Below, piece by piece: positions 1 to 64,000 of a stretch of 64,000 nucleotides of DNA. A program made the translations under genes and the position numbers. The stretch spans positions 12,835-76,834 of the forward strand of contig JAFNIT010000001.1 in the NCBI GenBank assembly GCA_017601345.1, written 5' to 3'. The notes under the pieces are model-generated. The model was given only the letters and a program-made list of their open reading frames with translations, had not been told where the DNA came from and ran no database searches. Every line of letters starts with the position of its first letter. Within the stretch, counting starts at the first letter, position 1. This stretch comes from Candidatus Brockarchaeota archaeon. GTDB taxonomy: Archaea; Thermoproteota; EX4484-205; JAAOZP01.

Positions 1-206
1 CCTGCTATCAAAACAATTTTTTCGCTGAAGGGTTTGAGGTTTCTGCAATTACCGCAGCCATTATCCAGTATGAGTCTGGAAACTCTGGCAAAACCCCTCA
101 TTATTAACATCTCTAGAAAAGGATCGGGGGCTGTTCTCGTCTTGTTGAATTCCTCCGCCACATCATTGTAAAATTCCATAGTCTTCTTCTGATACTCGAG
201 ACCCAT
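1..206 (-). CDS. SAM-dependent methyltransferase, N-terminal part (partial, runs off the 5' edge of the window)
   Basis: Minus-strand translation from ATG at 204-206 gives MGLEYQKKTMEFYNDVAEEFNKTRTAPDPF...ILDNGCGNC..., a class-I methyltransferase motif-I-like glycine-rich segment. The frame is open to the window edge. Not in the supplied ORF track. Confidence 0.4.
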   Translation of the reverse strand, partial: MGLEYQKKTMEFYNDVAEEFNKTRTAPDPFLEMLIMRGFARVSRLILDNGCGNCRNLKPFSEKIVLIA

Positions 207-323
207 GTTGTTTCAAGGTCTCCACGAGTTATAAGCTTACAAAATGTTTAACATCTTTTACAGTAGACTATGTTTATAAGCATCTTAGCATAGAAGCTCT
301 AATAGTCTAGGCTGAAGAGGAAG

Positions 324-1316
324 ATGGTTAAGAAGGAGGAGGGGGAGAAGGCAGAGGTTTTCGAATCTATAGAGGATATTCCGGGCGTGGGGCCCTCCAC
401 CGCTGCTAAGCTTAGGGAGCTCGGTTATACTACGGTTGAAGCATTGGCAACAGCCACTATAAACGAGCTTGTTGAAGGAGGCATTTCCGATAAGATTGCT
501 GCCAAAATAATATCTTTAGCTAGAAGCAGTATTGAGGTTAAATTCGTATCCGCACTCGACATATTGAAGCAGAGAGAGCACATCCAGAAGCTTACTACGG
601 GGAGTAAAAAGCTCGACACCCTTCTTGGTGGGGGTTTAGAGACGATGACTATAACCGAGTTCTTCGGCGAGTTTGGAACCGGGAAGTCTCAGATAAGTCA
701 TCAACTAGCTGTAAACGTTCAGCTCCCCGTGGAAAAAGGAGGGCTAAACGGCAATGCTATTTACATCGATACTGAGAATAGTTTCAGGCCGGAGCGTATT
801 GTTGCCATGGCTAAGCATCTTGGCCTAGACCCGATGAAAACTGTAGAGAATATAACTGTTGCAGAAGCATTCAATTCGGATCATCAAATACTTATTGTCG
901 AAAGGCTAGACGAGGTAATTAAGAGCAAAAACGTAAAGCTGGTAATAGTCGACTCGTTAACGACTCATTTCCGGAGTGAATACTTGGGTCGGGAGAGTTT
1001 GGTTAAGAGACAGCAGAAGTTGAACGCTCACTTGCATAGGCTTGAACGTTTATCTAAAGCTTTCAACCTGGTCATCGTGGTTACAAACCAGGTTATGGCT
1101 AAGCCTGATGAAATATTCGGATTAGGCGCCTACCCCATAGGGGGGCACATACTTGCACATAGAAGCCATACAAGGGTTTACTTACGCAAGGCTAGGGGCG
1201 AACAAGGTCTTAGGGTAGCGCGTTTAATAGTTAGTTTGGATAGGCCTGAGGGAGAGTGTCTTTTTAAAATTACTGAAGACGGGATAGCAGATGTAGAAGA
1301 GGAGGCCTTAGAATAG
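324..1316 (+). CDS. radA: DNA repair and recombination protein RadA
   Basis: N-terminal HhH DNA-binding region (IPGVGPSTAAKLRELGY). Walker A is GEFGTGKSQ. RecA/Rad51-type core of 330 aa. A TATA-like TTTATAAG lies about 45 bp upstream. Confidence 0.95.
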   Translation: MVKKEEGEKAEVFESIEDIPGVGPSTAAKLRELGYTTVEALATATINELVEGGISDKIAAKIISLARSSIEVKFVSALDILKQREHIQKLTTGSKKLDTLLGGGLETMTITEFFGEFGTGKSQISHQLAVNVQLPVEKGGLNGNAIYIDTENSFRPERIVAMAKHLGLDPMKTVENITVAEAFNSDHQILIVERLDEVIKSKNVKLVIVDSLTTHFRSEYLGRESLVKRQQKLNAHLHRLERLSKAFNLVIVVTNQVMAKPDEIFGLGAYPIGGHILAHRSHTRVYLRKARGEQGLRVARLIVSLDRPEGECLFKITEDGIADVEEEALE

Positions 1317-1321
1317 GGCTG

Positions 1322-2614
1322 TTAAGGCTCAAGTCTGAACCTATCTCTTGGATAGAGAACAACTTCTCTTATATTGTCTATTTTCAGAATGCTCATTAAG
1401 AGCCTCTCAAGACCAACTCCCCATCCTGCGTGAGGAGGCATACCGTATCCGAATGCTTTGAGATGGTAGGAGAAATTGCTGGGATTCAGGTTTTTTTCGA
1501 TCAACTGTTTTATAAGCTTCTCCTTATTCTCCTCCCTTGTACCTCCTGAACCCAGTTCCAATGGGCCATAGTTTAAGTCGAACGATTCTGAAGTGCCATC
1601 ACTATTCATCTTTATGTAAAAAGGTTTGGCTTTACTCGGCCAGTGAGTTATGAAGTAATATTCTTCCATTAACTCCTCAAGATTCTTCAACTCCTCGCTT
1701 CCAATATCGTCTCCGAACTCTACTTTAATACCCTTACTATTCAACTTAGAAATAATCTCGTCGTATCTAAATCTTTTCAAGGGGAGCTCGGGAACAGTTA
1801 CTTTTACTCCCAAAGTCTCTAATTCGTCTCTACACTTCTCAATTACTTTTTCATGTACGTATTTTATCATTCTCTCGCAAATAGACATCACGTCATACAT
1901 GTTTGCGAAGGCTACTTCAATATCTACAGAGGTAAATTCGTTTAAGTGTTTAGTTGTGTTGAAAGGTTCTGCTCTGAAAAACGGCCCTATTTCGAAAACT
2001 TTTTCAAAACCTATGACCATCTGTTCCTTAAAAAGCTGAGGGCTCTGAGCAAGGTAAGCTATCCTATCAAAATAGGGTAGTGGGAATAGTGCTGCACCTC
2101 CCTCTGTTGCGGAAGCTATTATTCTAGGAGTGATTATTTCAACGAAATCGTTTTCATGAAAAAACTCTCTTAGAAACTGTAGTAAAGCACTTTTTATCAA
2201 AAACATGCTTCTAACCTTTGGTCTAAATACGTCAAGGGGCCTAGCATCCAGCCGAGTATCTAAGCTGCTTTTTATTCTCTCAGTAGGGTCTAGGGGGAGA
2301 GGGTGCTCTGAAGCATTCAGAATTCTTACTTGAAGAGGATCTATCTCCAGCCCCCTTGGTGCTTGAGGCACCTTCTTAACTCTCCCAACGACTTCTATCA
2401 CGTCATTGAGCTTTATCTCATCCAGTATCGGCTCTACCTCAGGATTAGACTTGTTTCTAGCCCAAGCTATCTGTATTTTGCCCCAGCGGTCGGCTAAAAT
2501 TATGAATTTTATCCCTCCGAGATCCCTTCTGTCAAGAGCCCATCCATAGAGCTTAACGGTCTTGCCCTCGTCCTCCGGCTTTACGTCAATACTTCTCTTC
2601 CTATCATCCAACAT
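1322..2614 (-). CDS. aspS: Aspartate--tRNA ligase, archaeal type (possibly non-discriminating; AsnRS not excluded)
   Basis: Class IIb aaRS motifs are present: FRAEP motif 2, and GGTREE plus GYGMPPHAGWGVGLERLLM motif 3. N-terminal OB anticodon-binding domain. 430 aa is typical of archaeal AspRS. gatCA are present elsewhere in the window. Confidence 0.8.
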   Translation of the reverse strand: MLDDRKRSIDVKPEDEGKTVKLYGWALDRRDLGGIKFIILADRWGKIQIAWARNKSNPEVEPILDEIKLNDVIEVVGRVKKVPQAPRGLEIDPLQVRILNASEHPLPLDPTERIKSSLDTRLDARPLDVFRPKVRSMFLIKSALLQFLREFFHENDFVEIITPRIIASATEGGAALFPLPYFDRIAYLAQSPQLFKEQMVIGFEKVFEIGPFFRAEPFNTTKHLNEFTSVDIEVAFANMYDVMSICERMIKYVHEKVIEKCRDELETLGVKVTVPELPLKRFRYDEIISKLNSKGIKVEFGDDIGSEELKNLEELMEEYYFITHWPSKAKPFYIKMNSDGTSESFDLNYGPLELGSGGTREENKEKLIKQLIEKNLNPSNFSYHLKAFGYGMPPHAGWGVGLERLLMSILKIDNIREVVLYPRDRFRLEP

Positions 2615-2628
2615 TTCTCATCATTCTC

Positions 2629-3123
2629 TTAAGCCTGAAACCTCACGTTGATTCCGATTCTTTTAGCTAGCTTCTCAAGTTTCTGTAAATACTTCTCCTC
2701 TATCTCTCTACTCTCTATCAAGACCTTGAACTCCGTCATGTTTCCAGGTAGCCACAACTTGCTTAACCCAGCTATTCTCATAGGATATACTAATTCCTCA
2801 AGCTTTCTCTTTTGATCCTTCTTATAATCTACTACAATTACCTTTTTACTACCTGTTTCCTTCATAATTTTTTCAACAAGATCCCTATTGTCCCTTAAAA
2901 TCCTTACACCCTCGTTATTGCTTAACAGAAGTAGGAAATCGTCCTCTTTATAGGCTTTTTTAAACTCTATTCTATCCAAACTCCGTATTCTACTAGTTTC
3001 CTCAAGAAGAACTCGGGAAACTACTAAATCTAACTCATCGTTTTTACCACTATCCAGAAGCTCCTTGCATTTCTGACATAGGCTTCCGCTTTTCGCACAG
3101 AAATCGCAGAAAGGTATTTTCAT
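2629..3123 (-). CDS. Hypothetical protein with N-terminal C4 zinc ribbon (possibly RNA-binding)
   Basis: N-terminus is CDFC-x6-CQKC, followed by a mixed alpha/beta domain. Lies between aspS and the L40e-tRNA-Val unit. Function could not be assigned from sequence. Confidence 0.45.
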   Translation of the reverse strand: MKIPFCDFCAKSGSLCQKCKELLDSGKNDELDLVVSRVLLEETSRIRSLDRIEFKKAYKEDDFLLLLSNNEGVRILRDNRDLVEKIMKETGSKKVIVVDYKKDQKRKLEELVYPMRIAGLSKLWLPGNMTEFKVLIESREIEEKYLQKLEKLAKRIGINVRFQA

Positions 3124-3238
3124 ACGCTACCTTTGACTTGAAGAATGCTTTTTAAATCTTCCCGTTTTAAAGCTCTGCCTGAGAAAGATAAACGGTGGGT
3201 AAATCTTTAAAAAACTCGGGGCTGGCTGAGAAAACGGT

Positions 3239-3409
3239 ATGAAGATAAGCGACCCTGTGTTGATAGAAATTGTAAAGAGGCGGAGGCTCCGCTTCATGAT
3301 ATGCAGAAATTGCGGGGCAAGGAATGCGATTACTGCCAAAAAGTGTAGGAAATGCCACAGCAAGAATTTAAGGCCCAAGAGGACTGAGATAAGGGCTAAG
3401 AAAGGATAG
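3239..3409 (+). CDS. rpl40e: 50S ribosomal protein L40e
   Basis: 56-aa ORF MKISDPVLIEIVKRRRLRFMICRNCGARNAITAKKCRKCHSKNLRPKRTEIRAKKG with the characteristic C-x2-C...C-x2-C L40e zinc motif. Below the size cutoff of the ORF track. The antisense ORFs 3127..3378 and 3167..3358 are spurious. Confidence 0.85.
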   Translation: MKISDPVLIEIVKRRRLRFMICRNCGARNAITAKKCRKCHSKNLRPKRTEIRAKKG

Positions 3410-3460
3410 ACTATTAAAAGGGGAAAAAGAATATAAGAGTATTCTTGTAATCAAGCTAGT

Positions 3461-3548
3461 GGGCCGGTCGTTCAGATGGTTAGGACGCTGCCCTCACACG
3501 GCAGAGGTCGCCGGTTCGAGAAGAACTTCGAAAATCCGGCCCGGCCCA
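3461..3548 (+). tRNA. tRNA-Val(CAC) with a ~14-nt non-canonical intron in the T-loop (between positions ~58/59)
   Basis: Manual fold: acceptor GGGCCGG/CCGGCCC plus A73. D-stem GTTC/GGAC. Anticodon stem CTGCC/GGCAG with loop CTCACAC (U33, anticodon CAC, A37). T-stem GCCGG/CCGGC encloses 21 nt TTCGAGAAGAACTTCGAAAAT; removing 14 nt (~3520-3533) restores the canonical T-loop TTCGAAT. Confidence 0.75.
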
Positions 3549-3669
3549 TTTCTCTTTAGTTTAACACCCAGCAGCATCTCCACGCGTATTGTTCATTAGG
3601 CTATTAGTCTTTTTCTATTGTGAAGACTGGGATGAAGCATTTGATCCAATGTTTCAAATCTTTGAAAAA

Positions 3670-4962
3670 CTAGACAGTATAGCTTTCTCCGAGTTTGGGA
3701 GCAAATGCCTTAAGCCCCAGAACTCTTCTTGCATATTCTGCAAGCCTTTCACAGTTTTCCGATTCACCGTGGACGATGAAAGTCGTGTCAGCATTAATCT
3801 TCTTAATCAGCGCTTCGAGCTGGCTCTTACCACTGTGGGAAGATAACTCGAAGTGTTTTATTTCAGACTTTACCCTAACCAGTTTCCCATCAACTGTAGT
3901 CACTCCCTTCTCCAATAGGAGCCTTCCAGGAGTCCCATCCACTTGGTAGCTGACAAAAGCTATTAGATTCTTCTTAGAATCTCCTACTTTCTTCAAATAG
4001 AAGTTTACTGGTCCGCCTTGCAACATGCCTGCCGGGGTAACTATTACCCCTGGATTCTTTAAGGCAGACTCCCTCTGCCTCTGAGTATTTATCCATATCA
4101 CTTCGCCAGCTGCCTTCTCCAAAAGACTCGGGTTAGATAGCCATTCTGGGAAATCGAGCAATATCTGCGTCACTGTTCTAGCCATACCGTCGTAGTAAAC
4201 TTCATATGGAAACGAGTATTTAGCGAGTATCGTTATAACTTCCTGAGACCTTCCTATTCCGAAAGCAGGTACTAACGCTATGCCTTTCCTTTCAACGACT
4301 TCTTCAAGCTTCTCGACGAATTCCTTCTCGATATCCTCCCTCACTGGATGATTCTTATTAGCATAGGTACTTTCTACAATTGCTATGTCTATGGGAGGAT
4401 AGTCTGTAAAAGCACCCTTAAGCAAGGTGGTTTCAACAGTATTAATATCACCTGTGTAAAGTATCCGCCGCCCCTTAAACTCGAGCATGACTTGGCCTCC
4501 TCCAGGAGCATGACCTGCCGGAAGAAATGTCAGTTTGAACCCGTTCTTTGAAGCCTCCTGATGGTAATTAAGTTTTTCAGACTTCTCCACGAATTTATCT
4601 ACTTCAAGTATTTCAAAGGGCAATGCTCCTTTAGACACTCTTATGAAGTCTAATAGGATGAGCTTCGCCAATGGGGCGGTCAGCGTGGTTAGAAAGGACC
4701 TTCTCCCTAAGCCTATGAAGAAAATAGGGGCAGCTCCAACATGGTCTAGGTGGGCGTGAGTAATAATTATTTCATCTACTTCTCTTGGAGGAATATGCAT
4801 CGGATACTTTACTTCCCTTCCTGAAAGCATGACACCCGCGTCTAGGAGAAAACACTTCCCTTCGTCCGCTAAATATATGGCAGACCTTCCTACTTCGCGA
4901 ACACCCCCTAAAAATTTTATAAGCATTTTCTTAATCCTCTTTTTATCAAGCATCCACTTCAC
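3670..4962 (-). CDS. beta-CASP metallo-beta-lactamase ribonuclease, aCPSF2-like (no KH domains)
   Basis: THAHLDHVG (HxHxDH) MBL motif, beta-CASP region and a C-terminal H motif (TFIVHGE). 430 aa with no N-terminal KH domains. Confidence 0.8.
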   Translation of the reverse strand: MKWMLDKKRIKKMLIKFLGGVREVGRSAIYLADEGKCFLLDAGVMLSGREVKYPMHIPPREVDEIIITHAHLDHVGAAPIFFIGLGRRSFLTTLTAPLAKLILLDFIRVSKGALPFEILEVDKFVEKSEKLNYHQEASKNGFKLTFLPAGHAPGGGQVMLEFKGRRILYTGDINTVETTLLKGAFTDYPPIDIAIVESTYANKNHPVREDIEKEFVEKLEEVVERKGIALVPAFGIGRSQEVITILAKYSFPYEVYYDGMARTVTQILLDFPEWLSNPSLLEKAAGEVIWINTQRQRESALKNPGVIVTPAGMLQGGPVNFYLKKVGDSKKNLIAFVSYQVDGTPGRLLLEKGVTTVDGKLVRVKSEIKHFELSSHSGKSQLEALIKKINADTTFIVHGESENCERLAEYARRVLGLKAFAPKLGESYTV

Positions 4963-5008
4963 ACCCTTATTTAAGGTTTAATAGGGAGGGGTATAATCTT
5001 ACTGGAAG

Positions 5009-5644
5009 ATGCTGAAAAAGATTCTAAATAACAGAATTGGAACTGCTGATTGTATGATGATATGTTTGCCTGGTATCGGTCTAGTAGGCTCCTTAACCGG
5101 AGAGCTCTTAACTGAATCCGCTTCTGAAAATACTCCGGTGTTAGAATTTTACCCAGAATCGCTTCTCTACGTTTCAGTAGCATCTAAGGAGGGGCTAATA
5201 GCCCTGCCTAAAATAAGCGTTAACAAAGTTCGTTTAATAGAGATAGGAGATCTACTAATAGTTAGAGGAACTTCACAACCTACTGTTCAAATCAACCAGT
5301 ACGAGTTGGCTGAAAACCTTGTTGAGACTGCTGAGAAACACGGTGTTAAGATCGTTATTGGTGTAGGCGGATACGCTATCCCACACGTAGGTGATAAAAG
5401 AAAGGTATATCTCTCCTCATCTGATTGGCGGGCCTCTATGATCGGGGCTTCATTAGGGTTTTTACCGCTGAGGGGGACTGTTGTCGGCGCCGCCGGTTTA
5501 GTTCCGGGCCTCGCAAGCCTGCATGGTTTAAACAGTGCATGCATACTTGTTGAAACGAAGGGTGAAGGAGCTGATTTAACAGCTGCTCAAACCGCGTATA
5601 GTAATATTAAGAATTTCCTTAAAAAATATTTGAAGGAAGCTTAG
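5009..5644 (+). CDS. PAC2-family (proteasome assembly chaperone-like) protein
   Basis: Glycine-rich core (GIGLVGS...IVIGVGGYAIPHVGD...GTVVGAAGLVPGLASLHG) typical of the PAC2/COG1938 fold. The start codon may be an internal Met. Confidence 0.45.
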   Translation: MLKKILNNRIGTADCMMICLPGIGLVGSLTGELLTESASENTPVLEFYPESLLYVSVASKEGLIALPKISVNKVRLIEIGDLLIVRGTSQPTVQINQYELAENLVETAEKHGVKIVIGVGGYAIPHVGDKRKVYLSSSDWRASMIGASLGFLPLRGTVVGAAGLVPGLASLHGLNSACILVETKGEGADLTAAQTAYSNIKNFLKKYLKEA

Positions 5645-6060
5645 AACTCTGAAATCTCTTTAACAAATTCATTATATATCTCGCTGACCTTTTCCGCAGC
5701 AAGGCCGCTTCCTTCTACAACACCGTTTTCAGTAACCCTTATTCTATTCATTACTATTATTACCCCTGCTTCCTCATTATACTGCACCATTTTAGGAAAT
5801 ACCCTTTCTATTCTCTCCGCCAGTTTCCTCAGGTCGATGATTGCTCTTTTAAGCTCTATTCTTTTTACATCTCTACCATTAAGTATAATTTTTGGCAACA
5901 CACCGCCTCCTTTTAGCTCTACGTTATTCAGAATAACCGAAAAAGTGTCTATGTCTAGAGATGCTAAAACTCCAGAAAATTCTTCACCACCCTGAGTAAC
6001 CACGACAACCTTTTTCCCTATCAAGCGGTTGACTTCTGTTGTGAATCCCGTCCTCATCAT
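5641..6060 (-). CDS. Sm-like (LSm) fold protein with C-terminal extension (SmAP3-like)
   Basis: N-terminal segment GKKVVVVTQGGEEFSGVLASLDIDTFSVILNNVE resembles the Sm1/Sm2 motifs; a ~70-aa extra C-terminal domain follows. This is a weak, sequence-only call. Confidence 0.35.
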   Translation of the reverse strand: MMRTGFTTEVNRLIGKKVVVVTQGGEEFSGVLASLDIDTFSVILNNVELKGGGVLPKIILNGRDVKRIELKRAIIDLRKLAERIERVFPKMVQYNEEAGVIIVMNRIRVTENGVVEGSGLAAEKVSEIYNEFVKEISEF

Positions 6061-6176
6061 TTTAACCCATTTTTACACTTCACCCCCTATTTTTAATACT
6101 TTCTGAAGCACGTTATTTACTTTAGAGCATAATTCTATTTCATAGCAGCTTTTATCGATTAACAGACTATCTTACT

Positions 6177-7106
6177 TTGAAGATGCGCCAAGAAGTAGTC
6201 CAAGACTTTACGAAATGCCCTAACTGTAACTCCCCTATTATAAATTCGGATAATGAGCTTGTTTGCAGCAGATGTGGTCTAGTTGTCAGTGCTTCAAACA
6301 GATATGTGGCCTATCCAAGTCCGAATCACATTATTCAAAAAGAACCTCATTACGGGAGCACTATTATAGAGAGAAACTCTCTTAGAAAAATATCCAGCCT
6401 CCAAAAAAGCATATCTTCCCCTAATAAAAGCGAAAACGAATTAAAATGGTTAATAGATAAATTGTGTGATACATTTCATTTAGGTCCCTCAATAAGACTG
6501 GAATCGCATCGGATTGGTTTAAGTCTGCTTCATGCATTCAGACAAAATCATGAGAGACCTAATAGAGCAGCTATTGCAACATATTCTGTAGTTACTGCAG
6601 CAAGGTTTCACGGCTTAAACACAACTCTTCATTACAAGAAGATAAGAACATATTTGCAAAGCATAGGTCTTAAAGTTAAAACCAGGGATGTTCTTCAAGT
6701 AATATCTGCAGCAAGAGGAATAGGCCTTATGGAAGCGAGAAATGATGCCGACAATACAATTATTGAAATTACGTCTATGATCATGAGGAATAATAGCCGT
6801 CTGGAAAAGCTTAAGCCTGAAGACAAAGTCAGTTTTATCAATCATCTTAGAACAATCTCATTCAGAATTCTCAAAGATTTAAGAGCCAAACATTATTTTT
6901 TTAGAAGCAAGAACCCGATGATATGCATAGCTTCTATAATTTACGCAGCATCTAGAGAGGCGGCATCAATCTTAAACATCAAAAACCCTGTTACTCAAAG
7001 GGAATTAGCAGAGTACATAGGGTATGCAGAATACAGTGTTAGAGAAACTTATGAGGAATTGTTTGGAAAAAGTTCATCAATATTCGATTCTTCACAGATT
7101 TCTTGA
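6177..7106 (+). CDS. Transcription initiation factor TFB-family protein, divergent paralog
   Basis: N-terminal zinc ribbon CPNC-x15-CSRC, then about 270 aa of cyclin-fold-length sequence. The B-reader/linker and core positions are poorly conserved compared with canonical TFB. Confidence 0.7.
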   Translation: MKMRQEVVQDFTKCPNCNSPIINSDNELVCSRCGLVVSASNRYVAYPSPNHIIQKEPHYGSTIIERNSLRKISSLQKSISSPNKSENELKWLIDKLCDTFHLGPSIRLESHRIGLSLLHAFRQNHERPNRAAIATYSVVTAARFHGLNTTLHYKKIRTYLQSIGLKVKTRDVLQVISAARGIGLMEARNDADNTIIEITSMIMRNNSRLEKLKPEDKVSFINHLRTISFRILKDLRAKHYFFRSKNPMICIASIIYAASREAASILNIKNPVTQRELAEYIGYAEYSVRETYEELFGKSSSIFDSSQIS

Positions 7107-7552
7107 CGAAGAAAATGTACTATATTGCTACTACGCCTAATTGAGAAAAATCCTTCACAGTCTTCTGCATAAGCCTCAACGGCTATTTGGATAACGTATT
7201 CTTCAGTATTATTGAGGAAAACAATAGAGTTTTCAAAGCGGATTTTTAATCCGCATTCTTCTAAAAATCCTTTGGTTTTTGAAACTTTTTCTATTAATTT
7301 TTCAATCCTCTTTTCTAAGGTTTCCCTCATAATTGAAAAATTCCCTCTCGAACCACTTATGCTATCATCCAGAATTGTGCTAATGCTTTTAAAGAAATCA
7401 TCTATACAGGAGTCAGCGATGATCGCTTTCCTTTTTTGTTTTAAGAAATTTACTGAAAGCTCAACGTTTACTAAGAGCATGAGGTTTACTGCAAGTAGAA
7501 CAATCATCATGAGAATTGAAAAAAACATTATAATAAGCCAGGTTTTAATCAT
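7049..7552 (-). CDS. Small membrane-anchored protein (N-terminal signal-anchor; pilin-like/pilus-associated candidate)
   Basis: N-terminus MIKTWLIIMFFSILMMIVLLAVNLMLL followed by a soluble domain. Last gene of a five-gene overlapping minus-strand operon. Its 3' end overlaps the TFB-paralog 3' end by 58 nt. Confidence 0.45.
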   Translation of the reverse strand: MIKTWLIIMFFSILMMIVLLAVNLMLLVNVELSVNFLKQKRKAIIADSCIDDFFKSISTILDDSISGSRGNFSIMRETLEKRIEKLIEKVSKTKGFLEECGLKIRFENSIVFLNNTEEYVIQIAVEAYAEDCEGFFSIRRSSNIVHFLRQEICEESNIDELFPNNSS

Positions 7553-7940
7553 TTCTAATCCCTATCGTAAGATACAATACATCTTCACCCACGATCTTTA
7601 AGACTTTGACATATCTGACCTGCTCCAAAGACTCTATTGAAACTTCCTCATTCCTTATTGTGATCCTCCCATGCTTCTCGCTGGAAAGCTCTATACTCAC
7701 CCATTTCACTTCATCAGAATTTAGAAACTTAATCAATTTATCAAGCATATTTTTAATCTCATGTTCTCGGTCAAGTATTGTAAGTGCATTAACCTCTATT
7801 CTCAAATCCTCATCGATATCGGATAATGATTTAAATTTCAACCTCAAATATTGGGAAGCAGCAACTACGGGTATAACTAGAAAGAAGCTTAAGATTATTG
7901 CTAATATACTTTCCCAAGAATCCATAGTATTTTTCACCAC
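7545..7940 (-). CDS. Small membrane-anchored protein (pilin-like candidate)
   Basis: N-terminal hydrophobic segment SILAIILSFFLVIPVVAAS. Start and stop overlap the neighbouring genes. Confidence 0.45.
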   Translation of the reverse strand: MVKNTMDSWESILAIILSFFLVIPVVAASQYLRLKFKSLSDIDEDLRIEVNALTILDREHEIKNMLDKLIKFLNSDEVKWVSIELSSEKHGRITIRNEEVSIESLEQVRYVKVLKIVGEDVLYLTIGIRND

Positions 7941-8065
7941 CTTTTGATGAAATCCATTATAATAGATATATTATGTAAGGTAAGCAAAAGAGCTAAACCA
8001 AGTTCGATTATTATCAGCAAGACTACGATTGAGGAGAATAGTGATTCAAGTAGCTTATCGCTCAT
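7937..8065 (-). CDS. Putative 42-aa hydrophobic micro-protein
   Basis: Minus-strand ORF MSDKLLESLFSSIVVLLIIIELGLALLLTLHNISIIMDFIKRW, not in the ORF track. Its ATG overlaps the stop of the upstream gene, fitting the overlap pattern of this operon. Confidence 0.3.
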
Positions 8066-8453
8066 GTCTAGTAAATACAACCTCCCTACCTGATGCTTTG
8101 ACAAAATATTTGCCTCCGGGTTCTAAAATAACTCTATTAAAGTAATAATATTCCTCTTCTCCCTCGAAAACACAGATTCCATGAACAATGATGTAATACT
8201 TGTTGCCGTCAAGCATAATGGAATAATTAATTAAGGGGGGATTTGGCATTAACAGAGTGAAAGCACATCCATGTTTCTCCGAGAGGATAGCGTATTGTTT
8301 TATTACTAAAAATATGCTTTCAAAGATATTTTTTAATGAACCAGTTTTCAGAATGTAAGTGGTATTAAAAATAACAATTCCTATTAGAAATGACGTAAAA
8401 AGCCATGAAGCATCTTTCAAATGCTCTTCAAGTATTTCGCTCAATGACCTCAC
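8055..8453 (-). CDS. Small membrane-anchored protein with beta-rich C-terminal domain (pilin-like candidate)
   Basis: Charged N-terminus, then WLFTSFLIGIVIFNTTYIL, then a ~90-aa globular domain. Confidence 0.45.
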   Translation of the reverse strand: MRSLSEILEEHLKDASWLFTSFLIGIVIFNTTYILKTGSLKNIFESIFLVIKQYAILSEKHGCAFTLLMPNPPLINYSIMLDGNKYYIIVHGICVFEGEEEYYYFNRVILEPGGKYFVKASGREVVFTRHER

Positions 8454-8458
8454 CCAAG

Positions 8459-8641
8459 TTAGCTAGCAACCAGCTTAACTACGGCATCGTATATTTGCTT
8501 GAGCATAGGAACTACTTGATCAAGCAAGTAAGCAATACTGATTCCAAATATTATTGTTGAAAAAAGTACTATCAGACTTTTCTCTAACAGATTACCCATC
8601 TCTCTAAACCTCCCAGTTTGAAATTTTCTTTCATTATTCAA
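8459..8641 (-). CDS. Small membrane protein, possible class-III signal peptide (FREMG|NLLEK...)
   Basis: 60 aa: basic N-terminus, a Gly, then a 22-residue hydrophobic helix. First gene of the minus-strand operon. TATA-like TTATAAGCATTCTTATAG in the upstream divergent region. Confidence 0.45.
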   Translation of the reverse strand: MNNERKFQTGRFREMGNLLEKSLIVLFSTIIFGISIAYLLDQVVPMLKQIYDAVVKLVAS

Positions 8642-8729
8642 CAGAAATCTCTATAAGAATGCTTATAACCTCCAATGCGCGTCAATATTGGCGGATAAAT
8701 ATTCTTTTTAAAAGTTTGGAATAGAAGTG
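8642..8729. promoter_or_regulatory. Bidirectional promoter region between the two arms of the pilus-like locus
   Basis: 88-bp AT-rich spacer. TATA-like TTTTTAAAAG lies ~20 bp upstream of the plus-strand small ORF. TATA-like TTATAAG (minus orientation) lies 20-40 bp upstream of the minus-strand ATG at 8641. Confidence 0.4.
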
Positions 8730-8876
8730 ATGTCAAAAGACGATCTATTAATTAATGCAATAATTCAAGAAATAGAAGATTTGAAGATTAGTCTAAGCAA
8801 GCTCAACAATAGGGTTTTAAGCTTAGAGAAAAAGTATCGTGAGCTAAGCAATTTCCTAAAGGTTGTCTACAGATGA
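8730..8876 (+). CDS. 48-aa coiled-coil protein, translationally coupled to the downstream ATPase
   Basis: MSKDDLLINAIIQEIEDLKISLSKLNNRVLSLEKKYRELSNFLKVVYR with a heptad-like pattern. Its stop TGA overlaps the ATG of the 8873 ORF (ATGA). Not in the ORF track. Confidence 0.4.
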   Translation: MSKDDLLINAIIQEIEDLKISLSKLNNRVLSLEKKYRELSNFLKVVYR

Positions 8877-10753
8877 ACGAGACTAGAGAAAACCTTGTAT
8901 TTTTTGCGCAAAGAACATGGTCATGGAATGCTAAGAGTAAAATCCTATACCTATCTGCTCAGAAAATCGACTCTTCTCTTTTCTGCAACATTATACATAA
9001 GCTTACACATCTTTCCCCGAGAAGAATTATAGTTCATCTTGATGATGAATGGTACGAGGTCAATAAAGAATGCTTAGATTTTCTAAAGAAATGCTCTCAA
9101 AGAGTTATTGAAGAGAAAAACAAGCGTTATAAAGCTCTTGTTGAAAAAAATTGTGACGACTACGCTAACCTGGATGATATTCAGAAAGAGCTCTGTATTA
9201 CTCCGTCTTACGGTACCTTATACTTAAAATGCTTAAACCAGATGCTGGAACTTAATATACCCGGCGAGTTATTGACCAGATGCGATATTAAAGATATGGA
9301 AAATGTTTTTAACAAGAAGTTTTCGGACAACCATAGATACGTAATAGGCCACTTACTCTACTCAATAGACGAAAGAAATAGTCTTTACAGAGTTTCCTTC
9401 TTATCAGACGATTATTTCTGGATTAATAAAGAGCTTTCGATACTCCTACGTCATGCTTATTCTGAAGAAATGCTTAAGAGTGGAAGGCTAGATCAAATTT
9501 ACAGACACAGGCTTAAAACTGGTTTAAGATTCTTAAAAATTCTGACTTCAAGAGAAATCGAGAAGTCAGTAAAGAAGTCTCTCGTTAAACATGCTCTATA
9601 CTCTTCGATTGGATTATCCAAGATCTTTCCTTTAATAATCGATGATAATGTGCAAAACTTCTTCTTAGACAATGTTGGTGAAAAGTTGTATGTAGATCAC
9701 GCCGTTTTTGGAAGACTAGATACAAACCTCAGATTTCAAGAGAAGGATTTTGAAAGCTTCATAACCCTGATCAAAAGAGAATCTAACCTTAATCTGGATT
9801 ATGCTAATCCTTCAATTAAGACTTCCATATTTTTTGATAAAATACCTATAAGAATTTCGGTAGATATTCCTCCCCTAACTTGGGGTAAGGGAGTTATAGA
9901 TGTACGGAAGCATATGAGTAATGTTCTTTCTCTCAAGTACCTTCTGGAGACGCATTATTTTTCTCCAGAATCCGTTGCCTTCTTAATCTTTGCCACACTT
10001 AACAGGGCCAACATATCTATAGTTGGAGAACCGAATTCTGGAAAAACTTCTCTCTTAAACTTTTTGAGCTACTTCATGCCCTCCTGGTGGCGCATAGTGC
10101 ACATAGAAGATGCTCTTGAAACACTCCCCCAAAGAGTTTCTGATCAACACAGGATAGTATACATTGTCGAGCCATTCGAAAGCAGGGAAGCTAAGGATAC
10201 TAAAACTCTCGAAATAATTAAGGTACTTCACAGAACCCCTTCTTATCTAATTCTTGGAGAAATCCAGACTAGAGGGCATGTAAAAGCAATGTTTCGAGCA
10301 GTTTCCGCTGGACTCAGGATAATGCATACTGCACATGCTTCCGATAGCAATGGATTTATTAAGAGGCTTGTAAAAGTATACGGTATCCCAGAGCTACTCA
10401 TATCGGAACTGGACTTGATAATAACTATGAAGAGAGTAGAATGGAGAAATACAGTTAAACGGTTTATAAGCGAGATAAAGATAGTTGATGAGAACTCTGG
10501 TTTGAAGAAAGTTTACGCTAATAATAATTTTTTAAAAAATTCTGCATACTATGATGATTTAAACGCTTCAAAGATATTTAGAAAATTAGCACGTTTAAAC
10601 TGTATTGAAGAAAATGTTCTTCAAGAAATGTATGAGGATATTAAAAGAATAATTATTAATCACGCTTTTTCAGAAAACTCCGTTATCAGGAAGCTTGTTA
10701 TTGAAACCTATTCGAAGACTTTAGGGGGAAATAGAAGCTATGAAAAGTATTAA
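8873..10753 (+). CDS. Type II/IV secretion-system ATPase (FlaI/TadA/VirB11 family) with a long N-terminal extension
   Basis: Walker A SIVGEPNSGKTSLLNF at about residue 386. Asp box/Walker B LILGEIQTRGH. His box MHTAHASD. Roughly 350 aa of N-terminal sequence precedes the P-loop. Confidence 0.85.
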   Translation: MNETRENLVFFAQRTWSWNAKSKILYLSAQKIDSSLFCNIIHKLTHLSPRRIIVHLDDEWYEVNKECLDFLKKCSQRVIEEKNKRYKALVEKNCDDYANLDDIQKELCITPSYGTLYLKCLNQMLELNIPGELLTRCDIKDMENVFNKKFSDNHRYVIGHLLYSIDERNSLYRVSFLSDDYFWINKELSILLRHAYSEEMLKSGRLDQIYRHRLKTGLRFLKILTSREIEKSVKKSLVKHALYSSIGLSKIFPLIIDDNVQNFFLDNVGEKLYVDHAVFGRLDTNLRFQEKDFESFITLIKRESNLNLDYANPSIKTSIFFDKIPIRISVDIPPLTWGKGVIDVRKHMSNVLSLKYLLETHYFSPESVAFLIFATLNRANISIVGEPNSGKTSLLNFLSYFMPSWWRIVHIEDALETLPQRVSDQHRIVYIVEPFESREAKDTKTLEIIKVLHRTPSYLILGEIQTRGHVKAMFRAVSAGLRIMHTAHASDSNGFIKRLVKVYGIPELLISELDLIITMKRVEWRNTVKRFISEIKIVDENSGLKKVYANNNFLKNSAYYDDLNASKIFRKLARLNCIEENVLQEMYEDIKRIIINHAFSENSVIRKLVIETYSKTLGGNRSYEKY

Positions 10754-11321
10754 GAAGCTTTTAACATCTCTTTACATTTTAGCACCAATAAGGAAAAAAG
10801 AAGAGAGTTCTTATGAGATAGTGACTCCATTGGTAATGGATATCATTACTGCTAAAACAATTTATAATGATTTATATAAGACATTTTATAGCGTTTCAAA
10901 AAAGGAATATGGCAATATCTACAGCTTATTAAGAAAATGTCTTAGGGAGAACTTAAATGGGAAGGATATGCAAAAAATGATAAAAAATTCTTTACAAAAT
11001 GATCCAGAACTATTAACTATTATTGATCAAGCATTTTCCATCGATGTAAAGAAAATAAGTTCAGAAGAAGTCCTAGTGCTCTTTAGGATTTTTGAATCTA
11101 AGGCAAGAAGGAAATATCAAGAATATACTCTAAAGCTTAACTCCTTGGTTTCTATTTTCTTCTTCTATATCTTCCTTGTTCCAACTCCAATTATACTGAT
11201 CTCAGAATTCCTGCCACAGACTTCCTATATACTACTGCCAATCTTTTTCATTTCCAATACCCTGATATTTAGAATATTTTTTAATAAGATTAGGAGGATC
11301 AAGAGTGAATTATTAGGTTGA
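10740..11321 (+). CDS. TadB/TadC-like platform protein, first half (single T2SSF-like unit)
   Basis: A ~130-aa cytoplasmic helical domain followed by hydrophobic helices (SLVSIFFFYIFLVPTPIILISEF, SYILLPIFFISNTLIFRIFF). Its ends overlap the ATPase upstream and the next ORF downstream. Confidence 0.55.
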   Translation: MKSIKKLLTSLYILAPIRKKEESSYEIVTPLVMDIITAKTIYNDLYKTFYSVSKKEYGNIYSLLRKCLRENLNGKDMQKMIKNSLQNDPELLTIIDQAFSIDVKKISSEEVLVLFRIFESKARRKYQEYTLKLNSLVSIFFFYIFLVPTPIILISEFLPQTSYILLPIFFISNTLIFRIFFNKIRRIKSELLG

Positions 11322-12091
11322 GGAATATTTATTATTATATATTAATTGAAGCAGGAATTCTTATTTTAGCATTTATCTTAAAACTCGAGATTCCAGCTAT
11401 AACTTCATTGCAACTTCTAGTATATACATTAATATTGACCAAAAATGGAGATGATGTGGATTCTCCAAAAACACTGGATTTGAGAGCAGTGGAGAAGATA
11501 TCCGAATATCCTGGAAACTTGGAAAATTTAGTTTTTAAATCATTTTCAGATATTAATGGGGAAACGGATTGTCGTAAGATTTTCGAAAAAGCTATTCACG
11601 ACAACATAAACGGTTTTCCAATAGGAAAAGCTCTAGTAAAGTATTCCAAACCATCAGATAAAACTATTAAAATATTGATGAAACTCGTTTCAAGCCTATT
11701 CGTTAGAGATGCGTCTTCTGTCAAAAAAGTTTTAGAAACATATATTATCATTCTGAAAGAAAACGAGATATTGAAAAATGAGAGAAGAAACATTTTTTCA
11801 GAGGCGAGGTTTAGAGCCAGAATAATGCTAATCGTTAGTGCTCTTTTAATGGGATTTCTTTCAGCAACGGGACCAGTAATCCACATGTTCTCTTCTTTTT
11901 CATCAAAGCCGATTCTTCAATTAGAAGCATCGCAAACATTTTCATTATTTACGTATTTACTGAGCGTTTCGATACTAGTACATTATTCTCTCTCTTATAA
12001 GAAGCTTTTGAAAACATTGCTATACTCCATAACCAGTTTTGCACTCTCTTTTCTAATATTTAACAAAGTACTTACAGCATTCCTATTTTAA
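11318..12091 (+). CDS. TadC/FlaJ-like platform protein, second half (polytopic membrane protein)
   Basis: Two N-terminal TM helices, a ~130-aa soluble domain, and three C-terminal TM helices. The ATGA-type overlap with the preceding ORF suggests two coupled genes rather than one fused FlaJ. Confidence 0.55.
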   Translation: MRNIYYYILIEAGILILAFILKLEIPAITSLQLLVYTLILTKNGDDVDSPKTLDLRAVEKISEYPGNLENLVFKSFSDINGETDCRKIFEKAIHDNINGFPIGKALVKYSKPSDKTIKILMKLVSSLFVRDASSVKKVLETYIIILKENEILKNERRNIFSEARFRARIMLIVSALLMGFLSATGPVIHMFSSFSSKPILQLEASQTFSLFTYLLSVSILVHYSLSYKKLLKTLLYSITSFALSFLIFNKVLTAFLF

Positions 12092-12110
12092 ATGTCTCTT
12101 AATTCCATTG

Positions 12111-12125
12111 GAGCTTATATTTTGT
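12111..12125 (+). promoter_or_regulatory. Putative internal promoter (TATA-like) for the pilin gene
   Basis: GAGCTTATATTTTG lies about 35 bp upstream of ATG 12158, inside the only non-overlapping gap (66 bp) of the operon. Confidence 0.3.
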
Positions 12126-12157
12126 TCATCTCCATTTGTAAATGAGGTGATGTAGAT

Positions 12158-12346
12158 TTGAAAATGAGAATTAAGGGATCGCAATTAATAGAAGAAGGGT
12201 TGCTTGTTGTGCTTGCACTAGTAATGCTTGGAGCAGTCTTTGGGATTTCAAAACAAATCGTGGATCACATAGCCAGTTTCTTCAACTCTCTAATAAAGGG
12301 TGTAAGTGACTTAGGCTATAGCCTATTCGGATGGCTCCTTCCTTAA
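12158..12346 (+). CDS. Flp/type-IV-like pilin with class III signal peptide
   Basis: MKMRIKG|SQLIEEGLLVVLALVMLGAVFG: a basic N-terminus, a Gly at the putative prepilin-peptidase site, Glu at +5, then a 20-residue hydrophobic helix. 62 aa in total. Confidence 0.6.
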   Translation: MKMRIKGSQLIEEGLLVVLALVMLGAVFGISKQIVDHIASFFNSLIKGVSDLGYSLFGWLLP

Positions 12347-12350
12347 AATA

Positions 12351-14123
12351 ATGGATCAAAAAATAGATCCAATATACTTCGTATTTCTTATAGTGTTACT
12401 CATATCGATGCTTAAACATATTGCAGCCGCTTTGCCTTTTTCTTTCAACAATTACTTTCCTGCCGTTTTGCCTACAGTATTCTCCCTAATAACAATCATA
12501 ATAGTATTTTTATTAAAACGCTCCAAATCTATTAAAAGTATACTACCAATTAATGACGAAAAATACTTTATTGTGAAAACAGACTCTTCTGAATTAATAA
12601 TAGGAGGGGTTTCAATATCCCCTGAAGAAAGCTCTGAATTAAGAAGTATTAAAGCCGACGATTACTATCGGAGGGTTCAGAGTTTCATAAGTGGTATTTT
12701 AAAGTCCGGAGTTTCACTCACATGCGTAACGCATATTTCTCCCGTTGAGGCTTTTGAGGACTCTGCTCATTTGACGCAGCTTTTAATAGTCAGTAGAAAA
12801 ATAGGTCGAGAGGGTATTAACGAAGCTATAAAAATGCTTGAAACAGATATTGAAAAAATGAGATCTATTTACAATACTGCTTTTCCAGAACTGAAAATAG
12901 TCAGGTTGAGTGGAGAGAAACTTATTAAGTATTTGAACAGTATTTTAATAGATAAGTCTGTCTTAGGAAAGTCTAAAGTAAGAGATTTAGCAAATTCGCT
13001 CGCACTGCATGTACCTGGATATACTTCCCTGCTTCCTTCAAATTCTTATATTGAACATGAGGGGGGAAAAGAAACGATAGATTTAGGATCGGTTATTTTC
13101 AGTGGTTCTAAAATTGCTCCGTTAAAATTAAAGATCAATATGTTTGAAAAGCATGTTGCCATATATGGTTCAACAGGATCGGGAAAGACAACTACCGCCA
13201 AACATATAGTGAGAGAATTAGCAAGATTGGGATATTCTTTAATGATTCTAGACTGGCATAATGAATACCGTCATCTTGCAGAAGAGCTTAATGGAAGAAT
13301 TTTAGGATTAGGGTCTTTCGCTTTAGATATAATTAACCCCATTGAATCTAGCAATGTATCTGAGCATGTTGCAATGGTTACAGATATTTTTGATCAAATA
13401 TATAATTTTACACCGTCACAATCGTATATGTTTAGAGAGGTGCTTTTACAAACGTTAACAGAGAACATGCTCGGTATTAAAGCATATGATCCTTTGGTTT
13501 CCTTTATAGATACGTTGGAGAAATGGAGTATTAAATCATTCTATGAAAATGAGACAAAGTTTGCATTGTTAAGAAGATTAAGACCTTTAGTAACAGGACA
13601 GAACAGAGAAATTTTCTGCAATAGGGATAAGCTAATAAGCATCAGAGATATATTAGAAGGAATTACTGTTTTCGAGCTCGGAGATATCATAGAAGTAGAC
13701 ATGCGTAAACTGACTTCACTTTTCATTTTAGCATTACTTTACGAATTTAGATTAAAGAATAGGGATTCGAAGCGCCACTTCATCGTATTAGAAGAAGCGC
13801 ATAATATACTTCCTTACAGGAGGCGTGATTCACCACAGACTATAGCTGAAAAATTATTTTTAGAGATGAGGAAGTTTAATGAAAGTTTAATACTTATATC
13901 ACAATTTCCGTCGCAAATTTCTCCAGAAATAGTAAAGTCCACCGGTTTGAAAATCTCTCACAGAATATGTGAGGGGGAGGAGTCGAGAATCTTAATGGAT
14001 ATAATGGGCTTATCTCAGGAAGATTATGACCTTCTTAAGAGGCTTCCCCCGGGATATGGCTTTTTAACGGCTGAAGGCATTTCTAAACCAATCTTTTTAT
14101 CTATCTATTTCAACGAAAAATGA
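12351..14123 (+). CDS. Membrane-anchored HerA/VirB4(CedB)-like P-loop ATPase (DUF87/FtsK-HerA superfamily)
   Basis: Two N-terminal TM helices (IYFVFLIVLLISMLKHIAAALPF; AVLPTVFSLITIIIVFLLK). Walker A YGSTGSGKTTTAKHI. Walker B FIVLEEAHNILP. A C-terminal LILISQFPSQI...ISHRI motif typical of HerA/VirB4/TrbE ATPases. Confidence 0.75.
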   Translation: MDQKIDPIYFVFLIVLLISMLKHIAAALPFSFNNYFPAVLPTVFSLITIIIVFLLKRSKSIKSILPINDEKYFIVKTDSSELIIGGVSISPEESSELRSIKADDYYRRVQSFISGILKSGVSLTCVTHISPVEAFEDSAHLTQLLIVSRKIGREGINEAIKMLETDIEKMRSIYNTAFPELKIVRLSGEKLIKYLNSILIDKSVLGKSKVRDLANSLALHVPGYTSLLPSNSYIEHEGGKETIDLGSVIFSGSKIAPLKLKINMFEKHVAIYGSTGSGKTTTAKHIVRELARLGYSLMILDWHNEYRHLAEELNGRILGLGSFALDIINPIESSNVSEHVAMVTDIFDQIYNFTPSQSYMFREVLLQTLTENMLGIKAYDPLVSFIDTLEKWSIKSFYENETKFALLRRLRPLVTGQNREIFCNRDKLISIRDILEGITVFELGDIIEVDMRKLTSLFILALLYEFRLKNRDSKRHFIVLEEAHNILPYRRRDSPQTIAEKLFLEMRKFNESLILISQFPSQISPEIVKSTGLKISHRICEGEESRILMDIMGLSQEDYDLLKRLPPGYGFLTAEGISKPIFLSIYFNEK

Positions 14124-14709
14124 GATTCAGCTTCTCGGAATGCTTAGAGAAATAACTAATCCAATCCACTTCATCACTCTTACATTTAAAGTCATTCTTA
14201 TAGCATTTCATAAACCTGTAATAGAGGTTTTTAATGCTTTTCCTAGTAGTGTCTAACTGTATGATCCTTACCTTTTTCAAGTATTTTTTAGCATTTAAGT
14301 AACAATAATCCGTAAGCTCCGATTCAACATTCTCCCTCGCTTTTTCCTCATTATATCCTTTAATTTTCCTGAGTCTATGCCAAAGAACATCAGGTCTGCA
14401 TCTCAATACGATACAACAGTCCACGTACTCAGCTGGAGAAACCTCCGCAGCATAATGGCCGTCTATTAGGAGGTTTAAATCCTCTCCAAGCTTGCTTAAA
14501 ATATATTTTCGTAAAGCCTTCTTCAGAACGCTTGTATCCACAATTCTAGTTTTCATAATACTGTCGTAGCCGATTACAGCATTCGAATCTATTGCAAACT
14601 TTCCCAAGTCAAGATGTACCCATCCTCTATTCTTTCTCACTACATAGCTGCACAGAGATGTTTTGCCGGTTCCAGCTGTGCCAGTAACAACTATGATTTT
14701 CCTCATCAC
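14110..14709 (-). CDS. Putative adenylate kinase / NTPase, Fap7-like (AAA-family kinase)
   Basis: P-loop IIVVTGTAGTGKTS at the N-terminus. ~200 aa with NMP-kinase-like layout. Confidence 0.55.
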   Translation of the reverse strand: MMRKIIVVTGTAGTGKTSLCSYVVRKNRGWVHLDLGKFAIDSNAVIGYDSIMKTRIVDTSVLKKALRKYILSKLGEDLNLLIDGHYAAEVSPAEYVDCCIVLRCRPDVLWHRLRKIKGYNEEKARENVESELTDYCYLNAKKYLKKVRIIQLDTTRKSIKNLYYRFMKCYKNDFKCKSDEVDWISYFSKHSEKLNLIFR

Positions 14710-14782
14710 TGCAATGAAAAGTTGAAGGTGTATAAAAATAGGTAACTAGGATTTGAGATTTTAAGGGTTGTCAAGATAAAGC

Positions 14783-14790
14783 TTTTATTC
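14783..14790 (+). promoter_or_regulatory. TATA-like box for tRNA-Gly(TCC)
   Basis: CTTTTATTC lies about 25 bp upstream of the mature 5' end at 14813. Confidence 0.35.
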
Positions 14791-14812
14791 ATCTTTTTTC
14801 TAAAACAATAAT

Positions 14813-14887
14813 AGCGGCGTTCGTCTAGTCTGGTTAGGACACCAGCCTTCCAAGCTGGGGATCCCGGGTTCAAATCCCGGACGCCGC
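14813..14887 (+). tRNA. tRNA-Gly(TCC)
   Basis: Manual fold: acceptor GCGGCGT/ACGCCGC plus A73. D-stem GTCT/GGAC. Anticodon stem CCAGC/GCTGG with loop CTTCCAA (anticodon TCC). T-arm CCGGG-TTCAAAT-CCCGG. 75 nt, no intron. Confidence 0.85.
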
Positions 14888-14931
14888 ATAAAAGCCTAAT
14901 AACCCATTTACCTCTTCTGCATAAGGTTTAG

Positions 14932-15282
14932 TTGGTAAAAAAGAAAGCAATCGCAATAGCGCGCGAGAGGATTGATATTTTGATAAGAATGGCCCTAGAT
15001 ACCGCAAGTGAAAACGTTAGTGATGCAGAGTCGTATGTTAAGCTTGCTTGGAGAATAGCTGAGAAGTTCAATATAAGGGGAAAAACAATACTTAGAAGGT
15101 ATTTTAGGTGTAGTAAATGTAAGAATTTTCTAATACCGGGTTATAGTTGTCGGATTAGGATATTGAAGAAAAGGGGACTGGGGGTTATTTGCATGAAATG
15201 CGGAAAACTTAAGATAATACCGATTTTTAATGAAGAAATAATAAGTCGGACAGCACGTCTAAAAGCAGGAATTGGGTCCTGA
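14932..15282 (+). CDS. rnp4: RNase P protein component 4 (Rpp21/Rnp4)
   Basis: N-terminal helical region (IARERIDILIRMA) and a C-terminal zinc ribbon CSKC...CMKCG, typical of archaeal Rpp21. Confidence 0.7.
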   Translation: MVKKKAIAIARERIDILIRMALDTASENVSDAESYVKLAWRIAEKFNIRGKTILRRYFRCSKCKNFLIPGYSCRIRILKKRGLGVICMKCGKLKIIPIFNEEIISRTARLKAGIGS

Positions 15283-15886
15283 ATTCATGATGGAGTTAGA
15301 GCATTTCGTAAAATCCTTCATTCTGCTATTTGCAATATTGGATTCTGTAGGCAATGTTCCTGTTTTCCACGCTTTCTTAGAATCTGCACCTGTAGAAAAA
15401 AGGAGGAAAATAATATGGGAATCTGTAGTTGCAGCAACTTGTGTCCTAATATTTTTCGCCCTGCTCGGCTCAGCTATGTTCAGCTTCCTCGGAATAAGAT
15501 TATCGGATTTCTACATAGCCTCGGGAATAGTGCTTGTAGCAATCTCTCTAAAATACATAATCGTTGGGGAGGAGGCCGAGGTCAGGGACGAGAAATTCGA
15601 GGAGATATCTGTTTTCCCACTGGCAACTCCACTCCTCGCAGGACCGGGAAGCATATCTACTGTCATCATAATATCCAACCCCCCCTACAATGTTTTTACC
15701 TGTATAATTGTAATCATTCTTAACGCGATTCTAGCATACTTGATACTTTTGAATGGTGATAGGATTATGAACAGCATAGGGAGAACACCGTCAAAACTCA
15801 TTGCAAAAATATTCAATCTTATAATAGTGGCTTTTGGAATAGTAATGATCAGAAATGGTTTAGAAGTATTTCTAGACATTAGATGA
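15272..15886 (+). CDS. MarC-family (UPF0056) integral membrane protein
   Basis: Six predicted TM helices and a conserved ILDSVGNVPVF-like N-terminal motif. The start may be the internal Met at ~15287. ORFs 15415..15723 and 15685..15879 are out-of-frame overlaps. Confidence 0.7.
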   Translation: MGPEFMMELEHFVKSFILLFAILDSVGNVPVFHAFLESAPVEKRRKIIWESVVAATCVLIFFALLGSAMFSFLGIRLSDFYIASGIVLVAISLKYIIVGEEAEVRDEKFEEISVFPLATPLLAGPGSISTVIIISNPPYNVFTCIIVIILNAILAYLILLNGDRIMNSIGRTPSKLIAKIFNLIIVAFGIVMIRNGLEVFLDIR

Positions 15887-16051
15887 CGAAAAGGTTAATA
15901 TAGTGCTCAACGAAGAGTTAGGGAAGGAGGTGTAGCGCGTGTACAGCGTAAATACTGCCATAAGGGGGCGAGACTACCTGCATACAGAATGCAGAAACAC
16001 CTCTAGCTGGAGAAATTAATAGTTTCAGAACGTTTTGGGGAGGCGGGTCCG

Positions 16052-17590
16052 ATGGTTTGGAGGGGATATTTTACTGAGTCCCAAATACCTGAGAAAGTTG
16101 TGCTTTTTGACACTACTTTAAGAGACGGTGAGCAAACTCCCGGCGTAGCACTTACCCCTGAGGATAAGCTTAAGATAGCCAGACAACTTGACATTCTCGG
16201 AGTACCTGTAATAGAGGCAGGTTTTCCAGTAACTTCGCCTGGAGAAGAAGAGGCTGTTAGAAGAATAGTGAAGGAAGGGTTGAAGGCGGAGATAACCGCC
16301 TTGGCGAGATCTTCAAAGCAGGATATAGAGAAGGTTGCCTCAACGGGCGCTCAAAGAATACACCTTTTCATTGCCACTTCAGATATACATTTGAGTAAGA
16401 AGCTAAAGATAAGCCGGGAGGAAGCAATTAAGAGAGCTGTAGAGGCTATTGACCTAGCAAAGTCCTACGGGATGAAAATAGAGTTCTCTGCAGAAGATGC
16501 AACTAGAACAAACTTAGATTTCCTCATAGAGTTCTACAAGGCTGTTGAGGAAGCGGGGGCAAACATAGTCGACATACCGGATACCGTTGGCGTGGCAACA
16601 CCATTCGCCATGAGAGAAATAGTTAGGAGAGTACGAGAAGCATTGAGGATTCCGGTAGCAATTCACTGTCATAACGACATGGGGTTGGCGGTTGCAAACA
16701 CTCTTGCAGGAATCGAGGGCGGGGCTACGGAAGCGCATGTAACAGTTAATGGTCTTGGTGAAAGAGCTGGCAATGCAAGCCTCGAGGAAGTAGCAGTTTC
16801 CCTTAAAGTGCTCTACGGTGTAGAAACAGGTATAAATTTCAAGGAGATATATAATACCTCTCGGATGGTTTCGTCAATAACTGGAATAACAATACCTGTG
16901 AACAAGCCGATAGTTGGAGAGAATGCTTTCTCGCATGAGAGTGGAATACATACCCATGGCATAATCTCTTCCCCCGAGACCTATGAGCCGATAGACCCTG
17001 AATTCGTCGGGACTAAGAGAAGGATCATAGCAGGGAAGCATGCAGGAACGCATGGTATTTCTGCACAATTGAAAGAAATGGGATACACTCCAACCGAGGA
17101 AGAGCTTAACAAAATAGTGAAAATAGTTAAGGAGATGGGTGATCAGGGTAAGAAGGTTACTGATGCCGAGCTCGCCTCCATAGCTGAGAGCGTGATGGGC
17201 TATGGAATCAGTGAGAAAGAACGTATTGAACTCGATGAATTGATGGTAGTCACTGGTCTAAACATTACTCCTACGGCAGCGATAAAAATAAGGTGGGGAG
17301 GCCAGTCTTGGAGGGGGGCAGAGTTCGGAGTAGGCCCAATAGATGCTTCGATAAAAGCTGTTGGCAAGCTTCTCGGGGACTTGATAAAGATAAAGCTTGA
17401 AAGCTTTAAGCTGGAGGCGATAACCGGCGGCACAGAGGCTTTTGCAGAAGTAACCGTCCGAGTTTCCGATGAGGGAGGGAGGAGCGTTACTGCAAAAGGC
17501 TTCAGTAAAGATATTGTTTTAGCTGGAGTCTACGCAATACTGAATGGTGCAAACAGGCTGATACAAATAAGAAAGGCGAGTGCTAAATGA
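16052..17590 (+). CDS. leuA: 2-isopropylmalate synthase / (R)-citramalate synthase family (LeuA/CimA)
   Basis: LFDTTLRDGEQTPGVALT DRE-TIM motif, HCHNDMGLAVANTLAGIEGGA, and a C-terminal LeuA-dimer regulatory domain (512 aa). Overlaps leuC (ATGA). Confidence 0.85.
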   Translation: MVWRGYFTESQIPEKVVLFDTTLRDGEQTPGVALTPEDKLKIARQLDILGVPVIEAGFPVTSPGEEEAVRRIVKEGLKAEITALARSSKQDIEKVASTGAQRIHLFIATSDIHLSKKLKISREEAIKRAVEAIDLAKSYGMKIEFSAEDATRTNLDFLIEFYKAVEEAGANIVDIPDTVGVATPFAMREIVRRVREALRIPVAIHCHNDMGLAVANTLAGIEGGATEAHVTVNGLGERAGNASLEEVAVSLKVLYGVETGINFKEIYNTSRMVSSITGITIPVNKPIVGENAFSHESGIHTHGIISSPETYEPIDPEFVGTKRRIIAGKHAGTHGISAQLKEMGYTPTEEELNKIVKIVKEMGDQGKKVTDAELASIAESVMGYGISEKERIELDELMVVTGLNITPTAAIKIRWGGQSWRGAEFGVGPIDASIKAVGKLLGDLIKIKLESFKLEAITGGTEAFAEVTVRVSDEGGRSVTAKGFSKDIVLAGVYAILNGANRLIQIRKASAK

Positions 17591-18846
17591 GCGGGTTAAC
17601 AGCAATTCAAAAAGTGTTTTCAAGAAAAGCAGGTAAACGCGTTGAAGTGGGAGAGATAATTGAAGCGAAGGTAGATTTTCTTATGCTCCATGAGGTAACC
17701 GGACCCTTAGCAGTCGAAGAGTTTGAGAAGATATCTGAAAAAGTATGGGATCCCGGTAGAGTTGTCGTCATTTTCGATCACGATGTCCCACCAAGCACGA
17801 TTGAACTCTCAAACCAGATGAGAAGAATGAGGATTTTCGTCAAGAAATACGGCATAAGCAATTTTTACGAGGTAGGGAGGGGAGGTATTGCTCACCAAGT
17901 GCTCTTTGAAGAAGGTTTTGATATTCCAGGTTTCTTGATAGTCGGTGTTGACAGCCACACTTGCACTGCTGGAGCAACAGGTGCCGTAGGGATAGGAGTG
18001 GGTTCAACAGACGCTGCAGTGGTCTTAGCAACAGGTGAAATTTGGCTTAGAGTTCCTGAAACAGTGATCGTAGAAGTAAGGGGAGAGTTTCAAAGGGGGG
18101 TATTCGCTAAAGACCTTGCCCTGCATATCGTTGGGAAAATTGGAGCGAATGGGGCTACTTACAAGGTTGTAGAGTATTCGGGCGAGGCTGTAGAGAAATT
18201 ATCCTTATCGGAACGTTTAACTCTTGCGAATCTCTCTATTGAAATGGGAGCTAAGACAGGAATTGTTCAAACAGACTCTAAAAGCTTCGAATACGCTAAG
18301 AGCTTTAACAAGGAGGACCAGTATATGGATGTTAAAAGCGATCCTGATTCCGACTTTGATAAAGTAGAGATAGATGCTTCTCAACTGGAACCGGTGGTAA
18401 GTGTTCCACATAGTGTTGATAACGTTAAGCCCGTGAGGGAGGTTGAGGGTCTACATATAGACCAGGCTTTCTTAGGCTCATGTACCAACGGCAGGCTAGA
18501 TGACCTTCTCATAGCCTTTAAGATATTGAAGGGGAGGAAAATCGCTCCTTGGGTAAGGCTTGTAGTAGGCCCTGCTTCAGTAAAAGTGTATAGTGAAGCT
18601 TTGAGAATGGGAATAATCGAGGAGATTGTGAGGGCAGGAGGAATAGTCACATCCCCGACTTGCGGCGCATGCTTAGGGATGTCTAGAGGAGTCCTTGCAG
18701 AAGAAGAGGTTGCAGTTTCAAGTAGCAATAGGAATTTCATTGGTAGAATGGGTGCTAAAAGCAGTAAGGTTTACTTAGCTTCTCCAGCAACCGTTGTAGC
18801 ATCAGCAATAGAGGGGAAAATAGTAGATCCCAGGAGGTATCTCTAA
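17587..18846 (+). CDS. leuC: 3-isopropylmalate dehydratase (or homoaconitase) large subunit
   Basis: Aconitase-family catalytic domain with Cys ligands (GSCTNGRLDD; TCGACLG). 419 aa. Confidence 0.9.
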   Translation: MSGLTAIQKVFSRKAGKRVEVGEIIEAKVDFLMLHEVTGPLAVEEFEKISEKVWDPGRVVVIFDHDVPPSTIELSNQMRRMRIFVKKYGISNFYEVGRGGIAHQVLFEEGFDIPGFLIVGVDSHTCTAGATGAVGIGVGSTDAAVVLATGEIWLRVPETVIVEVRGEFQRGVFAKDLALHIVGKIGANGATYKVVEYSGEAVEKLSLSERLTLANLSIEMGAKTGIVQTDSKSFEYAKSFNKEDQYMDVKSDPDSDFDKVEIDASQLEPVVSVPHSVDNVKPVREVEGLHIDQAFLGSCTNGRLDDLLIAFKILKGRKIAPWVRLVVGPASVKVYSEALRMGIIEEIVRAGGIVTSPTCGACLGMSRGVLAEEEVAVSSSNRNFIGRMGAKSSKVYLASPATVVASAIEGKIVDPRRYL

Positions 18847-19346
18847 TGATCATTCGAGGTAAAGTGGTGAAGCTCGGCGACAACATAGATACCGATGTAA
18901 TAATACCTGCGAGATATCTGGTGACGCATGATGCTACAGTTCTGGCTGAACACGTTTTCGAAGACTATTACCCGGAGTTCAGAGAGAAAGCTAAGGAAGG
19001 AGTTATAATTGTTGCAGGAGAGAACTTTGGCCTGGGAAGCTCGAGAGAACATGCAGTGATAGCTTTAAAACATTCCAATGTTAAAGCGGTCGTTGCAAAA
19101 TCTTTCGCAAGAATCTTCTACAGGAATGCCATAAACCTGGCTATGCCTGCCTTAGTACTGGAGGAAAAAAACAGAATCGGGGAAATCAACGATGGAGATG
19201 AGATTGAGATTAATTTGGAAAAGGGGATTTTAAGGGACCTTAATACCGGGAAGGAATTTTCTCTTTATAAAATACCTGATTTCATAGTTAAAATATTGAA
19301 AGCAGGCGGATTAATAAGCTATTTCAAGGAAAAGGGACAGAAATAG
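18846..19346 (+). CDS. leuD: 3-isopropylmalate dehydratase small subunit
   Basis: Aconitase swivel domain, 166 aa. Start overlaps the leuC stop (TAATG). Confidence 0.9.
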   Translation: MIIRGKVVKLGDNIDTDVIIPARYLVTHDATVLAEHVFEDYYPEFREKAKEGVIIVAGENFGLGSSREHAVIALKHSNVKAVVAKSFARIFYRNAINLAMPALVLEEKNRIGEINDGDEIEINLEKGILRDLNTGKEFSLYKIPDFIVKILKAGGLISYFKEKGQK

Positions 19347-19375
19347 AACCTCCGATAACTATTTATAAACCTGGC

Positions 19376-20224
19376 GTGAATAAGCTTTTACAGTTGCAGC
19401 GCCGGGAAGCGGTTACTAGATATTCATGCTCCGTGTGCGGACGCCCTCTCAGCGCTGAATACAAGTTCTGCCCGTCTTGTGGAGCACCGCGCAAAGGAAT
19501 CTCGTATGTGAGGAAGGTTTCTACTGGAAATCCTGCTATCGACGAAATACTAGAAGGAGGTTTTGAGGCAGGTAAGACATATCTGCTCGCGGGAGAAGCT
19601 GGAACTGGTAAAACTATCTTCAGTCTCCAATACCTGATATACGGTGCCAAAAACAATGAGCCCGGTATCTACGTGACGATTGATGAAAGACCGGAGGTTT
19701 TGGTAAAAGATGTCAGAAACTTCGGCTGGGATCTCCAGCCCCTCATAGAGACAAGGAGAATCTCAATAATACCAGTTAGGAGATATTTCACCTCTAGAAT
19801 GTGGGGTAGGGAAATGGATACTATAGTTAACAGCATAGTTGAAGAATTGGACAGGAAAAAGAAGGAGATAAATGCTAAGAGGCTTGTGATAGACCCTATA
19901 GCACCCTTGGTGACAACGTATTCCAATGAGATAGCATGGGTCAGAGAGTATATTAGAAGCCTGATATTTTCTATAGAAGAACGTTTAGGCGTAACGACGC
20001 TCATAACCTCTGAGATACCGACCGGCGAGAATGCGATGAGTAGATACGGTGTTGAAGAATTCTTAGCCTCTGGTGTCATAATACTTTCATTGACAAGAGT
20101 CGGAAATTCTATTATAAGAACGATGTTCATCAGAAAAATGCGATGGACTGCTGTCAATCCAACGATATACAGGTTTGAAATAGAACGCGGTCGTGGTATA
20201 GTTCTTAAAGAACCCTTAACTTAG
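19376..20224 (+). CDS. KaiC/RadA-paralog ATPase (single RecA-like domain) with N-terminal zinc ribbon
   Basis: CSVCG...KFCPSCGA zinc ribbon, then Walker A LLAGEAGTGKTIFSLQYL and a KaiC-like core. Confidence 0.7.
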   Translation: MNKLLQLQRREAVTRYSCSVCGRPLSAEYKFCPSCGAPRKGISYVRKVSTGNPAIDEILEGGFEAGKTYLLAGEAGTGKTIFSLQYLIYGAKNNEPGIYVTIDERPEVLVKDVRNFGWDLQPLIETRRISIIPVRRYFTSRMWGREMDTIVNSIVEELDRKKKEINAKRLVIDPIAPLVTTYSNEIAWVREYIRSLIFSIEERLGVTTLITSEIPTGENAMSRYGVEEFLASGVIILSLTRVGNSIIRTMFIRKMRWTAVNPTIYRFEIERGRGIVLKEPLT

Positions 20225-20811
20225 GAAAGTCTAGTACCGCATCTGAAGCAGAATTTATAACGCGCGTTGTTTATGGCTCCACACTTTGGGCAGGTCTTAG
20301 TGTTTGAAGTAGCGCCTTCCTCTTCCACCCTACCTGCTTCAAAACTATGGACACCAGTACCAGGTACTTCACCCTGTTCAGAAACCATATAATCCATTTC
20401 CTCTTTGAACGGGACCTGGAGTTCAGAAACCTCTCCAGCTCCACTCTTCGGGGCTATTTGAACTTCCGCTTCACTAGAAATCCGCGAAGGCTGCTTCTCC
20501 ATAGGCATCGTAGGGGTAACAACAGGCTGCTCCTTTAAGACGGCTCTAATCTCTTCACGCGACTCAGCAACAGGCTTTTTAGGCGGGGGAGTAGCAGTAG
20601 GAATGGCAACTTCTTTCTTGAGAATCACTATGTCTTCCGCAGCTTCGACCTCGCTCCATATAAACTCCATCTCACGATTATCCCTCCCTACGACAACTAT
20701 TCCAACGAGGTTTTCACCCAGTACGAAACCAATATCCTTAACTGTTCCCACATATCTGCCCTTCTTGTCGTAGACTTGAAGACCTATTATCTTCTCCTTC
20801 CTAATCAGCAA
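20221..20811 (-). CDS. PRC-barrel domain protein with Pro-rich linker and C-terminal zinc ribbon
   Basis: N-terminal PRC-barrel (KIIGLQVYDKKGRYVGTVKDIGF). Linker TATPPPKKPV. C-terminal CPKCG...KFCFRCGT. Confidence 0.55.
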   Translation of the reverse strand: MLIRKEKIIGLQVYDKKGRYVGTVKDIGFVLGENLVGIVVVGRDNREMEFIWSEVEAAEDIVILKKEVAIPTATPPPKKPVAESREEIRAVLKEQPVVTPTMPMEKQPSRISSEAEVQIAPKSGAGEVSELQVPFKEEMDYMVSEQGEVPGTGVHSFEAGRVEEEGATSNTKTCPKCGAINNARYKFCFRCGTRLS

Positions 20812-20951
20812 TTTGTAAGAAGAAGATACTTGCGGTCACTTTTATTCTTTTATTTTCGACGCGAGTTTATTGCATTACCGACGATTGTTAACTATTTTTA
20901 TGGATTTAAAATCCCCTAAAAATACTAAAAACAACTATTTAAACACGGTTT

Positions 20952-22451
20952 TTATGGAAGAGAAAAGCCTTCTACAATTCTAGCGACTTGGCCTTCTAGG
21001 AATTTTTTAGCATCCCTGTCCCTTTGAATCATCTCGTTCAACTTAGAATAATAATCTTCTATCATTTTTTCCCTTTCACGTATCATTTTTAAATCATTAC
21101 TCTGGCAACCCGCACCAGCTGAGGTTCTTAGTGAAACTAGCGTCTCCTCACTTTTACTCAAGATGTTTAGCAGGATCGGACTTATGTCCCTACCCAATAT
21201 TTGTAGAGAGACTTCTTTCAGCTCTTCCTCCTTAATGTTTTTGAAGCCTCTACCATCCTTAAGGCTCCTCTTCACCATCTCGCCAACCAGCTTATGGGCC
21301 AGCCTGAACGGAACCCTAGCCTCTTCGATAATTCTCTCAGCAACGTCTAGAGCGATGATGTTTTGCTCCATAGATGACCTTATTCTCTCCCTATTTTCTC
21401 GCATATTTTCAACGGTGATTCTAACTATTTTAAGCGTCTCTTTTACTGTTTCAATCGCTTCAATAAGAGGAGGCTTAGTCTCCTGCAGGTCCCTAACGTA
21501 GCCGCTTGGTGCCCCTTTACACACCATTGAGAGCTGGGCTAGGCTTGAGAAAACCCTTCCAGACCTTGCGCGAGCTAGCTCAAGTATGCAGGGATTCTTC
21601 TTGTTTGGCATCGCACTAGAAGGAAATGCTAATTCGTCTGGGAGAGTGAAAAAGCCGAATTCTGAAGTCAACCAAATTATTAAGTCCTCCATCATTCTGC
21701 TCAAGTTAAGCATTAGTATATTGAGATTTGATACAGTCTCTAGTATGAAGTCTCTAGAAGATACTGCGTCAAACGAGTTCTCTAATAGACCATGGAAACC
21801 AAGGAGCTTTGTTGTAAGCTCTCTGTTTACTTTCAAGGAGGTTCCAACTATCGCGACGCTTCCGAGAGGATTAAGGTTAATTCTCTTCAAAGATTCCGCT
21901 ATGCGGTCAAAATCCCGCATCAAAATGTCGAAATAACCTAGAAAGTAATGTGATAAAGGGGCTGCTTGCGCTTGTTGAAGATGCGTGTAGAACGGAAATA
22001 AAACGTCAATAGTTTCACGGGCTTTTTTCAATAATGTTTTCTCAAGATCCAGTATTTCTCTCAGGATATTGAAAACCTCCCTCCTAGTCTTAAGCCTCAC
22101 CGCAGTCACAACCTGATCGTTTCTTGATCGGGCAGTGTGAACTAATCCTCCGATTTCAATCCCGACTTCTTTAATTACGAATGATTCTATAAGCTCATGT
22201 ACATCCTCATATTTGTAAGTATCGGTCTGTACCAACTCCTTGTTTTCTAAAAGTTTTTTGATTGCGGAAACGATCTTCTTAAACTGGTCTTCCGTTATGT
22301 ATCCTTGTTTCATAAGCATGAAGTCGTGCGCAATAGTAGCTTCTATATCTTCGTAAAATATCCATGAATCTTCTTTAATGCTTGACGTGTATCTTGTTGC
22401 TTCCGGAAAAGCAGGTTCCAGTCGGCTGCGGTATATGCCCTCTTCAGACAT
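20952..22451 (-). CDS. argH: Argininosuccinate lyase
   Basis: Fumarate-lyase family signature SSAMPNKKNP. The N-terminal region resembles ArgH (RYTSSIKEDSWIFYEDIEATIAHDFMLMKQGYI). 499 aa. Confidence 0.85.
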   Translation of the reverse strand: MSEEGIYRSRLEPAFPEATRYTSSIKEDSWIFYEDIEATIAHDFMLMKQGYITEDQFKKIVSAIKKLLENKELVQTDTYKYEDVHELIESFVIKEVGIEIGGLVHTARSRNDQVVTAVRLKTRREVFNILREILDLEKTLLKKARETIDVLFPFYTHLQQAQAAPLSHYFLGYFDILMRDFDRIAESLKRINLNPLGSVAIVGTSLKVNRELTTKLLGFHGLLENSFDAVSSRDFILETVSNLNILMLNLSRMMEDLIIWLTSEFGFFTLPDELAFPSSAMPNKKNPCILELARARSGRVFSSLAQLSMVCKGAPSGYVRDLQETKPPLIEAIETVKETLKIVRITVENMRENRERIRSSMEQNIIALDVAERIIEEARVPFRLAHKLVGEMVKRSLKDGRGFKNIKEEELKEVSLQILGRDISPILLNILSKSEETLVSLRTSAGAGCQSNDLKMIREREKMIEDYYSKLNEMIQRDRDAKKFLEGQVARIVEGFSLP

Positions 22452-22559
22452 CTTTCTTAAAAACGAGTTTTAAGCCAGCTAATAAGGTTATAGACCGCAT
22501 AGGCGATTCAAAATTTAAAAACAATCCTCTCCATATGCTTTATAGCTGGAAAGAACTTT

Positions 22560-23678
22560 ATGATAATCGAGAAAAGGACAGAGATAGGGAGGCTTGTAAC
22601 ATTCATACCGAACAAGCATACTCCGATACATAACTGGTTCTACTATAAAGAAGGGTTTTCGCGAGATTTCGTAGAGTTGATTATTAGGAGCCTTAAGCTC
22701 GGAAGAGAGTCTTGGGTATTAGACCCATTCTGCGGGGTTGGAACAACCCAGCTTACTTGTAAAGAACTTGGAGTAAACGCTATGGGCATAGACGTAGCAG
22801 ACCTCCCAGTATTCGTGTCAAAAGTTAAGACAGCAGATTACGATGTTAGCGTTTTGAAAGAAGTTTCAAAGAAAATTTTTTCTGAAAAATTTAGGAGACA
22901 AGACTTAAGCGGGCTCAGCAGTATTGTTAGAAAAGCTTTCCCAAGACATGTTTTGGAGGACGTATTGTTCTTTAGGGGCATCGTTGAGGAAATAGAGGAT
23001 GATGTTGTAAACGGTTTTTTCAAATTGGGATTGATGAGTGCTGCGATTAAAGCATCCTACATAGTTAAGGACGGGGGAGTCTTAAAGATAGTTAAAAAGA
23101 AGAATATTCCTCCATTTAGAAAATTCTACAGGAATAGGATTAAACGGATGATAAGAGACTTAGAGGAGTTTAAAACACTTAATCCGACGATAATCACGTT
23201 GAAAACAGATTCCCGAAACCTAAAGTTTATGGATGATAACATTTTTGATGCGGTGATTACATCGCCTCCTTATTTAAATAAGATAGAGTATACGAAGGTT
23301 TACCGCGTTGAGAACGAGCTTTTCTTCAAGGAGGCAGAACCGATGCTGAGATCGTACATAGGGGATTTGGTTGAAAACCATGTGGATTCTGAATATGGAG
23401 ACCTGCCTGCCATAGCCAGCGCCTATTTCAAAGACCTTAAGAGAGTTCTGTCTGAGATTTATCGCGTTCTCAAGGAAGGTGGGAGAGGGGTCTTCGTAAT
23501 CGCTCAAGGGGTATTCCCCACGGGGATTGTGGAATCAGAGAAGATTTTCTCGAAAATAGCCAGTGAAATCGGTTTTGAAACCGAGTGCATGTGGTTAGTC
23601 AATAGGAGAGTAGCCACTAGAGATCGTGTAGTCAAGATAGGGTATGCAGACGAGTTCGTAATATTCCTACGTAAATAA
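22560..23678 (+). CDS. Putative amino-methyltransferase (N6-A/N4-C DNA MTase-like; RNA m2G MTase not excluded)
   Basis: Motif I VLDPFCGVGTT near the N-terminus and motif IV SPPY at about residue 226 (alpha-like order). No adjacent restriction endonuclease. Confidence 0.6.
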   Translation: MIIEKRTEIGRLVTFIPNKHTPIHNWFYYKEGFSRDFVELIIRSLKLGRESWVLDPFCGVGTTQLTCKELGVNAMGIDVADLPVFVSKVKTADYDVSVLKEVSKKIFSEKFRRQDLSGLSSIVRKAFPRHVLEDVLFFRGIVEEIEDDVVNGFFKLGLMSAAIKASYIVKDGGVLKIVKKKNIPPFRKFYRNRIKRMIRDLEEFKTLNPTIITLKTDSRNLKFMDDNIFDAVITSPPYLNKIEYTKVYRVENELFFKEAEPMLRSYIGDLVENHVDSEYGDLPAIASAYFKDLKRVLSEIYRVLKEGGRGVFVIAQGVFPTGIVESEKIFSKIASEIGFETECMWLVNRRVATRDRVVKIGYADEFVIFLRK

Positions 23679-24695
23679 TTATAAAAGCCTAATGCATCTT
23701 CCTCTTAAAGAATTAAGGTCATATGCCTCGTATCCGAGGTTTCTAAGCTCCTGAGAGAATTCTTTAGAAAAACCGTGTACTGTAAAAATCTTCTGGGGAG
23801 AGGTTTCTTCAACTATTTTAAGCAAACCATGGAAATCCGCATGGTCACTCAATGGAAAAGCCCGGTCGACGGCAAGCATTTCTTCATAACTTTTTAAAAG
23901 CGACCTGCCTGAGAACCAGATTAAAACCGCACCGTACTTCTTTTTAATAACCTGCAGGAAAGCATTCCTACCGGAAATATTCGGGTAGTAAAGCACCCAG
24001 TTACTGTCTCGTGGGAACGATTGAGACTGAGGGCACAGTATCTTTTTCTCACTTATCATCATTGAGAAAAGCCTGTAGACATCGTTATACCTTGCTATTG
24101 ATGGAGAAACATATTTCTCAACATCCGGCAGGAAACGGTCTAGAATCATTTGAACATGCTGCGATTTGCCCAACGGGTAGCCCATAAAGACCACGGGCCT
24201 GCTCTTCTTCAAGTTTTCTCGCACATAGTCAACAACTTCTTTAACTAGCTCATGTCGAGGAGGGAAGACTAGGTTTGGACGCCCGTAGTTAGACTCTATT
24301 ATCAGAGTATGTACCTTCGGAAAACATTGCTTGGGCATGTCTGCAAGAGGAGAATTGTTTACGTCTCCGGTGTAGAGTATCTTTTCACAACCCGCTTCTA
24401 AAACTATTGACTTAGAGCCCAATATATGTCCTGAATCTAACAGGAGAAAAGGACTCTCTGTCCGCTTTATTCCAAACCCTCTGAGCGTTGATAAGATGAA
24501 TGTTTCTTCTGAGCATATGGCCTCTACGTTCTGAGACTCCTGCTTACAAATGTGATCAAGGTGAGCGTGAGAAATGAAAACATAATCTGGAGAGTCATAT
24601 GATCCCATTTTTAATGCCGTCTCACTTCCATTAAGATAGATTGTTGCAAACCTGTCTAGCCTAATTGAAAGAGCCCTATTTGGAGTATGGTGCAT
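23679..24695 (-). CDS. Metallo-beta-lactamase-fold / beta-CASP-like hydrolase
   Basis: ISHAHLDH (HxHxDH), a downstream TGD motif (YTGDVN) and C-terminal LSDHADF...VHG beta-CASP-like motifs. 338 aa. Confidence 0.6.
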   Translation of the reverse strand: MHHTPNRALSIRLDRFATIYLNGSETALKMGSYDSPDYVFISHAHLDHICKQESQNVEAICSEETFILSTLRGFGIKRTESPFLLLDSGHILGSKSIVLEAGCEKILYTGDVNNSPLADMPKQCFPKVHTLIIESNYGRPNLVFPPRHELVKEVVDYVRENLKKSRPVVFMGYPLGKSQHVQMILDRFLPDVEKYVSPSIARYNDVYRLFSMMISEKKILCPQSQSFPRDSNWVLYYPNISGRNAFLQVIKKKYGAVLIWFSGRSLLKSYEEMLAVDRAFPLSDHADFHGLLKIVEETSPQKIFTVHGFSKEFSQELRNLGYEAYDLNSLRGRCIRLL

Positions 24696-24697
24696 TT

Positions 24698-26365
24698 TTA
24701 AAGGAAGAACCTGTTGTCTCTAAGCTTGTTTAAAAACTTGCTTTCAATCTTTTTTACTACCGGAGTCCACTTTCTCCTTCTCTCCTGAAGCTCATCCTCA
24801 TCCACCAACAGATCAAGCCTCCTGCCCGGAACATCTATGAGTATCTCGTCACCGTCTTTTACAAGAGCTATAGGCCCGCCTAAGAACGCTTCTGGAGAAA
24901 CATGCCCTATAGCAATCCCCTTAGTGCCCCCCGAGAACCTGCCGTCAGTAACTAACGCAACTTTCTCTACAAGACTTCTCCCAACTATGAGCGAAGTCGG
25001 CATCAGCATTTCGCGCATGCCGGGTCCGCCCAGCAGTCCTTCATACCTCACAACCACGACAGTATTCTCTTCGAAATCTTCTTTTTCAAGAGCTTTAACC
25101 ACCTCCTCTTCTGAATCGAATACTCTAGCCCTACCTCTGAATGTCCTAAGCTGCATCGGTGTTCCGGCGAGTTTTATGACAGCACCTTCAGGAGCTAGAG
25201 ATCCCCGCAGGATAGCTATACCACCTTCGCTTCTATATGGGTTCTCAGGAGGACGTATGAGAGAGCCTTGTGGCTCGGGGAAAGTTTCGACAAGCTCTCT
25301 TAAAGGCTTACCAGTTACCGTCATCGCATCCAAGTAGATATACTTCCTTAACATTTTTAGAAGCGATGGGATTCCACCAGCATTGTAGAAGTCGATCATA
25401 AAGCTTTCCCCAGACGGCCTTATGAGAACTAGCGTCGGTACTCTTCTACTAATCTCATCGAATACTTGAAGAGAGAGATCGTAACCAGCTTCCTTAGCGA
25501 GAGCGCTTATGTGGAGAACAGTGTTAGTGGATCCTCCTAAAGCATTATCTATGATTATCGCGTTAATCAGGTTCTCCCTTTTAACCACATCCTTAAACTT
25601 AAGCCCCTCTCTCCAGAGCCCGACTATTCTCCTCCCCGAGTCATAGGCAAGCCTCTTCTTCTTTTCATCTAAGGCGTGTGTTGCAGCCATGTTTGGAAGA
25701 GATAGGCCCATTGCCTCCACTAGGCAAGCCATAGTGTTCGCTGTGAAAAGCCCCGCACAGCTTCCAGCTCCGGGGCAAGCAGCCCTTTCAAATTCTCTCA
25801 ATTCCTCCAAAGTAAACTTACCCTCATGGTATTCGCCTAATACTTCAAAGACAGATACTAGGTCAATCCTCCTACCCTTAAAGACACCTGGGTACATCGG
25901 CCCGCCGGTGACGAATATGGAAGGGAGATTCAGCCTTGCAGCCGCAAGAAGATGTCCGGGAACAATCTTATCGCATGAAGAGATGAAGACAGCAGCATCA
26001 AACATGTGTGCCGAAAGCATTATCTCTATCGAATCCGCTATCACCTCCCTGCTTGGAAGCGAGTACTTCATTCCCTCATGGTTCATCGCTAACCCGTCGC
26101 AGACAGCAATAGTATTGAAGACGAAGGGCACGCCACCCTCGTCTCTAATCCCCCTCGATACTTCTTCAGCTAGAGAGTTTAAGTGAATATGCCCTGGCAC
26201 AATACTGGTGTATGAGTTAACTACTGCTATGAATGGTTTTTCAAAATCCTCCTTCTCCAGCCCAACGGCGTGCAGGAGGCTTCTGTGAGGAGCTCTGTCA
26301 ACACCCTTCTTGATTGCGTTACTCCTCATCTCGTGGGGTTTCTCCTTGAGCATGCTGGATTTCAT
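24698..26365 (-). CDS. ilvD: Dihydroxy-acid dehydratase
   Basis: IlvD/EDD family: CDKIVPGHLLAAARLNLPSIFVTGGPM with Fe-S Cys ligands. 555 aa. Confidence 0.9.
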   Translation of the reverse strand: MKSSMLKEKPHEMRSNAIKKGVDRAPHRSLLHAVGLEKEDFEKPFIAVVNSYTSIVPGHIHLNSLAEEVSRGIRDEGGVPFVFNTIAVCDGLAMNHEGMKYSLPSREVIADSIEIMLSAHMFDAAVFISSCDKIVPGHLLAAARLNLPSIFVTGGPMYPGVFKGRRIDLVSVFEVLGEYHEGKFTLEELREFERAACPGAGSCAGLFTANTMACLVEAMGLSLPNMAATHALDEKKKRLAYDSGRRIVGLWREGLKFKDVVKRENLINAIIIDNALGGSTNTVLHISALAKEAGYDLSLQVFDEISRRVPTLVLIRPSGESFMIDFYNAGGIPSLLKMLRKYIYLDAMTVTGKPLRELVETFPEPQGSLIRPPENPYRSEGGIAILRGSLAPEGAVIKLAGTPMQLRTFRGRARVFDSEEEVVKALEKEDFEENTVVVVRYEGLLGGPGMREMLMPTSLIVGRSLVEKVALVTDGRFSGGTKGIAIGHVSPEAFLGGPIALVKDGDEILIDVPGRRLDLLVDEDELQERRRKWTPVVKKIESKFLNKLRDNRFFL

Positions 26366-27345
26366 TTCCTAATCATCGCCCTTATTCTGCTCCCCACTAC
26401 TTCAATAAGATGATTTCTTTCCCTCTCCATCAGAGTTTTTAGTACAACCTGGTTAGAATTGTTCTCAAGAACCCATTCTCTAGCAAAGACTCCGGATTGA
26501 ATGTCTTCAAGAAGCTTCCTCATCTTCTTCTTAACATCTTCATCTATAAGGTACGGGCCGCGCGTTAACCCGCCGTACTTAGCGGTGTCGCTAACAGCCT
26601 GCCACATGCCGGATAGTCCTTTAGCCCATATTAAGTCGACGATTAGTTTAAGCTCGTTTAAAACCTCAAAGTAAGCAACCTCAGGTTGATACCCTGCTTC
26701 AACAAGTATTTCAAAACCGCTTTTTATAAGTGAAGACACCCCCCCGCATAAAACCGCTTGCTCGCCGAAAAGATCTGTTTCAACTTCTTCCTTGAAAGAG
26801 GATTCGATTAAACCAACCCTGCTTAAACCGATTGCCTTAGCTAATTCTCTGACTATCTTTGAAGCATTACCCGTGTAATCTTGATGCACTGCTATTAACC
26901 CGGGTACTCCAGTACCATGGACGTAAGCATCTCTCAAAGCAGGACCTGGAGCCTTAGGGGCTACAAGCACAACGTCCAGCCAAGTCGCAGGAACTATTTG
27001 TCTGTAATATATGTTGAATGCATGGGCAAACACGAGAGTAGAGCCCTTTAAAATGTTTGGTGCCACGTGCTCTTCGTAAACCTTAGGTTGAGCAGGGTCT
27101 GGGAGAAGCATCATTACAATATCGCCTTTCCTAACAGCTTCTCCTATCTCATAGACTTCGAAACCGTCTTCAACAGCCCTCTTCCAGGAGGCCCCGTCTT
27201 TTCTTAAACCAAGTATCGTCCTAATCCCACTATCCCTAATGTTCTTAGCTTGTGCTTCACCCTGTGAACCATATCCTATTACAGCAACAGTTTTATTTTT
27301 TATCAGTTCTATTGTTATATCATCATCCCTTATTATCCTAGCCAT
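26362..27345 (-). CDS. ilvC: Ketol-acid reductoisomerase
   Basis: N-terminal Rossmann VAVIGYGSQGEAQAKNIRDSG and a C-terminal KARI knotted domain. 327 aa. Confidence 0.9.
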   Translation of the reverse strand: MARIIRDDDITIELIKNKTVAVIGYGSQGEAQAKNIRDSGIRTILGLRKDGASWKRAVEDGFEVYEIGEAVRKGDIVMMLLPDPAQPKVYEEHVAPNILKGSTLVFAHAFNIYYRQIVPATWLDVVLVAPKAPGPALRDAYVHGTGVPGLIAVHQDYTGNASKIVRELAKAIGLSRVGLIESSFKEEVETDLFGEQAVLCGGVSSLIKSGFEILVEAGYQPEVAYFEVLNELKLIVDLIWAKGLSGMWQAVSDTAKYGGLTRGPYLIDEDVKKKMRKLLEDIQSGVFAREWVLENNSNQVVLKTLMERERNHLIEVVGSRIRAMIRK

Positions 27346-27380
27346 TTCAAATCACATAGTTGACGGATTTACTAATTCTT

Positions 27381-27887
27381 TTAAGCTTTTAACTTTCTGT
27401 AGTGGTTTAATGTATGAATCATCACTCCGCTCCGCGAAAAGCTTTCTATACGGTCTGAGAATTCCTCTTTAAACTCATTCACCATCCTAGGGTCTGCCAG
27501 TAACTCTACTAAAAGCCTTGACTCGCTTAACAAAGTTGTCCTAGCACGATACCTAATCCTGATATAGTCGCTAACGTTAGCATCACAATCCCTAAGAACA
27601 GCTACAAAAGCTTCTCTTACAACGTCTGATTCAAGCGATCCTATTTTAACCTCAAGCACACACGGGTTCTTCTCTAAAACCTTTACAATATTCTCAAACT
27701 TATCCTCGGGAAGATCGAATGTAAGGGAGATCTGAGAAGATTTTCCGTTTATCACTCCAACAGTGATAGTATCTATATTAATTCCTCTTCTTGCAAATAT
27801 CGATGAGATTCTTTCCATCACCCCCGGTATGTTAAGAACTCTGAGAACGATGAATCTCTTATTCTCATCTATAGCCATATTTTTCAC
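27381..27887 (-). CDS. ilvN: Acetolactate synthase small (regulatory) subunit
   Basis: ACT domain (FIVLRVLNIPGVMERISSIFARRGINI). 168 aa, immediately downstream of ilvB. Confidence 0.8.
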   Translation of the reverse strand: MKNMAIDENKRFIVLRVLNIPGVMERISSIFARRGINIDTITVGVINGKSSQISLTFDLPEDKFENIVKVLEKNPCVLEVKIGSLESDVVREAFVAVLRDCDANVSDYIRIRYRARTTLLSESRLLVELLADPRMVNEFKEEFSDRIESFSRSGVMIHTLNHYRKLKA

Positions 27888-29572
27888 CTCCCAGTTATGA
27901 CATGATCGAGCGTTGCTGCAGGCGGAACCATTGGAAACACGTTGTCCTCCCGCTCAACGATCACGTCTATTACAGTTGTCTCATTCTGTTTAACAGCTAT
28001 TTGTAAAGCTTCTTTAAGCTCGCCGACCCGTGATACTTTGAATGCTCTAGCACCAAATCCTTCTGAAACCTTTGCTATATCGGCCTTACCCTTAAGATCT
28101 ACAGCTATGTATCTCCTGTCATAGAACAATTCTTGCCATTGTCTAACCATTCCCAAGAAGTAATTGTTGAGAACAACCACTATGATGGGGAGGTTGTAGT
28201 CTACAGAAACCGGTAGCTGGTTACATGTCATGAAGAAGCTGCCATCGCCAGCAATGTCGAAAACTCTTTGTTCGCGGAAAGCAGCCTTAACGCCTATTGC
28301 TGCAGGAAGCCCGAAGCCCATTGTTCCAAGTCCCCCGGAGGATATGAATTGCCTTGGGCGTTTCGCTAAGAAATGTAGAGAGGCATACATTTGGCACTGG
28401 CCGACTTCAGTAGTTACAAAGTCGCTGGGAGTAACGTAATCGTTTAGAACTCTGACGACAGTACTCGGTTTTATTGGCACAGCATCGTAATCATAAAGGA
28501 ACTCAGACTCCTTTTTAAGCTGTTTGAGTTTCTCACCCCATCTCCCAGCCTTACCTTTTTGAACCATCTTTACCAGGTTTGAGTAAAGCTTGCTCAAAAC
28601 GTATTTTGCATCTCCCACTATACCGATATCTGGCTTGAGGAGTTTCCCTATTTCAGACCTATCTATGTCGATATGTATTTTCTTAGCTCCTGGAGCAAAA
28701 CCACTTAACTTACCTGTGGTCCTATCGCTAAATCTTGCACCCACAGCGATGAGAACATCGCTTTCTTGAACAGCTCTTATCGCACTCAGTTTACCATGCA
28801 TGCCTACACAACCCAGTGAAAGAGGATGGTCCTCCGGAATACTGCCTTTCCCCATTAGAGTAGTCACCACTGGAGCGTTTAGCAACTCTGCTAAAGCAAC
28901 GAGTTCGCTGGAGGCTCCTGACATTATTACTCCGCCGCCAGCAAGTATAACAGGCCTTTCCCCGTCTGCGATCATTCTCGATGCTAGAAATATTTCCTCG
29001 TCGGACGGTATTGGAGGATTATATGAATACGAGAAGATATTGTTCTTCGGATCACCCTCCATTAGTTGAACATCTCTCGGAATATCGATATGCACTGGGC
29101 CAGGCCTTCCGGAAAGTGCTATTTTGAAAGCATTTTCTAGAGCGGAATTCAATTCCTCCAGGTTTCTCGGCAGAAAGTTCATCTTAGTCAGCCCTATCAT
29201 CATGGAGAAGATATTAGCCTCCTGGAAAGCATCGTAGCCTATTAAGAATGTTGGCACTTGGCCAGCCATACTTATCACTGGAGAGGAGTCTAAGTATGCG
29301 TTTGCAATGCCAGTGGCCAGGTTAGTGGCACCTGGGCCAGATGTTACTATTACAACACCAGCTTTTCCAGTCGCCCTGGCATACCCATCAGCCATGTGGG
29401 TAGCGCCCTGCTCATGCCTCGTTAGAATAAACTCTATGTCGCCAGCCTTGTATAGCTCGTCGAACAGTGGAAGAACTGCTCCTCCAGGTATTCCAAATAC
29501 CGTCTTAACCCTATTCTCCCTAAGCTTATCAACTATTAGTCTAGCTCCTGAAACCATTGAAAACACCTCCAT
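27884..29572 (-). CDS. ilvB: Acetolactate synthase large subunit (ThDP-dependent)
   Basis: ThDP-enzyme N-terminal, central and C-terminal domains with the GDG...NN ThDP-binding motif (IAGDGSFFMTCNQ...VLNN). 562 aa. Confidence 0.9.
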   Translation of the reverse strand: MEVFSMVSGARLIVDKLRENRVKTVFGIPGGAVLPLFDELYKAGDIEFILTRHEQGATHMADGYARATGKAGVVIVTSGPGATNLATGIANAYLDSSPVISMAGQVPTFLIGYDAFQEANIFSMMIGLTKMNFLPRNLEELNSALENAFKIALSGRPGPVHIDIPRDVQLMEGDPKNNIFSYSYNPPIPSDEEIFLASRMIADGERPVILAGGGVIMSGASSELVALAELLNAPVVTTLMGKGSIPEDHPLSLGCVGMHGKLSAIRAVQESDVLIAVGARFSDRTTGKLSGFAPGAKKIHIDIDRSEIGKLLKPDIGIVGDAKYVLSKLYSNLVKMVQKGKAGRWGEKLKQLKKESEFLYDYDAVPIKPSTVVRVLNDYVTPSDFVTTEVGQCQMYASLHFLAKRPRQFISSGGLGTMGFGLPAAIGVKAAFREQRVFDIAGDGSFFMTCNQLPVSVDYNLPIIVVVLNNYFLGMVRQWQELFYDRRYIAVDLKGKADIAKVSEGFGARAFKVSRVGELKEALQIAVKQNETTVIDVIVEREDNVFPMVPPAATLDHVITGR

Positions 29573-29745
29573 GAAGAATTGTAGCTATGATCGCTAAAGG
29601 AGGTAGGGCTCTTAGGGCGTAAGCAGTTGGCGGACGGGATCTCGCCCCCTTGGAGCATTATTCTTCGGGTACACTCACTGCACCTCCTGAGCAGAAGCCC
29701 TCACGCATAGGGGCTATATTAATTTTTCCCCGATTAATTGGGCAG

Positions 29746-30462
29746 CTAATAACCGTCTACGCGAATGCTTTTAGCAGCATTAGAGTTTACGTATACTGCT
29801 ATAGCGTAGAACACTATAGATAGAACAGAAGCAACCAGGAAAACCGGCTCAGTAAGGTTGTTTACTCCACCATTTTCTAGCGAAGGCGTTGGCCAAGGCA
29901 CTAGGGGGAGAAGGGGAATAGGTGATGAAAGATGTTTGTTGAATACGAAGAAAATAATCGTGTTGAAGATAGACACGCATAGAAAAGACGCTGTTGAATC
30001 CGCTAGCTTACTAAACGCTTCCTTTGAGAAAATACTCCCTATGGAGAGAGAGAGAAGCCAGTTAACATGTGTAGCGATCATAAAAAATAGTAGGGAGGGC
30101 ATTTGAACATACTGGAGTGATAAGTATGGCAGGATGAAAACCAGCGTCTTAAACTCCAGTAAAACCAACGAGGCAACTGAGTGTACCAGAAAAGGGGTTT
30201 GAGAAGAATAGCTAGTATAAATCTTAATTTTAATACCTTTGTTTAAGAACCATTCACGCCATATTTCGAGTTCGAAGTACGTAGAGTAGAGGATGAGCAT
30301 TAACCATATGACTGGTAACAATTTGTCTAGAACTGCTAGATCGCTAAAAATACTTCCGACGATTTTTAGCACCGCGATTACAACGACTGAAACAAGCTCT
30401 AGGCTTATGAAGAGCGGCGAAGTAAAGAAGAGCTTTAACTCCTGGGAGAACAGGCTCGCCAA
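29746..30462 (-). CDS. ABC-2-type permease (polytopic membrane protein)
   Basis: Six hydrophobic helices. Immediately downstream of the ABC-like NBD gene in the same orientation. Confidence 0.5.
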   Translation of the reverse strand: MASLFSQELKLFFTSPLFISLELVSVVVIAVLKIVGSIFSDLAVLDKLLPVIWLMLILYSTYFELEIWREWFLNKGIKIKIYTSYSSQTPFLVHSVASLVLLEFKTLVFILPYLSLQYVQMPSLLFFMIATHVNWLLSLSIGSIFSKEAFSKLADSTASFLCVSIFNTIIFFVFNKHLSSPIPLLPLVPWPTPSLENGGVNNLTEPVFLVASVLSIVFYAIAVYVNSNAAKSIRVDGY

Positions 30463-30467
30463 CCTTG

Positions 30468-31406
30468 TTAAACCTCCATAAACCTGTTCGCAGACTCAAG
30501 CAGGTGCTGCCTACTGCTTATTATCTTGTCCACTACAGCACCTTTTTTAACAAGCAGATCCAGAAGACCCTGTATCTTCTCTGGAGCATTATCCAGTTCT
30601 ATAACCGCCTCGTTCTCCCCGGTAGCATACCAGCTTACGCCCATTTTCTCAAGAGCATCAATATTAGCCTCTATATTAAATTTTGAAACGTGGAAGGAAA
30701 GTATTCCGGGGCCCCCAACGCCTGTGACAAAGCTTTCAACATGATCCATAGCGGTCTGCTGTCCATTGTGTAAAATCACGATTCTGTCGCATACTTCGTC
30801 GAGCAATAGCGGAGTCGTTGAGAAGATTACCATGGATTTCCCTAAGTCTATGGAAGTCCTTATGAAATTCCTCATTAACACTGCAACATCAAAGGGAATT
30901 CCTCTAAAAGGATCGTACAATAACACTACGGCTGGGTCGTGTATGAAGGTCGATGCGAAGCATAGCTTCCTTCTCAATGATAGGGGGAGCCTAAACCATT
31001 TTACCGGAGCCAAGTCGGATGCTTCGAACAATGACAGTATTTCCTTCGCCCTGGCTAGGGATTTTTCCTTGGGCAAGCCGTGCATGGAGGCTGAGAGAAG
31101 TAGATTATCCAATACCGTGGAGTTTCCAAGTAGGTCCATCTGACAGGAGTAGAAACCGATTCTTTTAATCAAATCCTTCCTCCGGATCACCGGATTGTTG
31201 AAGTATATTATGGTGCCTGATGTCGGCTTCTCTAAGAGAAGAAGGATTCGGAACAAGTGGTCAACGGGCTCGATCCTGTTGGAGACTACTCCAAGTATTT
31301 CAGAATGGTCTAGAACAAAGCTGATGTTTGAAAGCAGGAAATGATCTCCCCTTTTTAAACTTAAATCCGAAACTCTGAGTGGGGCACCAGTGGGTTCTAG
31401 ACTCAA
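30468..31406 (-). CDS. ABC-transporter NBD-like protein with degenerate catalytic motifs (probable pseudo-ATPase)
   Basis: ABC fold is recognisable, but Walker A is VVSNRIEPV (no GxxGxGK[ST]), the signature is LSLRR (not LSGGQ), Walker B is VLLYDPF (no D-E) and the H-loop is STT. A ~90-aa C-terminal domain follows. Confidence 0.7.
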   Translation of the reverse strand: MSLEPTGAPLRVSDLSLKRGDHFLLSNISFVLDHSEILGVVSNRIEPVDHLFRILLLLEKPTSGTIIYFNNPVIRRKDLIKRIGFYSCQMDLLGNSTVLDNLLLSASMHGLPKEKSLARAKEILSLFEASDLAPVKWFRLPLSLRRKLCFASTFIHDPAVVLLYDPFRGIPFDVAVLMRNFIRTSIDLGKSMVIFSTTPLLLDEVCDRIVILHNGQQTAMDHVESFVTGVGGPGILSFHVSKFNIEANIDALEKMGVSWYATGENEAVIELDNAPEKIQGLLDLLVKKGAVVDKIISSRQHLLESANRFMEV

Positions 31407-31726
31407 TATTCAAACCCCCTGTAGAAGAATGGTGGAAGCTCATAACTCAAGATCTCGGGAATCATGGTCCCAAAGGCCAGAGAATTCATCGCCTTCCACC
31501 ACATTAAAGTGGTTTTGAAAGGGGTGTTTTTAAGCTTTCCCTCTGGGAAAAACAGTTGTACCTACTCGAAAGCCCCTTTAAGTAAAGAATTCTCTTTCAA
31601 ATAGTGAAAACGCGGAGGAAGCCTTTTATCCGCATTGTTTTTAGTCTAGAAATATAAGAGAGTAAAGAAGCAGACATAATTCGCTGTAAAATTTTTATTC
31701 ACCATTTTACACATTAACTTGGATAA

Positions 31727-31817
31727 GCGGCGCTGGTCTAGCCTGGTAGGACAGGCCTACTTTCCTAAAACCAGCCCCCCAAGCTGGGAATCCCGGGTTC
31801 AAATCCCGGGCGCCGCA
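31727..31817 (+). tRNA. tRNA-Gly(CCC) with a 17-nt non-canonical intron between positions 26/27
   Basis: Acceptor GCGGCGC/GCGCCGC plus A73. D-stem GTCT/GGAC. Intron GGCCTACTTTCCTAAAA at 31754-31770. Anticodon stem CCAGC/GCTGG with loop CCCCCAA (anticodon CCC; C at position 33 is unusual). T-arm identical to tRNA-Gly(TCC). TATA-like ATTTTTATTC ~25 bp upstream. ORF 31719..31955 is spurious. Confidence 0.7.
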
Positions 31818-32032
31818 TCCAATGTCATTAAAGATCTAAAATTGATCAAACAATTAGAACAGGAGACGCTGTCAATTGTTTTTACTCAATCAATTTTATT
31901 TGACCTTCCCCCCGAAGCCAAGAACTTAGAAAGGCTTCTTAAGTATGAAGAGTGAGATAAGAATTCTCTTTAAATAATTTTGAAAGCCCTATTGGAAAAA
32001 AGAAAAGAAAGATGAAAGCTGGGATTAAAGAC

Positions 32033-33688
32033 TTAGTCTAGTTCTCCTCCGCCTGCTCCCTCAGAGGGCGGAGACGGGGGCTTCTCCTTCTCCTTAAGCT
32101 TGCCTGCAGCAATCACATCGTCTATTCTCAGAATCATGCTGGCGGCTTCGCTAGCGGATTTTATTACCTGCTCTTTTACCAGAAGAGGCTCTATGATCTT
32201 ATTAGCCCAGCTGTCAGCAGTTTTCTTAGCGTACACGTCGATTCCATACCACCTGTTGCCACCCTCATGATTCTTCCTCAATTCGGCGACTATGTCTATC
32301 GGATCCATACCAGCGTTTTCTGCAAGCGCCGACGGTATTGACTCCAATGCGTCTGCAAACCTTAATACTGCAAGCTGCTCCTTGCCAGCTATCGTCTCAG
32401 CCTTCTTCCTAATTCTCATCGCCACCTCTATCTCCGGAGCCCCTGCCCCAGCAACGATGTACGGGTAGGTGACAACATCCTTTACAACGCAGAGAGCATC
32501 GTGCAGAGCCCTATCGGCCTCGTCAATCATTTTCTCCGTCCCGCCTCTTATGAGTATGGTTACAGACCTCGGATCCTTACACTGCTCTATGAATACCCAT
32601 TTATCTTCTCCGACTTTCCTCTCCTCCACTAAGCCAGCGTAGCCAAGGTCTTCCTTGGATAGCTCGTTAACGCTGGTGACGATTCTTGCTCCGGTCGCCT
32701 TTGAAGCCTTTTCTATGTCGGATTCTTTAACCCTCCGGACTGCGAGTATTCCTGCTTTAGCAAGATAGTGCTGCGCAATATCGTCAATACCCTTCTGACA
32801 GAGCACTACGTTAGCACCGGCTTCAACAATCTTATCAACCATGCCCTTAAGAATCTTCTGCTCCTCGTCTAAGAAGGCCTTAATCTGCTCAGGGCTTTCA
32901 ATGCTTATCTTAGCATCGAACTCAGTCTTCTCTATCTCGAGCGGACTGTTCAGAATAGCTATTTTGGCGTTAACCACTTTCTTAGGCATACCTGAATGGA
33001 CAACTTCCTTGTCTAAAACAATGCCTTTAATCAGCTTGGTCTCCATGACTGAGCCACCCGCTTTCTTCTCGACTTTAACATCGTCGATTCTAACGCTGTA
33101 CTTGCCGTTCTCCTCCCTAGCAACGTTCAAAATTGCCTCCACCGCTATGTTTGCAAGCTGCTCAGCATAGTCTCTAACAACCTTGCTCGTTAAAGCAGTC
33201 ATGGCTATTAGTTTAAGAACCTCCCTGTCAGTAGGCTTAACCTCCTGGGCAATCTCCTTCAGGAAGGAAAGGGCCATGGTAGTAGCCTTCCTGTAACCGT
33301 CAACTATGATGGTCGGGTGGACATCCATGTCGAGAAGCTCCTCAGCCTTCTTCAGAAGCTCTCCAGCGAGTACAACAGCAGACGTAGTCCCGTCGCCAGC
33401 CTCCACGTCGGTGCTCTTCGCCACCTCAACCATCATTTTTGCAGCAGGGTGCTCAATCTCCATCTCTTTCAAAATGGTTGCACCATCGTTGGTTATCGTA
33501 ACGTCGCCAAGAGAGTCTACAAGCATCTTATCCATGCCTCTTGGACCCAGCGAAGAACGGACTATTTCGGACAGTGCTATTGCAGCATTCAGATTGTTTC
33601 TTTGCGCTTCTCTGCCCCTCGTCCTCGTACTGCCCTCTTTGAGTATGAGAACAGGCGTTCCTCCCACTGTTGCGGGTATAGCAGCCAT
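32033..33688 (-). CDS. ths: Thermosome subunit (group II chaperonin, CCT/TCP-1 family)
   Basis: [24 protein letters not shown] motifs and a C-terminal Gly-rich tail. 551 aa. The antisense ORFs are spurious. Confidence 0.95.
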
Positions 33689-33726
33689 TCTAATATCACC
33701 TCGGAAACCTCTTTTGAAGATAGGGG

Positions 33727-33734
33727 TATAAAAA
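33727..33734 (-). promoter_or_regulatory. TATA-like box upstream of the thermosome gene
   Basis: TTTTTATAC (minus orientation) lies ~40 bp upstream of ATG 33688. Confidence 0.3.
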
Positions 33735-33795
33735 CTTTAATCTACAACTTGATTAAGGAAAACTTTAAGACAGACCTAAAGTAAACTTAGGGAAA

Positions 33796-34125
33796 ATGAG
33801 TCCTACACTAATCTGCCCCTGCGGCAGGAAGATAGAGAACGCTTCTGAATTCAAGCTTCTCTACCTCAAGAAGGAGCTTAACGAAATAGACATTTTATGT
33901 CCCAACGACAACTGTTACCTGAGAGAAGTAGGCTATATAAAGTTTGAAATAGTGGAGGGAAAGCCTAAGTTCAAGGAGGCAAGCTTCTACCCTCCGTTCG
34001 TGACTTGGAATGCTAGCCAACTGGGTAGGGAGAAAGCATTGGATGAGCTTAAGAAAGTTCTTAAAGACCTTGTGAACAGGATAGACTGGAGCCTTATTAA
34101 GGCGCCTGTTGAAAGCAAAACCTAG
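33796..34125 (+). CDS. Small hypothetical protein with Cys4 cluster (CPCG...CPNDNC)
   Basis: 109 aa with two CxxC-like pairs near the N-terminus. No recognisable family. Confidence 0.45.
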   Translation: MSPTLICPCGRKIENASEFKLLYLKKELNEIDILCPNDNCYLREVGYIKFEIVEGKPKFKEASFYPPFVTWNASQLGREKALDELKKVLKDLVNRIDWSLIKAPVESKT

Positions 34126-34129
34126 TCCA

Positions 34130-36316
34130 CTACTCTATTAGATCCTCTACCCTCGGAATCTCCGCTGGAAGCCCCTTCCTCTTCCTTATTTCAGCAACCA
34201 CAGTGTTAAAAAGCTGGCTCGGAACAGGCTCCCACCTGGCGAAGCTAGTATCCCAGAAAACCCTGCCTCCGGTAGCACTCCTCAAATCCTCAGACAGGGT
34301 GAAGCTCTCCGCTGCAGGAAGCTCTCCGACGATGAAAGTCATTAACCCTTTCTGCTCTATGCTCAGGATCTTGCCCCTAATACGACTCAGAACCCTCGTG
34401 ACGTTTCCAACCTGATCCATGCTCGTCCTCGCATCTATTCTGAGAATGGGCTCCAAGATAACTGGGTCTGCGAGAAGAATAGAGGCGTGAGTAGCCCTCC
34501 TCACGGCCGGAATAATCTGAGCGGGACCGTGGTGAGCAGGGTCCTCGTGAATAGTAGCGTCTAGAAGCTTAACCTTAACACCTCTAACAGGCTCCCTCGC
34601 CAGAATACCCTCGTTCATGGCTTCGATGAAGCCCATCCTAATGCTGCCAGAAACCTGCTCCAGCCTCTGAACACCTTTAGTCGCGTCGACAAGTATGCTG
34701 AAGCTCTCGCTAATAGCTTGGACACCCCTAGCCTCGTCAGCAGGCCAGCCGCACTCCCTAAGCATTCTAGCAACCTCCCTTCTATCAGTGAACTCCGTTA
34801 TCCTACCTGTTGCAATAAGCTCTATAACCTTCGGCTCAAGAGGCTCAACCTCTATCAACACTTTGTTATGCCCATTTGGAGACCTAACCAGCACAGGGCT
34901 GCCCTTCCTTCTAATGCTCTCCCTGTAAATAACTATCGGACGTGAAGTAGTTATCTGAATACCAGCCTCTTGAATAAAGGTGGTGGCAACCTCAAGATGG
35001 AGCTGGCCCATGCCTGAGAGAAGATACTCGCCAGTCTGTTCGTTAATAGTCACCTTGAGATTAGGATCCTCAATGCTAAGCCTATGCATCACGTTAACCA
35101 GCTCAGGGAGCTGAGCAGGATTCTTAGGCTCAATGGAAATCGTCATAACAGGCTCGGAAACATACCTGATGCTCTCAAAGGGTACAAGGTCCTGCATTGT
35201 CGAAATAGTCTCCCCCGCCCTCGCAGCATCCAAGCCCAGTAGAGCAGGAATATTACCCGCGGACATAGCTCCCACGACCTCCCTGTGCGGACCCATGTAG
35301 AGGCAAACCTGCTGAACCCTACCCTTAGACCTAGAGTTGATAAGATAAACCTCCTGACCCTCGTAAACCGTCCCTGAAAATAGTCTTCCAGTAGCCACGA
35401 CACCAGCCTGAGGATCAACCCTAATATGAGAAGCAGCCATCACGACCGGGCCACTGGGATCACACTTCAACATCGCCTTCCCCACATCACTATCTAAATC
35501 ACCCCTCCAGATCTTCGGAATCCTATAGGCCTGAGCAACCGAAGGAGGAGGAAGGAATTTGATAACCATGTCGAGAACAGCATCGTGCAGAGGAAGAGAC
35601 TTAGTAAGCTCAGACTGTCTGCCCTTTTCGTATGTGGAAACAATATCGCTGAACTTCAAACCAGCCTTCTGCATTCTAGGGATAGTAAAGCCCCATCTGT
35701 CCTTAGCACTCCCGAAGGCAACCATACCCTTCAAAGGATCAACACGCCACTGAGACCTAAACTCCTCAGGACCATAAAGCTCAATAAGCCTATTAAAATC
35801 AGCAATAATCTTCAGAAGAGTCTTCTCAACCTCCTGCGGAGTAAGCTTAAGCTCACGAATCAAACGGTCAACCTTATTGATGAAGAGAACAGGACGAACA
35901 TACTCCTCCAAAGCCTGACGAGTAACAGTCTCGGTCTGAACCAAAACACCCTCAACACTATCAACCACAATAACAGCACCATCAATAGCACGCAGACTAC
36001 GAGTCACATTCCCCGTGAAATCTATGTGACCAGGAGTGTCAATCAGGTTGACGATATAGGATTTTCCATCTATCTCATGATATAATGATACATTTGCAGC
36101 CTTGTATGTGAACTGTCTCTCCTGCTCAATCTTAAGGTAGTCTAACGCGAGTGCTTCGCCCGCAACCGTCGGCGATAATAATCCTGAAGCTGCAAGCAGA
36201 GAATCTGATAATGTGGTTTTCCCATGATCGACGTGGGCGCAGATAGAAATATTTCTAATATTCTCTAGGTTTTTCGAAAGCCTCAATACCTCTTCCGTCG
36301 TCTTGTATCTTGGCAA
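34130..36316 (-). CDS. fusA: Translation elongation factor 2 (aEF-2)
   Basis: G-domain AHVDHGKTTLSDSLL, DTPGHIDF, NKVDR. Domains II-V and the diphthamide-region His loop. 728 aa. Confidence 0.95.
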   Translation of the reverse strand: MPRYKTTEEVLRLSKNLENIRNISICAHVDHGKTTLSDSLLAASGLLSPTVAGEALALDYLKIEQERQFTYKAANVSLYHEIDGKSYIVNLIDTPGHIDFTGNVTRSLRAIDGAVIVVDSVEGVLVQTETVTRQALEEYVRPVLFINKVDRLIRELKLTPQEVEKTLLKIIADFNRLIELYGPEEFRSQWRVDPLKGMVAFGSAKDRWGFTIPRMQKAGLKFSDIVSTYEKGRQSELTKSLPLHDAVLDMVIKFLPPPSVAQAYRIPKIWRGDLDSDVGKAMLKCDPSGPVVMAASHIRVDPQAGVVATGRLFSGTVYEGQEVYLINSRSKGRVQQVCLYMGPHREVVGAMSAGNIPALLGLDAARAGETISTMQDLVPFESIRYVSEPVMTISIEPKNPAQLPELVNVMHRLSIEDPNLKVTINEQTGEYLLSGMGQLHLEVATTFIQEAGIQITTSRPIVIYRESIRRKGSPVLVRSPNGHNKVLIEVEPLEPKVIELIATGRITEFTDRREVARMLRECGWPADEARGVQAISESFSILVDATKGVQRLEQVSGSIRMGFIEAMNEGILAREPVRGVKVKLLDATIHEDPAHHGPAQIIPAVRRATHASILLADPVILEPILRIDARTSMDQVGNVTRVLSRIRGKILSIEQKGLMTFIVGELPAAESFTLSEDLRSATGGRVFWDTSFARWEPVPSQLFNTVVAEIRKRKGLPAEIPRVEDLIE

Positions 36317-36329
36317 TTCTAGTCACACC

Positions 36330-36830
36330 TTGCCTGCTGTCAAGCCTCTAGGAAAAAGGGTTATTAAGCCTTTCCTCTGCATATAGTTGTCTCCCGGCCT
36401 AGCCATGTCGCCCGCTCTAGTCCTGGCTATGCTCCGGAGACGCAGCTTGAGTAATATTGTCCTTCTAAATACTCTTCTGGTCCCAGCTCACTTTTCTCTT
36501 TGAACTCCCCGCCCCGAATTTCCGAATGGCTGCCGCCAAAACAATGTGATCCTTATTCAGCTGGTCCCAGTTCAGCATCAGCCCCTTCTTTGTATCGATA
36601 AGGTATTTCTCCCTGTACTCAGGGTTCTTGTGGAGGAATCTTTTAAGCCATTATGTCAGCGCGATCTTGACCCTCTTCAACGATTATCTGTATGATTGTC
36701 TTGACGTTTCCGGCTTTTTTCCGTTGAACAGGATAACCGGGAACACTGGTTACAAGCACTACTTGATCATCACTGACGATCAATGTGCTTGCGTAGCGGT
36801 TCTTGCGGATGAGAAGGCTAAAAGTTAATG
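36330..36830 (-). pseudogene. Possible degraded gene remnant (two consecutive minus-strand frames, no start)
   Basis: Minus frames read ...STLIVSDDQVVLVTSVPGYPVQRKKAGNVKTIIQIIVEEGQDRADIMA* then, +1 shifted, WLKRFLHKNPEYREKYLIDTKKGLMLNWDQLNKDHIVLAAAIRKFGAGSSKRKVSWDQKSI*. No intact ORF of any size spans the region. Confidence 0.25.
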
Positions 36831-37068
36831 GACGGAAGAAGAGGGATCTTCTTTGGTGGGAAGAGTGTTGAGACCTTTTCGAATACTATTACTTACCGGT
36901 AAATAACAGTAATCTTATAAAGACCACCTTTTCATATTTTTCCTACGGAAAAGACGGAGAAGGAAACTCTTGAGTTCAAGAGTTCTTCCTAACCCCTATA
37001 CTTCTTAGAGTCCCCCAAAGCGCTTAGAATCATGTTCACAGTCTTCACCTTGAACGGTAATGCATAAA

Positions 37069-37076
37069 GTTTATAA
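37069..37076 (+). promoter_or_regulatory. TATA-like box for vapBC (leaderless transcript likely)
   Basis: TTTATAAATTATAA lies 25-32 bp upstream of ATG 37101. Confidence 0.35.
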
Positions 37077-37100
37077 ATTATAATTCATTATTTATTAATT

Positions 37101-37301
37101 ATGAGTACTATTCCGGTAAGTAGGGAAACTAAGAAACTGTTGGAGAGCATTAAGGGGGATAAGGCGTGGGATGAGTTCTTGAATGAGCTTGTGAATATGG
37201 CTCTAACTGAGAAGAGGTTTAAGCATAGGAAAAGAATGCAGAAGCTATTGGAAATGGGGTATGAGGAGACTAGGGTTAGGAAATGGGCGAGAGAATACTA
37301 G
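37101..37301 (+). CDS. vapB: Antitoxin, VapB-like small DNA-binding protein
   Basis: 66 aa, basic. Overlaps the downstream PIN-domain gene by 19 nt, which is classic toxin-antitoxin organisation. Confidence 0.55.
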   Translation: MSTIPVSRETKKLLESIKGDKAWDEFLNELVNMALTEKRFKHRKRMQKLLEMGYEETRVRKWAREY

Positions 37302-37648
37302 TGGATACTGATTGCCTGATCGACTACTATAAGGGGGAGTTGGAGCTAGACCCCGAGGATTCCCACCATATTTCTGAAATAACTGTTTACGAGTTCATTA
37401 GGGGGACGAAAAATGTTAAGGAGGCGAAGAGAATTCTTGAGGAATCATTTTTCATCGTTTGGCTCGACAACGAGATCCTGGAGAAAGCCTCAGAAATATG
37501 GAGGAGCCTCAGGGCTTCAGGCAAGCTTATTGAAGACCGTGACCTGGTAATAGGGGCTACGGCAGTTGTGAAAGGGCTTAAGCTATTAACAAGGAACACT
37601 AAACATTACGACGTACTGCAAGCATATGAATTGAAATTTTATCGCTAA
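37283..37648 (+). CDS. vapC: PIN-domain toxin VapC
   Basis: ILVDTD (first acidic residue), EF..., and a distal DLVIGATA...LLTRN PIN signature. 121 aa. Confidence 0.8.
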   Translation: MGERILVDTDCLIDYYKGELELDPEDSHHISEITVYEFIRGTKNVKEAKRILEESFFIVWLDNEILEKASEIWRSLRASGKLIEDRDLVIGATAVVKGLKLLTRNTKHYDVLQAYELKFYR

Positions 37649-37980
37649 CTTCAATTCTCCATCGTGGAGAAATAACAATTGCAGCTGACAAGGAGGATAC
37701 TGGCATCCTGTTAAAACCTCGGGGACTCTAGCCTACTAAAATGCTCTAAATGCCATTTTTACAAGCTTTTACTAAGCCTCCTCGCCTTCATGGGTTAGGT
37801 GGCGATGATCCTGAAAAGGAAAGCCTTTCACTAGCAGTTTAAGTAATTGTTAAGAACTAAATCCTAGGATTGTGTTAACTACGCTATAAAAAGCTTCAAT
37901 AGTGTTCTAATTTATGGACAGGCTGTCCTAAACTCTAGGATAATTAGAAGAATACTACTTCTTAAATCGGTGAAAAAGTA

Positions 37981-39840
37981 ATGAGTAGAATGTTTACAGC
38001 CTTCATGCCTTTAACTTTGATTGCATCGATTCTTTTAGCCACTCTCGTCGTTAACTTAAGTGGTAACAATAGCGGACTAAGAAGCTTTACGTCTTATGGA
38101 GAGCTAGAGAATTTTGTCAAAAGCAGGGTTATTGGAAAATATTTGAAGGAATTTTTCGGAGATTTGAATTACTGGGTTGAAAGCCCGTATTTATCGCCAA
38201 GGCTTTCTCTTGGGGCTGATGCTATTGGTACGCTCGAAGCCGAATACTCGACTACTAATATCCAAGTCTCTGGTGTTGACGAAGCCGATATTGTTAAGAC
38301 AGATGGCAGATATATCTACATGTTTTCTGGGAGAAACATATTCATAATTGAAGCCTATCCTCCGGAGAAGATGAATAAGGTCTCTGAGATCAAGATTAAA
38401 GGAAATCCCATTGGTCTATTTGTTAACAATGACAGGCTTGCTGTGTTAAAATATGATTCTATCGCTTTCAAAGAAGAGGATTATCCTTGCTATCGATGGG
38501 TAACGGTTTTAGAGATTTACGATATTTCAAATATAAACAATCCCGTTCTGAAGAAGCGTGTTTCCACCGATGGTTCTTACTTGAGTTCTAGGATGATTGG
38601 GAGGTATGTTTACATCGTTGCAACCAGTCCCGTTATCAGGATTTTTGACGATGATTGGAAAGTTCTCACTCCTCAAGTAATGGTTGGAGATAACGTTGTC
38701 AACATTCCTCCAAACAAAATATTCTATTCCGATACTATTGAGGTTCCTGAAAGCTACACCACTATAATTGCAGTAGACCTGTATTCTGAGGAAGGCTTAG
38801 AGTATAAGTCTGTTTTAACAGGCTACGCGTCCTGCATGTACGTCTCTTTGGACAATATTTACGTCACCATGCCGAAGCAGTTCTGGGTATGGGAAATTGA
38901 AGGATCGACTGAGATACATAGGATTAGGATTAATGGTCTCGATATAAAGTGTGAGGCGAGCGGCGAGGTTCCAGGCAGGGTTTTAAACCAGTTTTCGATG
39001 GATGAGTATGAAGGCTATTTCAGAATAGCAACTACTACGGGGCATGTGGCGAGGATCCTGAGCGAGGCTACAAGTGCCAACCATGTTTACATCCTTGATT
39101 CCGAGACGCTCAGGGTAGTTGGCAGGCTTGAAGACCTGGCCCCCGGAGAACAGATATACTCGGCCAGGTTCATGGGCTCAAGGTGCTATCTCGTCACCTT
39201 CAAAAAGGTTGATCCGCTTTTCACAATAGACGTGAGTAATCCTGCCGAGCCAAGAGTTCTCGGCAAGCTTAAGATACCTGGGTACTCCAACTACCTCCAC
39301 CCCTACGACAGCGATTACCTCATAGGCATAGGTAAGGAGACTGTTGAAGCAGAGGAGGGGGATTTCGCATGGTACCAGGGTTTGAAAATATCGCTGTTCG
39401 ATGTTTCAAACGTGACTAGCCCGAGAGAGGTTGGCAAGATAATCATAGGCGACAGGGGAACGGATTCGCCAGTCTTAAGTGACCATCACGCCTTACTTTT
39501 TGACAAGAAAAGAAACCTTCTTGTAATACCCATATTGGAGGCTAAGATTTTTAGAGAGAAATATTCTGGAGACATCCCGCCTTATACCTATGGCGAGTAT
39601 GTTTTCCAAGGAGCGTATATTTTCAACATTTCTCCTACGGAAGGCATAAGCCTGAGAGGCAGGATAACACACTTTGAAAACATCGAAGACCTGGATAAGA
39701 GCGGTTACTATTTCAACTCAAAGTATCAAGTGATTAGAGGCCTCTACATCGGCGATGTTTTATACACTCTCTCCAGCAGGATGGTTAAGGCAAACAGCCT
39801 TACAGACCTCTCTGAAATCTCTAGCGTTAGACTAGACTAA
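37981..39840 (+). CDS. Secreted/membrane-anchored beta-propeller domain protein (COG4880-like)
   Basis: N-terminal signal-anchor (FMPLTLIASILLATLVV), then about 580 aa of beta-rich repeats with many N-glycosylation sequons (NLS, NNS, NVT). Confidence 0.6.
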   Translation: MSRMFTAFMPLTLIASILLATLVVNLSGNNSGLRSFTSYGELENFVKSRVIGKYLKEFFGDLNYWVESPYLSPRLSLGADAIGTLEAEYSTTNIQVSGVDEADIVKTDGRYIYMFSGRNIFIIEAYPPEKMNKVSEIKIKGNPIGLFVNNDRLAVLKYDSIAFKEEDYPCYRWVTVLEIYDISNINNPVLKKRVSTDGSYLSSRMIGRYVYIVATSPVIRIFDDDWKVLTPQVMVGDNVVNIPPNKIFYSDTIEVPESYTTIIAVDLYSEEGLEYKSVLTGYASCMYVSLDNIYVTMPKQFWVWEIEGSTEIHRIRINGLDIKCEASGEVPGRVLNQFSMDEYEGYFRIATTTGHVARILSEATSANHVYILDSETLRVVGRLEDLAPGEQIYSARFMGSRCYLVTFKKVDPLFTIDVSNPAEPRVLGKLKIPGYSNYLHPYDSDYLIGIGKETVEAEEGDFAWYQGLKISLFDVSNVTSPREVGKIIIGDRGTDSPVLSDHHALLFDKKRNLLVIPILEAKIFREKYSGDIPPYTYGEYVFQGAYIFNISPTEGISLRGRITHFENIEDLDKSGYYFNSKYQVIRGLYIGDVLYTLSSRMVKANSLTDLSEISSVRLD

Positions 39841-39880
39841 TCATTTTTTAATTTTCTTTCTCAAGCTTCTAAAAGCCTTT

Positions 39881-40786
39881 CTAAAAACTGATTATCTCGT
39901 TCTCAAGTTTCTCTGCAAACTCTCTGTCCACCGAGGCCCTGAGACGCTTTACAGTATTGTCATACGGGTCTATAGTTTCTTCCTCCAGCGTCTCAGCATA
40001 TCTTGCCTCCGGATCTATTTCATCAAGCATCTGGATTAGGATCTTCCTCTCCTCCTCCGGCATTATTCTCTTATCGGTCATGGCAGCTGCCCTAACGTGA
40101 ATACCTTCGTCGAGAAGATGTTTCAAGGCTTTGAATGGAAGCTTGTAGAACTCTCCCTGAGCACCCGTCCTGATTGTGAAACCCTCTGGTGTAGCGGCTT
40201 TAAACGATACCCTGACATAAAGCCTATCCTTAAACTCTGCCAATCTTTTAACATGGTTAATATTCGAACCCAAGATTATCCCATTCGTTTCCAAGATAAA
40301 CAGGGGGCAGTTTGAAGATTTAACATACTCCAGAACCTTAAGCAAATGCTCCATGCCTATCGTGGGCTCACATCCAGAGATTCGGAGCTTACTAATCTTG
40401 GGCAATATTCTTCTCCAATACCCAGAATACGTTACTCCTTCTTCAGTTGCCTTGAAAAGCAGTCTAGACGCTTCCTTTGGAGAATAGAATTCTCCGAATT
40501 TCTCCGGAAAATCCCTCGACCAGTTTGACCAGCAATATACGCATCGGAGACAGCACCCCACGGCATAGCCGGTAGCAACGCCTCTGTAAACGGGAACAGA
40601 GTAGAAACCAGTATATTTTCTCTCCAACCCCTCTGGCCCGCATCTTGTTACTAACCGTTCGGTTTCTTCAGCTAGCTTAACAGGGTCAAATGGCTTAAAA
40701 CCAGGAGATAGGAACCTCTGATACTCCTCCACTTTACACCTGATCATTATACGCTGGAGTCTAATAAGTGGATATGTGGAAACCAT
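39881..40786 (-). CDS. Radical SAM domain protein
   Basis: CxxxCxxC cluster GCCLRCVYCWSNW. The longest ORF (to 40849) would run through tRNA-Ala, so the start is placed at the Met at 40786; the Met at 40747 is an alternative. Confidence 0.65.
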   Translation of the reverse strand: MVSTYPLIRLQRIMIRCKVEEYQRFLSPGFKPFDPVKLAEETERLVTRCGPEGLERKYTGFYSVPVYRGVATGYAVGCCLRCVYCWSNWSRDFPEKFGEFYSPKEASRLLFKATEEGVTYSGYWRRILPKISKLRISGCEPTIGMEHLLKVLEYVKSSNCPLFILETNGIILGSNINHVKRLAEFKDRLYVRVSFKAATPEGFTIRTGAQGEFYKLPFKALKHLLDEGIHVRAAAMTDKRIMPEEERKILIQMLDEIDPEARYAETLEEETIDPYDNTVKRLRASVDREFAEKLENEIISF

Positions 40787-40791
40787 AGAAG

Positions 40792-40863
40792 TGGACCGGG
40801 AGGGACTCGAACCCTCGACCTTCCGGGTGCAAACCGGACATTCTACCACTGAACTACCGGCCC
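40792..40863 (-). tRNA. tRNA-Ala(TGC)
   Basis: Reverse complement folds with acceptor GGGCCGG/CCGGTCC (G3:U70 Ala identity pair) and A73. Anticodon loop TTTGCAC. T-arm GAGGG-TTCGAGT-CCCTC. 72 nt. Confidence 0.85.
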
Positions 40864-40956
40864 GAGCTTTATTTTTCCTCCAGAATATATAAATGCTTCC
40901 TAAAGAAAGGGGAGAGAAAGTTTTAAAACAGGACCTTAATACTCTTGGCTCATCTT

Positions 40957-41030
40957 GGCCGCTGTAGCGTAACCAGGCAGCGCGGTGGCCTGTGGAGCCA
41001 CTTGTCCGAGTTCAAATCTCGGCGGCGGCC
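40957..41030 (+). tRNA. tRNA-His(GTG) with genomically encoded G-1
   Basis: Extra 5' G pairs with discriminator C73. Acceptor GCCGCTG/CGGCGGC. Anticodon stem GTGGC/GCCAC with loop CTGTGGA. T-arm CCGAG-TTCAAAT-CTCGG. Confidence 0.85.
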
Positions 41031-41118
41031 CTTTAAGCAACTAGCTTTTTTAGCTAGGAGAATCTTAGGATATTCTAAGGAAAACGTTTTAAAACTCCTA
41101 AGGGAAAGAATTAGGTGA

Positions 41119-41192
41119 GCCTCGGTAACTCAGCCTGGTAGAGTGGCAGCCTCGTAAGCTGCAGGTCGAGGGTTCAAATCCCTCCCGAGGCT
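41119..41192 (+). tRNA. tRNA-Thr(CGT)
   Basis: Acceptor GCCTCGG/CCGAGGC plus U73. Anticodon stem GCAGC/GCTGC with loop CTCGTAA. T-arm GAGGG-TTCAAAT-CCCTC. Confidence 0.85.
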
Positions 41193-41258
41193 CCTAAGAT
41201 TTTTCAAAGAATCGTCAAAGAACGTATTTTTTAAAAAAAAGATTAGGATAGCTGACAG

Positions 41259-42287
41259 CTAAGTCTTTCTTTTAAGCATGTAATAGGCTACTATTATGGC
41301 TACGATTATTGCTATAATTATCCCCGCTGCGATCTCTGCCCAAGACAGTGTGGGAGCAGCCTTCTCTGCAGTTGGAGCCAGGTTTACTGTTATCATGTTA
41401 GTGACATGGCTCAGCCAGTCTTCCCACCATCCGCCACTAGGAGGCTCGAGAGAATCATTTGGCATTACGTCGGCGAAGTCGCTGCCTCTATCATTTTCTG
41501 GACCGCAGGTACCCCAGGCCGCTTCCCCTGGGCATCCCGGATGCTGAGGGTCGAAGGCATGCGCCCAAGTGCCCCAGCTACCCTTCGGCTCACCCGGTTT
41601 AATCGAGGCCACTAAGACCCTTGCTGTCCCAAGCTCTCCAAACCTCTCCTTAAGCAAAGCTTTACTAACTCTCATTTCGAAAGAACTTCTGGCTAAGTCA
41701 ACGCCGAAGTCCTCGATAGGAACTGTGCTCCAGTCAGGAAACTGCATGAAGGGCTTACCATAGTCCTCCCCATACAGACCCGCATCAAACTGTATGTTAA
41801 ACTCCCATTCATATCCATTTCTTTGAAAATCAACGTCTGAGGCAGCTGCACTATCTCTCTGGCCACCCGGTATTAAATCAAAGTAGAGATGGTAAGCACT
41901 TACGTTCGGGTAGGTAACTTGCTCATTATCTTCAGTAATCTTTGTGCTTACTATGCTCCAGCCCTCGTATAGCTCTGCAACATCGATTCTTATATACATC
42001 CATTCTTCATCACACCAGATATAGAGAGCCTTTAGATCTCTGCACTTATCGTTAATAGCAACCTTATCCGGAGGCTCAGCAGTCGAACCTACTCCGAGCA
42101 CGGAAGGGTCTTTAGACCATGCTTCAGTATCGCCAACCGGATCAGTATATACTGGTTGAATTCCTAAAGCATCCCAATCGCTAACGTCGCCGTCAATGGT
42201 GATTGTTTGTTGTGCTCTTAAAAAGCAGAGCTGTACTGACAAGAGAAGCAGTGTAGCAACAGTAGCGTACAAGAAGAGTCTTCTCAT
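41259..42287 (-). CDS. Secreted protein with N-terminal signal peptide and C-terminal TM anchor plus basic tail
   Basis: The start is moved to the Met at 42287 (MRRLFLYATVATLLLLSVQLCFLRAQQ) because the longest ORF overlaps tRNA-Thr(GGT). The C-terminus is AEIAAGIIIAIIVAIIVAYYMLKRKT. Confidence 0.6.
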   Translation of the reverse strand: MRRLFLYATVATLLLLSVQLCFLRAQQTITIDGDVSDWDALGIQPVYTDPVGDTEAWSKDPSVLGVGSTAEPPDKVAINDKCRDLKALYIWCDEEWMYIRIDVAELYEGWSIVSTKITEDNEQVTYPNVSAYHLYFDLIPGGQRDSAAASDVDFQRNGYEWEFNIQFDAGLYGEDYGKPFMQFPDWSTVPIEDFGVDLARSSFEMRVSKALLKERFGELGTARVLVASIKPGEPKGSWGTWAHAFDPQHPGCPGEAAWGTCGPENDRGSDFADVMPNDSLEPPSGGWWEDWLSHVTNMITVNLAPTAEKAAPTLSWAEIAAGIIIAIIVAIIVAYYMLKRKT

Positions 42288-42345
42288 AGAGATCCACCGA
42301 TTTTCATCTATACAAGGCTCATTATAAGTCTTAACCCTTATAAAA

Positions 42346-42437
42346 AGCCCCAGGTGGGCTTCGAACCCACGACCTCCTCCATCAGCGCTTTTCAGCATTA
42401 CCAAGGAGGCGCTCTAACCAGGCTGAGCTACTGGGGC
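42346..42437 (-). tRNA. tRNA-Thr(GGT) with canonical 17-nt intron after position 37
   Basis: Reverse complement: acceptor GCCCCAG/CTGGGGC plus U73. Anticodon stem CCTCC/GGAGG encloses TTGGTA-[ATGCTGAAAAGCGCTGA]-T, so the anticodon is GGT. T-arm GTGGG-TTCGAAG-CCCAC. Confidence 0.75.
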
Positions 42438-42635
42438 TGTAAAGTTTCAGCATGCTTATGATTTAAAGTTTTTCTAGACCTGATTTTCGAGTATGTTTCG
42501 TCTCTTTCTGCATAATTTGTTTGATGCTAATAAAATCATGCTTTTTTCTTTAATGATGATGCCTCTGTTTTTGTGAATAAACTAGTAAAAAAGATTGTAT
42601 TGAAACCCATATAAAAAAGCTATATAAGTCGGCAG

Positions 42636-43019
42636 ATGCGTGAGGAAATGATGCAAAAAGCACTTATCGAGGATGTAAAGGAGGAGTTCTCGGAAGATAA
42701 ACTTGTATCCGAGATCCTGGAGATAAGGAATATGATAAATGTGGTGGAGAAGAACATTCTTAAATCAAATTCCAGTGAGAACCTTGAGAGACTCGAATAC
42801 CTCTTAAGGGTGCTAAGGCTTGAGATGGTTAAGAGAACCATACTATTGGCTAATAAGCACGGCCTAAGCATTGGGATTCCCATAGCTCCTGTATCGCATA
42901 ACGGTGGGACGATTCTTCGAGAACCCTTTTACGAAGACTTCTCAAGGCTTGAAAAAGAGTTGGATAGAGCTTATCGCACTGCCATAGATATGTTAAACAA
43001 TTTGAGCAGGCTGGTTTAA
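42636..43019 (+). CDS. Hypothetical coiled-coil protein
   Basis: 127 aa, acidic N-terminal half with heptad character. No recognisable domain. Confidence 0.4.
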   Translation: MREEMMQKALIEDVKEEFSEDKLVSEILEIRNMINVVEKNILKSNSSENLERLEYLLRVLRLEMVKRTILLANKHGLSIGIPIAPVSHNGGTILREPFYEDFSRLEKELDRAYRTAIDMLNNLSRLV

Positions 43020-43022
43020 GGG

Positions 43023-43748
43023 ATGAATAGCCTCCTTGCCAGCCTTAGAAAATCAGCATCGAGAAAGGCGTTGACTCATATTAAGCCAGGAATGATTGTC
43101 GGCCTCGGCTCAGGGAGCACTATTGCAGACTCATTCCTACCCTTATTTGTGGAAGAAGCCTCCGATGTGATGCATAATGTTTTCTTCATCCCTTCTTCAC
43201 GCCAGATAGAATTCAAAGCTCTAGAGATGGGGCTTAAGATTCTTAGCTTTAACCAAATCGACCATGTCAACGTCACGATAGATAGTGCAGATTTCATAGA
43301 GAGGAAGACACTGATCGCAATAAAGGGTGGGGGAGGAGCCTTCCTCATGGAGAAAGTACTGAGCTCAGTGTCTGATGAGCTTATTCTCATAGCTGACGAG
43401 AATAAGCTTGTTGAAAAGATTCAACCTGGGGTCCTAATTCCTGTGGAAGTGCCTTCTGACTTTGTCATTCTTATTAAGAAGCGGTTAGAGAAAGCTCTTG
43501 GTGTAAACGTTAGAATCAGGACTGGGAGCGGAAAAGTCGGCCCAGTAATAACAGACTTGGGGAACGCTATTATAGATGTACCCCTCCCGGAGGATTATAG
43601 CTTGGAGCAGTTAGACGGTTTACTTAAAAGCATACCAGGGGTACTGGAGAACGGTATTTTTAAAGACCTAGTGAGTAGGGCTTATGTGGGCACGGGCGGT
43701 GGAGTATTGGAGTTGGAAAGGGGGAGAACAGCACTATATGAATATTGA
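43023..43748 (+). CDS. rpiA: Ribose-5-phosphate isomerase A
   Basis: RpiA family: GMIVGLGSGST phosphate-binding motif, DSAD catalytic region, KGGGGA. 241 aa. Confidence 0.85.
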   Translation: MNSLLASLRKSASRKALTHIKPGMIVGLGSGSTIADSFLPLFVEEASDVMHNVFFIPSSRQIEFKALEMGLKILSFNQIDHVNVTIDSADFIERKTLIAIKGGGGAFLMEKVLSSVSDELILIADENKLVEKIQPGVLIPVEVPSDFVILIKKRLEKALGVNVRIRTGSGKVGPVITDLGNAIIDVPLPEDYSLEQLDGLLKSIPGVLENGIFKDLVSRAYVGTGGGVLELERGRTALYEY

Positions 43749-44454
43749 AAACGTGGAAAGGGTGAGGTTCCTGCTAAGAGAGTCGTTGACAGATATAGAG
43801 TTAGTATCCTACAATTTAGACAGGATCGTTAGGAATCTAAGACAGAAAGACAGCGAGTATTTGCAAAAGGTTAGTTTCTTCCTTGAAAAGAAGGATCATG
43901 AAAGAGCTAGAGTGTACGCGCATGAGATAGCTATGCTCAGAAAGGTTGCGAAAATAATCTACCATTCGAGCCTCTTAGTGTTGACTATTAAGCTTAGGCT
44001 CGAGACGCTCATCGAATCTGAGGAATTATACGGAATGGTACCCTCGCTCATCAGGCTTTTGTCCGCGGTTAAAGAGGCGGGGCCATTGCCAAATCTAGAG
44101 AAGGAATTTATGGGTGTTAGGGCTAAGCTCGAGGAGGCTGCCGCGATAATAACGAGCTCGACCGAGATAAAGCTTGATACTATGGGTGACGAGGTCGAGA
44201 AAGTGATTAAGGATGCTGAAAAACTGGCTTTGATGAAGATTGAAAGCACTTTCCCCAAGGTTCCTCAAGCAATCGTCGCGAAGGAGGAGGCGAAGCAAAG
44301 GGTTTTCGAGTATCTTAAAGCGAATTCAAACGCATTCAGCATCGAAAAATGTGCAGAAGACCTTTCAATGAACAGGGAAGAGGTTGAAAAACTATTAGAC
44401 GAGCTTGTTAAGGAGAGGAGGGTTATAATAAAGCGTGAGGAGGAACCTGTTTAG
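43738..44454 (+). CDS. cdvB: ESCRT-III (Snf7-family) protein with C-terminal winged-helix domain, CdvB-like
   Basis: Start moved to MNIENVERV... (the longer ORF overlaps rpiA). About 150 aa of Snf7-like helical hairpin, then a C-terminal wH-like segment SIEKCAEDLSMNREEVEKLLDELVKERRVII. Adjacent to Vps4. Confidence 0.65.
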   Translation: MNIENVERVRFLLRESLTDIELVSYNLDRIVRNLRQKDSEYLQKVSFFLEKKDHERARVYAHEIAMLRKVAKIIYHSSLLVLTIKLRLETLIESEELYGMVPSLIRLLSAVKEAGPLPNLEKEFMGVRAKLEEAAAIITSSTEIKLDTMGDEVEKVIKDAEKLALMKIESTFPKVPQAIVAKEEAKQRVFEYLKANSNAFSIEKCAEDLSMNREEVEKLLDELVKERRVIIKREEEPV

Positions 44455-45605
44455 ATAGAGCCCTTCTCCTTCCTCCACTCTTCCATCTTAACCAGGCTTT
44501 CTTTGCTTATGCTACTTCCTCTGCTCCTTATTGCTTTAACAAGATCTTCCATTGTTACGGGTCTCGGGTTCCCCTTCATCAGATCACCCTGTTCAAAGAA
44601 TTCTTCAATAGTCATTTTAAAAGCGTCTTTACATATGTTCTCAATATCGTGAGCAGAATATCCTTCAGTCAAGCGAGCGAGCTCATCGTAGTATATTGGG
44701 GGTTTAAGGCTGAGCTTGGAGGTAAAGTACATGAACAATCTTTTCCTCGCCCTCAGATCTGGAGGAGGAACATATATCCTTTCCTCAAACCTTCTAAGGA
44801 AAGCATCTGGAAGAAGCCAGGGATTATTCGTAGCAGCTATAACGTATACGTGTTCAGTTCTACCCTTGCTTAATAGACCATCCATTTCCTGCTGTAGCTG
44901 CAGCCTAGCCCTTGCCTCACCACCGGTTTCATAGATATGCGTTCCAACGATGCTCTCAACCTCGTCGATAAACATTATCGCAGGCTCGCTGGAGCTAGCA
45001 TTCTTCCTAGCGTGTTCAAAGAGCCGAGCTATGTTCTTTTCAGACTCGCCAAGCCATTTGGAAAGGATCGACGATGCTTTAACCAAGTAGAAAGTAGCCT
45101 TAATACTATTAGCTAAGGCAGCTGCGAGAAGAGTTTTTCCACACCCCGGCGGACCGTAGAAAAGAATACCCGTAGACCATGGCAGCTTGTACACGTCGGG
45201 CCTGATCGTCGGGAATATCACGTTCACGTACAGCTTTTTCTTGGCCTCATCTAAGTTGATAATATCATCCCATTTAACAGAGGGTTTTTCTATGAGTACA
45301 ACGTCCTGGAGCCACTTGTCCTCCTCTTTCTTCTCGGCTTTATCAATATAAACAACCTCCTCCTTCTTCTTAGTCAAACTGTCAAGCTTCTCAACCCTCT
45401 TCTGGTATTCTCTTATCCTATCAAGATACACTCTCTTCATGCTGTCGTTATCCGATAACGTGTACAGCTGCATGAGTATTTCAATAGTCTCTCTGTAAAG
45501 TCTTACGGCAGACTTGTATTCTCCTTGACTATCTAGGCTAACGGCTTCATGAGCTTTTCTTATTGCAGTTCTTTCAAGCTCAGTCCTCCAGCTTGGACTG
45601 GACAC
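44451..45605 (-). CDS. cdvC: Vps4/CdvC AAA+ ATPase (MIT domain plus AAA)
   Basis: N-terminal MIT three-helix bundle (AIRKAHEAVSLDSQGEYKSAVRLYRETIEIL). Walker A GPPGCGKT. Walker B IMFIDEVES. Vps4-type C-terminal helix. Confidence 0.9.
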   Translation of the reverse strand: MSSPSWRTELERTAIRKAHEAVSLDSQGEYKSAVRLYRETIEILMQLYTLSDNDSMKRVYLDRIREYQKRVEKLDSLTKKKEEVVYIDKAEKKEEDKWLQDVVLIEKPSVKWDDIINLDEAKKKLYVNVIFPTIRPDVYKLPWSTGILFYGPPGCGKTLLAAALANSIKATFYLVKASSILSKWLGESEKNIARLFEHARKNASSSEPAIMFIDEVESIVGTHIYETGGEARARLQLQQEMDGLLSKGRTEHVYVIAATNNPWLLPDAFLRRFEERIYVPPPDLRARKRLFMYFTSKLSLKPPIYYDELARLTEGYSAHDIENICKDAFKMTIEEFFEQGDLMKGNPRPVTMEDLVKAIRSRGSSISKESLVKMEEWRKEKGSI

Positions 45606-45759
45606 TTCTATTCTGACTCAGTAGAATACGTTTCCTAATTAAGTTTTATCGTTTTCAAAAGCTTTATGAACCAAGCTCGCTGGAACATATCCATGTTTTC
45701 CCGCCGTAAATAATGAATAAAAATATTTAAGCCACGTTAAGAAGGGTAAACGATTAAGG

Positions 45760-46374
45760 ATGTCACCGTTACCGTGGAAAAAACCCCGGCCTCCTCCTCA
45801 CCCAACGAATACTCCTGCTTTTCAAGACACTCTAAGAGAGGCTCTCATGATGCTTAAAGTTCAGGAGCAGAATCTAGACCGTATTTACAGCAGGATTAAG
45901 ATGAGGGATGAGCAGCTTTTCAAAGAAGTGGAGAAAGCGCTCGTGGAACGGGATAATCCTCGCGCACTAGTATATGCGAATGAAGTTGCTCAAGTAAGGA
46001 AGATGGGCAAGATAATCCTTAGCAATAAGCTTGCCCTCGAAAGAATAATACTAAGATTAGAAGACACTCTGGATTTCAAAGATACCCTTAAAGTATTGGG
46101 TCCTGTTGTAAATGTTGTTAACAGAGTTGGGAGCGAGATAAGGAATGTTGCACCGCAAGTTGCGGAGAGTCTGAAGCAAATAGAGGATATGATGAACCGT
46201 GTACTGATACAGGCTGGCGAGGTATCTGGTTATGAACCGTATGTTTCAACAGATAGAGAAGCAGACCAGATTCTAAGAGAAGCATCTGTATTAGCATCTC
46301 AGAAGATGAAGTCTAGTTTCCCAGATATACCTGAACCCCTTAAGCAACAACTGGAAGAAACTGGCTCGGGGTAG
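45760..46374 (+). CDS. ESCRT-III (Snf7-family) paralog without winged helix
   Basis: Pro/basic N-terminus, then helical-hairpin Snf7-like core. Divergent from cdvC, with a TATA-like AAAATATTTAAG ~35 bp upstream. Confidence 0.6.
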   Translation: MSPLPWKKPRPPPHPTNTPAFQDTLREALMMLKVQEQNLDRIYSRIKMRDEQLFKEVEKALVERDNPRALVYANEVAQVRKMGKIILSNKLALERIILRLEDTLDFKDTLKVLGPVVNVVNRVGSEIRNVAPQVAESLKQIEDMMNRVLIQAGEVSGYEPYVSTDREADQILREASVLASQKMKSSFPDIPEPLKQQLEETGSG

Positions 46375-46378
46375 GGGC

Positions 46379-47200
46379 TTAATCGAACTGTGATCTGAGT
46401 TTAGTAGCAAGTTTCATAATTTTGGCGTAAGCAGTCAACTCTTCCAAGAGACCGTTAAAGTCTCCATATTTCTCTTCAATAAGCCTTACGAATGCACTGC
46501 CTACTATAGCCCCGTCAGCTCCACAAGATATTACAGATCCTACATGCTCCGGCTTAGATATGCCGAATCCGACTGCCAGAGGAACCCTATTAATTGTATA
46601 AGGGCGTATTTTTCTTATAGTTTGCATAGTGAGCTGGGCGACGTGTTCCCTCATACCTGTCACGCCGAAAACGGAAACAAGATAGAGGAAGCCCGAGGCC
46701 ATTTTAAGTATCTTCTCAAGTCTGTTTAAGGGTGTTGAAGGAGCTGCGAGGAAAATCGTGTCAACACCGTTCTTCTCAGCATGGTTCTTATATTCTTCAG
46801 CCTCTTCAACAGGCAGGTCAGCTACGATCACGCCGTCTACATTGCTCCTACTAGCACTCTCCAAAAATCTTCCGACACCTCTTCTGAAAATTATGTTGTA
46901 ATAAGTTAGAATGACGATGGGTATATTAACAGTCTTCTTCACCTCTCTGACTATTTCGAAAACGGTGTTAGGAGTTGTACCAGCATTGAGAGCCCGGACA
47001 TCAGAAGCCTGTATTACAGGACCGTCCGCTATCGGATCGGAAAAGGGGATTCCGATCTCAATAATATCTGCACCGCCCTCTACAAGCGCTTTAACTATTC
47101 GAGGAGTATGCTTCGGAGAAGGATCCCCTCCGGTTACATAGGCTATTAACGCTCCCTCGTTACGCTTCCTCAACTCTCGGAATGCGTTAGCAATACTCAT
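46379..47200 (-). CDS. trpA: Tryptophan synthase alpha chain
   Basis: TIM-barrel TrpA with catalytic region [16 protein letters not shown]. 273 aa. Overlaps trpB. Confidence 0.9.
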
Positions 47201-48399
47201 ATTTTAACACCCAGCCTGTTTGCAACAACCTCTACATCCTTATCTCCCCTGCCGGATAGGTTTACTACAAGTATCTCGTCTTTACTCATTTTTTCAGCCA
47301 ATTTCTTAGCGTAAGCTAAGGCGTGGCATGGTTCCAACGCGGGTATTATGCCTTCAAGCCTAGAGAGTTCGAGAAAAGCCTCTAGAGCCTCCTCATCAGT
47401 GACCGCATCATATTTAACTCTCCCAATGCTCTTGAGGAAACTATGTTCTGGTCCGACTCCAGGGTAGTCTAGACCAGCTGAAATACTATGTGTAGTCAAT
47501 ATCTGTCCGTTCTCGTCTTGGAGAACATATGAAAGCATTCCGTGGAAAACTCCTTCGGAGCCAGCGCAGAGGCTCGCTGCATGCCTTCCGCTTTCGAGGC
47601 CTTCTCCAGCAGCCTCAACTCCGTAGAGCTCTACGTCTTCATCCTCAATGAATGGGTAGAATATTCCGATCGCATTGCTTCCTCCTCCAACACAAGCAAC
47701 TATTGCATCTGGAAGCCTTCCTTCCTGGACGAGTATCTGTTCCCTCGTCTCAAAACCGATAACGCTCTGGAAGTCCCTAACTATCATAGGATAAGGATGT
47801 GGCCCAACGACGGAGCCTATTAAATAATATGTTGTCTGAACGTTAGTAACCCAATCTCTCAGAGCCTCGTTTATCGCATCTTTAAGCGTCCTCGAGCCTG
47901 ATTCAACAGGATGTACTTCCGCACCTAGAAGCCTCATTCTGAAAACGTTTAAGCGTTGCCTCTTCATATCTTCAGCACCCATATATATCTCAGCCTTCAA
48001 GCCCAGTGCTGCGCAGGCCATTGCTGTTGCCACACCATGTTGACCAGCACCGGTTTCGGCAATTACCCTTGTCTTACCCATACTCTTGGCTAAAAGCGCC
48101 TGCCCTATCGTATTGTTTATCTTATGAGCACCACCATGCGCCAAGTCCTCTCTCTTCAAATATATCTTAGGACCGCCAAATTTCTCAGTAAGGTTTGCTG
48201 CATAGTATAGTGGGGTGGGTCTTCCTGCAAATTTCTCAAGATAATACTTCAGCTTCTTCTTAAACTCTGGATCCTCCTTGAACTTTAAATATGCTTCTTC
48301 AAGCTCTTCTAATGCAGGCATTAGCGTTTCCGAAACAAATCTTCCTCCGTAACGTCCGTATTTTCCACCCCTAGGATACTCGTAAACTATTCTGCTCAT
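47197..48399 (-). CDS. trpB: Tryptophan synthase beta chain
   Basis: PLP-fold type II. PLP lysine context [22 protein letters not shown] loop. 400 aa. Confidence 0.9.
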
Positions 48400-49043
48400 G
48401 CCTCTGACTCCTTTGCTCTCTTGATAAACATTGATACTTTCCGAGGGTCCTTAATACCTGGTCTTGCTTCAACACCGGTTGAAACGTCGACAGCATACGG
48501 TTTAACTATCCTCACCGCAGCTGCAACATTCTCAGGAGTCAAGCCTCCAGCTAATATTAATGGTTTGGGTTGAAGCCTTTCTCTTATAATTCTGCTTAGC
48601 TCCCAGTCATGGGTTTTACCGGAGCCTCCTGACCCATTATCCATCAAACTGTCTAAAAGTACAATATCGAATATTTTAGAGTATTCCACTGCCAAGTCTA
48701 AAGCATTTGGAAGTCTGGCATTTACCGCTCCTATGATCCCTTTTCCACGAAATTCCTCAGTTAAACGGATTAGTAGACTAGGCTCCCCATGCAACTGTAT
48801 ATAGTCCGCAGCGAGTTGTATAACGCTGTTTAAGTCTTCTAGGCTCTTTGGGATTGTGACAACTACGCTTTTAACATCGGTTGGAACGGCAGATATTAAG
48901 CGGGCGGCAGCATCGTGCTTCAGGTTCCTTGGAGAAGAAGGAACGTTCACGACAAATCCCACGAAATCTGCTCCAGCATTTACTACGAATTCAAGGTCTT
49001 CAACTCTGGTTATTCCGCATATTTTTACTCTTACCATCTTCAA
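48396..49043 (-). CDS. trpF: Phosphoribosylanthranilate isomerase
   Basis: TrpF TIM barrel (VKICGIT...ADFVGFV). 215 aa. Coupled to trpB and trpC. Confidence 0.85.
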
Positions 49044-49855
49044 TCAGCCTCAACAAAACTCTTGATTTTTTCCTCAACATTTTCTGAAAGCATAATCGAG
49101 GTCCCGATTAGAAATGCGTCTACACCGTATTCTCTTAAAAGCTTTATTTGCTCAGGGGACTCTATGCCGCTTTCGCTTACAATTATTTTTCCGAATTTAC
49201 CGTATCTGCTGAGTATTGCTACAGTAGTATTGATATCGACTTTCAGATTAGAAAGGTCTCTATTGTTTATCCCAATCATATCTGCTTCTGAATCTACAGC
49301 TTTGAGAAATTCATCTTCAGTATGAACCTCCAGTAGAACCTCCATGCCGTAAGAATGAGCAAGGCAAATCATATCCTCTAAATCGGCTTGAGAAAACTTT
49401 CTATCGAACAGTGTTTGAATGAGAAGTATTGCATCGGCTCCGATTTGCGAAGCTGCTCTAATTTGAGTATCACTTACAAAAAAATCCTTCATTAAAAGAG
49501 GGAGGTCTACAACCCTCCTAATCTCCTTGAAGACACTTAGTGAGCCATGGAAGTATTTAGGTTCTGTCAAAACCGAGATGCCGACTGCTCCAGCCCTTTC
49601 TGCAGAAAGGGCTATTTGAACAGCTTCGTCCCTTTTTCTCAAAAACCCTTTTGACGGGGATGCTGGTTTAAACTCGGCTATAACCGGATTCTTATCACAG
49701 GATAATATTGCTTTTCTTAAGCTAACTTTTTCATGTTCAACTGGATCTACATTGTAATAGCCGGATTCTATGGTTTCTATAACATTCTTTGTAATTTTCT
49801 CAAGAAAATCAACCATTCTTTTCAAGCTCCTCCAAGACCGACAGGTTTCCTCCAC
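49040..49855 (-). CDS. trpC: Indole-3-glycerol phosphate synthase
   Basis: IGPS family (VIAEFKPASPSKG...LLMKDFFV...IGINNRDL). 271 aa. Confidence 0.85.
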   Translation of the reverse strand: MEETCRSWRSLKRMVDFLEKITKNVIETIESGYYNVDPVEHEKVSLRKAILSCDKNPVIAEFKPASPSKGFLRKRDEAVQIALSAERAGAVGISVLTEPKYFHGSLSVFKEIRRVVDLPLLMKDFFVSDTQIRAASQIGADAILLIQTLFDRKFSQADLEDMICLAHSYGMEVLLEVHTEDEFLKAVDSEADMIGINNRDLSNLKVDINTTVAILSRYGKFGKIIVSESGIESPEQIKLLREYGVDAFLIGTSIMLSENVEEKIKSFVEAD

Positions 49856-50876
49856 TATACTTTATTAGGTCCTTAAGCTTATTGTAGGCTGCGCCGCTTT
49901 CTAACGATTCCCTCGCTATTTCTAATGCTTTAGAAAGATTCTTAGCCTTCCCGCCTAAGAATATTGCAGCTGCAGCATTAATCAAAGCCATGTTTCTTTT
50001 AGAAACAAGCCTATCGTCATCTTCCGCACGGTTTCTTAATATGTCTAAAGCAGCCTTTACACTTTCATCTTTAGAAGAGACTTGAACGTAACTTTTATCT
50101 GCTCTTTTTAGACCGAAATCCTCGGGTTCGATGCATTTTGAAACAATCCTTCCATCAGATATGAGGAAAACATTAGTCCTACCGGTTATGGAGATCTCAT
50201 CTAATCCATCTGAGCCATATACTACCATCGCTTTCTCTACGCCGAGGTTCTTGAGGACGTTTGCAACGAGCTTGAGGAGATGCTTCTCGCAGACTCCCAG
50301 AAGCTGAGCTTTGGCACCAGCGGGATTAGTCAGAGGACCTAGAATGTTGAAGACTGTTCTTATTCCTATCTCTCTCCTTGGCCCTACTGCATGCTTCATA
50401 GCTGGATGGAAAACTGGGGCAAACATGAATCCTATTCCAATGCTTTCTATAGACTTCTCCACAGCCTCAGGGCTCATGTTAAGGTTAAATCCTAATGCTT
50501 CAAGAAGGTCTGCACTACCGCACTTACTCGTTACGGAACGGTTTCCATGTTTCGCTACGTAAACACCTGCTCCGGCGGCGATTAGAGCAGCTATAGTGCT
50601 TACATTAAAAGTCTTAACAGGATCTCCTCCTGTCCCGCAAGTATCAATAAGCCTACTTTTAATACTTGGGTTAATGCGGATGCAGAATCTCCTCATAACC
50701 GATGCGAATGCGGTTATCTCTTCAACGGTCTCTCCCTTCATCCTTAATGCAGTGATGAATGAAGCTATCTGGGCATCACTTGCCTTACCAGACATTATTT
50801 CAGTCATCGCTTCCTCGGCTTCTTCTGGGAGAAGGTCTTCTCCTCTAACCAGCTTCGCTATACATTCCCTTATCAA
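49809..50876 (-). CDS. trpD: Anthranilate phosphoribosyltransferase
   Basis: TrpD motifs DTCGTGGD and KHGNRSVTSKCGSADLLEALG. 355 aa. Confidence 0.9.
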   Translation of the reverse strand: MIRECIAKLVRGEDLLPEEAEEAMTEIMSGKASDAQIASFITALRMKGETVEEITAFASVMRRFCIRINPSIKSRLIDTCGTGGDPVKTFNVSTIAALIAAGAGVYVAKHGNRSVTSKCGSADLLEALGFNLNMSPEAVEKSIESIGIGFMFAPVFHPAMKHAVGPRREIGIRTVFNILGPLTNPAGAKAQLLGVCEKHLLKLVANVLKNLGVEKAMVVYGSDGLDEISITGRTNVFLISDGRIVSKCIEPEDFGLKRADKSYVQVSSKDESVKAALDILRNRAEDDDRLVSKRNMALINAAAAIFLGGKAKNLSKALEIARESLESGAAYNKLKDLIKYSGGNLSVLEELEKNG

Positions 50877-51463
50877 AGCTTAACCCCTCCGTCAAGAAAG
50901 TTCTTCAATATCCTCTTCCCCTCCCTGGTAAGTATAGACTCCGGATGGAACTGTATTCCTTCAACAGGGTACTCAACATGTCTCAAACCCATTACCTCAC
51001 AGTCTTCCAGAGAATATGCAGTTATTTTCAATAAGGGAGGTATGTCAAAGGCACTTACTACTAGAGAATGATAACGTGTTGCCTCGAATGGATTTGGTAC
51101 CCCTCTGAATATCCCTCTACCATCATGCTTAATCATACTCGTCTTCCCGTGCATAAGCCTGCTCGCATGAGAGATTCTTGCACCAAAAGTGTACGCAATA
51201 CCCTGATGTCCTAAGCACACTCCGAGGATTGGAATCTTAGGACCTAGCTTACGTATTATTGAAATACAATTGCCGAAGTACCTTCTGTCCTCTGGGGTGC
51301 CTGGGCCGGGCGATATTATTATCCTATCTGGCTTAATTTTGTTCGCCCTCTTAACGTCGATAGCATCATTTCTAAAAACCATTACAGACGCGCCTAGCTC
51401 TCCCACGTACTGGGCAATATTGTACACGAAGGAATCGTAATTGTCTATTAAGAGGACTCTCAT
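50873..51463 (-). CDS. trpG: Anthranilate synthase component II (glutamine amidotransferase)
   Basis: Class I GATase triad: GVCLGHQ, H, E. 196 aa. Confidence 0.9.
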   Translation of the reverse strand: MRVLLIDNYDSFVYNIAQYVGELGASVMVFRNDAIDVKRANKIKPDRIIISPGPGTPEDRRYFGNCISIIRKLGPKIPILGVCLGHQGIAYTFGARISHASRLMHGKTSMIKHDGRGIFRGVPNPFEATRYHSLVVSAFDIPPLLKITAYSLEDCEVMGLRHVEYPVEGIQFHPESILTREGKRILKNFLDGGVKL

Positions 51464-52872
51464 TACCCACCACCTGCCACTTTCAGAGCTTTCAGTAAGG
51501 CTCTTGCCTTATGCTCTGTTTCAAACCATTCCCTCTCGGGAATGGAATCCGCAACGATTCCTGCTCCAACCTGAATATGTCCCCTGTTTTTGTTTACTAC
51601 GAGGGTTCTAATCGTTATTGCAAAGTCAGCATTACCATTGTAAGAGAAGTATCCTACTGCACCAGCATAGGGTCCTCTCTTAGTCGGCTCAAGCTCCTCG
51701 ATTATCTCCATCGCCCTGACTTTAGGGGCTCCGGAAACCGTTCCAGCGGGCAGCATGGTTCTCAGAACATCGAAGCAATCCTTGTCTGATGCAAGTACTC
51801 CAACAACCCTCGAGACGATGTGTTGGACATGGCTATACCTATGTATTACCATAAAATCGGGCACTTTTACCGAACCGTATTCTGCAACCCTACCTAGATC
51901 GTTCCTGGCTAGGTCTACAAGCATTACGTGTTCTGCTTTTTCCTTGGGGTCTGCTAAGAGTTCTTTCGCCAGCTTATCGTCTTTTCTCGGATTCCCAGTC
52001 TTCTGACGTGTACCCGCTATCGGATATGTTTCAATAATCCTATCCTCAACTCTAACAAGCATTTCTGGGCTTGATCCTATTATCCAAGTATTACCGTGTT
52101 TTAAGAAATACATGTAGGGAGAAGGATTGATTCTACGCAGAGCTCTGTAGAAGCGTATAAGGTCTCCACTGATGTTAAAACTATATCTTTTTGATAATAC
52201 TACTTGAAAAATATCTCCGTTGAAAATGTACTTCTTAGCCTTAGTTACTATTTCCTCATATTCTTCTTTGCAAATATTCGGCTTCGGCTTGTTAAACTTT
52301 AGGCTCCCAAAGCTTCTACTAGACTTTAGTTTTCTTTTTAAAATATCCAGCCTATTCTCAATGGTATAGAAGTAGTATGCCTTTCTCCTAACGTGATCAA
52401 ACACCATCCCATCATCATAAATGCCCATCTCCAAATCTGGAAGCTTCAAATCGTCTACAGCTATAGATGGAAGTCGCTCCCAGTATCTTACAGCATCATA
52501 GGAAAAATAGCCAACAGCACCCCCGGTAAACCTGGGATATCTCCGCGGGAGCACTTTAACACTCATTTCTTTCCTTATGATTTCGAGCGGGTCACTGGTT
52601 TTAGTAACATCCTTCTTCTCACCCGTTATCTCTGCCTTACCATTCTTAACTTTGATTACCATATTTGGGTCAAAACCTATGAAGGAGAATTCTGCGAGCT
52701 TTTGAGGACCAGTTACTGATTCCAGCAAATACACGTAATCATACTCGTCCACTAGGTTGGAGAAAACGTCAAGTGGGCTTTCATAATTTATTTCCTCGAT
52801 TTTAAAATCCAGGCTTTGAACAATTCCGCTAGAATGCCGATTACTGAGAGAGATGATGGTTCGAGCAGCCAT
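51463..52872 (-). CDS. trpE: Anthranilate synthase component I
   Basis: Chorismate-binding enzyme C-terminal domain (GAGIVADSIPEREWFET). 469 aa. First gene of the trpEGDCFBA operon. Confidence 0.9.
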   Translation of the reverse strand: MAARTIISLSNRHSSGIVQSLDFKIEEINYESPLDVFSNLVDEYDYVYLLESVTGPQKLAEFSFIGFDPNMVIKVKNGKAEITGEKKDVTKTSDPLEIIRKEMSVKVLPRRYPRFTGGAVGYFSYDAVRYWERLPSIAVDDLKLPDLEMGIYDDGMVFDHVRRKAYYFYTIENRLDILKRKLKSSRSFGSLKFNKPKPNICKEEYEEIVTKAKKYIFNGDIFQVVLSKRYSFNISGDLIRFYRALRRINPSPYMYFLKHGNTWIIGSSPEMLVRVEDRIIETYPIAGTRQKTGNPRKDDKLAKELLADPKEKAEHVMLVDLARNDLGRVAEYGSVKVPDFMVIHRYSHVQHIVSRVVGVLASDKDCFDVLRTMLPAGTVSGAPKVRAMEIIEELEPTKRGPYAGAVGYFSYNGNADFAITIRTLVVNKNRGHIQVGAGIVADSIPEREWFETEHKARALLKALKVAGGG

Positions 52873-52894
52873 AAGTCATTTAGCAAAAATAAAG

Positions 52895-52908
52895 CAATAT
52901 ATAAAAGG
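52895..52908 (-). promoter_or_regulatory. TATA-like box for the trp operon (near-leaderless)
   Basis: CCTTTTATATATTG (minus orientation) is centred ~30 bp upstream of the trpE ATG at 52872. Confidence 0.4.
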
Positions 52909-53041
52909 TTCTGAACAAATGAATGCATGTATACATTCGTACATAATGGGAATAGTAAATCCTCCGAAAATTTTTCATCTATTTTTGTTAAAAGCAATTA
53001 GGAGACCGAATAAGAGAAACCAATAAATAGCTATTCCACAT

Positions 53042-53353
53042 ATGGGTGAAGTTCAAATGAGCGGGAAAATAACCATATCTAGAGAAGAAATGCTACATTA
53101 CGCTAAGCTTTGCAGAATCTCGTTAAGCGAGCAGGAAATAGATAGGCTTTTAAAAGATGTTAATGAGATACTTGAATACTTTGAAACCATAAGAAGCCTT
53201 CAGTTGGACGTTGAACCTATGACCTATGTGACAGGCGTAAACGAAACCCTTAGAGAAGATGAACCTGGTGAAACCCTTAGAGAAGAAGATGTTTTTAGAA
53301 ATGCTGGAGAGAAAGAAGAGAGATGGTTCGTATCCGGCCAACTATGGGGTTGA
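53042..53353 (+). CDS. gatC: Asp/Glu-tRNA amidotransferase subunit C
   Basis: Small acidic helical protein (ISREEMLHYAKLCRISLSEQEIDRLLKDVNEILEYFE), ~100 aa, immediately upstream of and overlapping gatA. Confidence 0.7.
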   Translation: MGEVQMSGKITISREEMLHYAKLCRISLSEQEIDRLLKDVNEILEYFETIRSLQLDVEPMTYVTGVNETLREDEPGETLREEDVFRNAGEKEERWFVSGQLWG

Positions 53354-54771
53354 ACAGCGTTTTGGATCAGGTTGAGATTCTAAAGGAAGCTATTGACCCT
53401 GTAGAGAGAGTATATAAAGCTCTCGAAAAGATCGAAGCAAGCAGGGAGCTAAACGCATTCGTAACTATAGATGCAGAAGGCGCTTTAAGGAAGGCTGAGG
53501 AGATTAAGAGAAAAATAGCAAGAGGTGAGATACTTGGAAGACTTGCGGGTCTCATAGTGGCCGTTAAGGACAATATTTCTACAAGAGGTTTAAGGACTAC
53601 ATGTTCTTCTAAAATGCTTGAAAACTATATCCCCGTTTATGATGCCACAGTCATAGAGAAGATAAAGGCCGAGGATGCGATTATAATAGGTAAAACTAAC
53701 ATGGATGAGTTTGCAATGGGGTCCAGTACTGAAACATCATTCTTTGGACCCACGAGAAACTTTTTTGACCATTCTAGAGTTGCCGGAGGAAGCAGTGGTG
53801 GAAGCGCGGTCGCAGTTGCATGCGGAGCTGTTGACATAGCATTAGGTAGTGATACAGGCGGATCAATAAGGAACCCCGCTGCCTTTAACTCCATAGTTGG
53901 TTTGAAACCGACATACGGTAGGGTTTCACGCTACGGCTTAATAGCTTATGCGAGTAGCCTTGACCAAATAGGACCCATGGCTAAGAATACTTTGTCGACA
54001 GCGCTTCTCCTCCAAGTAATAGCCGGATGGGATCCCAGGGATTCAACCACGCTTAACAAGCCTGTTCCAAACTATGTTGAAGAAGCTTTGAAAGAAACCA
54101 GTGGCCTTAAGGTAGGTGTGATAAAAGAGGGTTTTGACAATGTTGATAAAAAAGTTTCTGAAAAAGCCTACGATGCTTTAGAAGCTCTTAAAAGAGTCGG
54201 ATGTCTTGTTGAAGAGGTTTCTATGCCTTTCATGAAGTATGCTCTCCCAGCATATTACATAATAGCCATGGCAGAGTGTTCGAGCAACCTGGCTAGGTTT
54301 GACGGAATCCGTTACGGAGGGAAACCTGTCAAAGGAAAATGGGAGGAGCAGCTTGTAAAGATCAGGACAGAATGCTTCGGAGAAGAGGCTAAGAGGAGAA
54401 TATTCTTAGGTACTTTTGTTCTCTCCGCAGGCTATAAAGAGGATTTCTACATAAAGGCTTGTAGAGTTAGAAGGAGGATATACGATGAGTTTAAGCTTTT
54501 GCTAAAGAATTATAATGCTCTGGCAATGCCGACAATGCCAGTCCTGCCTTGGAAGATAGGGGAACTCCTCTCCCCATTAGAGATTTATATGATGGATATT
54601 GAGACTGTGGCTGTTAACCTAGCTGGATTACCCGCAATAAGTATTCCAGCGGGTTTTGTGAACTCTCTGCCTGTTGGACTCCAGCTAATAGGAGACCATT
54701 TTGATGAGGCAACTTTGCTGAGAATTTCATATGCCTACGAGAACGAAACTGGATTTACTAAGTGGTTTTAG
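53323..54771 (+). CDS. gatA: Asp/Glu-tRNA amidotransferase subunit A (amidase signature family)
   Basis: Amidase signature GGSSGGSAVAVACG, with the Ser-cisSer-Lys triad region. The start may be the Met at ~53344. Confidence 0.9.
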   Translation: MVRIRPTMGLNSVLDQVEILKEAIDPVERVYKALEKIEASRELNAFVTIDAEGALRKAEEIKRKIARGEILGRLAGLIVAVKDNISTRGLRTTCSSKMLENYIPVYDATVIEKIKAEDAIIIGKTNMDEFAMGSSTETSFFGPTRNFFDHSRVAGGSSGGSAVAVACGAVDIALGSDTGGSIRNPAAFNSIVGLKPTYGRVSRYGLIAYASSLDQIGPMAKNTLSTALLLQVIAGWDPRDSTTLNKPVPNYVEEALKETSGLKVGVIKEGFDNVDKKVSEKAYDALEALKRVGCLVEEVSMPFMKYALPAYYIIAMAECSSNLARFDGIRYGGKPVKGKWEEQLVKIRTECFGEEAKRRIFLGTFVLSAGYKEDFYIKACRVRRRIYDEFKLLLKNYNALAMPTMPVLPWKIGELLSPLEIYMMDIETVAVNLAGLPAISIPAGFVNSLPVGLQLIGDHFDEATLLRISYAYENETGFTKWF

Positions 54772-54827
54772 ATTCTCTGGAAAACCCGGAAAGGTTATAA
54801 ACCGGTTTTAAACCACTCGTTGAGAAA

Positions 54828-55922
54828 ATGCTCCAGAAGACACCTATGCTGCTCATACCCGGTCCGATAACGCTTCCTGAGAGAGTTTTGAAGACCATGG
54901 CTAAGCCTATAATAAATCACAGGGGGGAGGAATTCCACAAGCTTTACGAAGAGATAGAAAATGGACTAAAGTACGCTTTCCAGACTGAGAATAACGTTTA
55001 CATAATAAGTGGCTCAGGCACTGCTGGAGTAGACATGGTTTTCCAAAACTTCGTTTATGAGGGCGAGAAAATTCTGATACCTGACTTCGGAGATTTTACA
55101 GAAAGAGCCGTAGAGAATGCTATAAAAGTTGGCGCTAAGCCGGTTATTGTTAAGGCGGAGTGGGGAAGAGTCCCTAGCTTGAGGGAAATAATCGACGCAA
55201 TCGAGAAAGAAGATGTAAAGAGCATCTTCATAGTACATAACGAGACCTCTACTGGCGTGACGTTCAGAATGATGGAAGAGATACGCAACGCTATTGGAAA
55301 CAAGGATATACTTATTTTCGCAGATACTGTTTCAGACCTTGGCGTAGAGCCTTTTTACACTGATAAGTGGCGTGTCGACGTCTGCGTGACAGCCAGTCAG
55401 AAAGGACTTGGAGGACCTCCCGGATTATCCTTCGTATCAGTAAGCGAGAGAGCATTGGAAAAGGGTTTGAGCAATCTGCGGAGGAGAAGCTTTTACCTCG
55501 ACATTGAGAAACTGCACAAGTTTCATTTGAAGAGGGAAACACCGTTTACTCCCGCCGTCACACTGTTATACGGTATGGCTGAGGCTCTTAACATACTTAA
55601 GGAAGAAGGATATGAGGGGAGGATTAGGAGACATAAGGAGAATGCTGAAATGATATACGAGTTCTTAGAGTCTGAAGGGTTTGAAATCTTCCCGCAAGAG
55701 AAGGATTATCGATCCATATCAATAATAGTTTTTAAAAACAAGAATTTCGATGCTCCTAAAGCAATTAAAAAACTGTACGAGGAATATGGGATACTTATCG
55801 CGAGAGGAATGGGTAGATTAAGAGATGAAACCACTAGGATAGGAAACGTCGGATATGAAGGGAGAAGGGAAATAGAATACTTCCTCAAATCGTTCAAAAC
55901 CATATTAAGCAACATGCATTAA
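54828..55922 (+). CDS. Class V aminotransferase (serine-pyruvate/alanine-glyoxylate aminotransferase-like)
   Basis: PLP fold type I, AAT class V: IPGPITLPERVL N-terminus, SGSGTAG, and PLP lysine region TASQKGLGGPPG. 364 aa. Confidence 0.8.
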   Translation: MLQKTPMLLIPGPITLPERVLKTMAKPIINHRGEEFHKLYEEIENGLKYAFQTENNVYIISGSGTAGVDMVFQNFVYEGEKILIPDFGDFTERAVENAIKVGAKPVIVKAEWGRVPSLREIIDAIEKEDVKSIFIVHNETSTGVTFRMMEEIRNAIGNKDILIFADTVSDLGVEPFYTDKWRVDVCVTASQKGLGGPPGLSFVSVSERALEKGLSNLRRRSFYLDIEKLHKFHLKRETPFTPAVTLLYGMAEALNILKEEGYEGRIRRHKENAEMIYEFLESEGFEIFPQEKDYRSISIIVFKNKNFDAPKAIKKLYEEYGILIARGMGRLRDETTRIGNVGYEGRREIEYFLKSFKTILSNMH

Positions 55923-55973
55923 ACTTATGTGAAAAAGATCATTTTTACTAACGCTTTAAATGAATGCCAATTC

Positions 55974-56492
55974 TCATAATATCTTCTTCACAGCAAGCAT
56001 CGGCTTTAATTTTTCAAAGAAGAAGGAAGACGATAATAGTAAAACCCCGATAATAAGGACGATAAGCATATCCGTATATTCTGATTCCGAAACCCCTTGA
56101 GAGAAAAGCCTTAAGCTTAAAGACTGAATAGGCCTACTGAAATTTAGAACAATAGCGTGAATGCCCCTCTGTTCTATCTGGAGAGTGGTGGTGAAAGAAC
56201 CTGAGTACCGGCTTGTCCTAACCCCCGTTGGAAACCGATTCTGCAAGTAATCATTTATCTCCCCTGGAGTAGTTAAGAATAAAAGAGTCGAATTAACATT
56301 CCTAGGGAGCTCTATAGAAAAAGTAATACTTGACGCACGAGTAAAGAAGAAACAGTTTATTGATATGGTGCCATTTCCCATGTACGGCTCCACCAGGAAA
56401 CCTCCAGGAGTGTTGAAAAAAGGTTGGCGTGCAATTATTAATGTCAGAGATATCAAGATCAAGAACAACCCGAGCCTCAATACCAGTTTCAT
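55974..56492 (-). CDS. Membrane/extracellular protein with N- and C-terminal hydrophobic anchors
   Basis: N-terminal LGLFLILISLTLIIA, a central domain with sequons (NGT, NST, NFS), and C-terminal LIVLIIGVLLLSSSFFF. Third gene of an ABC-2 operon. Confidence 0.45.
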   Translation of the reverse strand: MKLVLRLGLFLILISLTLIIARQPFFNTPGGFLVEPYMGNGTISINCFFFTRASSITFSIELPRNVNSTLLFLTTPGEINDYLQNRFPTGVRTSRYSGSFTTTLQIEQRGIHAIVLNFSRPIQSLSLRLFSQGVSESEYTDMLIVLIIGVLLLSSSFFFEKLKPMLAVKKIL

Positions 56493-56493
56493 C

Positions 56494-57252
56494 TCATTTC
56501 ACCTCGTAGAAGCGGGTAAAATAGATAAAAGCGATTGATAAGAATCCGAGAGAAATAATGAAGGCGACTATTAAATTGTTAACTGCTTCATGCGGAACAA
56601 GAAGAAAATTGGACGTAGAAATCGGCGGAATATTATATAGGAAAGATCCCGGTTGAGGATTAGAATGTTTAATCAAGTTATCCAACGAGTAAAAAATTAA
56701 AGCACTTGACAAAATCGAAATAATAGTTCTATCTGAAACAGTAGAGATAAGGACATTTAAAGATATGATGAATATTGTTTGAATTAATAAAGAGAAACAA
56801 GGAATTAATAAAGAAAATAATGTTTCTACTAACCAAGCCCCTCTTAAATTGTAGACGAGGAGCACTATGGTTGAAGTAAAAAGACATATGATGCCGAAAA
56901 GAATTAAAGCTATAAGTTTAGCTGCAAATAGCTCTGTTCTATTTCGCGAATATACAAGTTCCATATCTAACATACCGGATTCGCGTTCATACGGTAATAT
57001 AATTGCAGTTATCACCCCCATGAGTATTCCTTGTATTACGAAAGCAAAAGAAACTACTGGATATAGAATTTGTTCAGCAAAAAAATGGATAATGGTATAA
57101 CTTTCTAAGGAGCCTATGTCTTCTGAGGATATGGAGCCCATAAGACTTGGTAGCATTATCGTCCCATTGAATATCATGCTGGCGATCACGATCTCCGGTA
57201 TTGGGAATGCAAGCAGTTTCTTCAGTTCCCAACGGATGCTTTCAAGATTCAA
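56494..57252 (-). CDS. ABC-2 type transporter permease
   Basis: Six TM helices. Overlaps the upstream ATPase gene. Confidence 0.6.
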   Translation of the reverse strand: MNLESIRWELKKLLAFPIPEIVIASMIFNGTIMLPSLMGSISSEDIGSLESYTIIHFFAEQILYPVVSFAFVIQGILMGVITAIILPYERESGMLDMELVYSRNRTELFAAKLIALILFGIICLFTSTIVLLVYNLRGAWLVETLFSLLIPCFSLLIQTIFIISLNVLISTVSDRTIISILSSALIFYSLDNLIKHSNPQPGSFLYNIPPISTSNFLLVPHEAVNNLIVAFIISLGFLSIAFIYFTRFYEVK

Positions 57253-57968
57253 ACCTGAGCACCCCCCATGATTCTTGCATAAGCATTTACCAAAGTGCCG
57301 TCGAGCGAGAAGCTTTTGATGAATTTCCCTAAGGTGTCCTGCGCAATGATTTTTCCCTTATCCATAACAATTATGAAATCGCATATCTGTTCAAGCTCTT
57401 CCAGAATGTGGGTTGAAACTATTATTGACTTTCCACCATGACGTTTGATTTCCTGAATGAGCTTTACCATTTCAACCCTGCCAAGAGGATCTAGGTTGGT
57501 AGAAGGTTCATCCAGTATGATGAGAGAAGGATCTCCGATCAATGCTTGGAGAAGACCTAGTCTCTGAACCATGCCCGCAGAGTAAGTACCTATCTTTCTT
57601 TCTAGGAAGTCTCCTTTAACAACAGAATGGTGAATAACATTCTGATCTAAATCCACCTGTTTCAACTTGGCTACATGCCTTAGATAATCTATTCCAGTAA
57701 CCCATTTAGGGAAAGCACATTTCTCCCTTAAATAGCCGATTTTAGAAAAAACCTCGTCGTGACTGTAGAAAGGATCCTTACCGAATACGAGGATCCTACC
57801 GGATGATGGTTTTTGAAGACCCAGCATGATTCTGATGAATGTTGTTTTACCAGAGCCATTTGGCCCCACTAACCCATAGACCCCGTTATTAAAAGAAAGA
57901 TTCACGTTCTCAAGCGCAATGATTTTCCCAAATCTCTTAGAAACGTTAAATGCTTCTACCACACTCAT
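57249..57968 (-). CDS. ABC transporter ATP-binding protein (intact motifs)
   Basis: Walker A LVGPNGSGKTT. Signature YSAGMVQRL. Walker B IILDEPSTNLD. H-loop STH. Confidence 0.9.
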   Translation of the reverse strand: MSVVEAFNVSKRFGKIIALENVNLSFNNGVYGLVGPNGSGKTTFIRIMLGLQKPSSGRILVFGKDPFYSHDEVFSKIGYLREKCAFPKWVTGIDYLRHVAKLKQVDLDQNVIHHSVVKGDFLERKIGTYSAGMVQRLGLLQALIGDPSLIILDEPSTNLDPLGRVEMVKLIQEIKRHGGKSIIVSTHILEELEQICDFIIVMDKGKIIAQDTLGKFIKSFSLDGTLVNAYARIMGGAQV

Positions 57969-58079
57969 TTTCAGTATGATTAGAATGTTTTAAAGCAGAT
58001 ATTTAAACATGTTTTATGCCACTGAGACGCAGCATAAATTTTATATAGCTTAATTAACTTAAATTGTTGATGTGGAAAC

Positions 58080-58499
58080 ATGGTATTTGAGAGAAGAAGA
58101 ATAATAATCCTACTTCTAGTTTCAGTAATTCTCTCATTAGCAACGGTGCTAAGTATGAGTGATCAATACTACAGTTGGGATGATGATTACAGAAAGGGAC
58201 ATGCCTCAGATTATTCTTATTCTTGGTGGGCACATGCTTATGTAGGAGCTTGGCATGTACCCTCCGTTGGCTATTTCAGCTTTACGCATAAAGGTTCAGG
58301 CGGAGGTACTTATTACTCCAATCCTAATGTCCAGTTTTATACCAAAATTCAAGCAGGGTCATCTATAAAAGATGGAGGATATACTAGGGCTCTAGTATAT
58401 ATGAAATATGAGGGTGTTTCGGTTGGGCCAATTGGGTGTGTAATCGCCGGAATCGGAGCATTTGCAGGTATAAAGTATTATTTAAAGTGTAAAAGTTAA
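58080..58499 (+). CDS. Small aromatic-rich extracellular protein with N-terminal signal-anchor and C-terminal hydrophobic tail
   Basis: N-terminal IIILLLVSVILSLATVL. A Tyr/Trp/Gly-rich middle. C-terminal GPIGCVIAGIGAFAGIKYYLKCKS. Confidence 0.45.
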   Translation: MVFERRRIIILLLVSVILSLATVLSMSDQYYSWDDDYRKGHASDYSYSWWAHAYVGAWHVPSVGYFSFTHKGSGGGTYYSNPNVQFYTKIQAGSSIKDGGYTRALVYMKYEGVSVGPIGCVIAGIGAFAGIKYYLKCKS

Positions 58500-58502
58500 A
58501 GC

Positions 58503-59417
58503 ATGAAGAACCTGCTGTTCTTAACAATACTGTTTTTTCTCATCTTTCCTCAACCAATTACCATCAGGCTCAGGCCTGAGCCTGAATGGCTCAAGCCCGG
58601 GTTTTACGTAGAGTATTTCGTAGATTCTACAAGTATTGGACTCTGGATACTCCCTAACTCCAGCCTCTACAATTCGCTGCCGAATCTCACAGGTCTGGGA
58701 GAAATAACACGTGAGGGTCTCTATCCATGCAATGGTACTTATAGATTCGAACTTATTGATATGAATGCCACTTTCGCGCGTTTTAATGTTAGCCTAGATC
58801 TTAACGCATGGAGACCGCATAAGCGACTCATAATGCCCGGCGAGAAAATAATCTGGATCCCGTTTAAAATGCTGCAAACATCATTTACATGCGACGTTGA
58901 GCTGGAGACTTTAGCAACGTATAAAGACGGAAAATTCATCGGTATTTTCCCCCTATGGAGAAGCTTTACGTCTCAACGTAACCGGACTATTCTTCTCCTA
59001 AATTTATTCGGAAAGAGGGTTGATGCAAACTATATTTTTTTAGAGAAACTCGTCTCATTTGAAACTCCTCTTGGAACCTTCAGATACGTGTTTGTAGTCG
59101 ATGCTGAAATAGTACTGTCTCTCCCGTATGTAAATTCGCCTTGCATCTTCACAACTAACAGTGTATATGAAAGGGATAGTTCACTCCTGGTCTTTGGTGG
59201 AATGTATATGGACGATATACTGCTAGAGAACGGTATATTGTGTTTCGACTGGATAGAAATCAAAGAGACTACTGTAGAGTTTCCTCAGTTGAAGGAAGAG
59301 AGAAGCAGTTTTGTCCAAGGTGGGCATTTTTTCCTAGCTCTTCTATTCGCGGGGGTAGCTTTACCTTTTCTTTACAAACTACTGATAAGATTTAGAATAG
59401 TTAAGCGTTTAGTGTAG
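58503..59417 (+). CDS. Extracellular protein with signal peptide and C-terminal TM anchor
   Basis: N-terminal LLFLTILFFLIFPQP, sequons (NSS, NLT, NGT, NAT, NVS), and C-terminal FFLALLFAGVALPFLYKLLIRFRIVKR. Confidence 0.45.
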   Translation: MKNLLFLTILFFLIFPQPITIRLRPEPEWLKPGFYVEYFVDSTSIGLWILPNSSLYNSLPNLTGLGEITREGLYPCNGTYRFELIDMNATFARFNVSLDLNAWRPHKRLIMPGEKIIWIPFKMLQTSFTCDVELETLATYKDGKFIGIFPLWRSFTSQRNRTILLLNLFGKRVDANYIFLEKLVSFETPLGTFRYVFVVDAEIVLSLPYVNSPCIFTTNSVYERDSSLLVFGGMYMDDILLENGILCFDWIEIKETTVEFPQLKEERSSFVQGGHFFLALLFAGVALPFLYKLLIRFRIVKRLV

Positions 59418-59472
59418 AAAACAGTTTTATCTAAACTTATATGAAAGAAGTTACGTTTGGAGTTTTAATTGT

Positions 59473-60207
59473 TTACTCTACTTCCCTAACGGCTACTTCA
59501 GCCCTGGTTTCGATTCTCTCAATCTTGCCATCACGTAGCCAAAATATTCTATCTGAGACGTCGATCATTTTGAGATCGTGAGTTGCATTAATTATTGTTA
59601 CTTTTTTCTCTGTGTTTAATGTTTTTAAAAGATTAATTATTTCTAATCCTGTGTGCAGGTCTAGGTTTCCCGTAGGTTCGTCTGCTAGGACTATTACTGG
59701 GTCGTTGACTAGTGCTCTTGCTATTGCTACCCTTTGCTGTTGTCCTCCCGATAGTTCTCCAGGCTTATGGTCCAGTCTCTCCCCAAGTCCCACTCTGGTA
59801 AGCATTTCTCTAGCCCTCCTAATCCTCTCGTCTCTCTCAACGCCCGTGAAAATCATCGGCAGTAGAACGTTTTCCATCGCCGTTAACACGGGTATTAGGT
59901 TGAAGGTCTGGAAGACGTATCCTATTTTCTTAGCCCTTAGCCATGCCAGCTCATAAGCGTCTAGGCTTGCTATATCCACTTCGTCGATGAAAACCTTTCC
60001 CCTAGTAGGTCTGTCTAAGCCTCCGACCATGTTGAAAAAAGTAGTCTTTCCGCTTCCCGAAGGACCCATTAGAGACAAGTACTCCGATCTCCTTATCTTC
60101 ACACTCACGCCGTCCAAAGCTTTAACGGTCACAGGACCCATTATGTAGTATTTAGCAAGATCTTCGGTTTCCACAGCATATTCGTATCTCATAACCATTT
60201 GAAACAC
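59473..60207 (-). CDS. ABC transporter ATP-binding protein, MacB/LolD/FtsE-like
   Basis: Walker A LMGPSGSGKTT. Signature LSGGQQQRVAIARAL. Walker B VLADEPTGNLD. H-loop ATHD. Confidence 0.9.
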   Translation of the reverse strand: MFQMVMRYEYAVETEDLAKYYIMGPVTVKALDGVSVKIRRSEYLSLMGPSGSGKTTFFNMVGGLDRPTRGKVFIDEVDIASLDAYELAWLRAKKIGYVFQTFNLIPVLTAMENVLLPMIFTGVERDERIRRAREMLTRVGLGERLDHKPGELSGGQQQRVAIARALVNDPVIVLADEPTGNLDLHTGLEIINLLKTLNTEKKVTIINATHDLKMIDVSDRIFWLRDGKIERIETRAEVAVREVE

Positions 60208-60210
60208 CTC

Positions 60211-60861
60211 CTAAGCCTCGTATCTCAAAGCCTCTGTTGGGCTTAGTTTAGCAGCAATATAGGCGGGCACTATTGATGATATTAGTGCAATGAATACGCT
60301 TAGAGCTATGCCTATTAGTGGATTCGACAAAAAGATTAACGGCTCATTAACGTTGAACTCTAACCATAATCTTGCCGCAATAACCAATGCCTCAGTCTGT
60401 GCAGATCCCTGCTGCATCATTAGGGGTAGGAGGTATTGCCATAAGGCAGCTATACCCCAGCCGCTGACTGCCCCTATAGCGCCGCCTATCAACCCTAGGA
60501 AGAATGCTTCTATTAAGAATATCTCCAGCACGTGTCTGTTCCTCGCACCCAGGCATTTTATGGTGCCAATCTCCTTATATCTCTCTGTCACGCTCATCAG
60601 CATACTGTTTACTATTCCCACTGCGCAGATGAGTATTGCTATGATTGCCATCCATATCTGGTATGCTTGTACAGCAGTACCGGATTGCTGTCGCATAACG
60701 GCCATTATTCTCCCAGTGGTGAGAAGGAAGGATAGGAACGAGATACCAAGTATTATTGACGCCATGGTTACGAGGGCCCTGCCGAATCTTCGCTTAATAC
60801 TCTCTAGGCTGAACGAGAAGGCTTCGGAAACCGGGAATTTAACACTCTCTTCCCTGCTCAA
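60211..60861 (-). CDS. FtsX/MacB-type permease with minimal extracytoplasmic domain
   Basis: Four TM helices in 216 aa. Only ~15 residues separate TM1 and TM2, where FtsX/MacB proteins normally carry a large extracytoplasmic domain. C-terminal FtsX-like region (LSVFIALISSIVPAYIAAKLSPTEALRYE). Confidence 0.65.
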   Translation of the reverse strand: MSREESVKFPVSEAFSFSLESIKRRFGRALVTMASIILGISFLSFLLTTGRIMAVMRQQSGTAVQAYQIWMAIIAILICAVGIVNSMLMSVTERYKEIGTIKCLGARNRHVLEIFLIEAFFLGLIGGAIGAVSGWGIAALWQYLLPLMMQQGSAQTEALVIAARLWLEFNVNEPLIFLSNPLIGIALSVFIALISSIVPAYIAAKLSPTEALRYEA

Positions 60862-61111
60862 CTCCGCTCCACCTACAGGTGTTTTTCTCTACTAATTTAA
60901 AGCTTATTAACCTTTGTTCTAAGCTAATAGGGCATGAGCTTAAGCGATTTCATAAGTAATTTAGAGAAGATAACGCTTATTCTGGCAATTGGCATCCTAA
61001 TAATAATTATCTACTTCATCGCCAAGAGGGCTGCTAAACGCTAGGCAATGAATGTGTGTAAATATCTTAAGCCACGTATTAAGCTAGGGTTTAGGATGGG
61101 AGAGGGGGCGG

Positions 61112-62614
61112 ATGTCTAGAGAGGAGCTTATCCAGAAGTATATTGAGGCTATTCTCGAGAGGAGGAGAGACATGTCTAGAGAAGAACTTATTCAGAGAAT
61201 AGAGGAGAAGAAGAAGCATGCGCGTGTTAGCGAAGCCTACAGGGAGGTTTGGGCTGTCTTCAGCGTGGCGAACGAATTGGGAATAAGACTAGAAGAGGTT
61301 TCGTTAGAGAAGGAGATTAAGATTGGCAGTATTGTTTCAGGCCTCACAAGCGTATCGACGCGTGGAAGAGTCATTGCAATCTTAGAGCCGAAGGAAGTAG
61401 AATCTGCTGACGGCAAGGTTATGATAACTAGAGTAATAATAGGAGACTCCTCAGGGTGGGGCTACCTGTATCTGTGGAGGGAAAAAGCGAATCTGCTTCG
61501 GGAGCTTGGTATTGATGTCGGGGACGTGGTTAGAGTGACAAGAGCATATAGTAAAGAGGGGAGGATGGGAACCATAGAGATACATTTAGGAAATGCTGGA
61601 AGCATATCGAAGATTGAAGATAGCCTGGACATACCTACTAGGGAAGCCTTCTTTAAAAAACTTGGAGAATTAAGTTATAACGATAACGTTGTTAATGTTA
61701 AGGCCGTAGTGACAGGGGTTTCAGAGATTAAGAAATTTTCAGACCCGATAAGAGGAGAAGGTACTGTCAGGAGGATAGTCTTAGCAGAGGGTGATTTGAG
61801 GATACCGCTAACCCTTTGGCACGAGCATTCTACTAAAATAACTGAAAAAGATGTTTTCAGCACTGTTCTAATAGCTGGAGCCAGAGTTAGGAGGGGTTTA
61901 AGTGGAAGCCTAGAGCTGGAGCTTAATTCAATGGGGTGCTTAGAGATACTGAGCAAGATAGGGGAAGCAGAGTATAGCGTTCTTTCTAAAGCAGATCCGG
62001 GTAAACTCGTTAATCTGAAGCTCCACGTGCTTAAGATGTTTAAAGAGAACGTTATTTCCCTATCCGGCAGAGCGAGGAGGATGGTAGACGCTATTGTTTC
62101 AGACGGAGAGTCCTACGCTGTATTAACATGCTGGGGCAGTATTATAGACAAGCTTAAACAAGTAGATGCTGAGGGAAAGAAAATAGCTTTTCTAAATATT
62201 CTTGTAAGAAGCAGGGGGAGACAGATTTTACTGAGTACAACATCATCCACAACGATAATTGACGTTGAAAAAGATATTTCAAATCTGAAGGTTCCTGAGA
62301 AAACTTATAGAATCAACGAGCTTGAACCTGGGATGAGGAAGATTCACGTTGAAGGAATTGTTTCAACAATCCCAGAAGAACAAGAAGTTATTTTAGCATC
62401 TGGTGAAAAGATAAGAGCATGCCGCCTAAACCTAATGGATGACACGGGGGTGGTGGAGGTAATAGCTTGGCGCGAAAACACTAGTAAAATACTTGGCTTA
62501 CAACCAGGGATGGGTGTAAGAATTAAATGGTGCAACGTTAGGGAAAGAGGTATAGGAAGATTATGCCTTGAGGTTACTGGTGACAGTGAAGTGGAGATGA
62601 TGAATATTGAGTAG
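61112..62614 (+). CDS. RPA-like single-stranded DNA-binding protein with multiple OB folds
   Basis: At least three OB-fold-like segments, each with a G-x-V...LxDxTG-type pattern (e.g. GRVIAILEPKEV...ITRVIIGDSSGWGYLYLWRE; VKAVVTGVSE...RIVLAEGDLRIPLTLWHE; VEGIVSTIPE...CRLNLMDDTGVVEVIAWRE). The N-terminal MSREELIQ motif is tandemly duplicated. Confidence 0.65.
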   Translation: MSREELIQKYIEAILERRRDMSREELIQRIEEKKKHARVSEAYREVWAVFSVANELGIRLEEVSLEKEIKIGSIVSGLTSVSTRGRVIAILEPKEVESADGKVMITRVIIGDSSGWGYLYLWREKANLLRELGIDVGDVVRVTRAYSKEGRMGTIEIHLGNAGSISKIEDSLDIPTREAFFKKLGELSYNDNVVNVKAVVTGVSEIKKFSDPIRGEGTVRRIVLAEGDLRIPLTLWHEHSTKITEKDVFSTVLIAGARVRRGLSGSLELELNSMGCLEILSKIGEAEYSVLSKADPGKLVNLKLHVLKMFKENVISLSGRARRMVDAIVSDGESYAVLTCWGSIIDKLKQVDAEGKKIAFLNILVRSRGRQILLSTTSSTTIIDVEKDISNLKVPEKTYRINELEPGMRKIHVEGIVSTIPEEQEVILASGEKIRACRLNLMDDTGVVEVIAWRENTSKILGLQPGMGVRIKWCNVRERGIGRLCLEVTGDSEVEMMNIE

Positions 62615-62891
62615 TGAGGCTATAGTTATCGTGGGGAGGAAGAAGCCTTGGAACTATGTTACTGCATGCATCACTGTGTTTAATAGCGGGAACAAAACCC
62701 TCATTATAAGAGGGAGGGGGGAAAACATTTCCAGAGCAGTCGACGTTGCCAATCTTCTGCGGAGAAATATAGCGGGAATGCAGATAATTGAAGTAAGGAT
62801 TCTGGAGGAAAGCGAAGAAGGTACTTCAAGAATAATCCCTGTGATAGAAATAGTTGTGGAGAATCCTCACTTAAAGGAAGCTAAGCAGTAA
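62607..62891 (+). CDS. albA: Alba DNA/RNA-binding protein
   Basis: IVGRKKPWNYVTACITVFNSG...IRGRGENISRAVDVANLLRRN matches the Alba/Sso10b fold and basic loop. 94 aa. Start overlaps the preceding stop. Confidence 0.85.
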   Translation: MSSEAIVIVGRKKPWNYVTACITVFNSGNKTLIIRGRGENISRAVDVANLLRRNIAGMQIIEVRILEESEEGTSRIIPVIEIVVENPHLKEAKQ

Positions 62892-64000
62892 AGCATTCAT
62901 CAGTATTATAGCAAAAAATAGGATACGTATTACTCTATCACAATATTCCACGAAGTTTTCAAATATGTTAAAAATCTCTCCAGTAACCTTGACTCCATCA
63001 ACCCTCCCGATCCAAACTTTCACCGAACAAGGAGAAAGGTTCTTCATAGCAATATTAATAGACTCTAAGCAGGATTGGAGGATAAGCTCTCTCCCTGTTT
63101 TAAAACCTATCGGGAAATATCCCTTCCTAGACTTCCTAATACCGGTCAGGAGATGAGTGTCTGTAGTAATGATCTCAAGTGTCGATATATTGAGCAGGCT
63201 TTTAAGGTTGTTAACAAGGTAATTGCGTAAGCCGCTAACCATATTATTCCCGTCAATCAATATAAGAACGTGATTCTCATCCCCAGTATTGAAAACCAGC
63301 GTGGATATTCCCCCGGGTCCTATTTCGTCTTCAGGAAGAGTAGCAGGCCGGATCCTGTTAAAACCAATTTTCAAATCTTTTTGAGGCACTTTCTTTAGTA
63401 TTTCCAATGCGTTATGCAAGAGCCTAGAAAGTATTTCCCTATTGGGTTCAGATACTTTCCAATTTGAAGAATCTATCGAGTTATGCGCATCAGCAACTAT
63501 TAGTGTAGTTAGGCCGTGGCGGCTTACAATATCCGAAAATACTGGCAACCATTCCGGAGGAAGGTCTTCCACGGAATACCCCGGGCAGGATAATAGAACA
63601 ATACAGTAAGAACAGATACGGATCGCGGTAATACAATATCCTTCAGCCTCTTCTTGAATTATGCTTGCCCGACACTCCTCCAAGTATTCAGCAGAACTCA
63701 AAGCCTCCATCATCTTCTCCCTAATCTTCTCAACTTGTCTCCATGACGGAAGGTTAAAACGGTGGTCTGACAGATTACGGAGCAGAACTATTCTAAGACC
63801 ATTATTTTCAAACTCCCCAATCAAACGACTCGGCAATGAACTGCTGCCAATCATACCGAATGGCCCAAAGTGGGCGGATAAGCCGAAGATTGACAAGCTC
63901 TCTCCAGCCTGAGGAATTAAGAGCAGCAGGGACAACGCCAGGTCCTCTTTACTACTCATTTCCTCAATAATGGTTTCAAACGGTTCAGGATTCTTGTTTA
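62871..64000 (-). CDS. Hypothetical membrane-associated protein (N-terminus beyond window edge)
   Basis: The frame stays open upstream of the listed Met to the window end. C-terminal hydrophobic helix VIRILFFAIILMNALLLSFL. No confident family assignment. Confidence 0.45.
   Translation of the reverse strand, partial: NKNPEPFETIIEEMSSKEDLALSLLLLIPQAGESLSIFGLSAHFGPFGMIGSSSLPSRLIGEFENNGLRIVLLRNLSDHRFNLPSWRQVEKIREKMMEALSSAEYLEECRASIIQEEAEGYCITAIRICSYCIVLLSCPGYSVEDLPPEWLPVFSDIVSRHGLTTLIVADAHNSIDSSNWKVSEPNREILSRLLHNALEILKKVPQKDLKIGFNRIRPATLPEDEIGPGGISTLVFNTGDENHVLILIDGNNMVSGLRNYLVNNLKSLLNISTLEIITTDTHLLTGIRKSRKGYFPIGFKTGRELILQSCLESINIAMKNLSPCSVKVWIGRVDGVKVTGEIFNIFENFVEYCDRVIRILFFAIILMNALLLSFL

Follow-up and report, generated by a model that had tools for sequence, protein, structure and literature searches.

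CedD, the DNA-import motor of Sulfolobus, was described in 2025 (PMC11868833; PMC11823120). Neither S. acidocaldarius nor Sa. islandicus can import DNA without it (PMC11823120; PMC11868833), and it is dispensable for aggregation (PMC11823120, Table 1). After DNA damage, the ups, ced and cedD (herA1/SiRe_1715) promoters are activated by TFB3 (PMC6101594; PMC6101591). The natural transformation of Micrococcus luteus requires Flp/Tad pili (PMC4322843), and archaea have no PilT-type retraction ATPases (PMC4858521, section 7). Makarova et al. (2016) described a "subclade 4D" in which an ATPase, a membrane protein and a TFIIB homologue lie beside RPB8 (PMC4858521, section 14), and speculated that these pilin-less systems have a role other than filament formation (PMC4858521).

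A locus from Candidatus Brockarchaeota archaeon (GCA_017601345.1, contig JAFNIT010000001.1), within the 64,000-nt stretch of DNA analysed here (the window), combines a Tad/type IV pilus-like module with a membrane-anchored CedD-like ATPase. The literature searched contains no description of such a pilus and CedD-like operon, in line with the initial annotation. Subclade 4D, which has neither a pilin nor a HerA, comes closest and may be a reduced form. We see about an even chance that the locus is a pilus-coupled DNA-transfer machine, a composite envelope system under a dedicated TFB. The initial annotation had proposed a candidate pilus-coupled translocation locus; its anatomy and family assignments now stand on firmer ground, but its framing in terms of CedB and "Thermoprotei" had to be changed. 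All eleven of its ORFs were found at the positions given (Table 1), and the same genes were called on the same contig in an independent Logan assembly; the gene junctions (4-, 14- and 4-nt overlaps and one 4-nt gap) are also as described.

Table 1. Features of the locus and its neighbours (window positions)
Feature	Position	Strand	Basis or remark
Full-length TFB (TFIIB) paralog, Zn ribbon and two cyclin repeats	6177-7106	+	Pfam, NCBIfam, family profile
167-aa protein, N-terminal TM helix (MIKTWLI...), minor-pilin-like; last minus-arm gene	7049-7552	-	ORF, hydrophobic N-terminus
131-aa N-anchored protein, minor-pilin-like	7545-7940	-	ORF, orthologues
Small hydrophobic protein; longest ORF 56 aa	7934-8104	-	ORF, orthologues
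132-aa protein, minor-pilin-like; (S/N)EILEEHLKD motif, then TM helix	8055-8453	-	ORF, orthologues
First minus-arm gene, longest ORF	8459-8641	-	46 aa (8459-8599) called on independent assembly
Divergent promoter region	8600-8726		Two TATA boxes, each with a same-strand G-rich BRE-like element 5'
Divergent promoter element, minus arm	8662-8675	-	TTGGAGGTTATAAG
Divergent promoter element, plus arm	8688-8700	+	TTGGCGGATAAAT
49-aa soluble coiled-coil-like protein; plus-arm gene 1	8727-8876	+	ORF; kept in Brockarchaeota and L024/L026
626-aa FlaI/GspE/TadA-type (T2SSE) assembly ATPase	8873-10753	+	Pfam, NCBIfam, PDB matches
193-aa membrane protein, TadB-like platform paralog	10740-11321	+	Family homologous to that of next gene
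257-aa membrane protein, TadC-like (T2SSF) platform	11318-12091	+	Positional orthologues match T2SSF
Internal promoter, prepilin/CedD-like bicistron	12108-12121	+	TTGGAGC-TTATATT; BRE-like element and TATA box as in divergent promoters
62-aa Flp-like prepilin (or 60 aa from ATG 12164)	12158-12346	+	Motif, 22 homologues
590-aa membrane-anchored FtsK/HerA-superfamily ATPase, CedD type	12351-14123	+	DUF87/HerA-type 7.4e-22
AAA_18 nucleotide kinase-like protein	14110-14709	-	Pfam AAA_18 1.7e-19; downstream in 72/76 loci

The core set (a TFB paralog, three to six small N-anchored proteins, a FlaI-like ATPase, two TadB/C-like proteins, a Flp-like prepilin and a CedD-like ATPase) was found again as a whole cluster in 79 loci from MAGs that carry the labels Brockarchaeota, Nitrososphaerota, Bathyarchaeia, Geothermarchaeota and Thermoproteota, well beyond the "Thermoprotei" in which a conserved neighbourhood was to be sought. 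Because it recurs in so many loci of different lineages, this architecture is far beyond chance. The FlaI/TadA-type ATPase gene is present, co-linear with the HerA/VirB4-type ATPase gene, in 61 of the 63 related loci with enough upstream DNA; the TadB-like and TadC-like genes are kept in 64/66 and 65/67 loci, respectively, and the prepilin gene in 71 of 72 by HMM (66 of 72 by phmmer). The HerA-like gene is found in every related locus, partly by design, as the loci were gathered with the HerA-like protein as bait and pilus modules without it are thus poorly sampled; a reverse scan returned only four loci, of which a single one extended far enough downstream, and it carried the HerA-like gene. 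The locus in the window contains no CedA/VirB6-like channel, nuclease, DNA-binding protein, recombination gene or prepilin peptidase; some related loci have weak Peptidase_A24 matches (E 0.001–0.03).

The 626-aa assembly ATPase carries about 230 unique residues at its N-terminus. It matches Pfam T2SSE (6.3e-13) and NCBIfam FlaI (2.9e-29, yet far below the FlaI cut-off), together with afGspE (3e-20), FlaI (5e-18) and CpaF (8e-14) in the PDB, and its Walker A motif (GEPNSGKT) and Asp/His-box residues are invariant across 18 orthologues. Both platform proteins are polytopic. Their designation as TadB/TadC-like was upheld by positional orthologues and profile homology, but not by Pfam matches of the window's own two proteins (193 and 257 aa), which have none: T2SSF is matched by 4 of 16 positional orthologues of the TadC-like protein (best 3e-6, 27.6 bits, above the 25.2-bit cut-off) and, weakly, by 1 of 16 orthologues of the TadB-like protein, and the two families are homologous to each other (hhalign, 92%, E 6.8e-7). 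The claim of a Flp-like pilin with a class III signal and Glu at +5 was similarly borne out by a strictly conserved motif, but not by the Pfam Flp models, none of which matches the 62-aa protein. This protein has a basic leader ending in K-G, followed by SQLIEEGLLVV with Glu at +5/+6, a hydrophobic helix and then an amphipathic C-terminal helix; across 22 diverse homologues, position -1 is always G/A and EE (+5/+6) is invariant. The prepilin stop overlaps the ATPase start or lies no more than 30 nt from it in 69 of 72 loci (median -1 nt), and the two genes are, judging from this arrangement, translationally coupled.

Each of the five small ORFs of the minus arm has the N-terminal hydrophobic segment ascribed to it. 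The 167-aa protein is kept in Brockarchaeota orthologues and gave nothing above the cut-off in Pfam, and no pilin Pfam model matches the small proteins of the locus. Orthologues of the 131-aa product begin M(Q/D)FLE(G/S), and the true start of this gene is probably near 7925; those of the small hydrophobic protein begin MSDKLL, giving 43 aa from a start at 8065, and a 43-aa gene is called in locus L002. The true product of the first minus-arm gene is probably the 46-aa protein (MGNLLEKSLIV...), orthologues of which begin MS(N/S)LLEK. With a Glu near position 5, it resembles the N-terminus of the mature prepilin, copied without the leader, and is colinear with the mature 62-aa protein in a weak alignment (hhalign E 0.0014, probability 18%). 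In distant lineages, the products of analogous first genes begin M-x-[LIV][LIV]E[KY]. The 88-bp divergent spacer of the initial annotation rested on the longest ORF; with the ATG of the orthologues, the region measures about 127–130 bp.

In an AlphaFold model, the 590-aa ATPase has two N-terminal TM helices (7–27 and 36–55); they precede an alpha/beta N-domain (63–199) and a VirB4/HerA-like ATPase domain (242–585). The two-TM HerA/VirB4 type had thus been correctly assigned, but the closest family is CedD, not CedB. CedD is the best curated family (NCBIfam, 207 bits, against an equivalog cut-off of 600 bits) and scored best for all family members tested (110–250 bits), with the HerA, CedB and VirB4 models reaching about 95 bits at most; when 1.84 billion representatives were searched exhaustively, CedD proper again came out as the next-closest group. 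BLASTP against Sulfolobales CedD aligns residues 267–577 only; outside the ATPase domain, the N-domain has diverged from that of Sulfolobales CedD. The fold is equally similar to those of VirB4, HerA, DndH-C and TrwB, and the substrate therefore cannot be read from the structure. The feared clustering with NurA-linked HerA was ruled out: HerA models scored 36–59 bits against cut-offs of 800–970, there is no nurA near the gene, and TM helices take the place of the HAS barrel. The catalytic motifs are intact in both ATPases of the locus, and the CedD-type ATPase is probably hexameric. The AAA_18 kinase-like gene, which is convergent with the ATPase gene (14-nt overlap), is probably a housekeeping gene and is left out of the proposed machine.

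The flanking TFB paralog, also recognized at the outset, matches Pfam Zn_Ribbon_TF (1.1e-6) and NCBIfam TFIIB (7.8e-6); its family profile matches human TFIIB (6.4e-19) and the Pyrococcus TFB core (5.5e-14), with TFIIB/TFB similarity across the Zn ribbon and the two cyclin repeats. The gene is convergent with the last minus-arm gene (58-nt overlap) and is kept in 52 of the 55 related loci that extend 7.5 kb or more upstream. Both divergent TATA boxes are invariant among 14 orthologous intergenic regions. The motif TGG-N3-4-TTA[AT]AT lies 5' of the prepilin gene in 56 of 76 loci, in agreement with the proposal that this gene is separately promoted, and a TGG-N3-4-TTAAAT-type element is present at both divergent promoters. 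The density of the motif is 45-fold higher in the promoter windows of the locus than in the remaining ~2.66 Mb (both strands counted).

The CedD-like gene and Sulfolobus cedD occupy the same chromosomal slot, with Lsm/RpoG/TGT/PAC2 on one side and thermosome/S17e/RLI on the other. The cedD gene of S. acidocaldarius, of Sa. islandicus and of a related MAG is located between S17e/Urm1 and the thermosome gene; just beyond it is a 170–195-aa Zn-ribbon TFB, which we take to be TFB3, with RpoG, Lsm_C, TGT and PAC2 no more than 5 kb away. By its position, the TFB paralog is the counterpart of TFB3, with homology detectable in the Zn ribbon only. The initial annotation had held that conservation beside housekeeping genes with a known non-DNA function would count against DNA translocation; the locus is indeed conserved beside housekeeping genes, but no such function is attached to it. 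Homology and synteny with Sulfolobales cedD/tfb3 suggest that the locus may translocate DNA.

The pilus might instead serve adhesion or aggregation only, with the CedD-like ATPase acting as a second pilus motor that moves no DNA, either extracting pilins from the membrane, in the way that VirB4 acts on VirB2, or driving retraction. The partner to which the ATPase gene is coupled is the pilin gene and not one for DNA handling, genes for DNA binding or processing are absent from the locus, and the lack of PilT-type ATPases in archaea (PMC4858521) makes an alternative retraction motor plausible. We nevertheless consider this explanation rather unlikely, as aggregation does not require CedD, the nearest characterised relative, whereas DNA import does (PMC11823120, Table 1), and lineages without the pilus module keep the ATPase gene alone in the same slot, as in locus L096. 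Since the gene is kept alone after pilus loss, it has a function that does not depend on this pilus.

A non-filament membrane system, for protein secretion or as a transcription-linked membrane complex, is improbable given the strictly conserved class-III-signal-like motif of the 62-aa protein (Glu +5), the T2SSF-type platform proteins, the candidate A24 peptidases of some related loci and the fact that the family nearest to the second ATPase is a DNA importer. Such a system would fit the small proteins without pilin Pfam matches and the proximity of the TFB paralog and, in L007 and L008, RpoG/Rpb8 to the ATPase module, as in subclade 4D (PMC4858521, section 14), but the RpoG adjacency belongs to a housekeeping synteny of wider extent, shared by Sulfolobales. 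It is very improbable that the pilus operon and the CedD-like gene represent two functionally independent systems merely frozen together by conserved synteny: stand-alone CedD-like genes exist and the whole region lies inside deeply conserved housekeeping synteny, but the prepilin and ATPase genes are closely spaced and have a conserved promoter in common, and the core is intact in loci with entirely different flanks, such as L006. Co-linearity, the prepilin-ATPase coupling and this dedicated promoter show that it is no accident that the T4P/Tad-like module neighbours the membrane HerA/VirB4-type ATPase. That the locus is an integrated mobile element, conjugative or otherwise, is scarcely credible: G+C content is 0.33–0.35 at 6–14 kb, against 0.42–0.46 in the flanks, but the same chromosomal position and housekeeping genes recur across distant lineages, the gene lists (ORFs and called genes) show neither an integrase or relaxase nor a replication gene or flanking tRNA, and the deviation tracks genome bias, lying below the flanks in AT-rich and above them in GC-rich genomes. 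A deviation along the genome's own bias is the signature of fast-evolving resident genes, and the locus, rather than being mobile, is a chromosomal system passed on by vertical inheritance.

The pilus-coupled DNA-transfer machine would consist of a Tad/Flp-like type IV filament module (FlaI/TadA-type ATPase, split TadB/TadC platform and one Flp-like prepilin, together with four to five small pilin-like proteins whose leaders are short or absent), a translocase (the CedD-type ATPase, held by its two TM helices and encoded by a gene coupled to that of the prepilin), a regulator (the dedicated full-length TFB paralog) and three promoters (minus arm, plus arm and prepilin/CedD-like bicistron), all with the same unusual type of G-rich BRE-like element adjoining the TATA box. 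We infer that the TFB paralog would turn on the three promoters, possibly upon DNA damage or cell contact, and that the ATPase and platform would build a short filament or pseudopilus by polymerising the Flp-like pilin, which would make cell-cell or DNA contact across the S-layer. The CedD-like motor at the base of the filament would then draw DNA, the putative substrate, through the cytoplasmic membrane in the predicted direction of transport. The locus thus points to a so far undescribed pilus-coupled system for DNA transfer that is probably ancestral, and the tfb3-cedD pair of Sulfolobales may be a relic of the locus after loss of the Tad-like module, with Ups and CedA/B now encoded elsewhere in the genome.

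The locus comprises a gene for a TFB paralog and two divergent arms, the features of which are collected in the table below. The ORF coordinates proposed in the initial annotation are borne out by the ORF map, and the same genes are called in an independent assembly of this contig (Logan SRR13673849); in searches with the 590-aa ATPase, the best database protein match is 100% identical and annotated 'Candidatus Brockarchaeota archaeon'. The divergent spacer, first put at 88 bp, instead measures ~127-130 bp when the start sites of orthologues are used, and the orthologues of the first minus-arm gene point to an ATG yielding a product of 46 aa (MGNLLEK...).

Features of the locus, and of the polytopic gene present in some of the compared loci
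Feature	Location	Strand	Evidence or remark
TFB paralog	window 6177-7106	+	convergent with minus arm
Minus arm, five small ORFs		-	ORF map; hydrophobic segment at every N-terminus
Divergent promoter, minus arm	window 8662-8675	-	TTGGAGGTTATAAG
Divergent promoter, plus arm	window 8688-8700	+	TTGGCGGATAAAT
Coiled-coil-like protein, 49 aa	window 8727-8876	+	ORF map
T2SSE-family ATPase, 626 aa	window 8873-10753	+	Pfam, NCBIfam and PDB matches
First polytopic membrane protein	window 10740-11321	+	ORF map
Second polytopic membrane protein	window 11318-12091	+	ORF map
Prepilin promoter, TTGGAGC-TTATATT	window 12108-12121	+	same design; within the 66-nt gap before the prepilin gene
62-aa protein (prepilin)	window 12158-12346	+	M-K-M-R-I-K-G↓S-Q-L-I-E-E, then hydrophobic helix
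DUF87/HerA-type ATPase, 590 aa	window 12351-14123	+	7.4e-22; start 4 nt after 62-aa gene
Polytopic protein at minus-arm head, ~190-210 aa, 4-7 TM helices	L004:5768-6355	-	
same	L039:4494-5129	-	
same	L025:5545-6117	-	
same	L035:5184-5765	-	

The last 14 nt of the CedD-like ATPase gene are shared with a convergent AAA_18 nucleotide-kinase-like gene (window 14110-14709, minus strand). This second gene is probably housekeeping, and the constancy of its position is notable: 72 of 76 related loci keep it there, whereas Sulfolobales do not. About 5 kb downstream of the locus, beyond leuA/leuCD, lies the gene for a KaiC-family ATPase whose N-terminus bears a zinc ribbon (window 19376-20224, plus strand; Pfam KaiC 4e-65); KaiC-like ATPases have been reported to be common among the regulators associated with T4P (PMC4858521). 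A 619-aa protein (window 37981-39840, plus strand) combines a beta-propeller domain (PF09826, 1e-160) with an N-terminal anchor; it is probably a surface protein and shows no evident link to the locus. Eight large or membrane ORFs outside the locus in the 64-kb window matched no relevant family, four of them having no Pfam match of any kind.

The 590-aa ATPase was originally described as CedB/VirB4-like. Its membrane HerA/VirB4-type architecture was confirmed, and CedB gave way to CedD as the closest relative: the top NCBIfam model is NF053655 ('DNA-translocating ATPase CedD'; 207.2 bits, E = 4.3e-61, below the equivalog cut-off of 600 bits), with protein residues 13-585 aligned to model positions 4-525 of 527. 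Other family members score 110-250 bits on this model, and P0213, a CedD-type representative with named relatives in Sulfolobales, scores 563 bits; the NCBIfam HerA, VirB4 and TraC models give 29-59 bits on the 590-aa ATPase. BLASTP against Sulfolobus acidocaldarius CedD gave 33% identity over 323 residues, covering the ATPase domain (E = 1e-40), and the motifs GSTGSGKT, ILDWH(N/G)EY and EEAHN are common to both proteins. In an AlphaFold2 model (pLDDT 77), helices at residues 7-27 and 36-55 precede an alpha/beta domain (63-199) and an ATPase domain (242-585), matching the CedD architecture of N-terminal TM helices, N-domain and HerA/VirB4-like ATPase, although the N-domain has diverged between the two. 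Word-indexed searches, whether with the single protein or with a 12-sequence profile, failed to retrieve CedD of Sulfolobales; the link emerged only when 1.84 billion representatives were searched exhaustively with a profile and the matches labelled with NCBIfam. This search returned ~35 clusters of full-length relatives, then a tier of 200-300 bits matching over the ATPase domain only, in which P0213 was the one protein labelled. With P0213 as the query, named proteins of S. acidocaldarius, Sa. islandicus, Acidianus and Sulfurisphaera were retrieved, several of them within the same tier; the family members P0181 and P0041 rank just behind the CedD group with a CedD-type query, and CedD is the best NCBIfam match for every family member tested. 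By sequence, in both search directions, the closest family is CedD rather than CedB, HerA or VirB4, and, since CedD is the best model, the search tiers are ordered in this way and the score is below the cut-off, the 590-aa ATPase family is best placed as a distinct CedD-proximal branch below the curated membership threshold.

A HerA-NurA repair helicase has the same DUF87 ATPase core, and HerA (4d2i) is the top Foldseek match of the 590-aa ATPase. This identity was ruled out by the sub-cut-off scores (36-59 bits on the HerA equivalog models, against cut-offs of 800-970), by TM helices and an alpha/beta domain at the N-terminus in place of the HAS barrel, and by the lack of a nurA neighbour; nurA was found in none of the locus tables examined, from which nurA/mre11/rad50 neighbours were absent. 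The clustering with NurA-linked HerA that had been named at the outset as evidence against a transport role was thus not seen.

CedD, defined in 2025, is a membrane-bound FtsK/HerA-superfamily ATPase without which neither S. acidocaldarius (Saci_0667) nor Sa. islandicus (SiRe_1715) can import DNA (PMC11823120, PMC11868833). Its induction after DNA damage depends on TFB3 (PMC11823120, PMC11868833, PMC6101591, PMC6101594), and it is reported to co-occur with CedA/CedB in genomes (PMC11868833). It has been reported only in Sulfolobales, Desulfurococcales, Acidilobales and Thermofilales, with TedD in Thermoproteales (PMC11823120, PMC11868833), whereas the 590-aa family occurs outside this range, in Brockarchaeota, Nitrososphaerota and Bathyarchaeia. 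The cedD gene of Sulfolobales stands alone, its partners CedA/A1/A2/CedB being encoded elsewhere; the gene studied here, in contrast, is the last cistron of a T4P/Tad-like operon and is translationally coupled to the prepilin gene.

The 626-aa ATPase matches Pfam T2SSE (6.3e-13; 48.5 bits against a cut-off of 24.9 bits), NCBIfam FlaI (2.9e-29, far under the equivalog cut-off) and, in the PDB, afGspE (3e-20), FlaI (5e-18) and CpaF (8e-14); the Walker A, Asp-box and His-box residues of its family are invariant. The two membrane proteins are candidate TadB/TadC-like platform proteins: neither protein of the window has a Pfam match, and Pfam T2SSF was found in 4 of 16 positional orthologues of the second (best 3e-6, one over the cut-off). 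The first and second membrane-protein families are homologous by hhalign (92%, E = 6.8e-7), as expected for a putative TadB/TadC pair. In the 62-aa family (22 homologues, from all lineages), a basic leader ends in G or A at -1, Glu is invariant at +5 and +6, and a hydrophobic helix follows, with the consensus [KR][GA]↓[SAV]QL[IV]EE[GA]LL; at the level of the motif, this resembles the Flp/T4P design and a class III signal peptide. Pfam searches with the 22 homologues, at E values up to 1, retrieved no pilin family (Flp_Fap, Class_IIIsignal or archaeal pilin N). The minus-arm proteins gave only noise with Pfam and NCBIfam. They are conserved within Brockarchaeota, with a hydrophobic helix almost at the N-terminus (MSNLLEK, MNEILEEH, MSDKLLDF, MQFLEG, MIKTWLIP), and in distant lineages the first minus-arm gene product starts with M-x-[LIV][LIV]-E-[KY] (e.g. 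MAVVEVIEY, MKSVEYML); they may be pilin-like subunits whose leader is very short or missing. The polytopic protein encoded at the head of the minus arm in four of the compared loci is a candidate for a prepilin peptidase of the system's own: of the four tested, two have weak, sub-cut-off matches to Peptidase_A24 (L004, E = 0.031; L039, E = 0.0011). The locus in the window contains no prepilin peptidase gene, this polytopic gene included.

The conservation of the gene neighbourhood, suggested as a check in the initial annotation, proved extensive, as the same gene order recurs around ATPase homologues at 59%, 35%, 32% and 31% identity. A TFB-like gene (+) and 3-6 small minus-strand genes lie on the left, followed on the right by plus-strand genes for a small protein, the T2SSE ATPase, two membrane proteins, a 60-83-aa protein and the DUF87 ATPase, with the AAA_18 kinase gene (-) last. 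Scanning one genome per GTDB species with an alignment of 12 HerA-like sequences yielded 134 relatives, of which 79 loci were kept, all from MAGs labelled as Brockarchaeota, Nitrososphaerota/Nitrososphaerales, Bathyarchaeia, Geothermarchaeota or Thermoproteota. All six-frame ORFs were searched, and only loci in which the upstream DNA reached far enough entered the denominators. By phmmer, the proteins of the window retrieved the TFB paralog in 51/55 loci, the T2SSE ATPase in 60/63 and the 62-aa protein in 66/72. Profile HMMs, partly circular in that they were built from members of the same locus set, gave 52/55, 61/63 and 71/72, respectively, and 64/66 for the first and 65/67 for the second membrane protein. 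The HerA-like protein was the bait, and these counts show that the pilus module accompanies the ATPase, not the converse. A reverse scan of metagenome contigs, with a pilus-ATPase alignment and a generic Walker-A pattern, returned four loci, so the converse is poorly sampled; the very divergent L093, the sole one of these with enough downstream DNA, has the full set. The low G+C of the locus in the window, which could hint at an island, belongs to a general pattern. In 49 loci (window 6000-14000, L001-L087), the G+C content of the locus deviates toward the bias of each genome: where the genome is AT-rich it falls up to 8 points below the flanks, and where the genome is GC-rich it rises up to 5 points above them. 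Such a pattern is the mark of resident genes that evolve fast under weak constraint, not of foreign DNA.

The prepilin stop codon and the ATPase start codon overlap or lie at most 30 nt apart in 69 of 72 loci (median -1 nt). L075, from Bathyarchaeia, is one of the few loci in which the two genes are uncoupled; a 323-aa membrane protein without a Pfam match is encoded between them (L075:8946-9917, plus strand). In the divergent intergenic region, an alignment of 14 orthologues revealed invariant TATA boxes, CTTATAA and ATAAATA, each with ATTGGNG(R) ahead of it on its own strand. The idea of a separately promoted pilin is backed by a conserved promoter motif ahead of the prepilin gene: TGG-N3-4-TTA[AT]AT is present in the 180-nt upstream window in 56 of 76 loci. 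The motif is 45-fold denser in the promoter windows of the locus than across the other ~2.66 Mb (both strands) and, with a stricter pattern, 59 of 81 matches lie inside these windows. The motif is absent from the flanking housekeeping genes and is, therefore, not the general promoter form of these organisms; a sigma-70 promoter/terminator scan, irrelevant for an archaeon, gave no enrichment. These arrangements support a putative transcription unit consisting of the prepilin and the CedD-like ATPase, and the G-rich element at the BRE position, together with the full-length TFB encoded by the locus, suggests a private promoter code. A copy of TGGAG(T/C)ATTAAAT also lies inside the CedD-like coding region of Brockarchaeota orthologues (window 13520-13535; ~11170-11195 in L009-L023), where it encodes ...WSIK... 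and accounts for about one third of the 'background' motif matches; it may reflect coding conservation only or an internal promoter.

The TFB paralog is full-length (309 aa), with a Zn ribbon and two cyclin repeats, and retains the C-terminal HTH. Its family profile matches TFIIB in two stretches (the best at profile positions 20-171) and the Pyrococcus TFB core at positions 232-318, and its alignment contains the CPxC...CxxCG and AEYT(I/V)RE motifs. The N-terminal Zn-ribbon cysteines are apparently missing from the alignment in the TFB-like genes of two Thermoprotei-type loci (L007:2099-3046 and L008:2039-2959), due to either a mis-called start or a variant without the ribbon.

Gene order around the locus, its relatives and Sulfolobales cedD
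Locus	Genes in order
L088 (S. acidocaldarius), L089 (Sa. islandicus), L095 (related MAG)	RLI, FBPase, S17e, Urm1, small ORF, CedD (+); thermosome, 170-195-aa Zn_Ribbon_TF protein (-); tRNA endonuclease, HisRS, proteasome; RpoG (-); Lsm_C, TGT (+); PAC2 (-)
Window (L001)	beta-CASP nuclease, PAC2, Lsm_C, locus, AAA_18 kinase, then Rpr2, MarC, leuA
L002/L003	beta-CASP nuclease, PAC2, Lsm_C, locus, AAA_18 kinase, MFS, thermosome, S17e ... RLI, TIM
L007/L008	TGT, Lsm_C, RpoG, locus, kinase, thermosome, histone, S17e, ..., proteasome
L096	RpoG, Lsm_C, TGT, CedD-like gene alone, thermosome, S17e
L094 (Fervidicoccaceae MAG)	CedD-like gene elsewhere in genome

Lsm_C, RpoG, TGT, PAC2, thermosome, S17e and RLI are neighbours common to the loci of this family and to L088, L089, L095 and L096. 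Because of these common neighbours, the Sulfolobales cedD gene is considered the positional orthologue of the 590-aa ATPase gene. The Zn_Ribbon_TF protein encoded near Sulfolobales cedD, which we take to be TFB3, is, as judged from gene order, the positional counterpart of the TFB paralog; the tfb3-cedD adjacency was read from the Sulfolobales genome loci. In hhalign comparisons with three putative TFB3 proteins, the similarity was confined to the Zn ribbon (26 columns, E = 7.8e-8). The TFB paralog was rejected as a TFB3 by architecture or sequence, being full-length and similar no further than the Zn ribbon, and the orthology, as read from the genome maps, is positional only. The Tad-like module is absent from the Sulfolobales slot, where the small ORFs that precede cedD do not resemble Flp. 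Loss is more parsimonious than repeated gain because the complete locus spans many lineages, and the Tad-like module was, thus, probably lost in Sulfolobales. L096 (GCA_028275745.1) contains a 524-aa CedD-like gene (10001-11575) without a TFB paralog or pilus module and looks like a 'collapsed' version of the locus.

The locus resembles the Ups/Ced/TFB3 regulon in its putative functional triad of type IV pilus, membrane FtsK/HerA-family translocase and TFB-paralog activator. In Sulfolobales, this triad occupies three separate loci, with pilins lacking Glu +5 and a truncated TFB3 (170-195 aa, Zn ribbon only), whereas here it lies in one place, with a Flp-like pilin and a full-length TFB paralog, and without CedA/CedB. 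The likeness to bacterial Tad/Flp (type IVc) systems extends to the ATPase, which is related to TadA/CpaF (CpaF 8e-14), to the two candidate T2SSF platform proteins of one domain each, to the very small prepilin, in which G↓xxxxE leads into a hydrophobic helix, and to several pseudopilin-like small proteins. Unlike those systems, however, the locus has no Pfam Flp, TadE or TadZ match and no secretin (there being no outer membrane), its 626-aa ATPase is nearer to archaeal FlaI/GspE2, and in bacteria DNA passes via ComEC/ComFA, not via a HerA-family ATPase of the pilus operon. A VirB11-superfamily ATPase with a VirB4/VirD4-like membrane ATPase, and a small hydrophobic protein encoded just upstream of the latter, recall type IV secretion and Ted, but the first ATPase here is of the FlaI/TadA type with candidate T2SSF partners, the small protein has a class-III-signal-like motif rather than a VirB2 hairpin, and the locus has no VirB6/CedA/TedA-like channel protein.

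The reading with the best support, which we consider about as likely as not, is that the locus encodes a pilus-coupled DNA-transfer machine. In this model, the TFB paralog would activate the three promoters; the FlaI/TadA-type ATPase and the TadB/C-like platform would assemble, together with several minor subunits, a filament or pseudopilus of the Flp-like kind; and the CedD-type motor, probably hexameric and, like coupling proteins, anchored through a pair of TM helices in each subunit, would move DNA across the membrane. The direction of transport would be import, because of the analogy with CedD. There is a bacterial precedent in the Flp-dependent transformation of Micrococcus luteus (PMC4322843). 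Counting against the model, the locus contains neither a CedA/VirB6-type channel protein nor a DNA-processing gene, and the 590-aa ATPase scores below the CedD cut-off. The main rival, in which the CedD-like ATPase drives pilus biogenesis or retraction and does not act on DNA, is rather unlikely: CedD mutants still aggregate but lose DNA import (PMC11823120), and the CedD-like gene persists alone where the pilus module has gone. It is improbable that the locus forms no filament and serves secretion or a process linked to transcription, a speculation made for the 'subclade 4D' loci of Pyrobaculum/Thermoproteus (Makarova, Koonin & Albers 2016, PMC4858521). Compared by description, those loci resemble the one studied here in having a T2SSE ATPase (arCOG05558), a small polytopic membrane protein, a TFIIB homologue (arCOG05559) and adjoining RPB8/RpoG, but they were described without pilins or a HerA-family ATPase, and their function was called unknown (PMC4858521). 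The association and the synteny are solid and would surprise specialists; the function is a proposed one. Frozen synteny, by which the pilus operon and the CedD-like gene would be functionally uncoupled, is a very improbable explanation. An integrated mobile element is scarcely credible, being rejected by the constant insertion site, a G+C content following each genome's own bias and the absence of integrase and relaxase from the locus ORFs and called genes.

No prior description of the whole locus was found in the literature, in keeping with the original remark that no archaeal operon combining a Tad/T4P-like assembly motor with a CedB/VirB4-like ATPase is known to have been described. In the 2016 census of archaeal T4P, TFIIB homologues were frequent neighbours of T4P, and subclade 4D had no HerA-family partner (PMC4858521). 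No mention of a pilus operon beside cedD, or of cedD-tfb3 adjacency, was found in two papers on CedD (PMC11823120, PMC11868833). The structural paper on Ced/Ted handles T4P and Ced as separate systems, and nothing relevant was found on Brockarchaeota pili or on archaeal Flp and DNA uptake. To our knowledge, archaeal DNA exchange is understood only from Ced/Ups in Sulfolobales and Ted in Thermoproteales. Ced and Ted are viewed as domesticated type IV secretion systems, beside rather than within a type IV pilus operon. The parts of the locus (T4P/Tad module, CedD-type ATPase and TFB paralog) are known; their combination, new and widely conserved, is probably ancestral.

The locus fuses a Tad/Flp-like pilus module, physically and transcriptionally, with the ATPase most closely related to CedD, the import motor; the MAGs concerned carry the labels of several major lineages for which no DNA-transfer system has been described. 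The locus also provides a concrete candidate for an evolutionary origin, in the same chromosomal slot, for CedD and TFB3, two recently characterised components of Sulfolobales. More tentatively, it may be an ancestral, chromosomally inherited DNA-import/exchange apparatus of Thermoproteota (TACK archaea), producing a Flp-type filament and a CedD-type translocase from one bicistron, with a private BRE-like element read by the TFB paralog of the same locus. Its relics would be the TFB3-CedD pair of Sulfolobales and, perhaps, the 'subclade 4D' loci, which lack pilins. If this is true, pilus-coupled DNA uptake/exchange would be common among uncultured members of the Nitrososphaerota, Bathyarchaeia and Brockarchaeota, and a paralog of an archaeal general transcription factor would have its own promoter code for one machine. 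A testable prediction is that the conserved TGG-N3-4-TTAAAT promoters should be specific targets of the locus-encoded TFB paralog. If confirmed, horizontal gene flow and recombinational repair in abundant uncultured archaea of soils, sediments and hot springs would become experimentally addressable.

Follow-up and report, generated by a model that had tools for sequence, protein, structure and literature searches.

A divergent TFB-like protein beside a pilus and CedD-like translocase module is a candidate dedicated transcription initiation factor in Brockarchaeota-like archaea

The gene at 6183–7106 of the stretch of DNA analysed here (64 kb, called the window below) encodes a real and very divergent copy of TFB in full build, with a zinc ribbon, a B-linker-like motif, two cyclin folds and a C-terminal HTH. 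The adjoining module combines a CedD-family DNA-translocating ATPase with a type IV pilus of the Tad/Flp-like kind, for which it encodes an ATPase, two platform-like membrane proteins, a Flp-like pilin and several minor-pilin-like proteins. We consider it fairly probable that this gene encodes a specialised TFB dedicated to transcription initiation at the adjoining module, as factor or co-factor. Whether archaeal TFB paralogs act like alternative sigma factors with a promoter code of their own is a long-standing question, and what is known so far rests largely on correlations. The window brings together, in 8 kb, a TFB paralog, the operons that it presumably targets and a candidate cognate BRE, all of which co-vary across large evolutionary distances, and offers a direct test: three promoters, one factor and one motif.

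The window gene encodes a divergent TFB of full build

The ORF list of the window contains the ORF 6177–7106 (+), and the likely start of the gene is ATG 6183, where homologues and a 100% identical database protein (P0001, 307 aa) begin with MRQE. The TFB-like length given in the preliminary description was borne out, and so was its zinc ribbon: four cysteines lie in residues 14–33 in a CxxC-N14-CxxC arrangement with beta strands predicted by AF2, and the region matched Pfam PF08271 (Zn_Ribbon_TF) with 28.4 bits (E 1e-6), just under the cut-off of 29. Pfam detected the ribbon only, with no TFIIB repeat match in the window protein.

The same description held that the B-reader and linker had been lost, which proved right for the first; in place of the second, a B-linker-like motif is kept. 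The B-reader (GPEWRxF...R.G) is absent between ribbon and core, and hhalign left the canonical B-reader unaligned; the invariant Y59-G60-S61 (LGS[YF]xG elsewhere in the family) aligned with the canonical B-linker GL.T.I in both hhalign runs. The claim that the core cyclin residues were missing did not survive structural and profile comparison. The AF2 model contains two five-helix bundles (block pLDDT 57–95, mostly >75), and its top Foldseek matches in the PDB were TFIIB/TFB proteins over the full length (1d3u_B, TM 0.60 on the target). Profile–profile comparison of the Brockarchaeota-like family with canonical TFB by hhalign gave 99.3% (E 1.3e-20, 253 columns, both repeats covered), and a 12-lineage alignment gave 99.94% (E 1.4e-36, 275 columns). 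Sequence-only PDB searches returned marginal TFIIB matches (E 0.02–0.4), so that the structure model and the profile–profile comparison were needed to establish the homology.

Conservation within the protein is highest in the HTH, whose sequence TQRELAxYiGYAEYSVRETYEELF aligns with canonical TQR.LA...G.TEVTiRNRYKEL. The HTH is altered, with AEYSVRETYEE versus TEVTxRNRYKE, and its recognition-helix residues differ. The protein resembles canonical TFB/TFIIB in the order of zinc ribbon, linker, two cyclin repeats and C-terminal HTH and in its best structural and profile matches. It differs in having approximately 15% identity to canonical TFB, no B-reader, a changed recognition helix and a score of only 24.6 bits where the NCBIfam TFB model sets its cut-off at 384, and in being linked to one gene module, whereas canonical TFB serves all promoters. 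Coordinates of the gene, its parts and its neighbours are collected in Table 1.

Table 1. Features of the TFB-like gene and the adjoining module, in window coordinates (residues follow the numbering of the 309-aa ORF)
Feature	Position	Strand	Remarks
Sm-like protein, Lsm_C domain	5641–6060	-	Divergent from TFB-like gene; conserved on its left side at 17 of 27 module loci
TATA-like box CTTTTATCG, own promoter of TFB-like gene	6149–6157	+	26–34 nt before ATG 6183; conserved in Brockarchaeota-like relatives
TFB-like gene	6183–7106	+	ORF opens with TTG 6177; likely start ATG 6183; 307 aa
Zinc ribbon	aa 13–38, nt 6213–6290	+	Pfam, AF2
Disordered linker	aa 39–80	+	AF2; without B-reader
YGS B-linker-like motif	aa 59–61, nt 6351–6359	+	hhalign
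Cyclin fold 1	aa 84–181, nt 6426–6719	+	AF2 five-helix bundle
Cyclin fold 2	aa 190–297, nt 6744–7067	+	AF2 five-helix bundle
HTH TQRELAEYIGYAEYSVRETYEELF	aa 273–296, nt 6993–7064	+	Within cyclin fold 2 region
Minus operon, five small proteins	7049–8599	-	One hydrophobic helix at each N-terminus; minor pilin or pseudopilin candidates
Genes of the minus operon	8459–8599, 8055–8453, 7934–8104, 7545–7940, 7049–7552	-	First product ~46 aa, starts MGNLLEK
Divergent promoter region	8600–8726		Two outward-facing TATA boxes, TTGGnGG before each
BRE-like element and TATA, minus operon	8663–8675	-	TTGGAGG-TTATAA
BRE-like element and TATA, plus operon	8688–8700	+	TTGGCGG-ATAAAT
Predicted coiled-coil protein, 49 aa	8727–8876	+	First gene of plus operon; conserved in relatives
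Secretion/pilus-assembly ATPase, FlaI / archaeal GspE / CpaF (TadA) type	8873–10753	+	N-terminal extension of ~230 aa
Two polytopic membrane proteins, candidate TadB/TadC-like platform	10740–12091 (10740–11321, 11318–12091)	+	Expected position
Third BRE-like element and TATA	12108–12120	+	TTGGAGC-TTATAT; before pilin and CedD-like genes; in 6 of 6 Brockarchaeota-like loci
Flp/Tad-like prepilin, ~60 aa	12164–12346	+	Motif K-G/S-Q-L-I-E-E-G-L-L (slash, predicted cleavage position), then hydrophobic helix; kept in all lineages
CedD-family membrane-anchored HerA/VirB4-like ATPase	12351–14123	+	N-terminal TM helices, N-terminal domain, P-loop ATPase domain
Fap7/AK6-like kinase (PRK03839, AAA_18)	14110–14709	-	Convergent with CedD-like gene; right neighbour in 23 of 27 loci

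The gene belongs to a distinct TFB-like family

Judged by sequence comparison, the window gene belongs to a distinct TFB-like family, apart from canonical TFB. An exhaustive profile search with this family returned 168 proteins, mostly without a B-reader and with the LGS motif, and canonical TFBs appeared in it only at E ~1e-5. Pfam TFIIB matches at E <0.01 were obtained for 10 of 12 lineage representatives, and the four-Cys ribbon is kept in 16 of 17 lineages; the L028 member has no zinc ribbon. The family evolves fast, with E 1e-26 even against the sister lineage. No relatives were found among 2.9 million viral contigs. No second TFB was present in the window or in any fetched locus, and no canonical TFB tied to a Brockarchaeota-like genome was found among the best 120 of 6381 matches of a canonical TFB profile, which carried euryarchaeal names or none.

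The TFB-like gene is linked to a pilus–translocase module of fixed order

The pilus/ATPase locus reported beside the gene is real, as Pfam, PDB sequence and NCBIfam matches of the neighbouring genes attest. The ATPase encoded at 8873 matched Pfam T2SSE (E 6e-13) and, in the PDB, archaeal GspE 2oap (3e-20), FlaI (5e-18) and CpaF (8e-14). A T2SSF match came only from the L012 orthologue of the first membrane protein and was sub-threshold (E 4.6e-4); comparison of the two membrane-protein families gave 38%, and they are not clearly homologous to one another. The small pilin-like and membrane proteins of the module gave nothing above threshold in Pfam. Read from the alignment, the predicted prepilin processing motif [KR]-[GA]-[SV]-[QP]-L-[IV]-E-E-[GA]-L-L is kept in 14 lineages. 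No prepilin peptidase is encoded in the locus.

The last gene of the plus strand set matched the NCBIfam CedD model NF053655 (E 4.3e-61, 207 bits) with residues 13–585 on model positions 4–525 of 527, below the equivalog cut-off of 600 bits; the next best family was HerA (E 2e-16), and the CedD-like profile in turn found the CedD of a Sulfolobales MAG at E 2.5e-66. Its product has two N-terminal hydrophobic helices, a DUF87 domain at residues 244–458 and the Walker A motif GSTGSGKT, the architecture described for CedD (PMC11868833).

Linkage of the TFB-like gene to this module extends far beyond the window. A T2SSE (FlaI/TadA-type) ATPase gene adjoins it in all 10 family members looked up, from different lineages, and a CedD-like DUF87 gene is also nearby in eight of them. 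One fixed order was found in 15 of 15 genome loci, these being the loci that were reached through the neighbouring CedD-like ATPase and had enough flank: TFB-like gene, four or five small membrane-anchored proteins, ATPase, two membrane proteins, Flp-like pilin and CedD-family translocase. The module loci span Brockarchaeota-like archaea, Nitrososphaeria, Methanomethylicia and other Thermoproteota, and a reduced form occurs in Baldrarchaeia. Position and order are kept in relatives at 54–95% protein identity and in other classes; the wider flanks vary between lineages, and the linkage of TFB-like gene and module persists where the flanks differ. The convergent 58-nt overlap between the 3′ end of the TFB-like gene and gene 7049–7552 is likewise an arrangement kept across phyla.

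In most lineages, the TFB-like gene is a separate transcription unit, which fits a regulator, as regulators usually are. In L011, L095 and L096, it shares an operon with the ATPase gene, overlapping the start of the latter in L011 and L096 and running co-directionally with it in L095; this arrangement would suit a stoichiometric partner no less than a regulator.

The literature found by searches on the module contains no description of it, and a FlaI–HerA pair of Cenarchaeum is listed as ‘non_specific’ in Makarova's table. The gene radA was found at 324–1316, 4.9 kb upstream of the TFB-like gene, in agreement with the distance of about 5 kb first given. Its proximity was rejected as a functional link: it reflects housekeeping synteny within the Brockarchaeota-like group, and radA is missing from that place in the sister lineage L009.

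A G-rich element occupies the BRE position of the three module promoters

A bidirectional promoter had been proposed at 8642–8729, and a divergent promoter with two outward-facing TATA boxes was indeed seen there. Each of the three module promoters carries TTGGnG[G/C] immediately before its TATA box, at the place of the BRE that TFB normally reads, and in the divergent promoter the two TTGGnGG elements form a CCAAT-N13-ATTGG palindrome. The sequence TTGGNGGWTAWAW occurs twice in 64 kb, both times in the divergent promoter and facing outward, against 0.15 copies expected, and the window holds no further exact copy of the element beyond the module promoters. A third copy with one change precedes the pilin gene; the three places are conserved in six loci, with no other copy in 178 kb. 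The TTGGnGG element is absent upstream of the TATA-like box of the TFB-like gene itself.

Lineage-specific versions of the element were found elsewhere in the family: GGGGTTTAAAT occurs three times in L028, only at the module promoter places, and TTGGCGTATTTAA occurs in L012 and L036. Across 21 loci, the module promoter zones showed a 32-fold enrichment of a relaxed pattern, a value to be read with the pattern having been derived from the same promoters in which it was counted and with the six Brockarchaeota-like loci being related. A regulator other than the TFB-like protein could also be what binds at this element.

A dedicated initiation factor and its alternatives

Linkage to the module, the CedD match and the shared promoter element support what the preliminary description had suggested, namely a TFB paralog dedicated to the pilus/ATPase locus under a logic like that of Tfb3 and the ups and ced genes. 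Under the reading that we favour, the TFB-like protein would be made from its own ordinary promoter, and its two cyclin folds would bind TBP-bound promoter DNA. The altered C-terminal HTH would read the G-rich, non-canonical BRE TTGGnG[G/C] upstream of TATA at the three module promoters, and the zinc ribbon would then recruit RNA polymerase. In the absence of a B-reader, initiation may depend on the housekeeping TFB in trans, as with Tfb3, or the promoter may be opened in another way. In function, such a protein would be comparable to an alternative sigma factor that has a cognate promoter and is inherited together with its regulon. Judging from Tfb3, Ups and Ced of Sulfolobales, the probable functions of the regulon are cell contact and DNA import or exchange.

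Besides the shared operons in L011, L095 and L096 and the limits of the motif count given above, two features of the protein itself count against this reading. The B-reader of canonical TFB is needed for start-site selection and early transcription, and it is missing from the TFB-like protein. The recognition helix is more acidic than the canonical one (R-E-T-Y-E-E versus R-N-R-Y-K-E), which is odd for a helix that reads DNA.

Both features would suit a protein that acts as a cytoplasmic structural or adaptor subunit of the pilus or translocase, or as a DNA-handling partner of the CedD-like ATPase, with the TFB fold recruited for protein–protein or DNA contacts. We regard such a role as unlikely. 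It would also account for the gene overlaps in L011 and L096, the single operon in L095 and the ribbonless L028 member. It finds a parallel in the ‘subclade 4D’ systems, which consist of an ATPase, a membrane protein with 4–5 TM helices, a TFIIB homologue and RPB8, have no pilins, and were suggested to have perhaps changed function and to act in some transcription-related pathway (Makarova et al., PMC4858521); the Rpo8 gene directly upstream of the TFB-like gene in L095 recalls them. Against a structural role, most lineages have the gene as its own unit, convergent with the minor-pilin operon, and the protein keeps ribbon, B-linker-like motif, cyclin folds and HTH from end to end, which are the needs of promoter and RNAP contacts. 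The element common to the BRE position of all module promoters would moreover be left unexplained.

A promoter-specific repressor or gatekeeper, in which the protein would occupy BRE and TATA together with TBP, be unable to support initiation without a B-reader and keep the module silent until displaced or degraded, appears quite unlikely. Absence of the B-reader while the DNA/TBP-binding core and the zinc ribbon stay is what such a factor would show, and a BRE-like element common to the module promoters is expected of any promoter-bound factor. However, Tfb3, the only characterised TFB paralog without a B-reader, is an activator (PMC6101594, PMC6101591), and simple occlusion would require neither an RNAP-binding zinc ribbon nor a B-linker-like motif.

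We rejected, as very improbable, an origin from an integrated conjugative element or virus, of which the region would be a remnant and the gene a mobile-element transcription factor. GC is 9 points below the flanks over 6.0–14.2 kb, a tRNA-Gly lies at 14814–14888, and thaumarchaeal ICEs regularly carry divergent TFIIB homologues next to pilins, TadC-like proteins and ATPases of the VirB4/HerA and FlaI types, with a proposed role in redirecting RNA polymerase (PMC6563490, PMC5797428). In those elements, however, the TFIIB gene mostly stands directly upstream of a parB-like gene and att sites flank the element, whereas the window module is chromosomal, with no integrase ORF, no att-like direct repeats beside the tRNA-Gly, a position and order fixed across relatives and classes, no relatives among the 2.9 million viral contigs searched and a GC content that tracks that of the host from 0.31 to 0.69.

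That the gene is the general TFB, or an interchangeable housekeeping TFB in a conserved neighbourhood (aspS, beta-CASP RNase, PAC2, SmAP and Fap7-like kinase), is scarcely credible: the partly conserved housekeeping flanks and the failure to find another TFB in the window or a canonical one for the lineage among the best profile matches speak for it, but the protein has no B-reader and fits neither the Pfam TFIIB nor the NCBIfam TFB model, its family evolves fast, the module linkage holds where the flanks change, and same-position orthologues occur in Nitrososphaeria, which have several canonical TFBs (PMC12448741).

Relation to other systems and wider significance

TFIIB homologues in archaeal type IV pilus loci had earlier been predicted to be regulators (PMC4858521). 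Two of the groups concerned, arCOG01981 and arCOG05559 (Makarova, Koonin and Albers 2016, PMC4858521), resemble the window gene in this setting; arCOG05559, the group of ‘subclade 4D’, is confined to Pyrobaculum and Thermoproteus, and its cyclin domain is single. That study does not contain the fixed-order module with Flp-like pilin and CedD-like ATPase, its spread over Nitrososphaeria, Methanomethylicia and Brockarchaeota-like archaea, or the common promoter element. Bacterial ECF-type sigma factors offer a purely functional analogy, an initiation-factor paralog beside a small regulon with a dedicated promoter element; unlike them, the TFB-like protein belongs to an unrelated protein family and initiation machinery, and no anti-factor is evident at the locus.

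CedD-like translocases have so far been reported from Sulfolobales, Desulfurococcales and Acidilobales, with homologues (TedD) in Thermoproteales and Thermofilales. The present loci extend this range to relatives of ammonia oxidisers, to the methanogen-related Methanomethylicia and to Brockarchaeota-like archaea, where the translocase is paired with a Flp-like pilus, possibly a common route of DNA exchange in uncultured archaea. Tentatively, and as a doubtful extension of the reading given above, the gene may represent the first clear case in archaea of a TFB paralog that has a cognate BRE to itself and is passed on along with its regulon, in the manner of an ECF sigma factor. That regulon, the compact Tad-like pilus and CedD module, might then be older than the split of the Thermoproteota classes, reach some Asgard archaea and constitute a widespread DNA-uptake or DNA-exchange apparatus, of which the split Ups/Ced/Tfb3 system in Sulfolobales and the pilin-less subclade 4D systems in Thermoproteales would be derived remnants.

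The TFB-like protein and Tfb3 are not demonstrable orthologues

These loci also give evolutionary context to the Tfb3/Ups/Ced DNA-damage response. Tfb3 (saci_0665, SiRe_1717, SSO0280) is an additional TFB paralog, as the window protein probably is, and both have a four-Cys zinc ribbon and no B-reader. Tfb3 activates pilus (ups) and DNA-import (ced, cedD) genes, and the window gene adjoins a set of pilus and CedD-like genes. The window protein is 307 aa long and carries both cyclin folds and the HTH. Tfb3, at approximately 180 aa, is limited to the zinc ribbon and a portion of the first cyclin fold; it lacks the HTH and is not itself a reader of DNA. The Tfb3-like proteins in L030 and their relatives measure 172–180 aa.

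Orthology of the two was rejected on the hhalign results, in which Tfb3 is closer to canonical TFB than to the TFB-like family. The Tfb3 profile matched canonical TFB at 98.5% (E 1.5e-15, 148–158 columns) and the TFB-like family at 95.6–96.8%, over 28 columns (the zinc ribbon) of the Brockarchaeota-like alignment and 80 columns of the 17-lineage alignment. By these profile comparisons, Tfb3 and the window gene are analogues, or one displaced the other, rather than demonstrable orthologues.

In Sulfolobales, CedD is a component of DNA import, and tfb3 lies two locus tags from cedD (PMC5817253, PMC6061795, PMC11823120, PMC11868833). CedD is Tfb3-dependent, and ChIP places Tfb3 at the cedD promoter (PMC6101594, PMC6101591). 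In L030, a thermosome gene alone separates the tfb3-like gene from cedD.

A TFB-like family that retains the TFB core

The ORF at 6177–7106 (+) exists and carries the TFB zinc ribbon claimed in the preliminary description: Pfam matched the TFIIB-type zinc ribbon alone, at 28.4 bits against a cut-off of 29, and detected no TFIIB repeat. The gene probably starts at ATG 6183, since its nearest database relative (P0001, 100% identity, 307 aa) begins MRQE and the alignment of the other 25 relatives begins at the same point. With the NCBIfam TFB model, whose cut-off is 384, the protein scored 24.6 bits, and PDB sequence searches gave only marginal TFIIB matches.

From 26 family members, AlphaFold2 produced a model (mean pLDDT 70; helical parts mostly >75) with a zinc ribbon, a disordered segment (39–80) and two five-helix bundles (84–181 and 190–297). 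Its top Foldseek matches in the PDB were TFIIB/TFB chains, aligned over the full length; one of them was the Pyrococcus woesei TFB core (16% identity). Profile–profile comparison with eight canonical TFBs, each carrying Pfam TFIIB and Zn_Ribbon_TF, gave 99.3% for the Brockarchaeota-like family (E 1.3e-20, 253 columns) and 99.94% for 12 TFB-like lineages (E 1.4e-36, 275 columns). Together, the bundles, the structural matches and the profile match indicate that the cyclin core, initially thought lost, is retained. Of the proposed loss of B-reader and linker, the first part held: the B-reader (GPEWRxF) is absent in alignments against canonical TFB and in a 17-lineage alignment. A B-linker-like motif, however, seems to be kept, as canonical GL.T.I is matched by an invariant Y59-G60-S61, which reads LGS in other lineages.

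The close family contains 26 clusters of at least 52% identity, whose source MAGs carry the labels Brockarchaeota, Thermoproteota or Nitrososphaerota. At 50% identity, in a set of 1.84 billion representatives, it reduces to one cluster, and the best match outside it has E 1e-26. The other ~165 matches are mostly TFB-length, with a zinc ribbon and an LGS[YF]xG motif and without the B-reader, and canonical TFBs turn up at ~1e-5 to 1e-4, not better. In the 17-lineage alignment, G.NP..LAA.A.Y.A...TQ...A...G.AEY[ST].RE replaces canonical TEVT.RNRYKEL. Judged by sequence, the TFB-like proteins form a distinct family. One member, from a Thermoprotei AUK163 MAG (L028 1532–2449), lacks the zinc ribbon and retains the remainder.

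Linkage to a putative pilus and translocase module

Ten TFB-like members were looked up: three Brockarchaeota-like, the sister-lineage P0178, Baldrarchaeia/Odinarchaeota P0182, Nitrososphaerales P0199, 'Thermoprotei' P0206, and P0029, P0031 and P0033. A T2SSE-type ATPase gene adjoins the TFB-like gene in all ten, across different lineages, and a DUF87 ATPase gene does so in eight. A reverse search, in which an alignment of the DUF87 protein served to scan one genome per species before HMM searches of all ORFs, yielded 15 archaeal loci with a strong match and sufficient upstream DNA. Their MAGs bear the labels Thermoproteota, Thaumarchaeota/Nitrososphaeria, Geothermarchaeota, Methanomethylicota, Methanosuratincola and Thermoprotei. 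In every one of the 15, the TFB-like gene lies ~6 kb and the ATPase ~3.3 kb upstream of the DUF87 gene, in the same orientation. The association with a pilus/ATPase locus noted earlier is thus confirmed from both directions.

The fixed order begins with the TFB-like gene (+), followed by four to five small proteins (−), each with one N-terminal helix, the last gene overlapping the TFB-like 3' end; on the plus strand come a small coiled-coil protein, the ATPase, two membrane proteins, a ~60–85-aa protein and the DUF87 ATPase. In the wider flanks, which otherwise vary by lineage, an Sm-like gene recurs to the left and a Fap7-like kinase gene to the right.

Features of the module and its immediate flanks in the window
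Feature	Coordinates	Strand	Remarks
Sm-like protein, Lsm_C domain	5641–6060	−	Divergent left neighbour of TFB-like gene in 17 of 27 loci
Small protein of minus operon	8459–8641	−	Listed at 60 aa; start probably ATG 8599 (46 aa, MGNLLEK...)
ATPase	8873–10753	+	Matches archaeal GspE, FlaI and CpaF/TadA types
~60-aa candidate prepilin	12164–12346	+	[KR]-G|S-Q-L-I-E-E-G-L-L, then hydrophobic helix, in all lineages
DUF87 ATPase (CedD-like)	12351–14123	+	N-terminal TM helices; best family NCBIfam CedD
Fap7/AK6-like kinase (PRK03839, AAA_18)	14110–14709	−	Directly after CedD-like gene in 23 of 27 module loci
tRNA-Gly(TCC)	14814–14888	+	Just past kinase gene

The revised start of the small protein agrees with its relatives, which begin at the position matching ATG 8599; with a promoter TATA at ~8661–8667, transcription would begin downstream of TTG 8641. 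The candidate prepilin has no Pfam match, and we read its motif as a putative Flp/Tad-type prepilin motif (G/xxxxEY). For the first membrane protein, a single orthologue has a sub-threshold T2SSF match. The DUF87 ATPase matches CedD over its full length (E 4.3e-61, 207 bits, under the 600-bit equivalog cut-off), with HerA and VirB4 models next (1e-16 to 1e-11). The pilus-type ATPase, prepilin-motif protein and CedD-matching ATPase therefore suggest a Tad-like pilus combined with a Ced-type translocase.

Baldrarchaeia are among the loci with the left-hand Sm-like gene. The kinase gene (L003–L036, L094 and L095) is usually convergent with and overlapping the CedD-like gene, and it keeps its place in loci whose flanks are otherwise entirely different. 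The kinase may belong functionally to the module or be an ancient anchor gene. In a Nitrososphaerales MAG (L013 13141–14256), an IS element with an rve/DDE_Tnp_IS240 transposase lies between the operon of the small proteins (candidate minor pilins) and the ATPase operon and splits the divergent promoter. A variant module (L096 6810–13487) has a 4-nt overlap of the TFB-like and ATPase genes, lacks the DUF87 ATPase and ends in a ThermoDBP-related (ssDNA-binding-like) gene.

A G-rich element at the module promoters

The bidirectional promoter proposed at 8642–8729 was found as such: the divergent intergenic region (8600–8726) holds two blocks that do not vary among six Brockarchaeota-like loci, CTTATAAC-CCAA and ATTGG-G-ATAAATA, each an outward-facing TATA box with TTGGnGG ahead. 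These two sites are the sole exact copies of TTGGNGGWTAWAW in the window, against an expectation of 0.15; one mismatch adds a single site (12108–12120), directly before the pilin gene. When slightly relaxed, the pattern recurs at each of the three positions in every one of the six loci, with no further copy in 178 kb.

Other lineages carry variants. L028 has three copies of GGGGTTTAAAT, only at these places; L012 and L036 have TTGGCGTATTTAA before the plus operon and TTGGCTC-TTAAAT and TTGGTGA-TTATAT ahead of their pilin genes; L018 has GTGGACGC and GTTGGCGC, and Methanomethylicota have G[TG]TGGCAC, at module promoter places. A relaxed pattern, picked post hoc, shows 32-fold enrichment in the promoter zones of the module across 21 loci, some of them related. 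The element occupies the position at which the HTH of TFB meets the BRE, and it is G-rich. By contrast, the Sm-like gene promoter has an A-rich, canonical-looking BRE beside TATTAAAAA. The G-rich element is missing from the TFB-like gene's own promoter.

The two BRE-like elements form a conserved palindrome, CCAAT-N13-ATTGG (8676–8692), which could equally be a single operator for a dimeric regulator. An extra relaxed-motif copy, TTGGCTC-TTAAAT, lies antisense inside the TFB-like gene (6877–6889, −), ~160 nt past the minus operon end; its conservation is uninformative because it is common only to the near-identical L014.

Interpretation and alternatives

The best-supported reading, which we consider reasonably probable, is that the gene encodes a dedicated TFB paralog with a putative cognate BRE for the pilus and DNA-translocase module. 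Operon fusions in three loci (L011, L095 and L096) would also suit a structural partner of the pilus/translocase machine, which we regard as unlikely; a promoter-bound gatekeeper or repressor is somewhat less likely still. Under either, the gene would remain module-bound, its role altered.

TFIIB genes occur in all thaumarchaeal ICEs (Krupovic et al., PMC6563490), and a mobile-element factor is an unlikely alternative on the following evidence. Module GC tracks host GC from 0.31 to 0.69 and lies 0–5 points from the flanks in other lineages; over 6000–14200 of the window it drops from ~0.43 to 0.34, with a minimum of 0.29 around 10.4–11.0 kb, and L014, a 95% relative, shares the dip. No integrase was found among the ORFs and no att repeat at the window module, no att-like copy of the tRNA-Gly 3' end near the module's opposite end, and no relatives on viral contigs. 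Host-tracking GC, together with the lack of integrase, att repeat and viral relatives, indicates an old, chromosomal module rather than a recent island, the 9-point dip notwithstanding.

That the protein is the general TFB is very unlikely; Nitrososphaeria are known to carry several TFBs (PMC12448741), and in that group the orthologues within the module are clearly additional copies.

Comparison with Tfb3 and earlier descriptions

In Sulfolobales, CedD is UV-induced and Tfb3-dependent (PMC11823120, PMC11868833, PMC6101591), and ChIP places Tfb3 at the cedD promoter (PMC6101594). There too a TFB paralog lies beside cedD, as the locus tags of tfb3 (saci_0665 and SiRe_1717; PMC5817253, PMC6061795) and cedD (saci_0667 and SiRe_1715; PMC11823120, PMC11868833) imply, together with a 180-aa zinc-ribbon, Tfb3-like ORF 1.7 kb from cedD in a Sulfolobales MAG (L030). 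Membership of the Tfb3 family was rejected: the Tfb3 profile is nearer canonical TFB (98.5%, E 1.5e-15, 148–158 columns) than the TFB-like family (~96%, mostly zinc ribbon). From these profiles, the protein would appear to work in the same setting as Tfb3 from outside its family.

In L030 (9299–13175), a thermosome (Cpn60/TCP1) gene separates cedD from the Tfb3-like ORF; one also lies 2–3 kb past the module in two Brockarchaeota-like loci (L004 20381–20951, L005 16183–16871). This placement may go back to a common ancestral gene order.

Makarova, Koonin and Albers had identified TFIIB homologues as the commonest predicted regulators in archaeal T4P loci (PMC4858521), so that association is already known; we found no description in the searchable literature of the fixed module with CedD-family ATPase and Flp-like pilin, its breadth across lineages or the shared BRE-like element, which are apparently new. 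Their 'subclade 4D' comprises an ATPase, membrane protein, TFIIB homologue and RPB8 (PMC4858521). In a 'Thermoprotei' MAG lineage (L095 9425–19109) the module is one co-directional operon, likewise with an Rpo8 (RpbG) gene directly upstream, and the DUF87 ATPase is followed by an XPD-like DEAD_2 helicase. Such an arrangement links the module to 'subclade 4D' systems and DNA processing, and it points to 4D as a reduced relative of the module.

Follow-up and report, generated by a model that had tools for sequence, protein, structure and literature searches.

A CedD-type ATPase gene at the end of a conserved chromosomal type IV filament operon suggests pilus-coupled DNA uptake in archaea

A chromosomal type IV filament operon in a Candidatus Brockarchaeota genome ends with a gene that probably encodes this genome's ortholog of CedD, likely acting as a DNA translocase coupled to the pilus. 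CedD (Saci_0667/SiRe_1715; TedD in Thermoproteales) is the second ATPase of crenarchaeal Ced DNA import, a paralog of CedB that was described in 2025 (PMC11868833, PMC11823120). It is known genetically in two Sulfolobales species and was recognized only in that year; the questions raised about it concern its partner proteins, where it came from, and whether its role is that of a VirB4-half or VirD4-like (PMC11868833, PMC11823120). In Sulfolobales, CedD is essential for DNA import, cedD is induced by UV in a TFB3-dependent manner with TFB3 found at the cedD promoter by ChIP, and a modeled CedD hexamer has a positively charged pore of ~28 Å (PMC11868833, PMC11823120, PMC6101594, PMC6101591). The position of a CedD-type gene at the end of a conserved pilus operon suggests a pilus-coupled DNA-uptake machine. 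We found no report of a CedD-type gene linked in this way to type IV filament genes in literature on CedD in Nitrososphaerota, Bathyarchaeia, or Brockarchaeota, in reviews of archaeal type IV filaments, or in a paper on the type IV pili of ammonia-oxidizing archaea.

The window (the whole 64-kb stretch of DNA analyzed) carries an operon that runs from a 48-aa coiled-coil protein through a T2SSE ATPase, a pair of platform-like membrane proteins, and a candidate Flp-like pilin to the CedD-type ATPase, and is adjoined by a TFB paralog and four divergently oriented pilin-like genes. The features are as follows, and a tRNA-Gly gene lies at 14814-14888.

6177..7106, plus strand: divergent TFB/TFIIB paralog of 309 aa with a Zn ribbon and cyclin repeats
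7049..7552, minus strand: pilin-like protein of 167 aa with one N-terminal hydrophobic helix
7545..7940, minus strand: pilin-like protein of 131 aa with one N-terminal hydrophobic helix
8055..8453, minus strand: pilin-like or pseudopilin-like protein of 132 aa, N-terminus ...SLSEILEEHL... followed by a hydrophobic helix
8459..8641, minus strand: ORF for a small pilin-like protein; an internal Met would give 46 aa (8459-8599)
8730..8875, plus strand: 48-aa coiled-coil protein, first gene of the operon; its stop codon overlaps the T2SSE ATPase start (ATGA)
8873..10753, plus strand: type IV filament assembly ATPase of 626 aa with an N-terminal extension of ~230-300 residues
10740..11321, plus strand: another membrane protein (193 aa); its helical domain is cytoplasmic and its two TMs are C-terminal
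11318..12091, plus strand: putative TadC-like half of the platform protein, 257 aa, with an N-terminal TM, a cytoplasmic helical domain, and C-terminal TMs
12158..12346, plus strand: candidate short Flp-like type IV pilin of 62 aa, or of 60 aa should translation begin at the ATG at 12164
12351..14123, plus strand: ATPase ORF with an ATG start, 590 aa
14110..14709, minus strand: Fap7/AAA_18-type kinase of 199 aa (Pfam AAA_18, 1.7e-19), convergent, its 3′ end overlapping the ATPase gene

The first-pass annotation had read 12351-14123 as the gene of a membrane-anchored HerA/VirB4-family ATPase downstream of a pilin gene. The ORF is real, its product is a membrane-anchored ATPase of the FtsK/HerA superfamily, and the gene is translationally coupled to the pilin gene. 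The 590-aa frame is more than a chance ORF, since a database entry from a MAG labeled Candidatus Brockarchaeota is 100% identical to it and homologs number in the hundreds. Between the end of the pilin ORF (12346) and the start of the ATPase gene (12351) lies the 4-nt gap originally noted, and the overlap with the convergent Fap7-like ORF is indeed 14 nt (14110-14123). Read from the translation, Walker A (GSTGSGKTT) occupies residues 272-280 and Walker B (FIVLEEAH) residues 477-484, and the proposed distal S-Q/ISHR motifs are likewise present, the translation holding 'ILISQFPSQ' and 'KISHR'. Among 23 homologs, G273, T275, G276, G278, K279, E481, E482, R507, K508, Q518, H537, and R538 are invariant or nearly so.

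Two N-terminal TM helices, also part of the original claim, are found by both approaches that we used. A Kyte-Doolittle scan (19-residue window, threshold 1.6) gives exactly two hydrophobic segments, centered near residues 19 and 46, with none elsewhere, and in the AF2 model helices span residues 7-27 and 36-55. The basic cluster KRSKSIKS follows TM2 immediately and, by the positive-inside rule, would fit a cytoplasmic ATPase domain. In the AF2 model, the TM hairpin (7-55) is followed by an alpha/beta N-terminal domain (61-200), a low-confidence linker (200-240), and the P-loop ATPase (241-590), and the Pfam DUF87/P-loop domain begins near residue 244. The stretch preceding the ATPase core is thus ~240 residues long, not about 110 as first estimated, and the membrane anchor is not constant in the family, as members from MAGs labeled Nitrososphaerales are without TM helices. 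A 116-aa ORF upstream of the TM-less Staphylothermus cedD was considered as a split-off N-terminal domain and rejected after hhalign found no match.

CedD is the best family match of the window ATPase (NCBIfam NF053655; 207 bits, E = 4.3e-61), with residues 13-585 aligned to model positions 4-525 of 527. This score is below the equivalog cut-off of 600 bits, a cut-off that is narrow to Sulfolobales: CedD of S. acidocaldarius and Metallosphaera scores 732-737 bits (S. acidocaldarius 732), the CedD-type proteins of Staphylothermus, Thermogladius, Hyperthermus, and Pyrodictium score 150-300 bits, the range of accepted Desulfurococcales CedD orthologs, and relatives of the window ATPase, for which CedD is by far the best family match, score 156-254 bits. 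When the window family was aligned by hhalign to 13 CedD sequences from Sulfolobales and Desulfurococcales, the match was collinear over 495 columns (probability 100%, E = 8e-68) and covered TM2, the N-terminal domain, and the ATPase to the C-terminus. We also compared the ATPase domains of 51 sequences over 333 columns in a rough neighbor-joining tree (200 bootstraps; without CedB, VirB4, or canonical HerA references). The pilus-linked clade (89% support without P0047 and P0049) stands apart from CedD proper, long bacterial proteins (~1000 aa) group with the former, and the two archaeal clades do not by themselves form a monophyletic group; this tree is too crude to decide CedD orthology.

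Linkage of the ATPase to pilus genes extends well beyond the window. Among 84 related loci, all seven marker genes are found together in 58, which come from MAGs labeled Brockarchaeota, Bathyarchaeia, Nitrososphaerota, Geothermarchaeota, and Thermoprotei. The genes for the T2SSE ATPase, the 257-aa protein, the pilin, and the CedD-like ATPase co-occur in 68/84 loci, and a linkage conserved to this extent is not due to chance. Where upstream DNA suffices, the T2SSE gene is missing from only two loci, and the gap between pilin and ATPase genes is mostly −4 to +7 nt.

The chromosomal setting ties these loci to known cedD genes. In relatives of the window locus (L001, L003/L004, L087/L088), PAC2, Lsm, TFB-like, pilus, and CedD-like genes converge on Fap7, thermosome, S17e, ..., RLI, and TIM genes, and in Staphylothermus hellenicus and a Desulfurococcaceae genome, PAC2, TGT, Lsm, Rpo8, and cedD converge on thermosome, S17e, ..., RLI, FBPase, and TIM. 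By this common chromosomal slot, the CedD-like genes of the relatives are positional orthologs of the Staphylothermus/Desulfurococcaceae cedD. In the window itself, beta-CASP, PAC2, and Sm-like genes remain on the upstream side and a convergent Fap7-like gene is still the neighbor, and the thermosome/S17e side has been replaced. A Fap7-type kinase gene occupies the same position in 78/84 loci and is, by position alone, a conserved neighbor of the ATPase gene.

The operon upstream of the ATPase gene has the makings of a type IV filament system. Its 626-aa ATPase matches Pfam T2SSE (PF00437; 6.3e-13, 48.5 bits, cut-off 24.9) and NCBIfam FlaI (2.9e-29), its nearest solved proteins by sequence are Archaeoglobus GspE2 (2oap, 3e-20), FlaI (4ii7, 5e-18), and CpaF (8e-14), and its family is present in 71/84 loci. 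The first gene, for the 48-aa protein, has ORFs of 51-82 aa at its place in L001, L003/L004, and L087/L088. Members of the 257-aa family (73/84 loci) match Pfam T2SSF in 3 of 15 orthologs, the best being the L004 copy (27.6 bits, cut-off 25.2), and the window copies of the 257-aa and 193-aa proteins have no Pfam match. The 193-aa protein (family in 71/84 loci) is possibly a TadB-like half of the platform, as a weakly supported reading: none of 15 family members has a Pfam match, a profile search against PDB sequences returned nothing, its resemblance to the 257-aa family is a short motif only (hhalign probability 74% with 15 sequences, 23% with ~60), and an AF2 model built with 16 close homologs is poor (pLDDT 60) and gave an empty fold search.

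The candidate pilin gene is preceded by a Shine-Dalgarno-like sequence (GAGGTGAT), and its product has a basic leader and the junction KG|SQLIEEGLLVV..., and its single hydrophobic helix is followed by a short amphipathic C-terminus. It recurs in 77/84 loci with the motif [KR][GA]|[SAV]QL[IV]EE[GA]LL, in which E12, E13, and L16 are invariant; searches of the family against Pfam and PDB gave no pilin or Flp match. A crude scan of the 64-kb window detected no polytopic ORF with the GxGD motif of prepilin peptidases (PibD, EppA, TadV), a gene that may lie elsewhere in the genome. Of the divergent pilin-like genes, the one at 8459..8641 probably starts at its internal Met (MGNLLEKSLIVLF...); its family is found in 21 loci, with orthologs of 47-73 aa that begin MSNLLEK... 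or MSAAIEK... and continue with one hydrophobic helix. The 8055..8453 protein, with a single N-terminal hydrophobic helix, has family members in 17 loci.

The TFB paralog, present in 65/84 loci, is a candidate for a dedicated regulator of the cluster. Its Pfam Zn_Ribbon_TF match (28.4 bits) is just under the cut-off of 29, its orthologs match the TFIIB repeat (32-38 bits, cut-off 23.6), the family profile matches TFIIB in PDB at 1.5e-19, and CxxC...CxxC is found in 53/56 full-size copies. In S. acidocaldarius, tfb3 is Saci_0665 (PMC6934391), which is two genes from cedD (Saci_0667), in agreement with locus L085. Since only the Zn ribbon of the locus paralog aligns with Sulfolobus TFB3, we reject orthology between the two and note their proximity to cedD-type genes alone.

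The most likely function of the CedD-type ATPase would be that of a DNA translocase coupled to the pilus. The TFB paralog may switch the cluster on, and the T2SSE ATPase and platform would then build a filament of short pilins that contacts DNA or another cell. Anchored by its TM hairpin, the CedD-type protein could assemble into a ring (of six subunits, as HerA, VirB4, and the modeled CedD suggest), which would spend ATP to pull DNA, presumably by way of a membrane channel, into the cytoplasm. A requirement for DNA import and TFB3-mediated damage induction are known for CedD only from Sulfolobales (PMC11868833, PMC11823120, PMC6101594).

Near-obligate coupling to pilus genes fits a role in the pilus machine itself equally well. 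The ATPase could then serve the filament and not DNA, as a second motor that extrudes, retracts, or gates the Flp-like pilus or exports a protein through the platform, a reading that we consider unlikely. Several observations are in its favor: the spacing of pilin and ATPase genes is tight in nearly all loci, T2SSE and platform genes accompany the ATPase in all but two evaluable loci, and PilT-type retraction ATPases are missing from archaeal type IV pili (PMC4858521). Moreover, a crude TM-helix and motif scan of the 64-kb window found no CedA/VirB6-like polytopic DNA channel. The same scan showed no CedB/VirB4, no second HerA/VirB4-type ATPase, and no adjacent protein with 6-7 TMs. However, the positional ortholog persists without pilus genes in Desulfurococcales and Sulfolobales, Sulfolobus CedD is needed for DNA import with Ups-pilus aggregation unaffected by its loss (PMC11823120), and the solved proteins closest in fold to the ATPase are DNA translocases or T4SS ATPases.

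The first-pass annotation had placed the protein with conjugative VirB4/TrbE and CedB. Extended to the locus, this would make it the VirB4/TrbE/CedB-type ATPase of a conjugation-like T4SS/Ced/Ted apparatus, with the small protein as a VirB2/CedA1-type pilin and the 626-aa ATPase as a VirB11 analog; we judge this very unlikely and already largely refuted. The VirB4_CagE (TIGR00929; 41.8 bits, cut-off 643) and TraC (29 bits, cut-off 567) models align only with the ATPase domain, full-length TrwK (7o42) aligns over just 344 residues in fold comparison, CedB (NF041017) is absent among NCBIfam matches of the window ATPase with E up to 0.043, and its model gives the relatives at most 46 bits (cut-off 700). 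The VirB11 model likewise gives the 626-aa ATPase, nearest to archaeal GspE2, FlaI, and CpaF, 44 bits against a cut-off of 250, a 257-aa ortholog matches T2SSF, and the 62-aa protein has a single hydrophobic helix, where CedA1 is described as a two-TM hairpin, and a [KR][GA]|SQLIEE leader junction of the kind typical for type IV pilins. Nor does the conjugative setting stand, because the ATPase gene neighbors a T2SSE ATPase, a T2SSF-like platform, and a Flp-like pilin, not VirB2/VirB6/VirB11, the locus is chromosomal and syntenic across phylum-level lineages and not on a mobile element, and full-length relatives of the ATPase were not found on plasmids or phages.

It is highly improbable that the ATPase is a paralog of the HerA-type DNA-end-resection helicase that serves repair and stands beside pilus genes by chance. 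Its best PDB sequence match is S. solfataricus HerA (4d2i, 6e-13), Pfam describes DUF87 as the HerA central domain, and SiRe_1715 was formerly labeled herA1 (PMC6101594), but HerA models reach only 59 bits (cut-off 800) and 36 bits (cut-off 970), NurA, Mre11, and Rad50 genes are not adjacent in the window or related loci, the protein has two TM helices, and its pilus linkage is kept in 68 loci. The earlier separation of this protein from soluble HerA, and its grouping with crenarchaeal Ced proteins, is therefore upheld. Finally, an integrated mobile element or provirus, with a packaging or transfer ATPase on a low-GC island, is scarcely credible: although GC is 0.33-0.35 at 6-14 kb against 0.42-0.46 in the flanks and the tRNA-Gly gene is close by, the same gene order with housekeeping flanks recurs in dozens of species from several phylum-level lineages, a synteny on which we reject the island reading, and we saw no integrase among the cluster ORFs at 6.1-14.7 kb and no close plasmid or phage relatives.

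If the ATPase is indeed a pilus-coupled CedD, its distribution invites an evolutionary reading that we regard as possible but, on balance, doubtful. TFB paralog, type IV filament genes, and CedD may together have been an ancestral DNA-exchange or uptake apparatus of Thermoproteota (TACK), with CedD first working with a type IV pilus. The apparatus would have stayed intact in lineages labeled Brockarchaeota, Bathyarchaeia, Nitrososphaerota, Geothermarchaeota, and some Thermoprotei, and Desulfurococcales and Sulfolobales would have kept only cedD at the site (in Sulfolobus, with a truncated TFB3 close to it) and rebuilt the system from Ups pili and T4SS-derived CedA/A1/B. Were this true, a pilus and translocase dedicated to DNA uptake and under TFB control would be present in many abundant archaea that are uncultured; should the protein instead work in the pilus, archaeal type IV filaments would have an accessory motor of a new kind.

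On the CedD assignment, the lineage is much wider than reported and, outside Sulfolobales and Desulfurococcales, nearly always tied to a type IV filament operon and a TFB paralog at the same chromosomal position. The locus thereby provides a concrete hypothesis for the physical coupling of pili with DNA translocation in archaea and a candidate evolutionary origin for the TFB3-controlled Ups/Ced network. The cluster could also be a marker for predicting DNA-uptake capacity in MAGs labeled Bathyarchaeia and Nitrososphaerota, and so bears on gene flow in lineages without genetic systems.

Among known systems, CedD is like the window protein in several respects: TM, N-terminal domain, and HerA/VirB4-like ATPase stand in the same order (PMC11868833 for CedD) and the profiles align collinearly, relatives of the window locus occupy the same slot by thermosome/S17e genes, the TM anchor is variably present in both families (PMC11823120 for CedD), and a TFB-family gene is nearby in both (PMC6934391 for Sulfolobus). 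They differ in that the window protein is only ~27% identical to CedD in the ATPase domain and below the NCBIfam cut-off, in that its gene belongs to a type IV filament operon by position and by translational coupling, unlike CedD/TedD as reported, and in that CedA, CedA1, and CedB are not seen nearby; its family also occurs in MAGs labeled Brockarchaeota, Bathyarchaeia, Nitrososphaerota, and Geothermarchaeota, unlike CedD as listed (PMC11823120, PMC11868833). Compared with CedB/VirB4 (TrwK, TrbE), the window protein has neither a family-model match nor the large VirB4-type N-terminal domain, and its locus is without VirB2, VirB3, VirB6, and VirB8 neighbors and not in a mobile element.

The filament genes resemble Tad/Flp (type IVc) and archaeal Epd-like pili in having a T2SSE ATPase followed by two separate platform-like genes, as would suit a split platform, a very short candidate pilin whose junction reads G/A|xxxxE with the Glu at +5, and extra pseudopilin-like genes (PMC6668835). 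In contrast to these pili, the window pilin has no Pfam Flp match, no TadZ/FlaH-like gene is seen, the T2SSE ATPase has its long N-terminal extension, and the cluster adds the CedD-type ATPase and the TFB paralog. Subsystem 4D of Pyrobaculum/Thermoproteus, next to the Rpo8 gene, combines the ATPase of a type IV pilus with a small membrane protein and a homolog of TFIIB (Makarova et al. 2016, PMC4858521). Compared by description only, it shares with the window a locus combining pilus ATPase, small membrane protein, and TFIIB homolog, whereas it is described as without pilins and no HerA-like ATPase is reported there (PMC4858521). In Staphylothermus and the Desulfurococcaceae genome, the gene immediately upstream of cedD in the same syntenic block is Rpo8, and a link between the window block and the subsystem 4D loci is only a lead. 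Lastly, while the translocation parts of bacterial competence pili are not homologous to those of the window locus, where ComEC and ComFA are not present, competence pili (Com, type IVa with ComEC/ComFA) and Thermus transjugation (pilus uptake with the HerA-like TdtA/HepA) are like it, in mechanism only, in pairing a type IV filament with a cytoplasmic or membrane ATPase that moves DNA (PMC11868833).

The ORF at 12351-14123 on the plus strand encodes a 590-aa ATPase (the window protein) whose catalytic motifs, as described in the first-pass annotation, are intact: Walker A (GSTGSGKTT, residues 272-280), Walker B (FIVLEEAH, residues 477-484) and a distal ISQ...ISHR motif. Across an alignment of 23 homologues (26-86% identity) these columns are invariant or nearly so, and a HerA-type D-W-H-N-E-Y strand and an E-M-R-K-F arginine-finger-like motif are invariant as well. 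The two proposed N-terminal TM helices are also recovered, both as hydrophobic segments within residues 1-55 in a Kyte-Doolittle scan and as helices at 7-27 and 36-55 in an AlphaFold2 model (pLDDT 78 overall, about 90 in the ATPase domain), which further contains an alpha/beta domain (residues 61-200), a disordered linker (200-240) and a P-loop domain (241-590). About 240 residues precede the ATPase core rather than the 110 or so first described, the sole inaccurate detail of that observation. Both TM helices are absent from homologues in MAGs labelled Nitrososphaerales (alignment of homologues A1; e.g., loci L005 and L026-L031), which still keep the N-terminal domain and operon, suggesting that the protein can do without its membrane anchor or has one provided by a partner. 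The same has been reported for certain orthologues of CedD and CedB.

The window protein adds a member to an established family, CedD. Beyond Pfam DUF87 (HerA central domain, 7e-22), it matches the NCBIfam CedD model (NF053655) at 207 bits (E 4e-61) in a single stretch covering residues 13-585. The VirB4/CedB-type assignment originally proposed for it finds no support: VirB4_CagE reaches 42 bits, TraC 29 bits, and CedB gives no significant match in the NCBIfam search, which disfavors a conjugation ATPase of that type, as scores of only 59 and 36 bits for the HerA models disfavor a HerA repair helicase. The score of 207 bits falls short of the curated CedD cut-off of 600 bits, and that cut-off is narrow: CedD of S. 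acidocaldarius and Metallosphaera score 732-737 bits, while in Staphylothermus, Thermogladius, Hyperthermus and Pyrodictium the CedD-type proteins reach no more than 150-300, the range into which the window protein's family falls (156-254). Profile-profile comparison of this family with 13 Sulfolobales and Desulfurococcales CedD proteins aligned 495 columns (probability 100%, E 8e-68), starting at TM2 and covering the N-terminal domain and the rest of the protein up to its C-terminus. In a crude neighbour-joining tree, the ATPase domains of the homologous proteins P0053, P0054 (Fibrobacter sp. HC4), P0066, P0071 and P0104 (~660-1020 aa) branch with the pilus-linked archaeal clade; P0053 additionally matches an NCBIfam 'serine-rich protein' model.

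The ATPase gene closes a tightly packed plus-strand operon that lies beside a TFB paralogue.

Genes of the cluster and its convergent neighbor
6177-7106: divergent TFB/TFIIB paralogue with Zn ribbon and cyclin repeats; family profile matches PDB TFIIB (1.5e-19)
8730-8875, plus: 48-aa coiled-coil ORF; its stop codon overlaps the T2SSE start (ATGA)
8873-10753, plus: T2SSE ATPase, 626 aa; nearest are archaeal GspE2, FlaI and CpaF
10740-11321, plus: membrane protein, 193 aa
11318-12091, plus: membrane protein, 257 aa
12158-12346, plus: 62-aa protein
12351-14123, plus: CedD-type ATPase
14110-14709, minus: Fap7/AAA_18 kinase, convergent with the CedD-like gene

The 4-nt gap before the ATPase gene and its 14-nt overlap with the Fap7-like gene had both been read correctly. 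The 62-aa protein has a basic leader and a K-G/S-Q-L-I-E-E junction (slash marking the junction), then a single hydrophobic helix with a short amphipathic tail, and the motif [KR][GA]/[SAV]QL[IV]EE[GA]LL is almost invariant in its family (77 loci). By sequence, this junction, with its Glu at +5, resembles that of Flp/Tad-type prepilins; since none of the Pfam pilin models matches, we term the protein Flp-like rather than a member of the Flp family. Pfam T2SSF is matched by 3/15 orthologues of the 257-aa protein, one of them above the gathering score. The 193-aa protein is organized likewise, its cytoplasmic helical domain preceding two TMs, and received no assignment in Pfam, profile, profile-profile or structure-model fold searches. 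Four small minus-strand ORFs (7049-8641) each carry a single N-terminal hydrophobic helix, as do their equivalents in three other lineages, and we infer that they are minor pilins or pseudopilins. The 48-aa ORF, which falls below the 50-aa minimum of the ORF list, is probably the real first gene of the operon; distant relatives have ORFs of similar size (51-82 aa) at its position, with coiled-coil-like N-termini where read.

This arrangement is widely conserved. One protein, from a MAG labelled Candidatus Brockarchaeota, is 100% identical to the window protein, and searching one genome per species gave 133 relatives; 79 loci were retrieved for comparison. Judging by their record titles, they all come from MAGs or assemblies of uncultured isolates, with submitters' labels that include Brockarchaeota, Thermoproteota, Nitrososphaerota/Thaumarchaeota (including Nitrososphaerales), Bathyarchaeia and Geothermarchaeota. 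The cluster is also found in two MAGs with the label Thermoprotei. Iterative profiles built from the window's proteins and run against all ORFs in 84 loci matched the CedD-like ATPase in 83, the Fap7-like kinase in 78, the putative pilin in 77, the 257-aa protein in 73, the 193-aa protein and the T2SSE ATPase in 71 each, and the TFB paralogue in 65. All seven genes occur in 58/84 loci, absences being mostly contig ends, with order and orientation always the same and a gap between pilin and ATPase genes of mostly -4 to +7 nt. The T2SSE gene is missing from only two loci with sufficient upstream DNA, L066 and L082, which may record decay or rearrangement of the cluster; L066 keeps the pilin and CedD-like genes. 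In nearly every pilus-cluster lineage (78/84 loci) the Fap7/AAA_18 gene either adjoins the CedD-like gene at its 3′ end or overlaps it there, a position it does not occupy in the Desulfurococcales and Sulfolobus loci examined; the adjacency may be plain synteny or a functional link.

At 6001-14000 GC content is 0.33-0.35, compared with 0.42-0.46 on either side, even though the cluster keeps its synteny and is inherited vertically. Plasmids and phages yielded no full-length relative of the window protein, which together with the conserved gene order disfavors a mobile element, so the low GC is no mark of a mobile island; it might instead stem from membrane-protein amino-acid composition or fast evolution. 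Elsewhere in the window, ARAGORN reports tRNA-like genes at 31727-31817 (91 nt) and 42345-42438 (94 nt) with no anticodon assigned, which may be intron-containing archaeal tRNAs.

Housekeeping genes flank the cluster. In relatives of the window locus the order is beta-CASP, PAC2, Lsm, the cluster (TFB, pilins, operon, ending in the CedD-like gene), then Fap7 and thermosome genes in reverse orientation, forward S17e and, further on, RLI and TIM. Staphylothermus hellenicus and a Desulfurococcaceae genome have PAC2, TGT, Lsm, Rpo8 and cedD, then a convergent thermosome gene, forward S17e and, further on, RLI, FBPase and TIM. S. acidocaldarius keeps cedD and the convergent thermosome gene, followed by a 195-aa truncated TFB with a Zn ribbon (locus L085, 11369-11956, minus), by gene numbering tfb3 (Saci_0665), two genes from cedD (Saci_0667) (PMC6934391, PMC11823120). 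Given this order, the window protein occupies the CedD slot of a block conserved across Thermoproteota, and we regard it as orthologous to CedD. Lineages differ in what else they have there: some possess the pilus genes and a full-length TFB paralogue, and Desulfurococcales and Sulfolobales possess neither. Staphylothermus CedD is a TM-less, 351-aa protein with the ATPase domain only. Unassigned small ORFs lie immediately upstream of cedD in S. hellenicus (116 aa; locus L086, 7630-7980, plus) and S. acidocaldarius (132 aa; L085, 7582-7980, plus); hhalign did not support the 116-aa ORF as CedD's missing N-terminal domain.

CedD, described in 2025, is the second ATPase in the Ced system by which crenarchaea import DNA; it has a HerA/VirB4/CedB-like ATPase preceded by a TM domain and an N-terminal domain, is induced by UV in a TFB3-dependent manner and is essential for DNA import (PMC11868833, PMC11823120, PMC6101594, PMC6101591). 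The analysis establishes the gene anatomy, the integrity of the catalytic motifs, the homology and position shared with CedD, and the conservation of the operon; DNA as the substrate, ring formation and regulation by TFB are inferred, and we consider a pilus-coupled DNA translocase the fairly probable function. The TFB paralogue would switch on the cluster, the T2SSE ATPase and platform would build a short-pilin filament for contact or DNA capture, and a membrane-tethered CedD-type ring would move DNA into the cell. In the main rival reading the ATPase works for the filament machine itself. This would suit the near-obligate coupling of its gene to the pilus genes, as well as a crude scan of the window for TM helices and motifs that found no CedA-like channel; we regard it as unlikely, since the orthologue persists elsewhere without pilus genes and in Sulfolobus DNA import, unlike piliation, depends on it.

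The literature examined places CedD in Sulfolobales, Desulfurococcales and Acidilobales, and TedD in Thermoproteales (PMC11823120, PMC11868833). Within incomplete journal coverage, reviews of archaeal type IV filaments name no HerA-, VirB4- or CedD-type partner, and nothing relevant links CedD or TedD to the lineage names found here; a paper on type IV pili of ammonia-oxidising archaea likewise mentions no such partner. The pilin-less 'subsystem 4D' of Pyrobaculum and Thermoproteus, with a type IV pilus ATPase, a small membrane protein and a TFIIB homologue adjoining the Rpo8 gene (Makarova et al., PMC4858521), may, judging from its published description, be a remnant of this cluster. The proximity of tfb3 and cedD in S. 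acidocaldarius, with the thermosome gene between them, passes without comment in the Ced/TFB3 literature examined. It parallels the TFB paralogue of the window cluster; only the Zn ribbon aligns between that paralogue and TFB3, and as far as position goes the two may be related. The apparent novelty is that a TFB paralogue, filament genes and CedD form one coupled system, that this system is so widespread, and that synteny ties it to the tfb3-cedD neighborhood of Sulfolobus.
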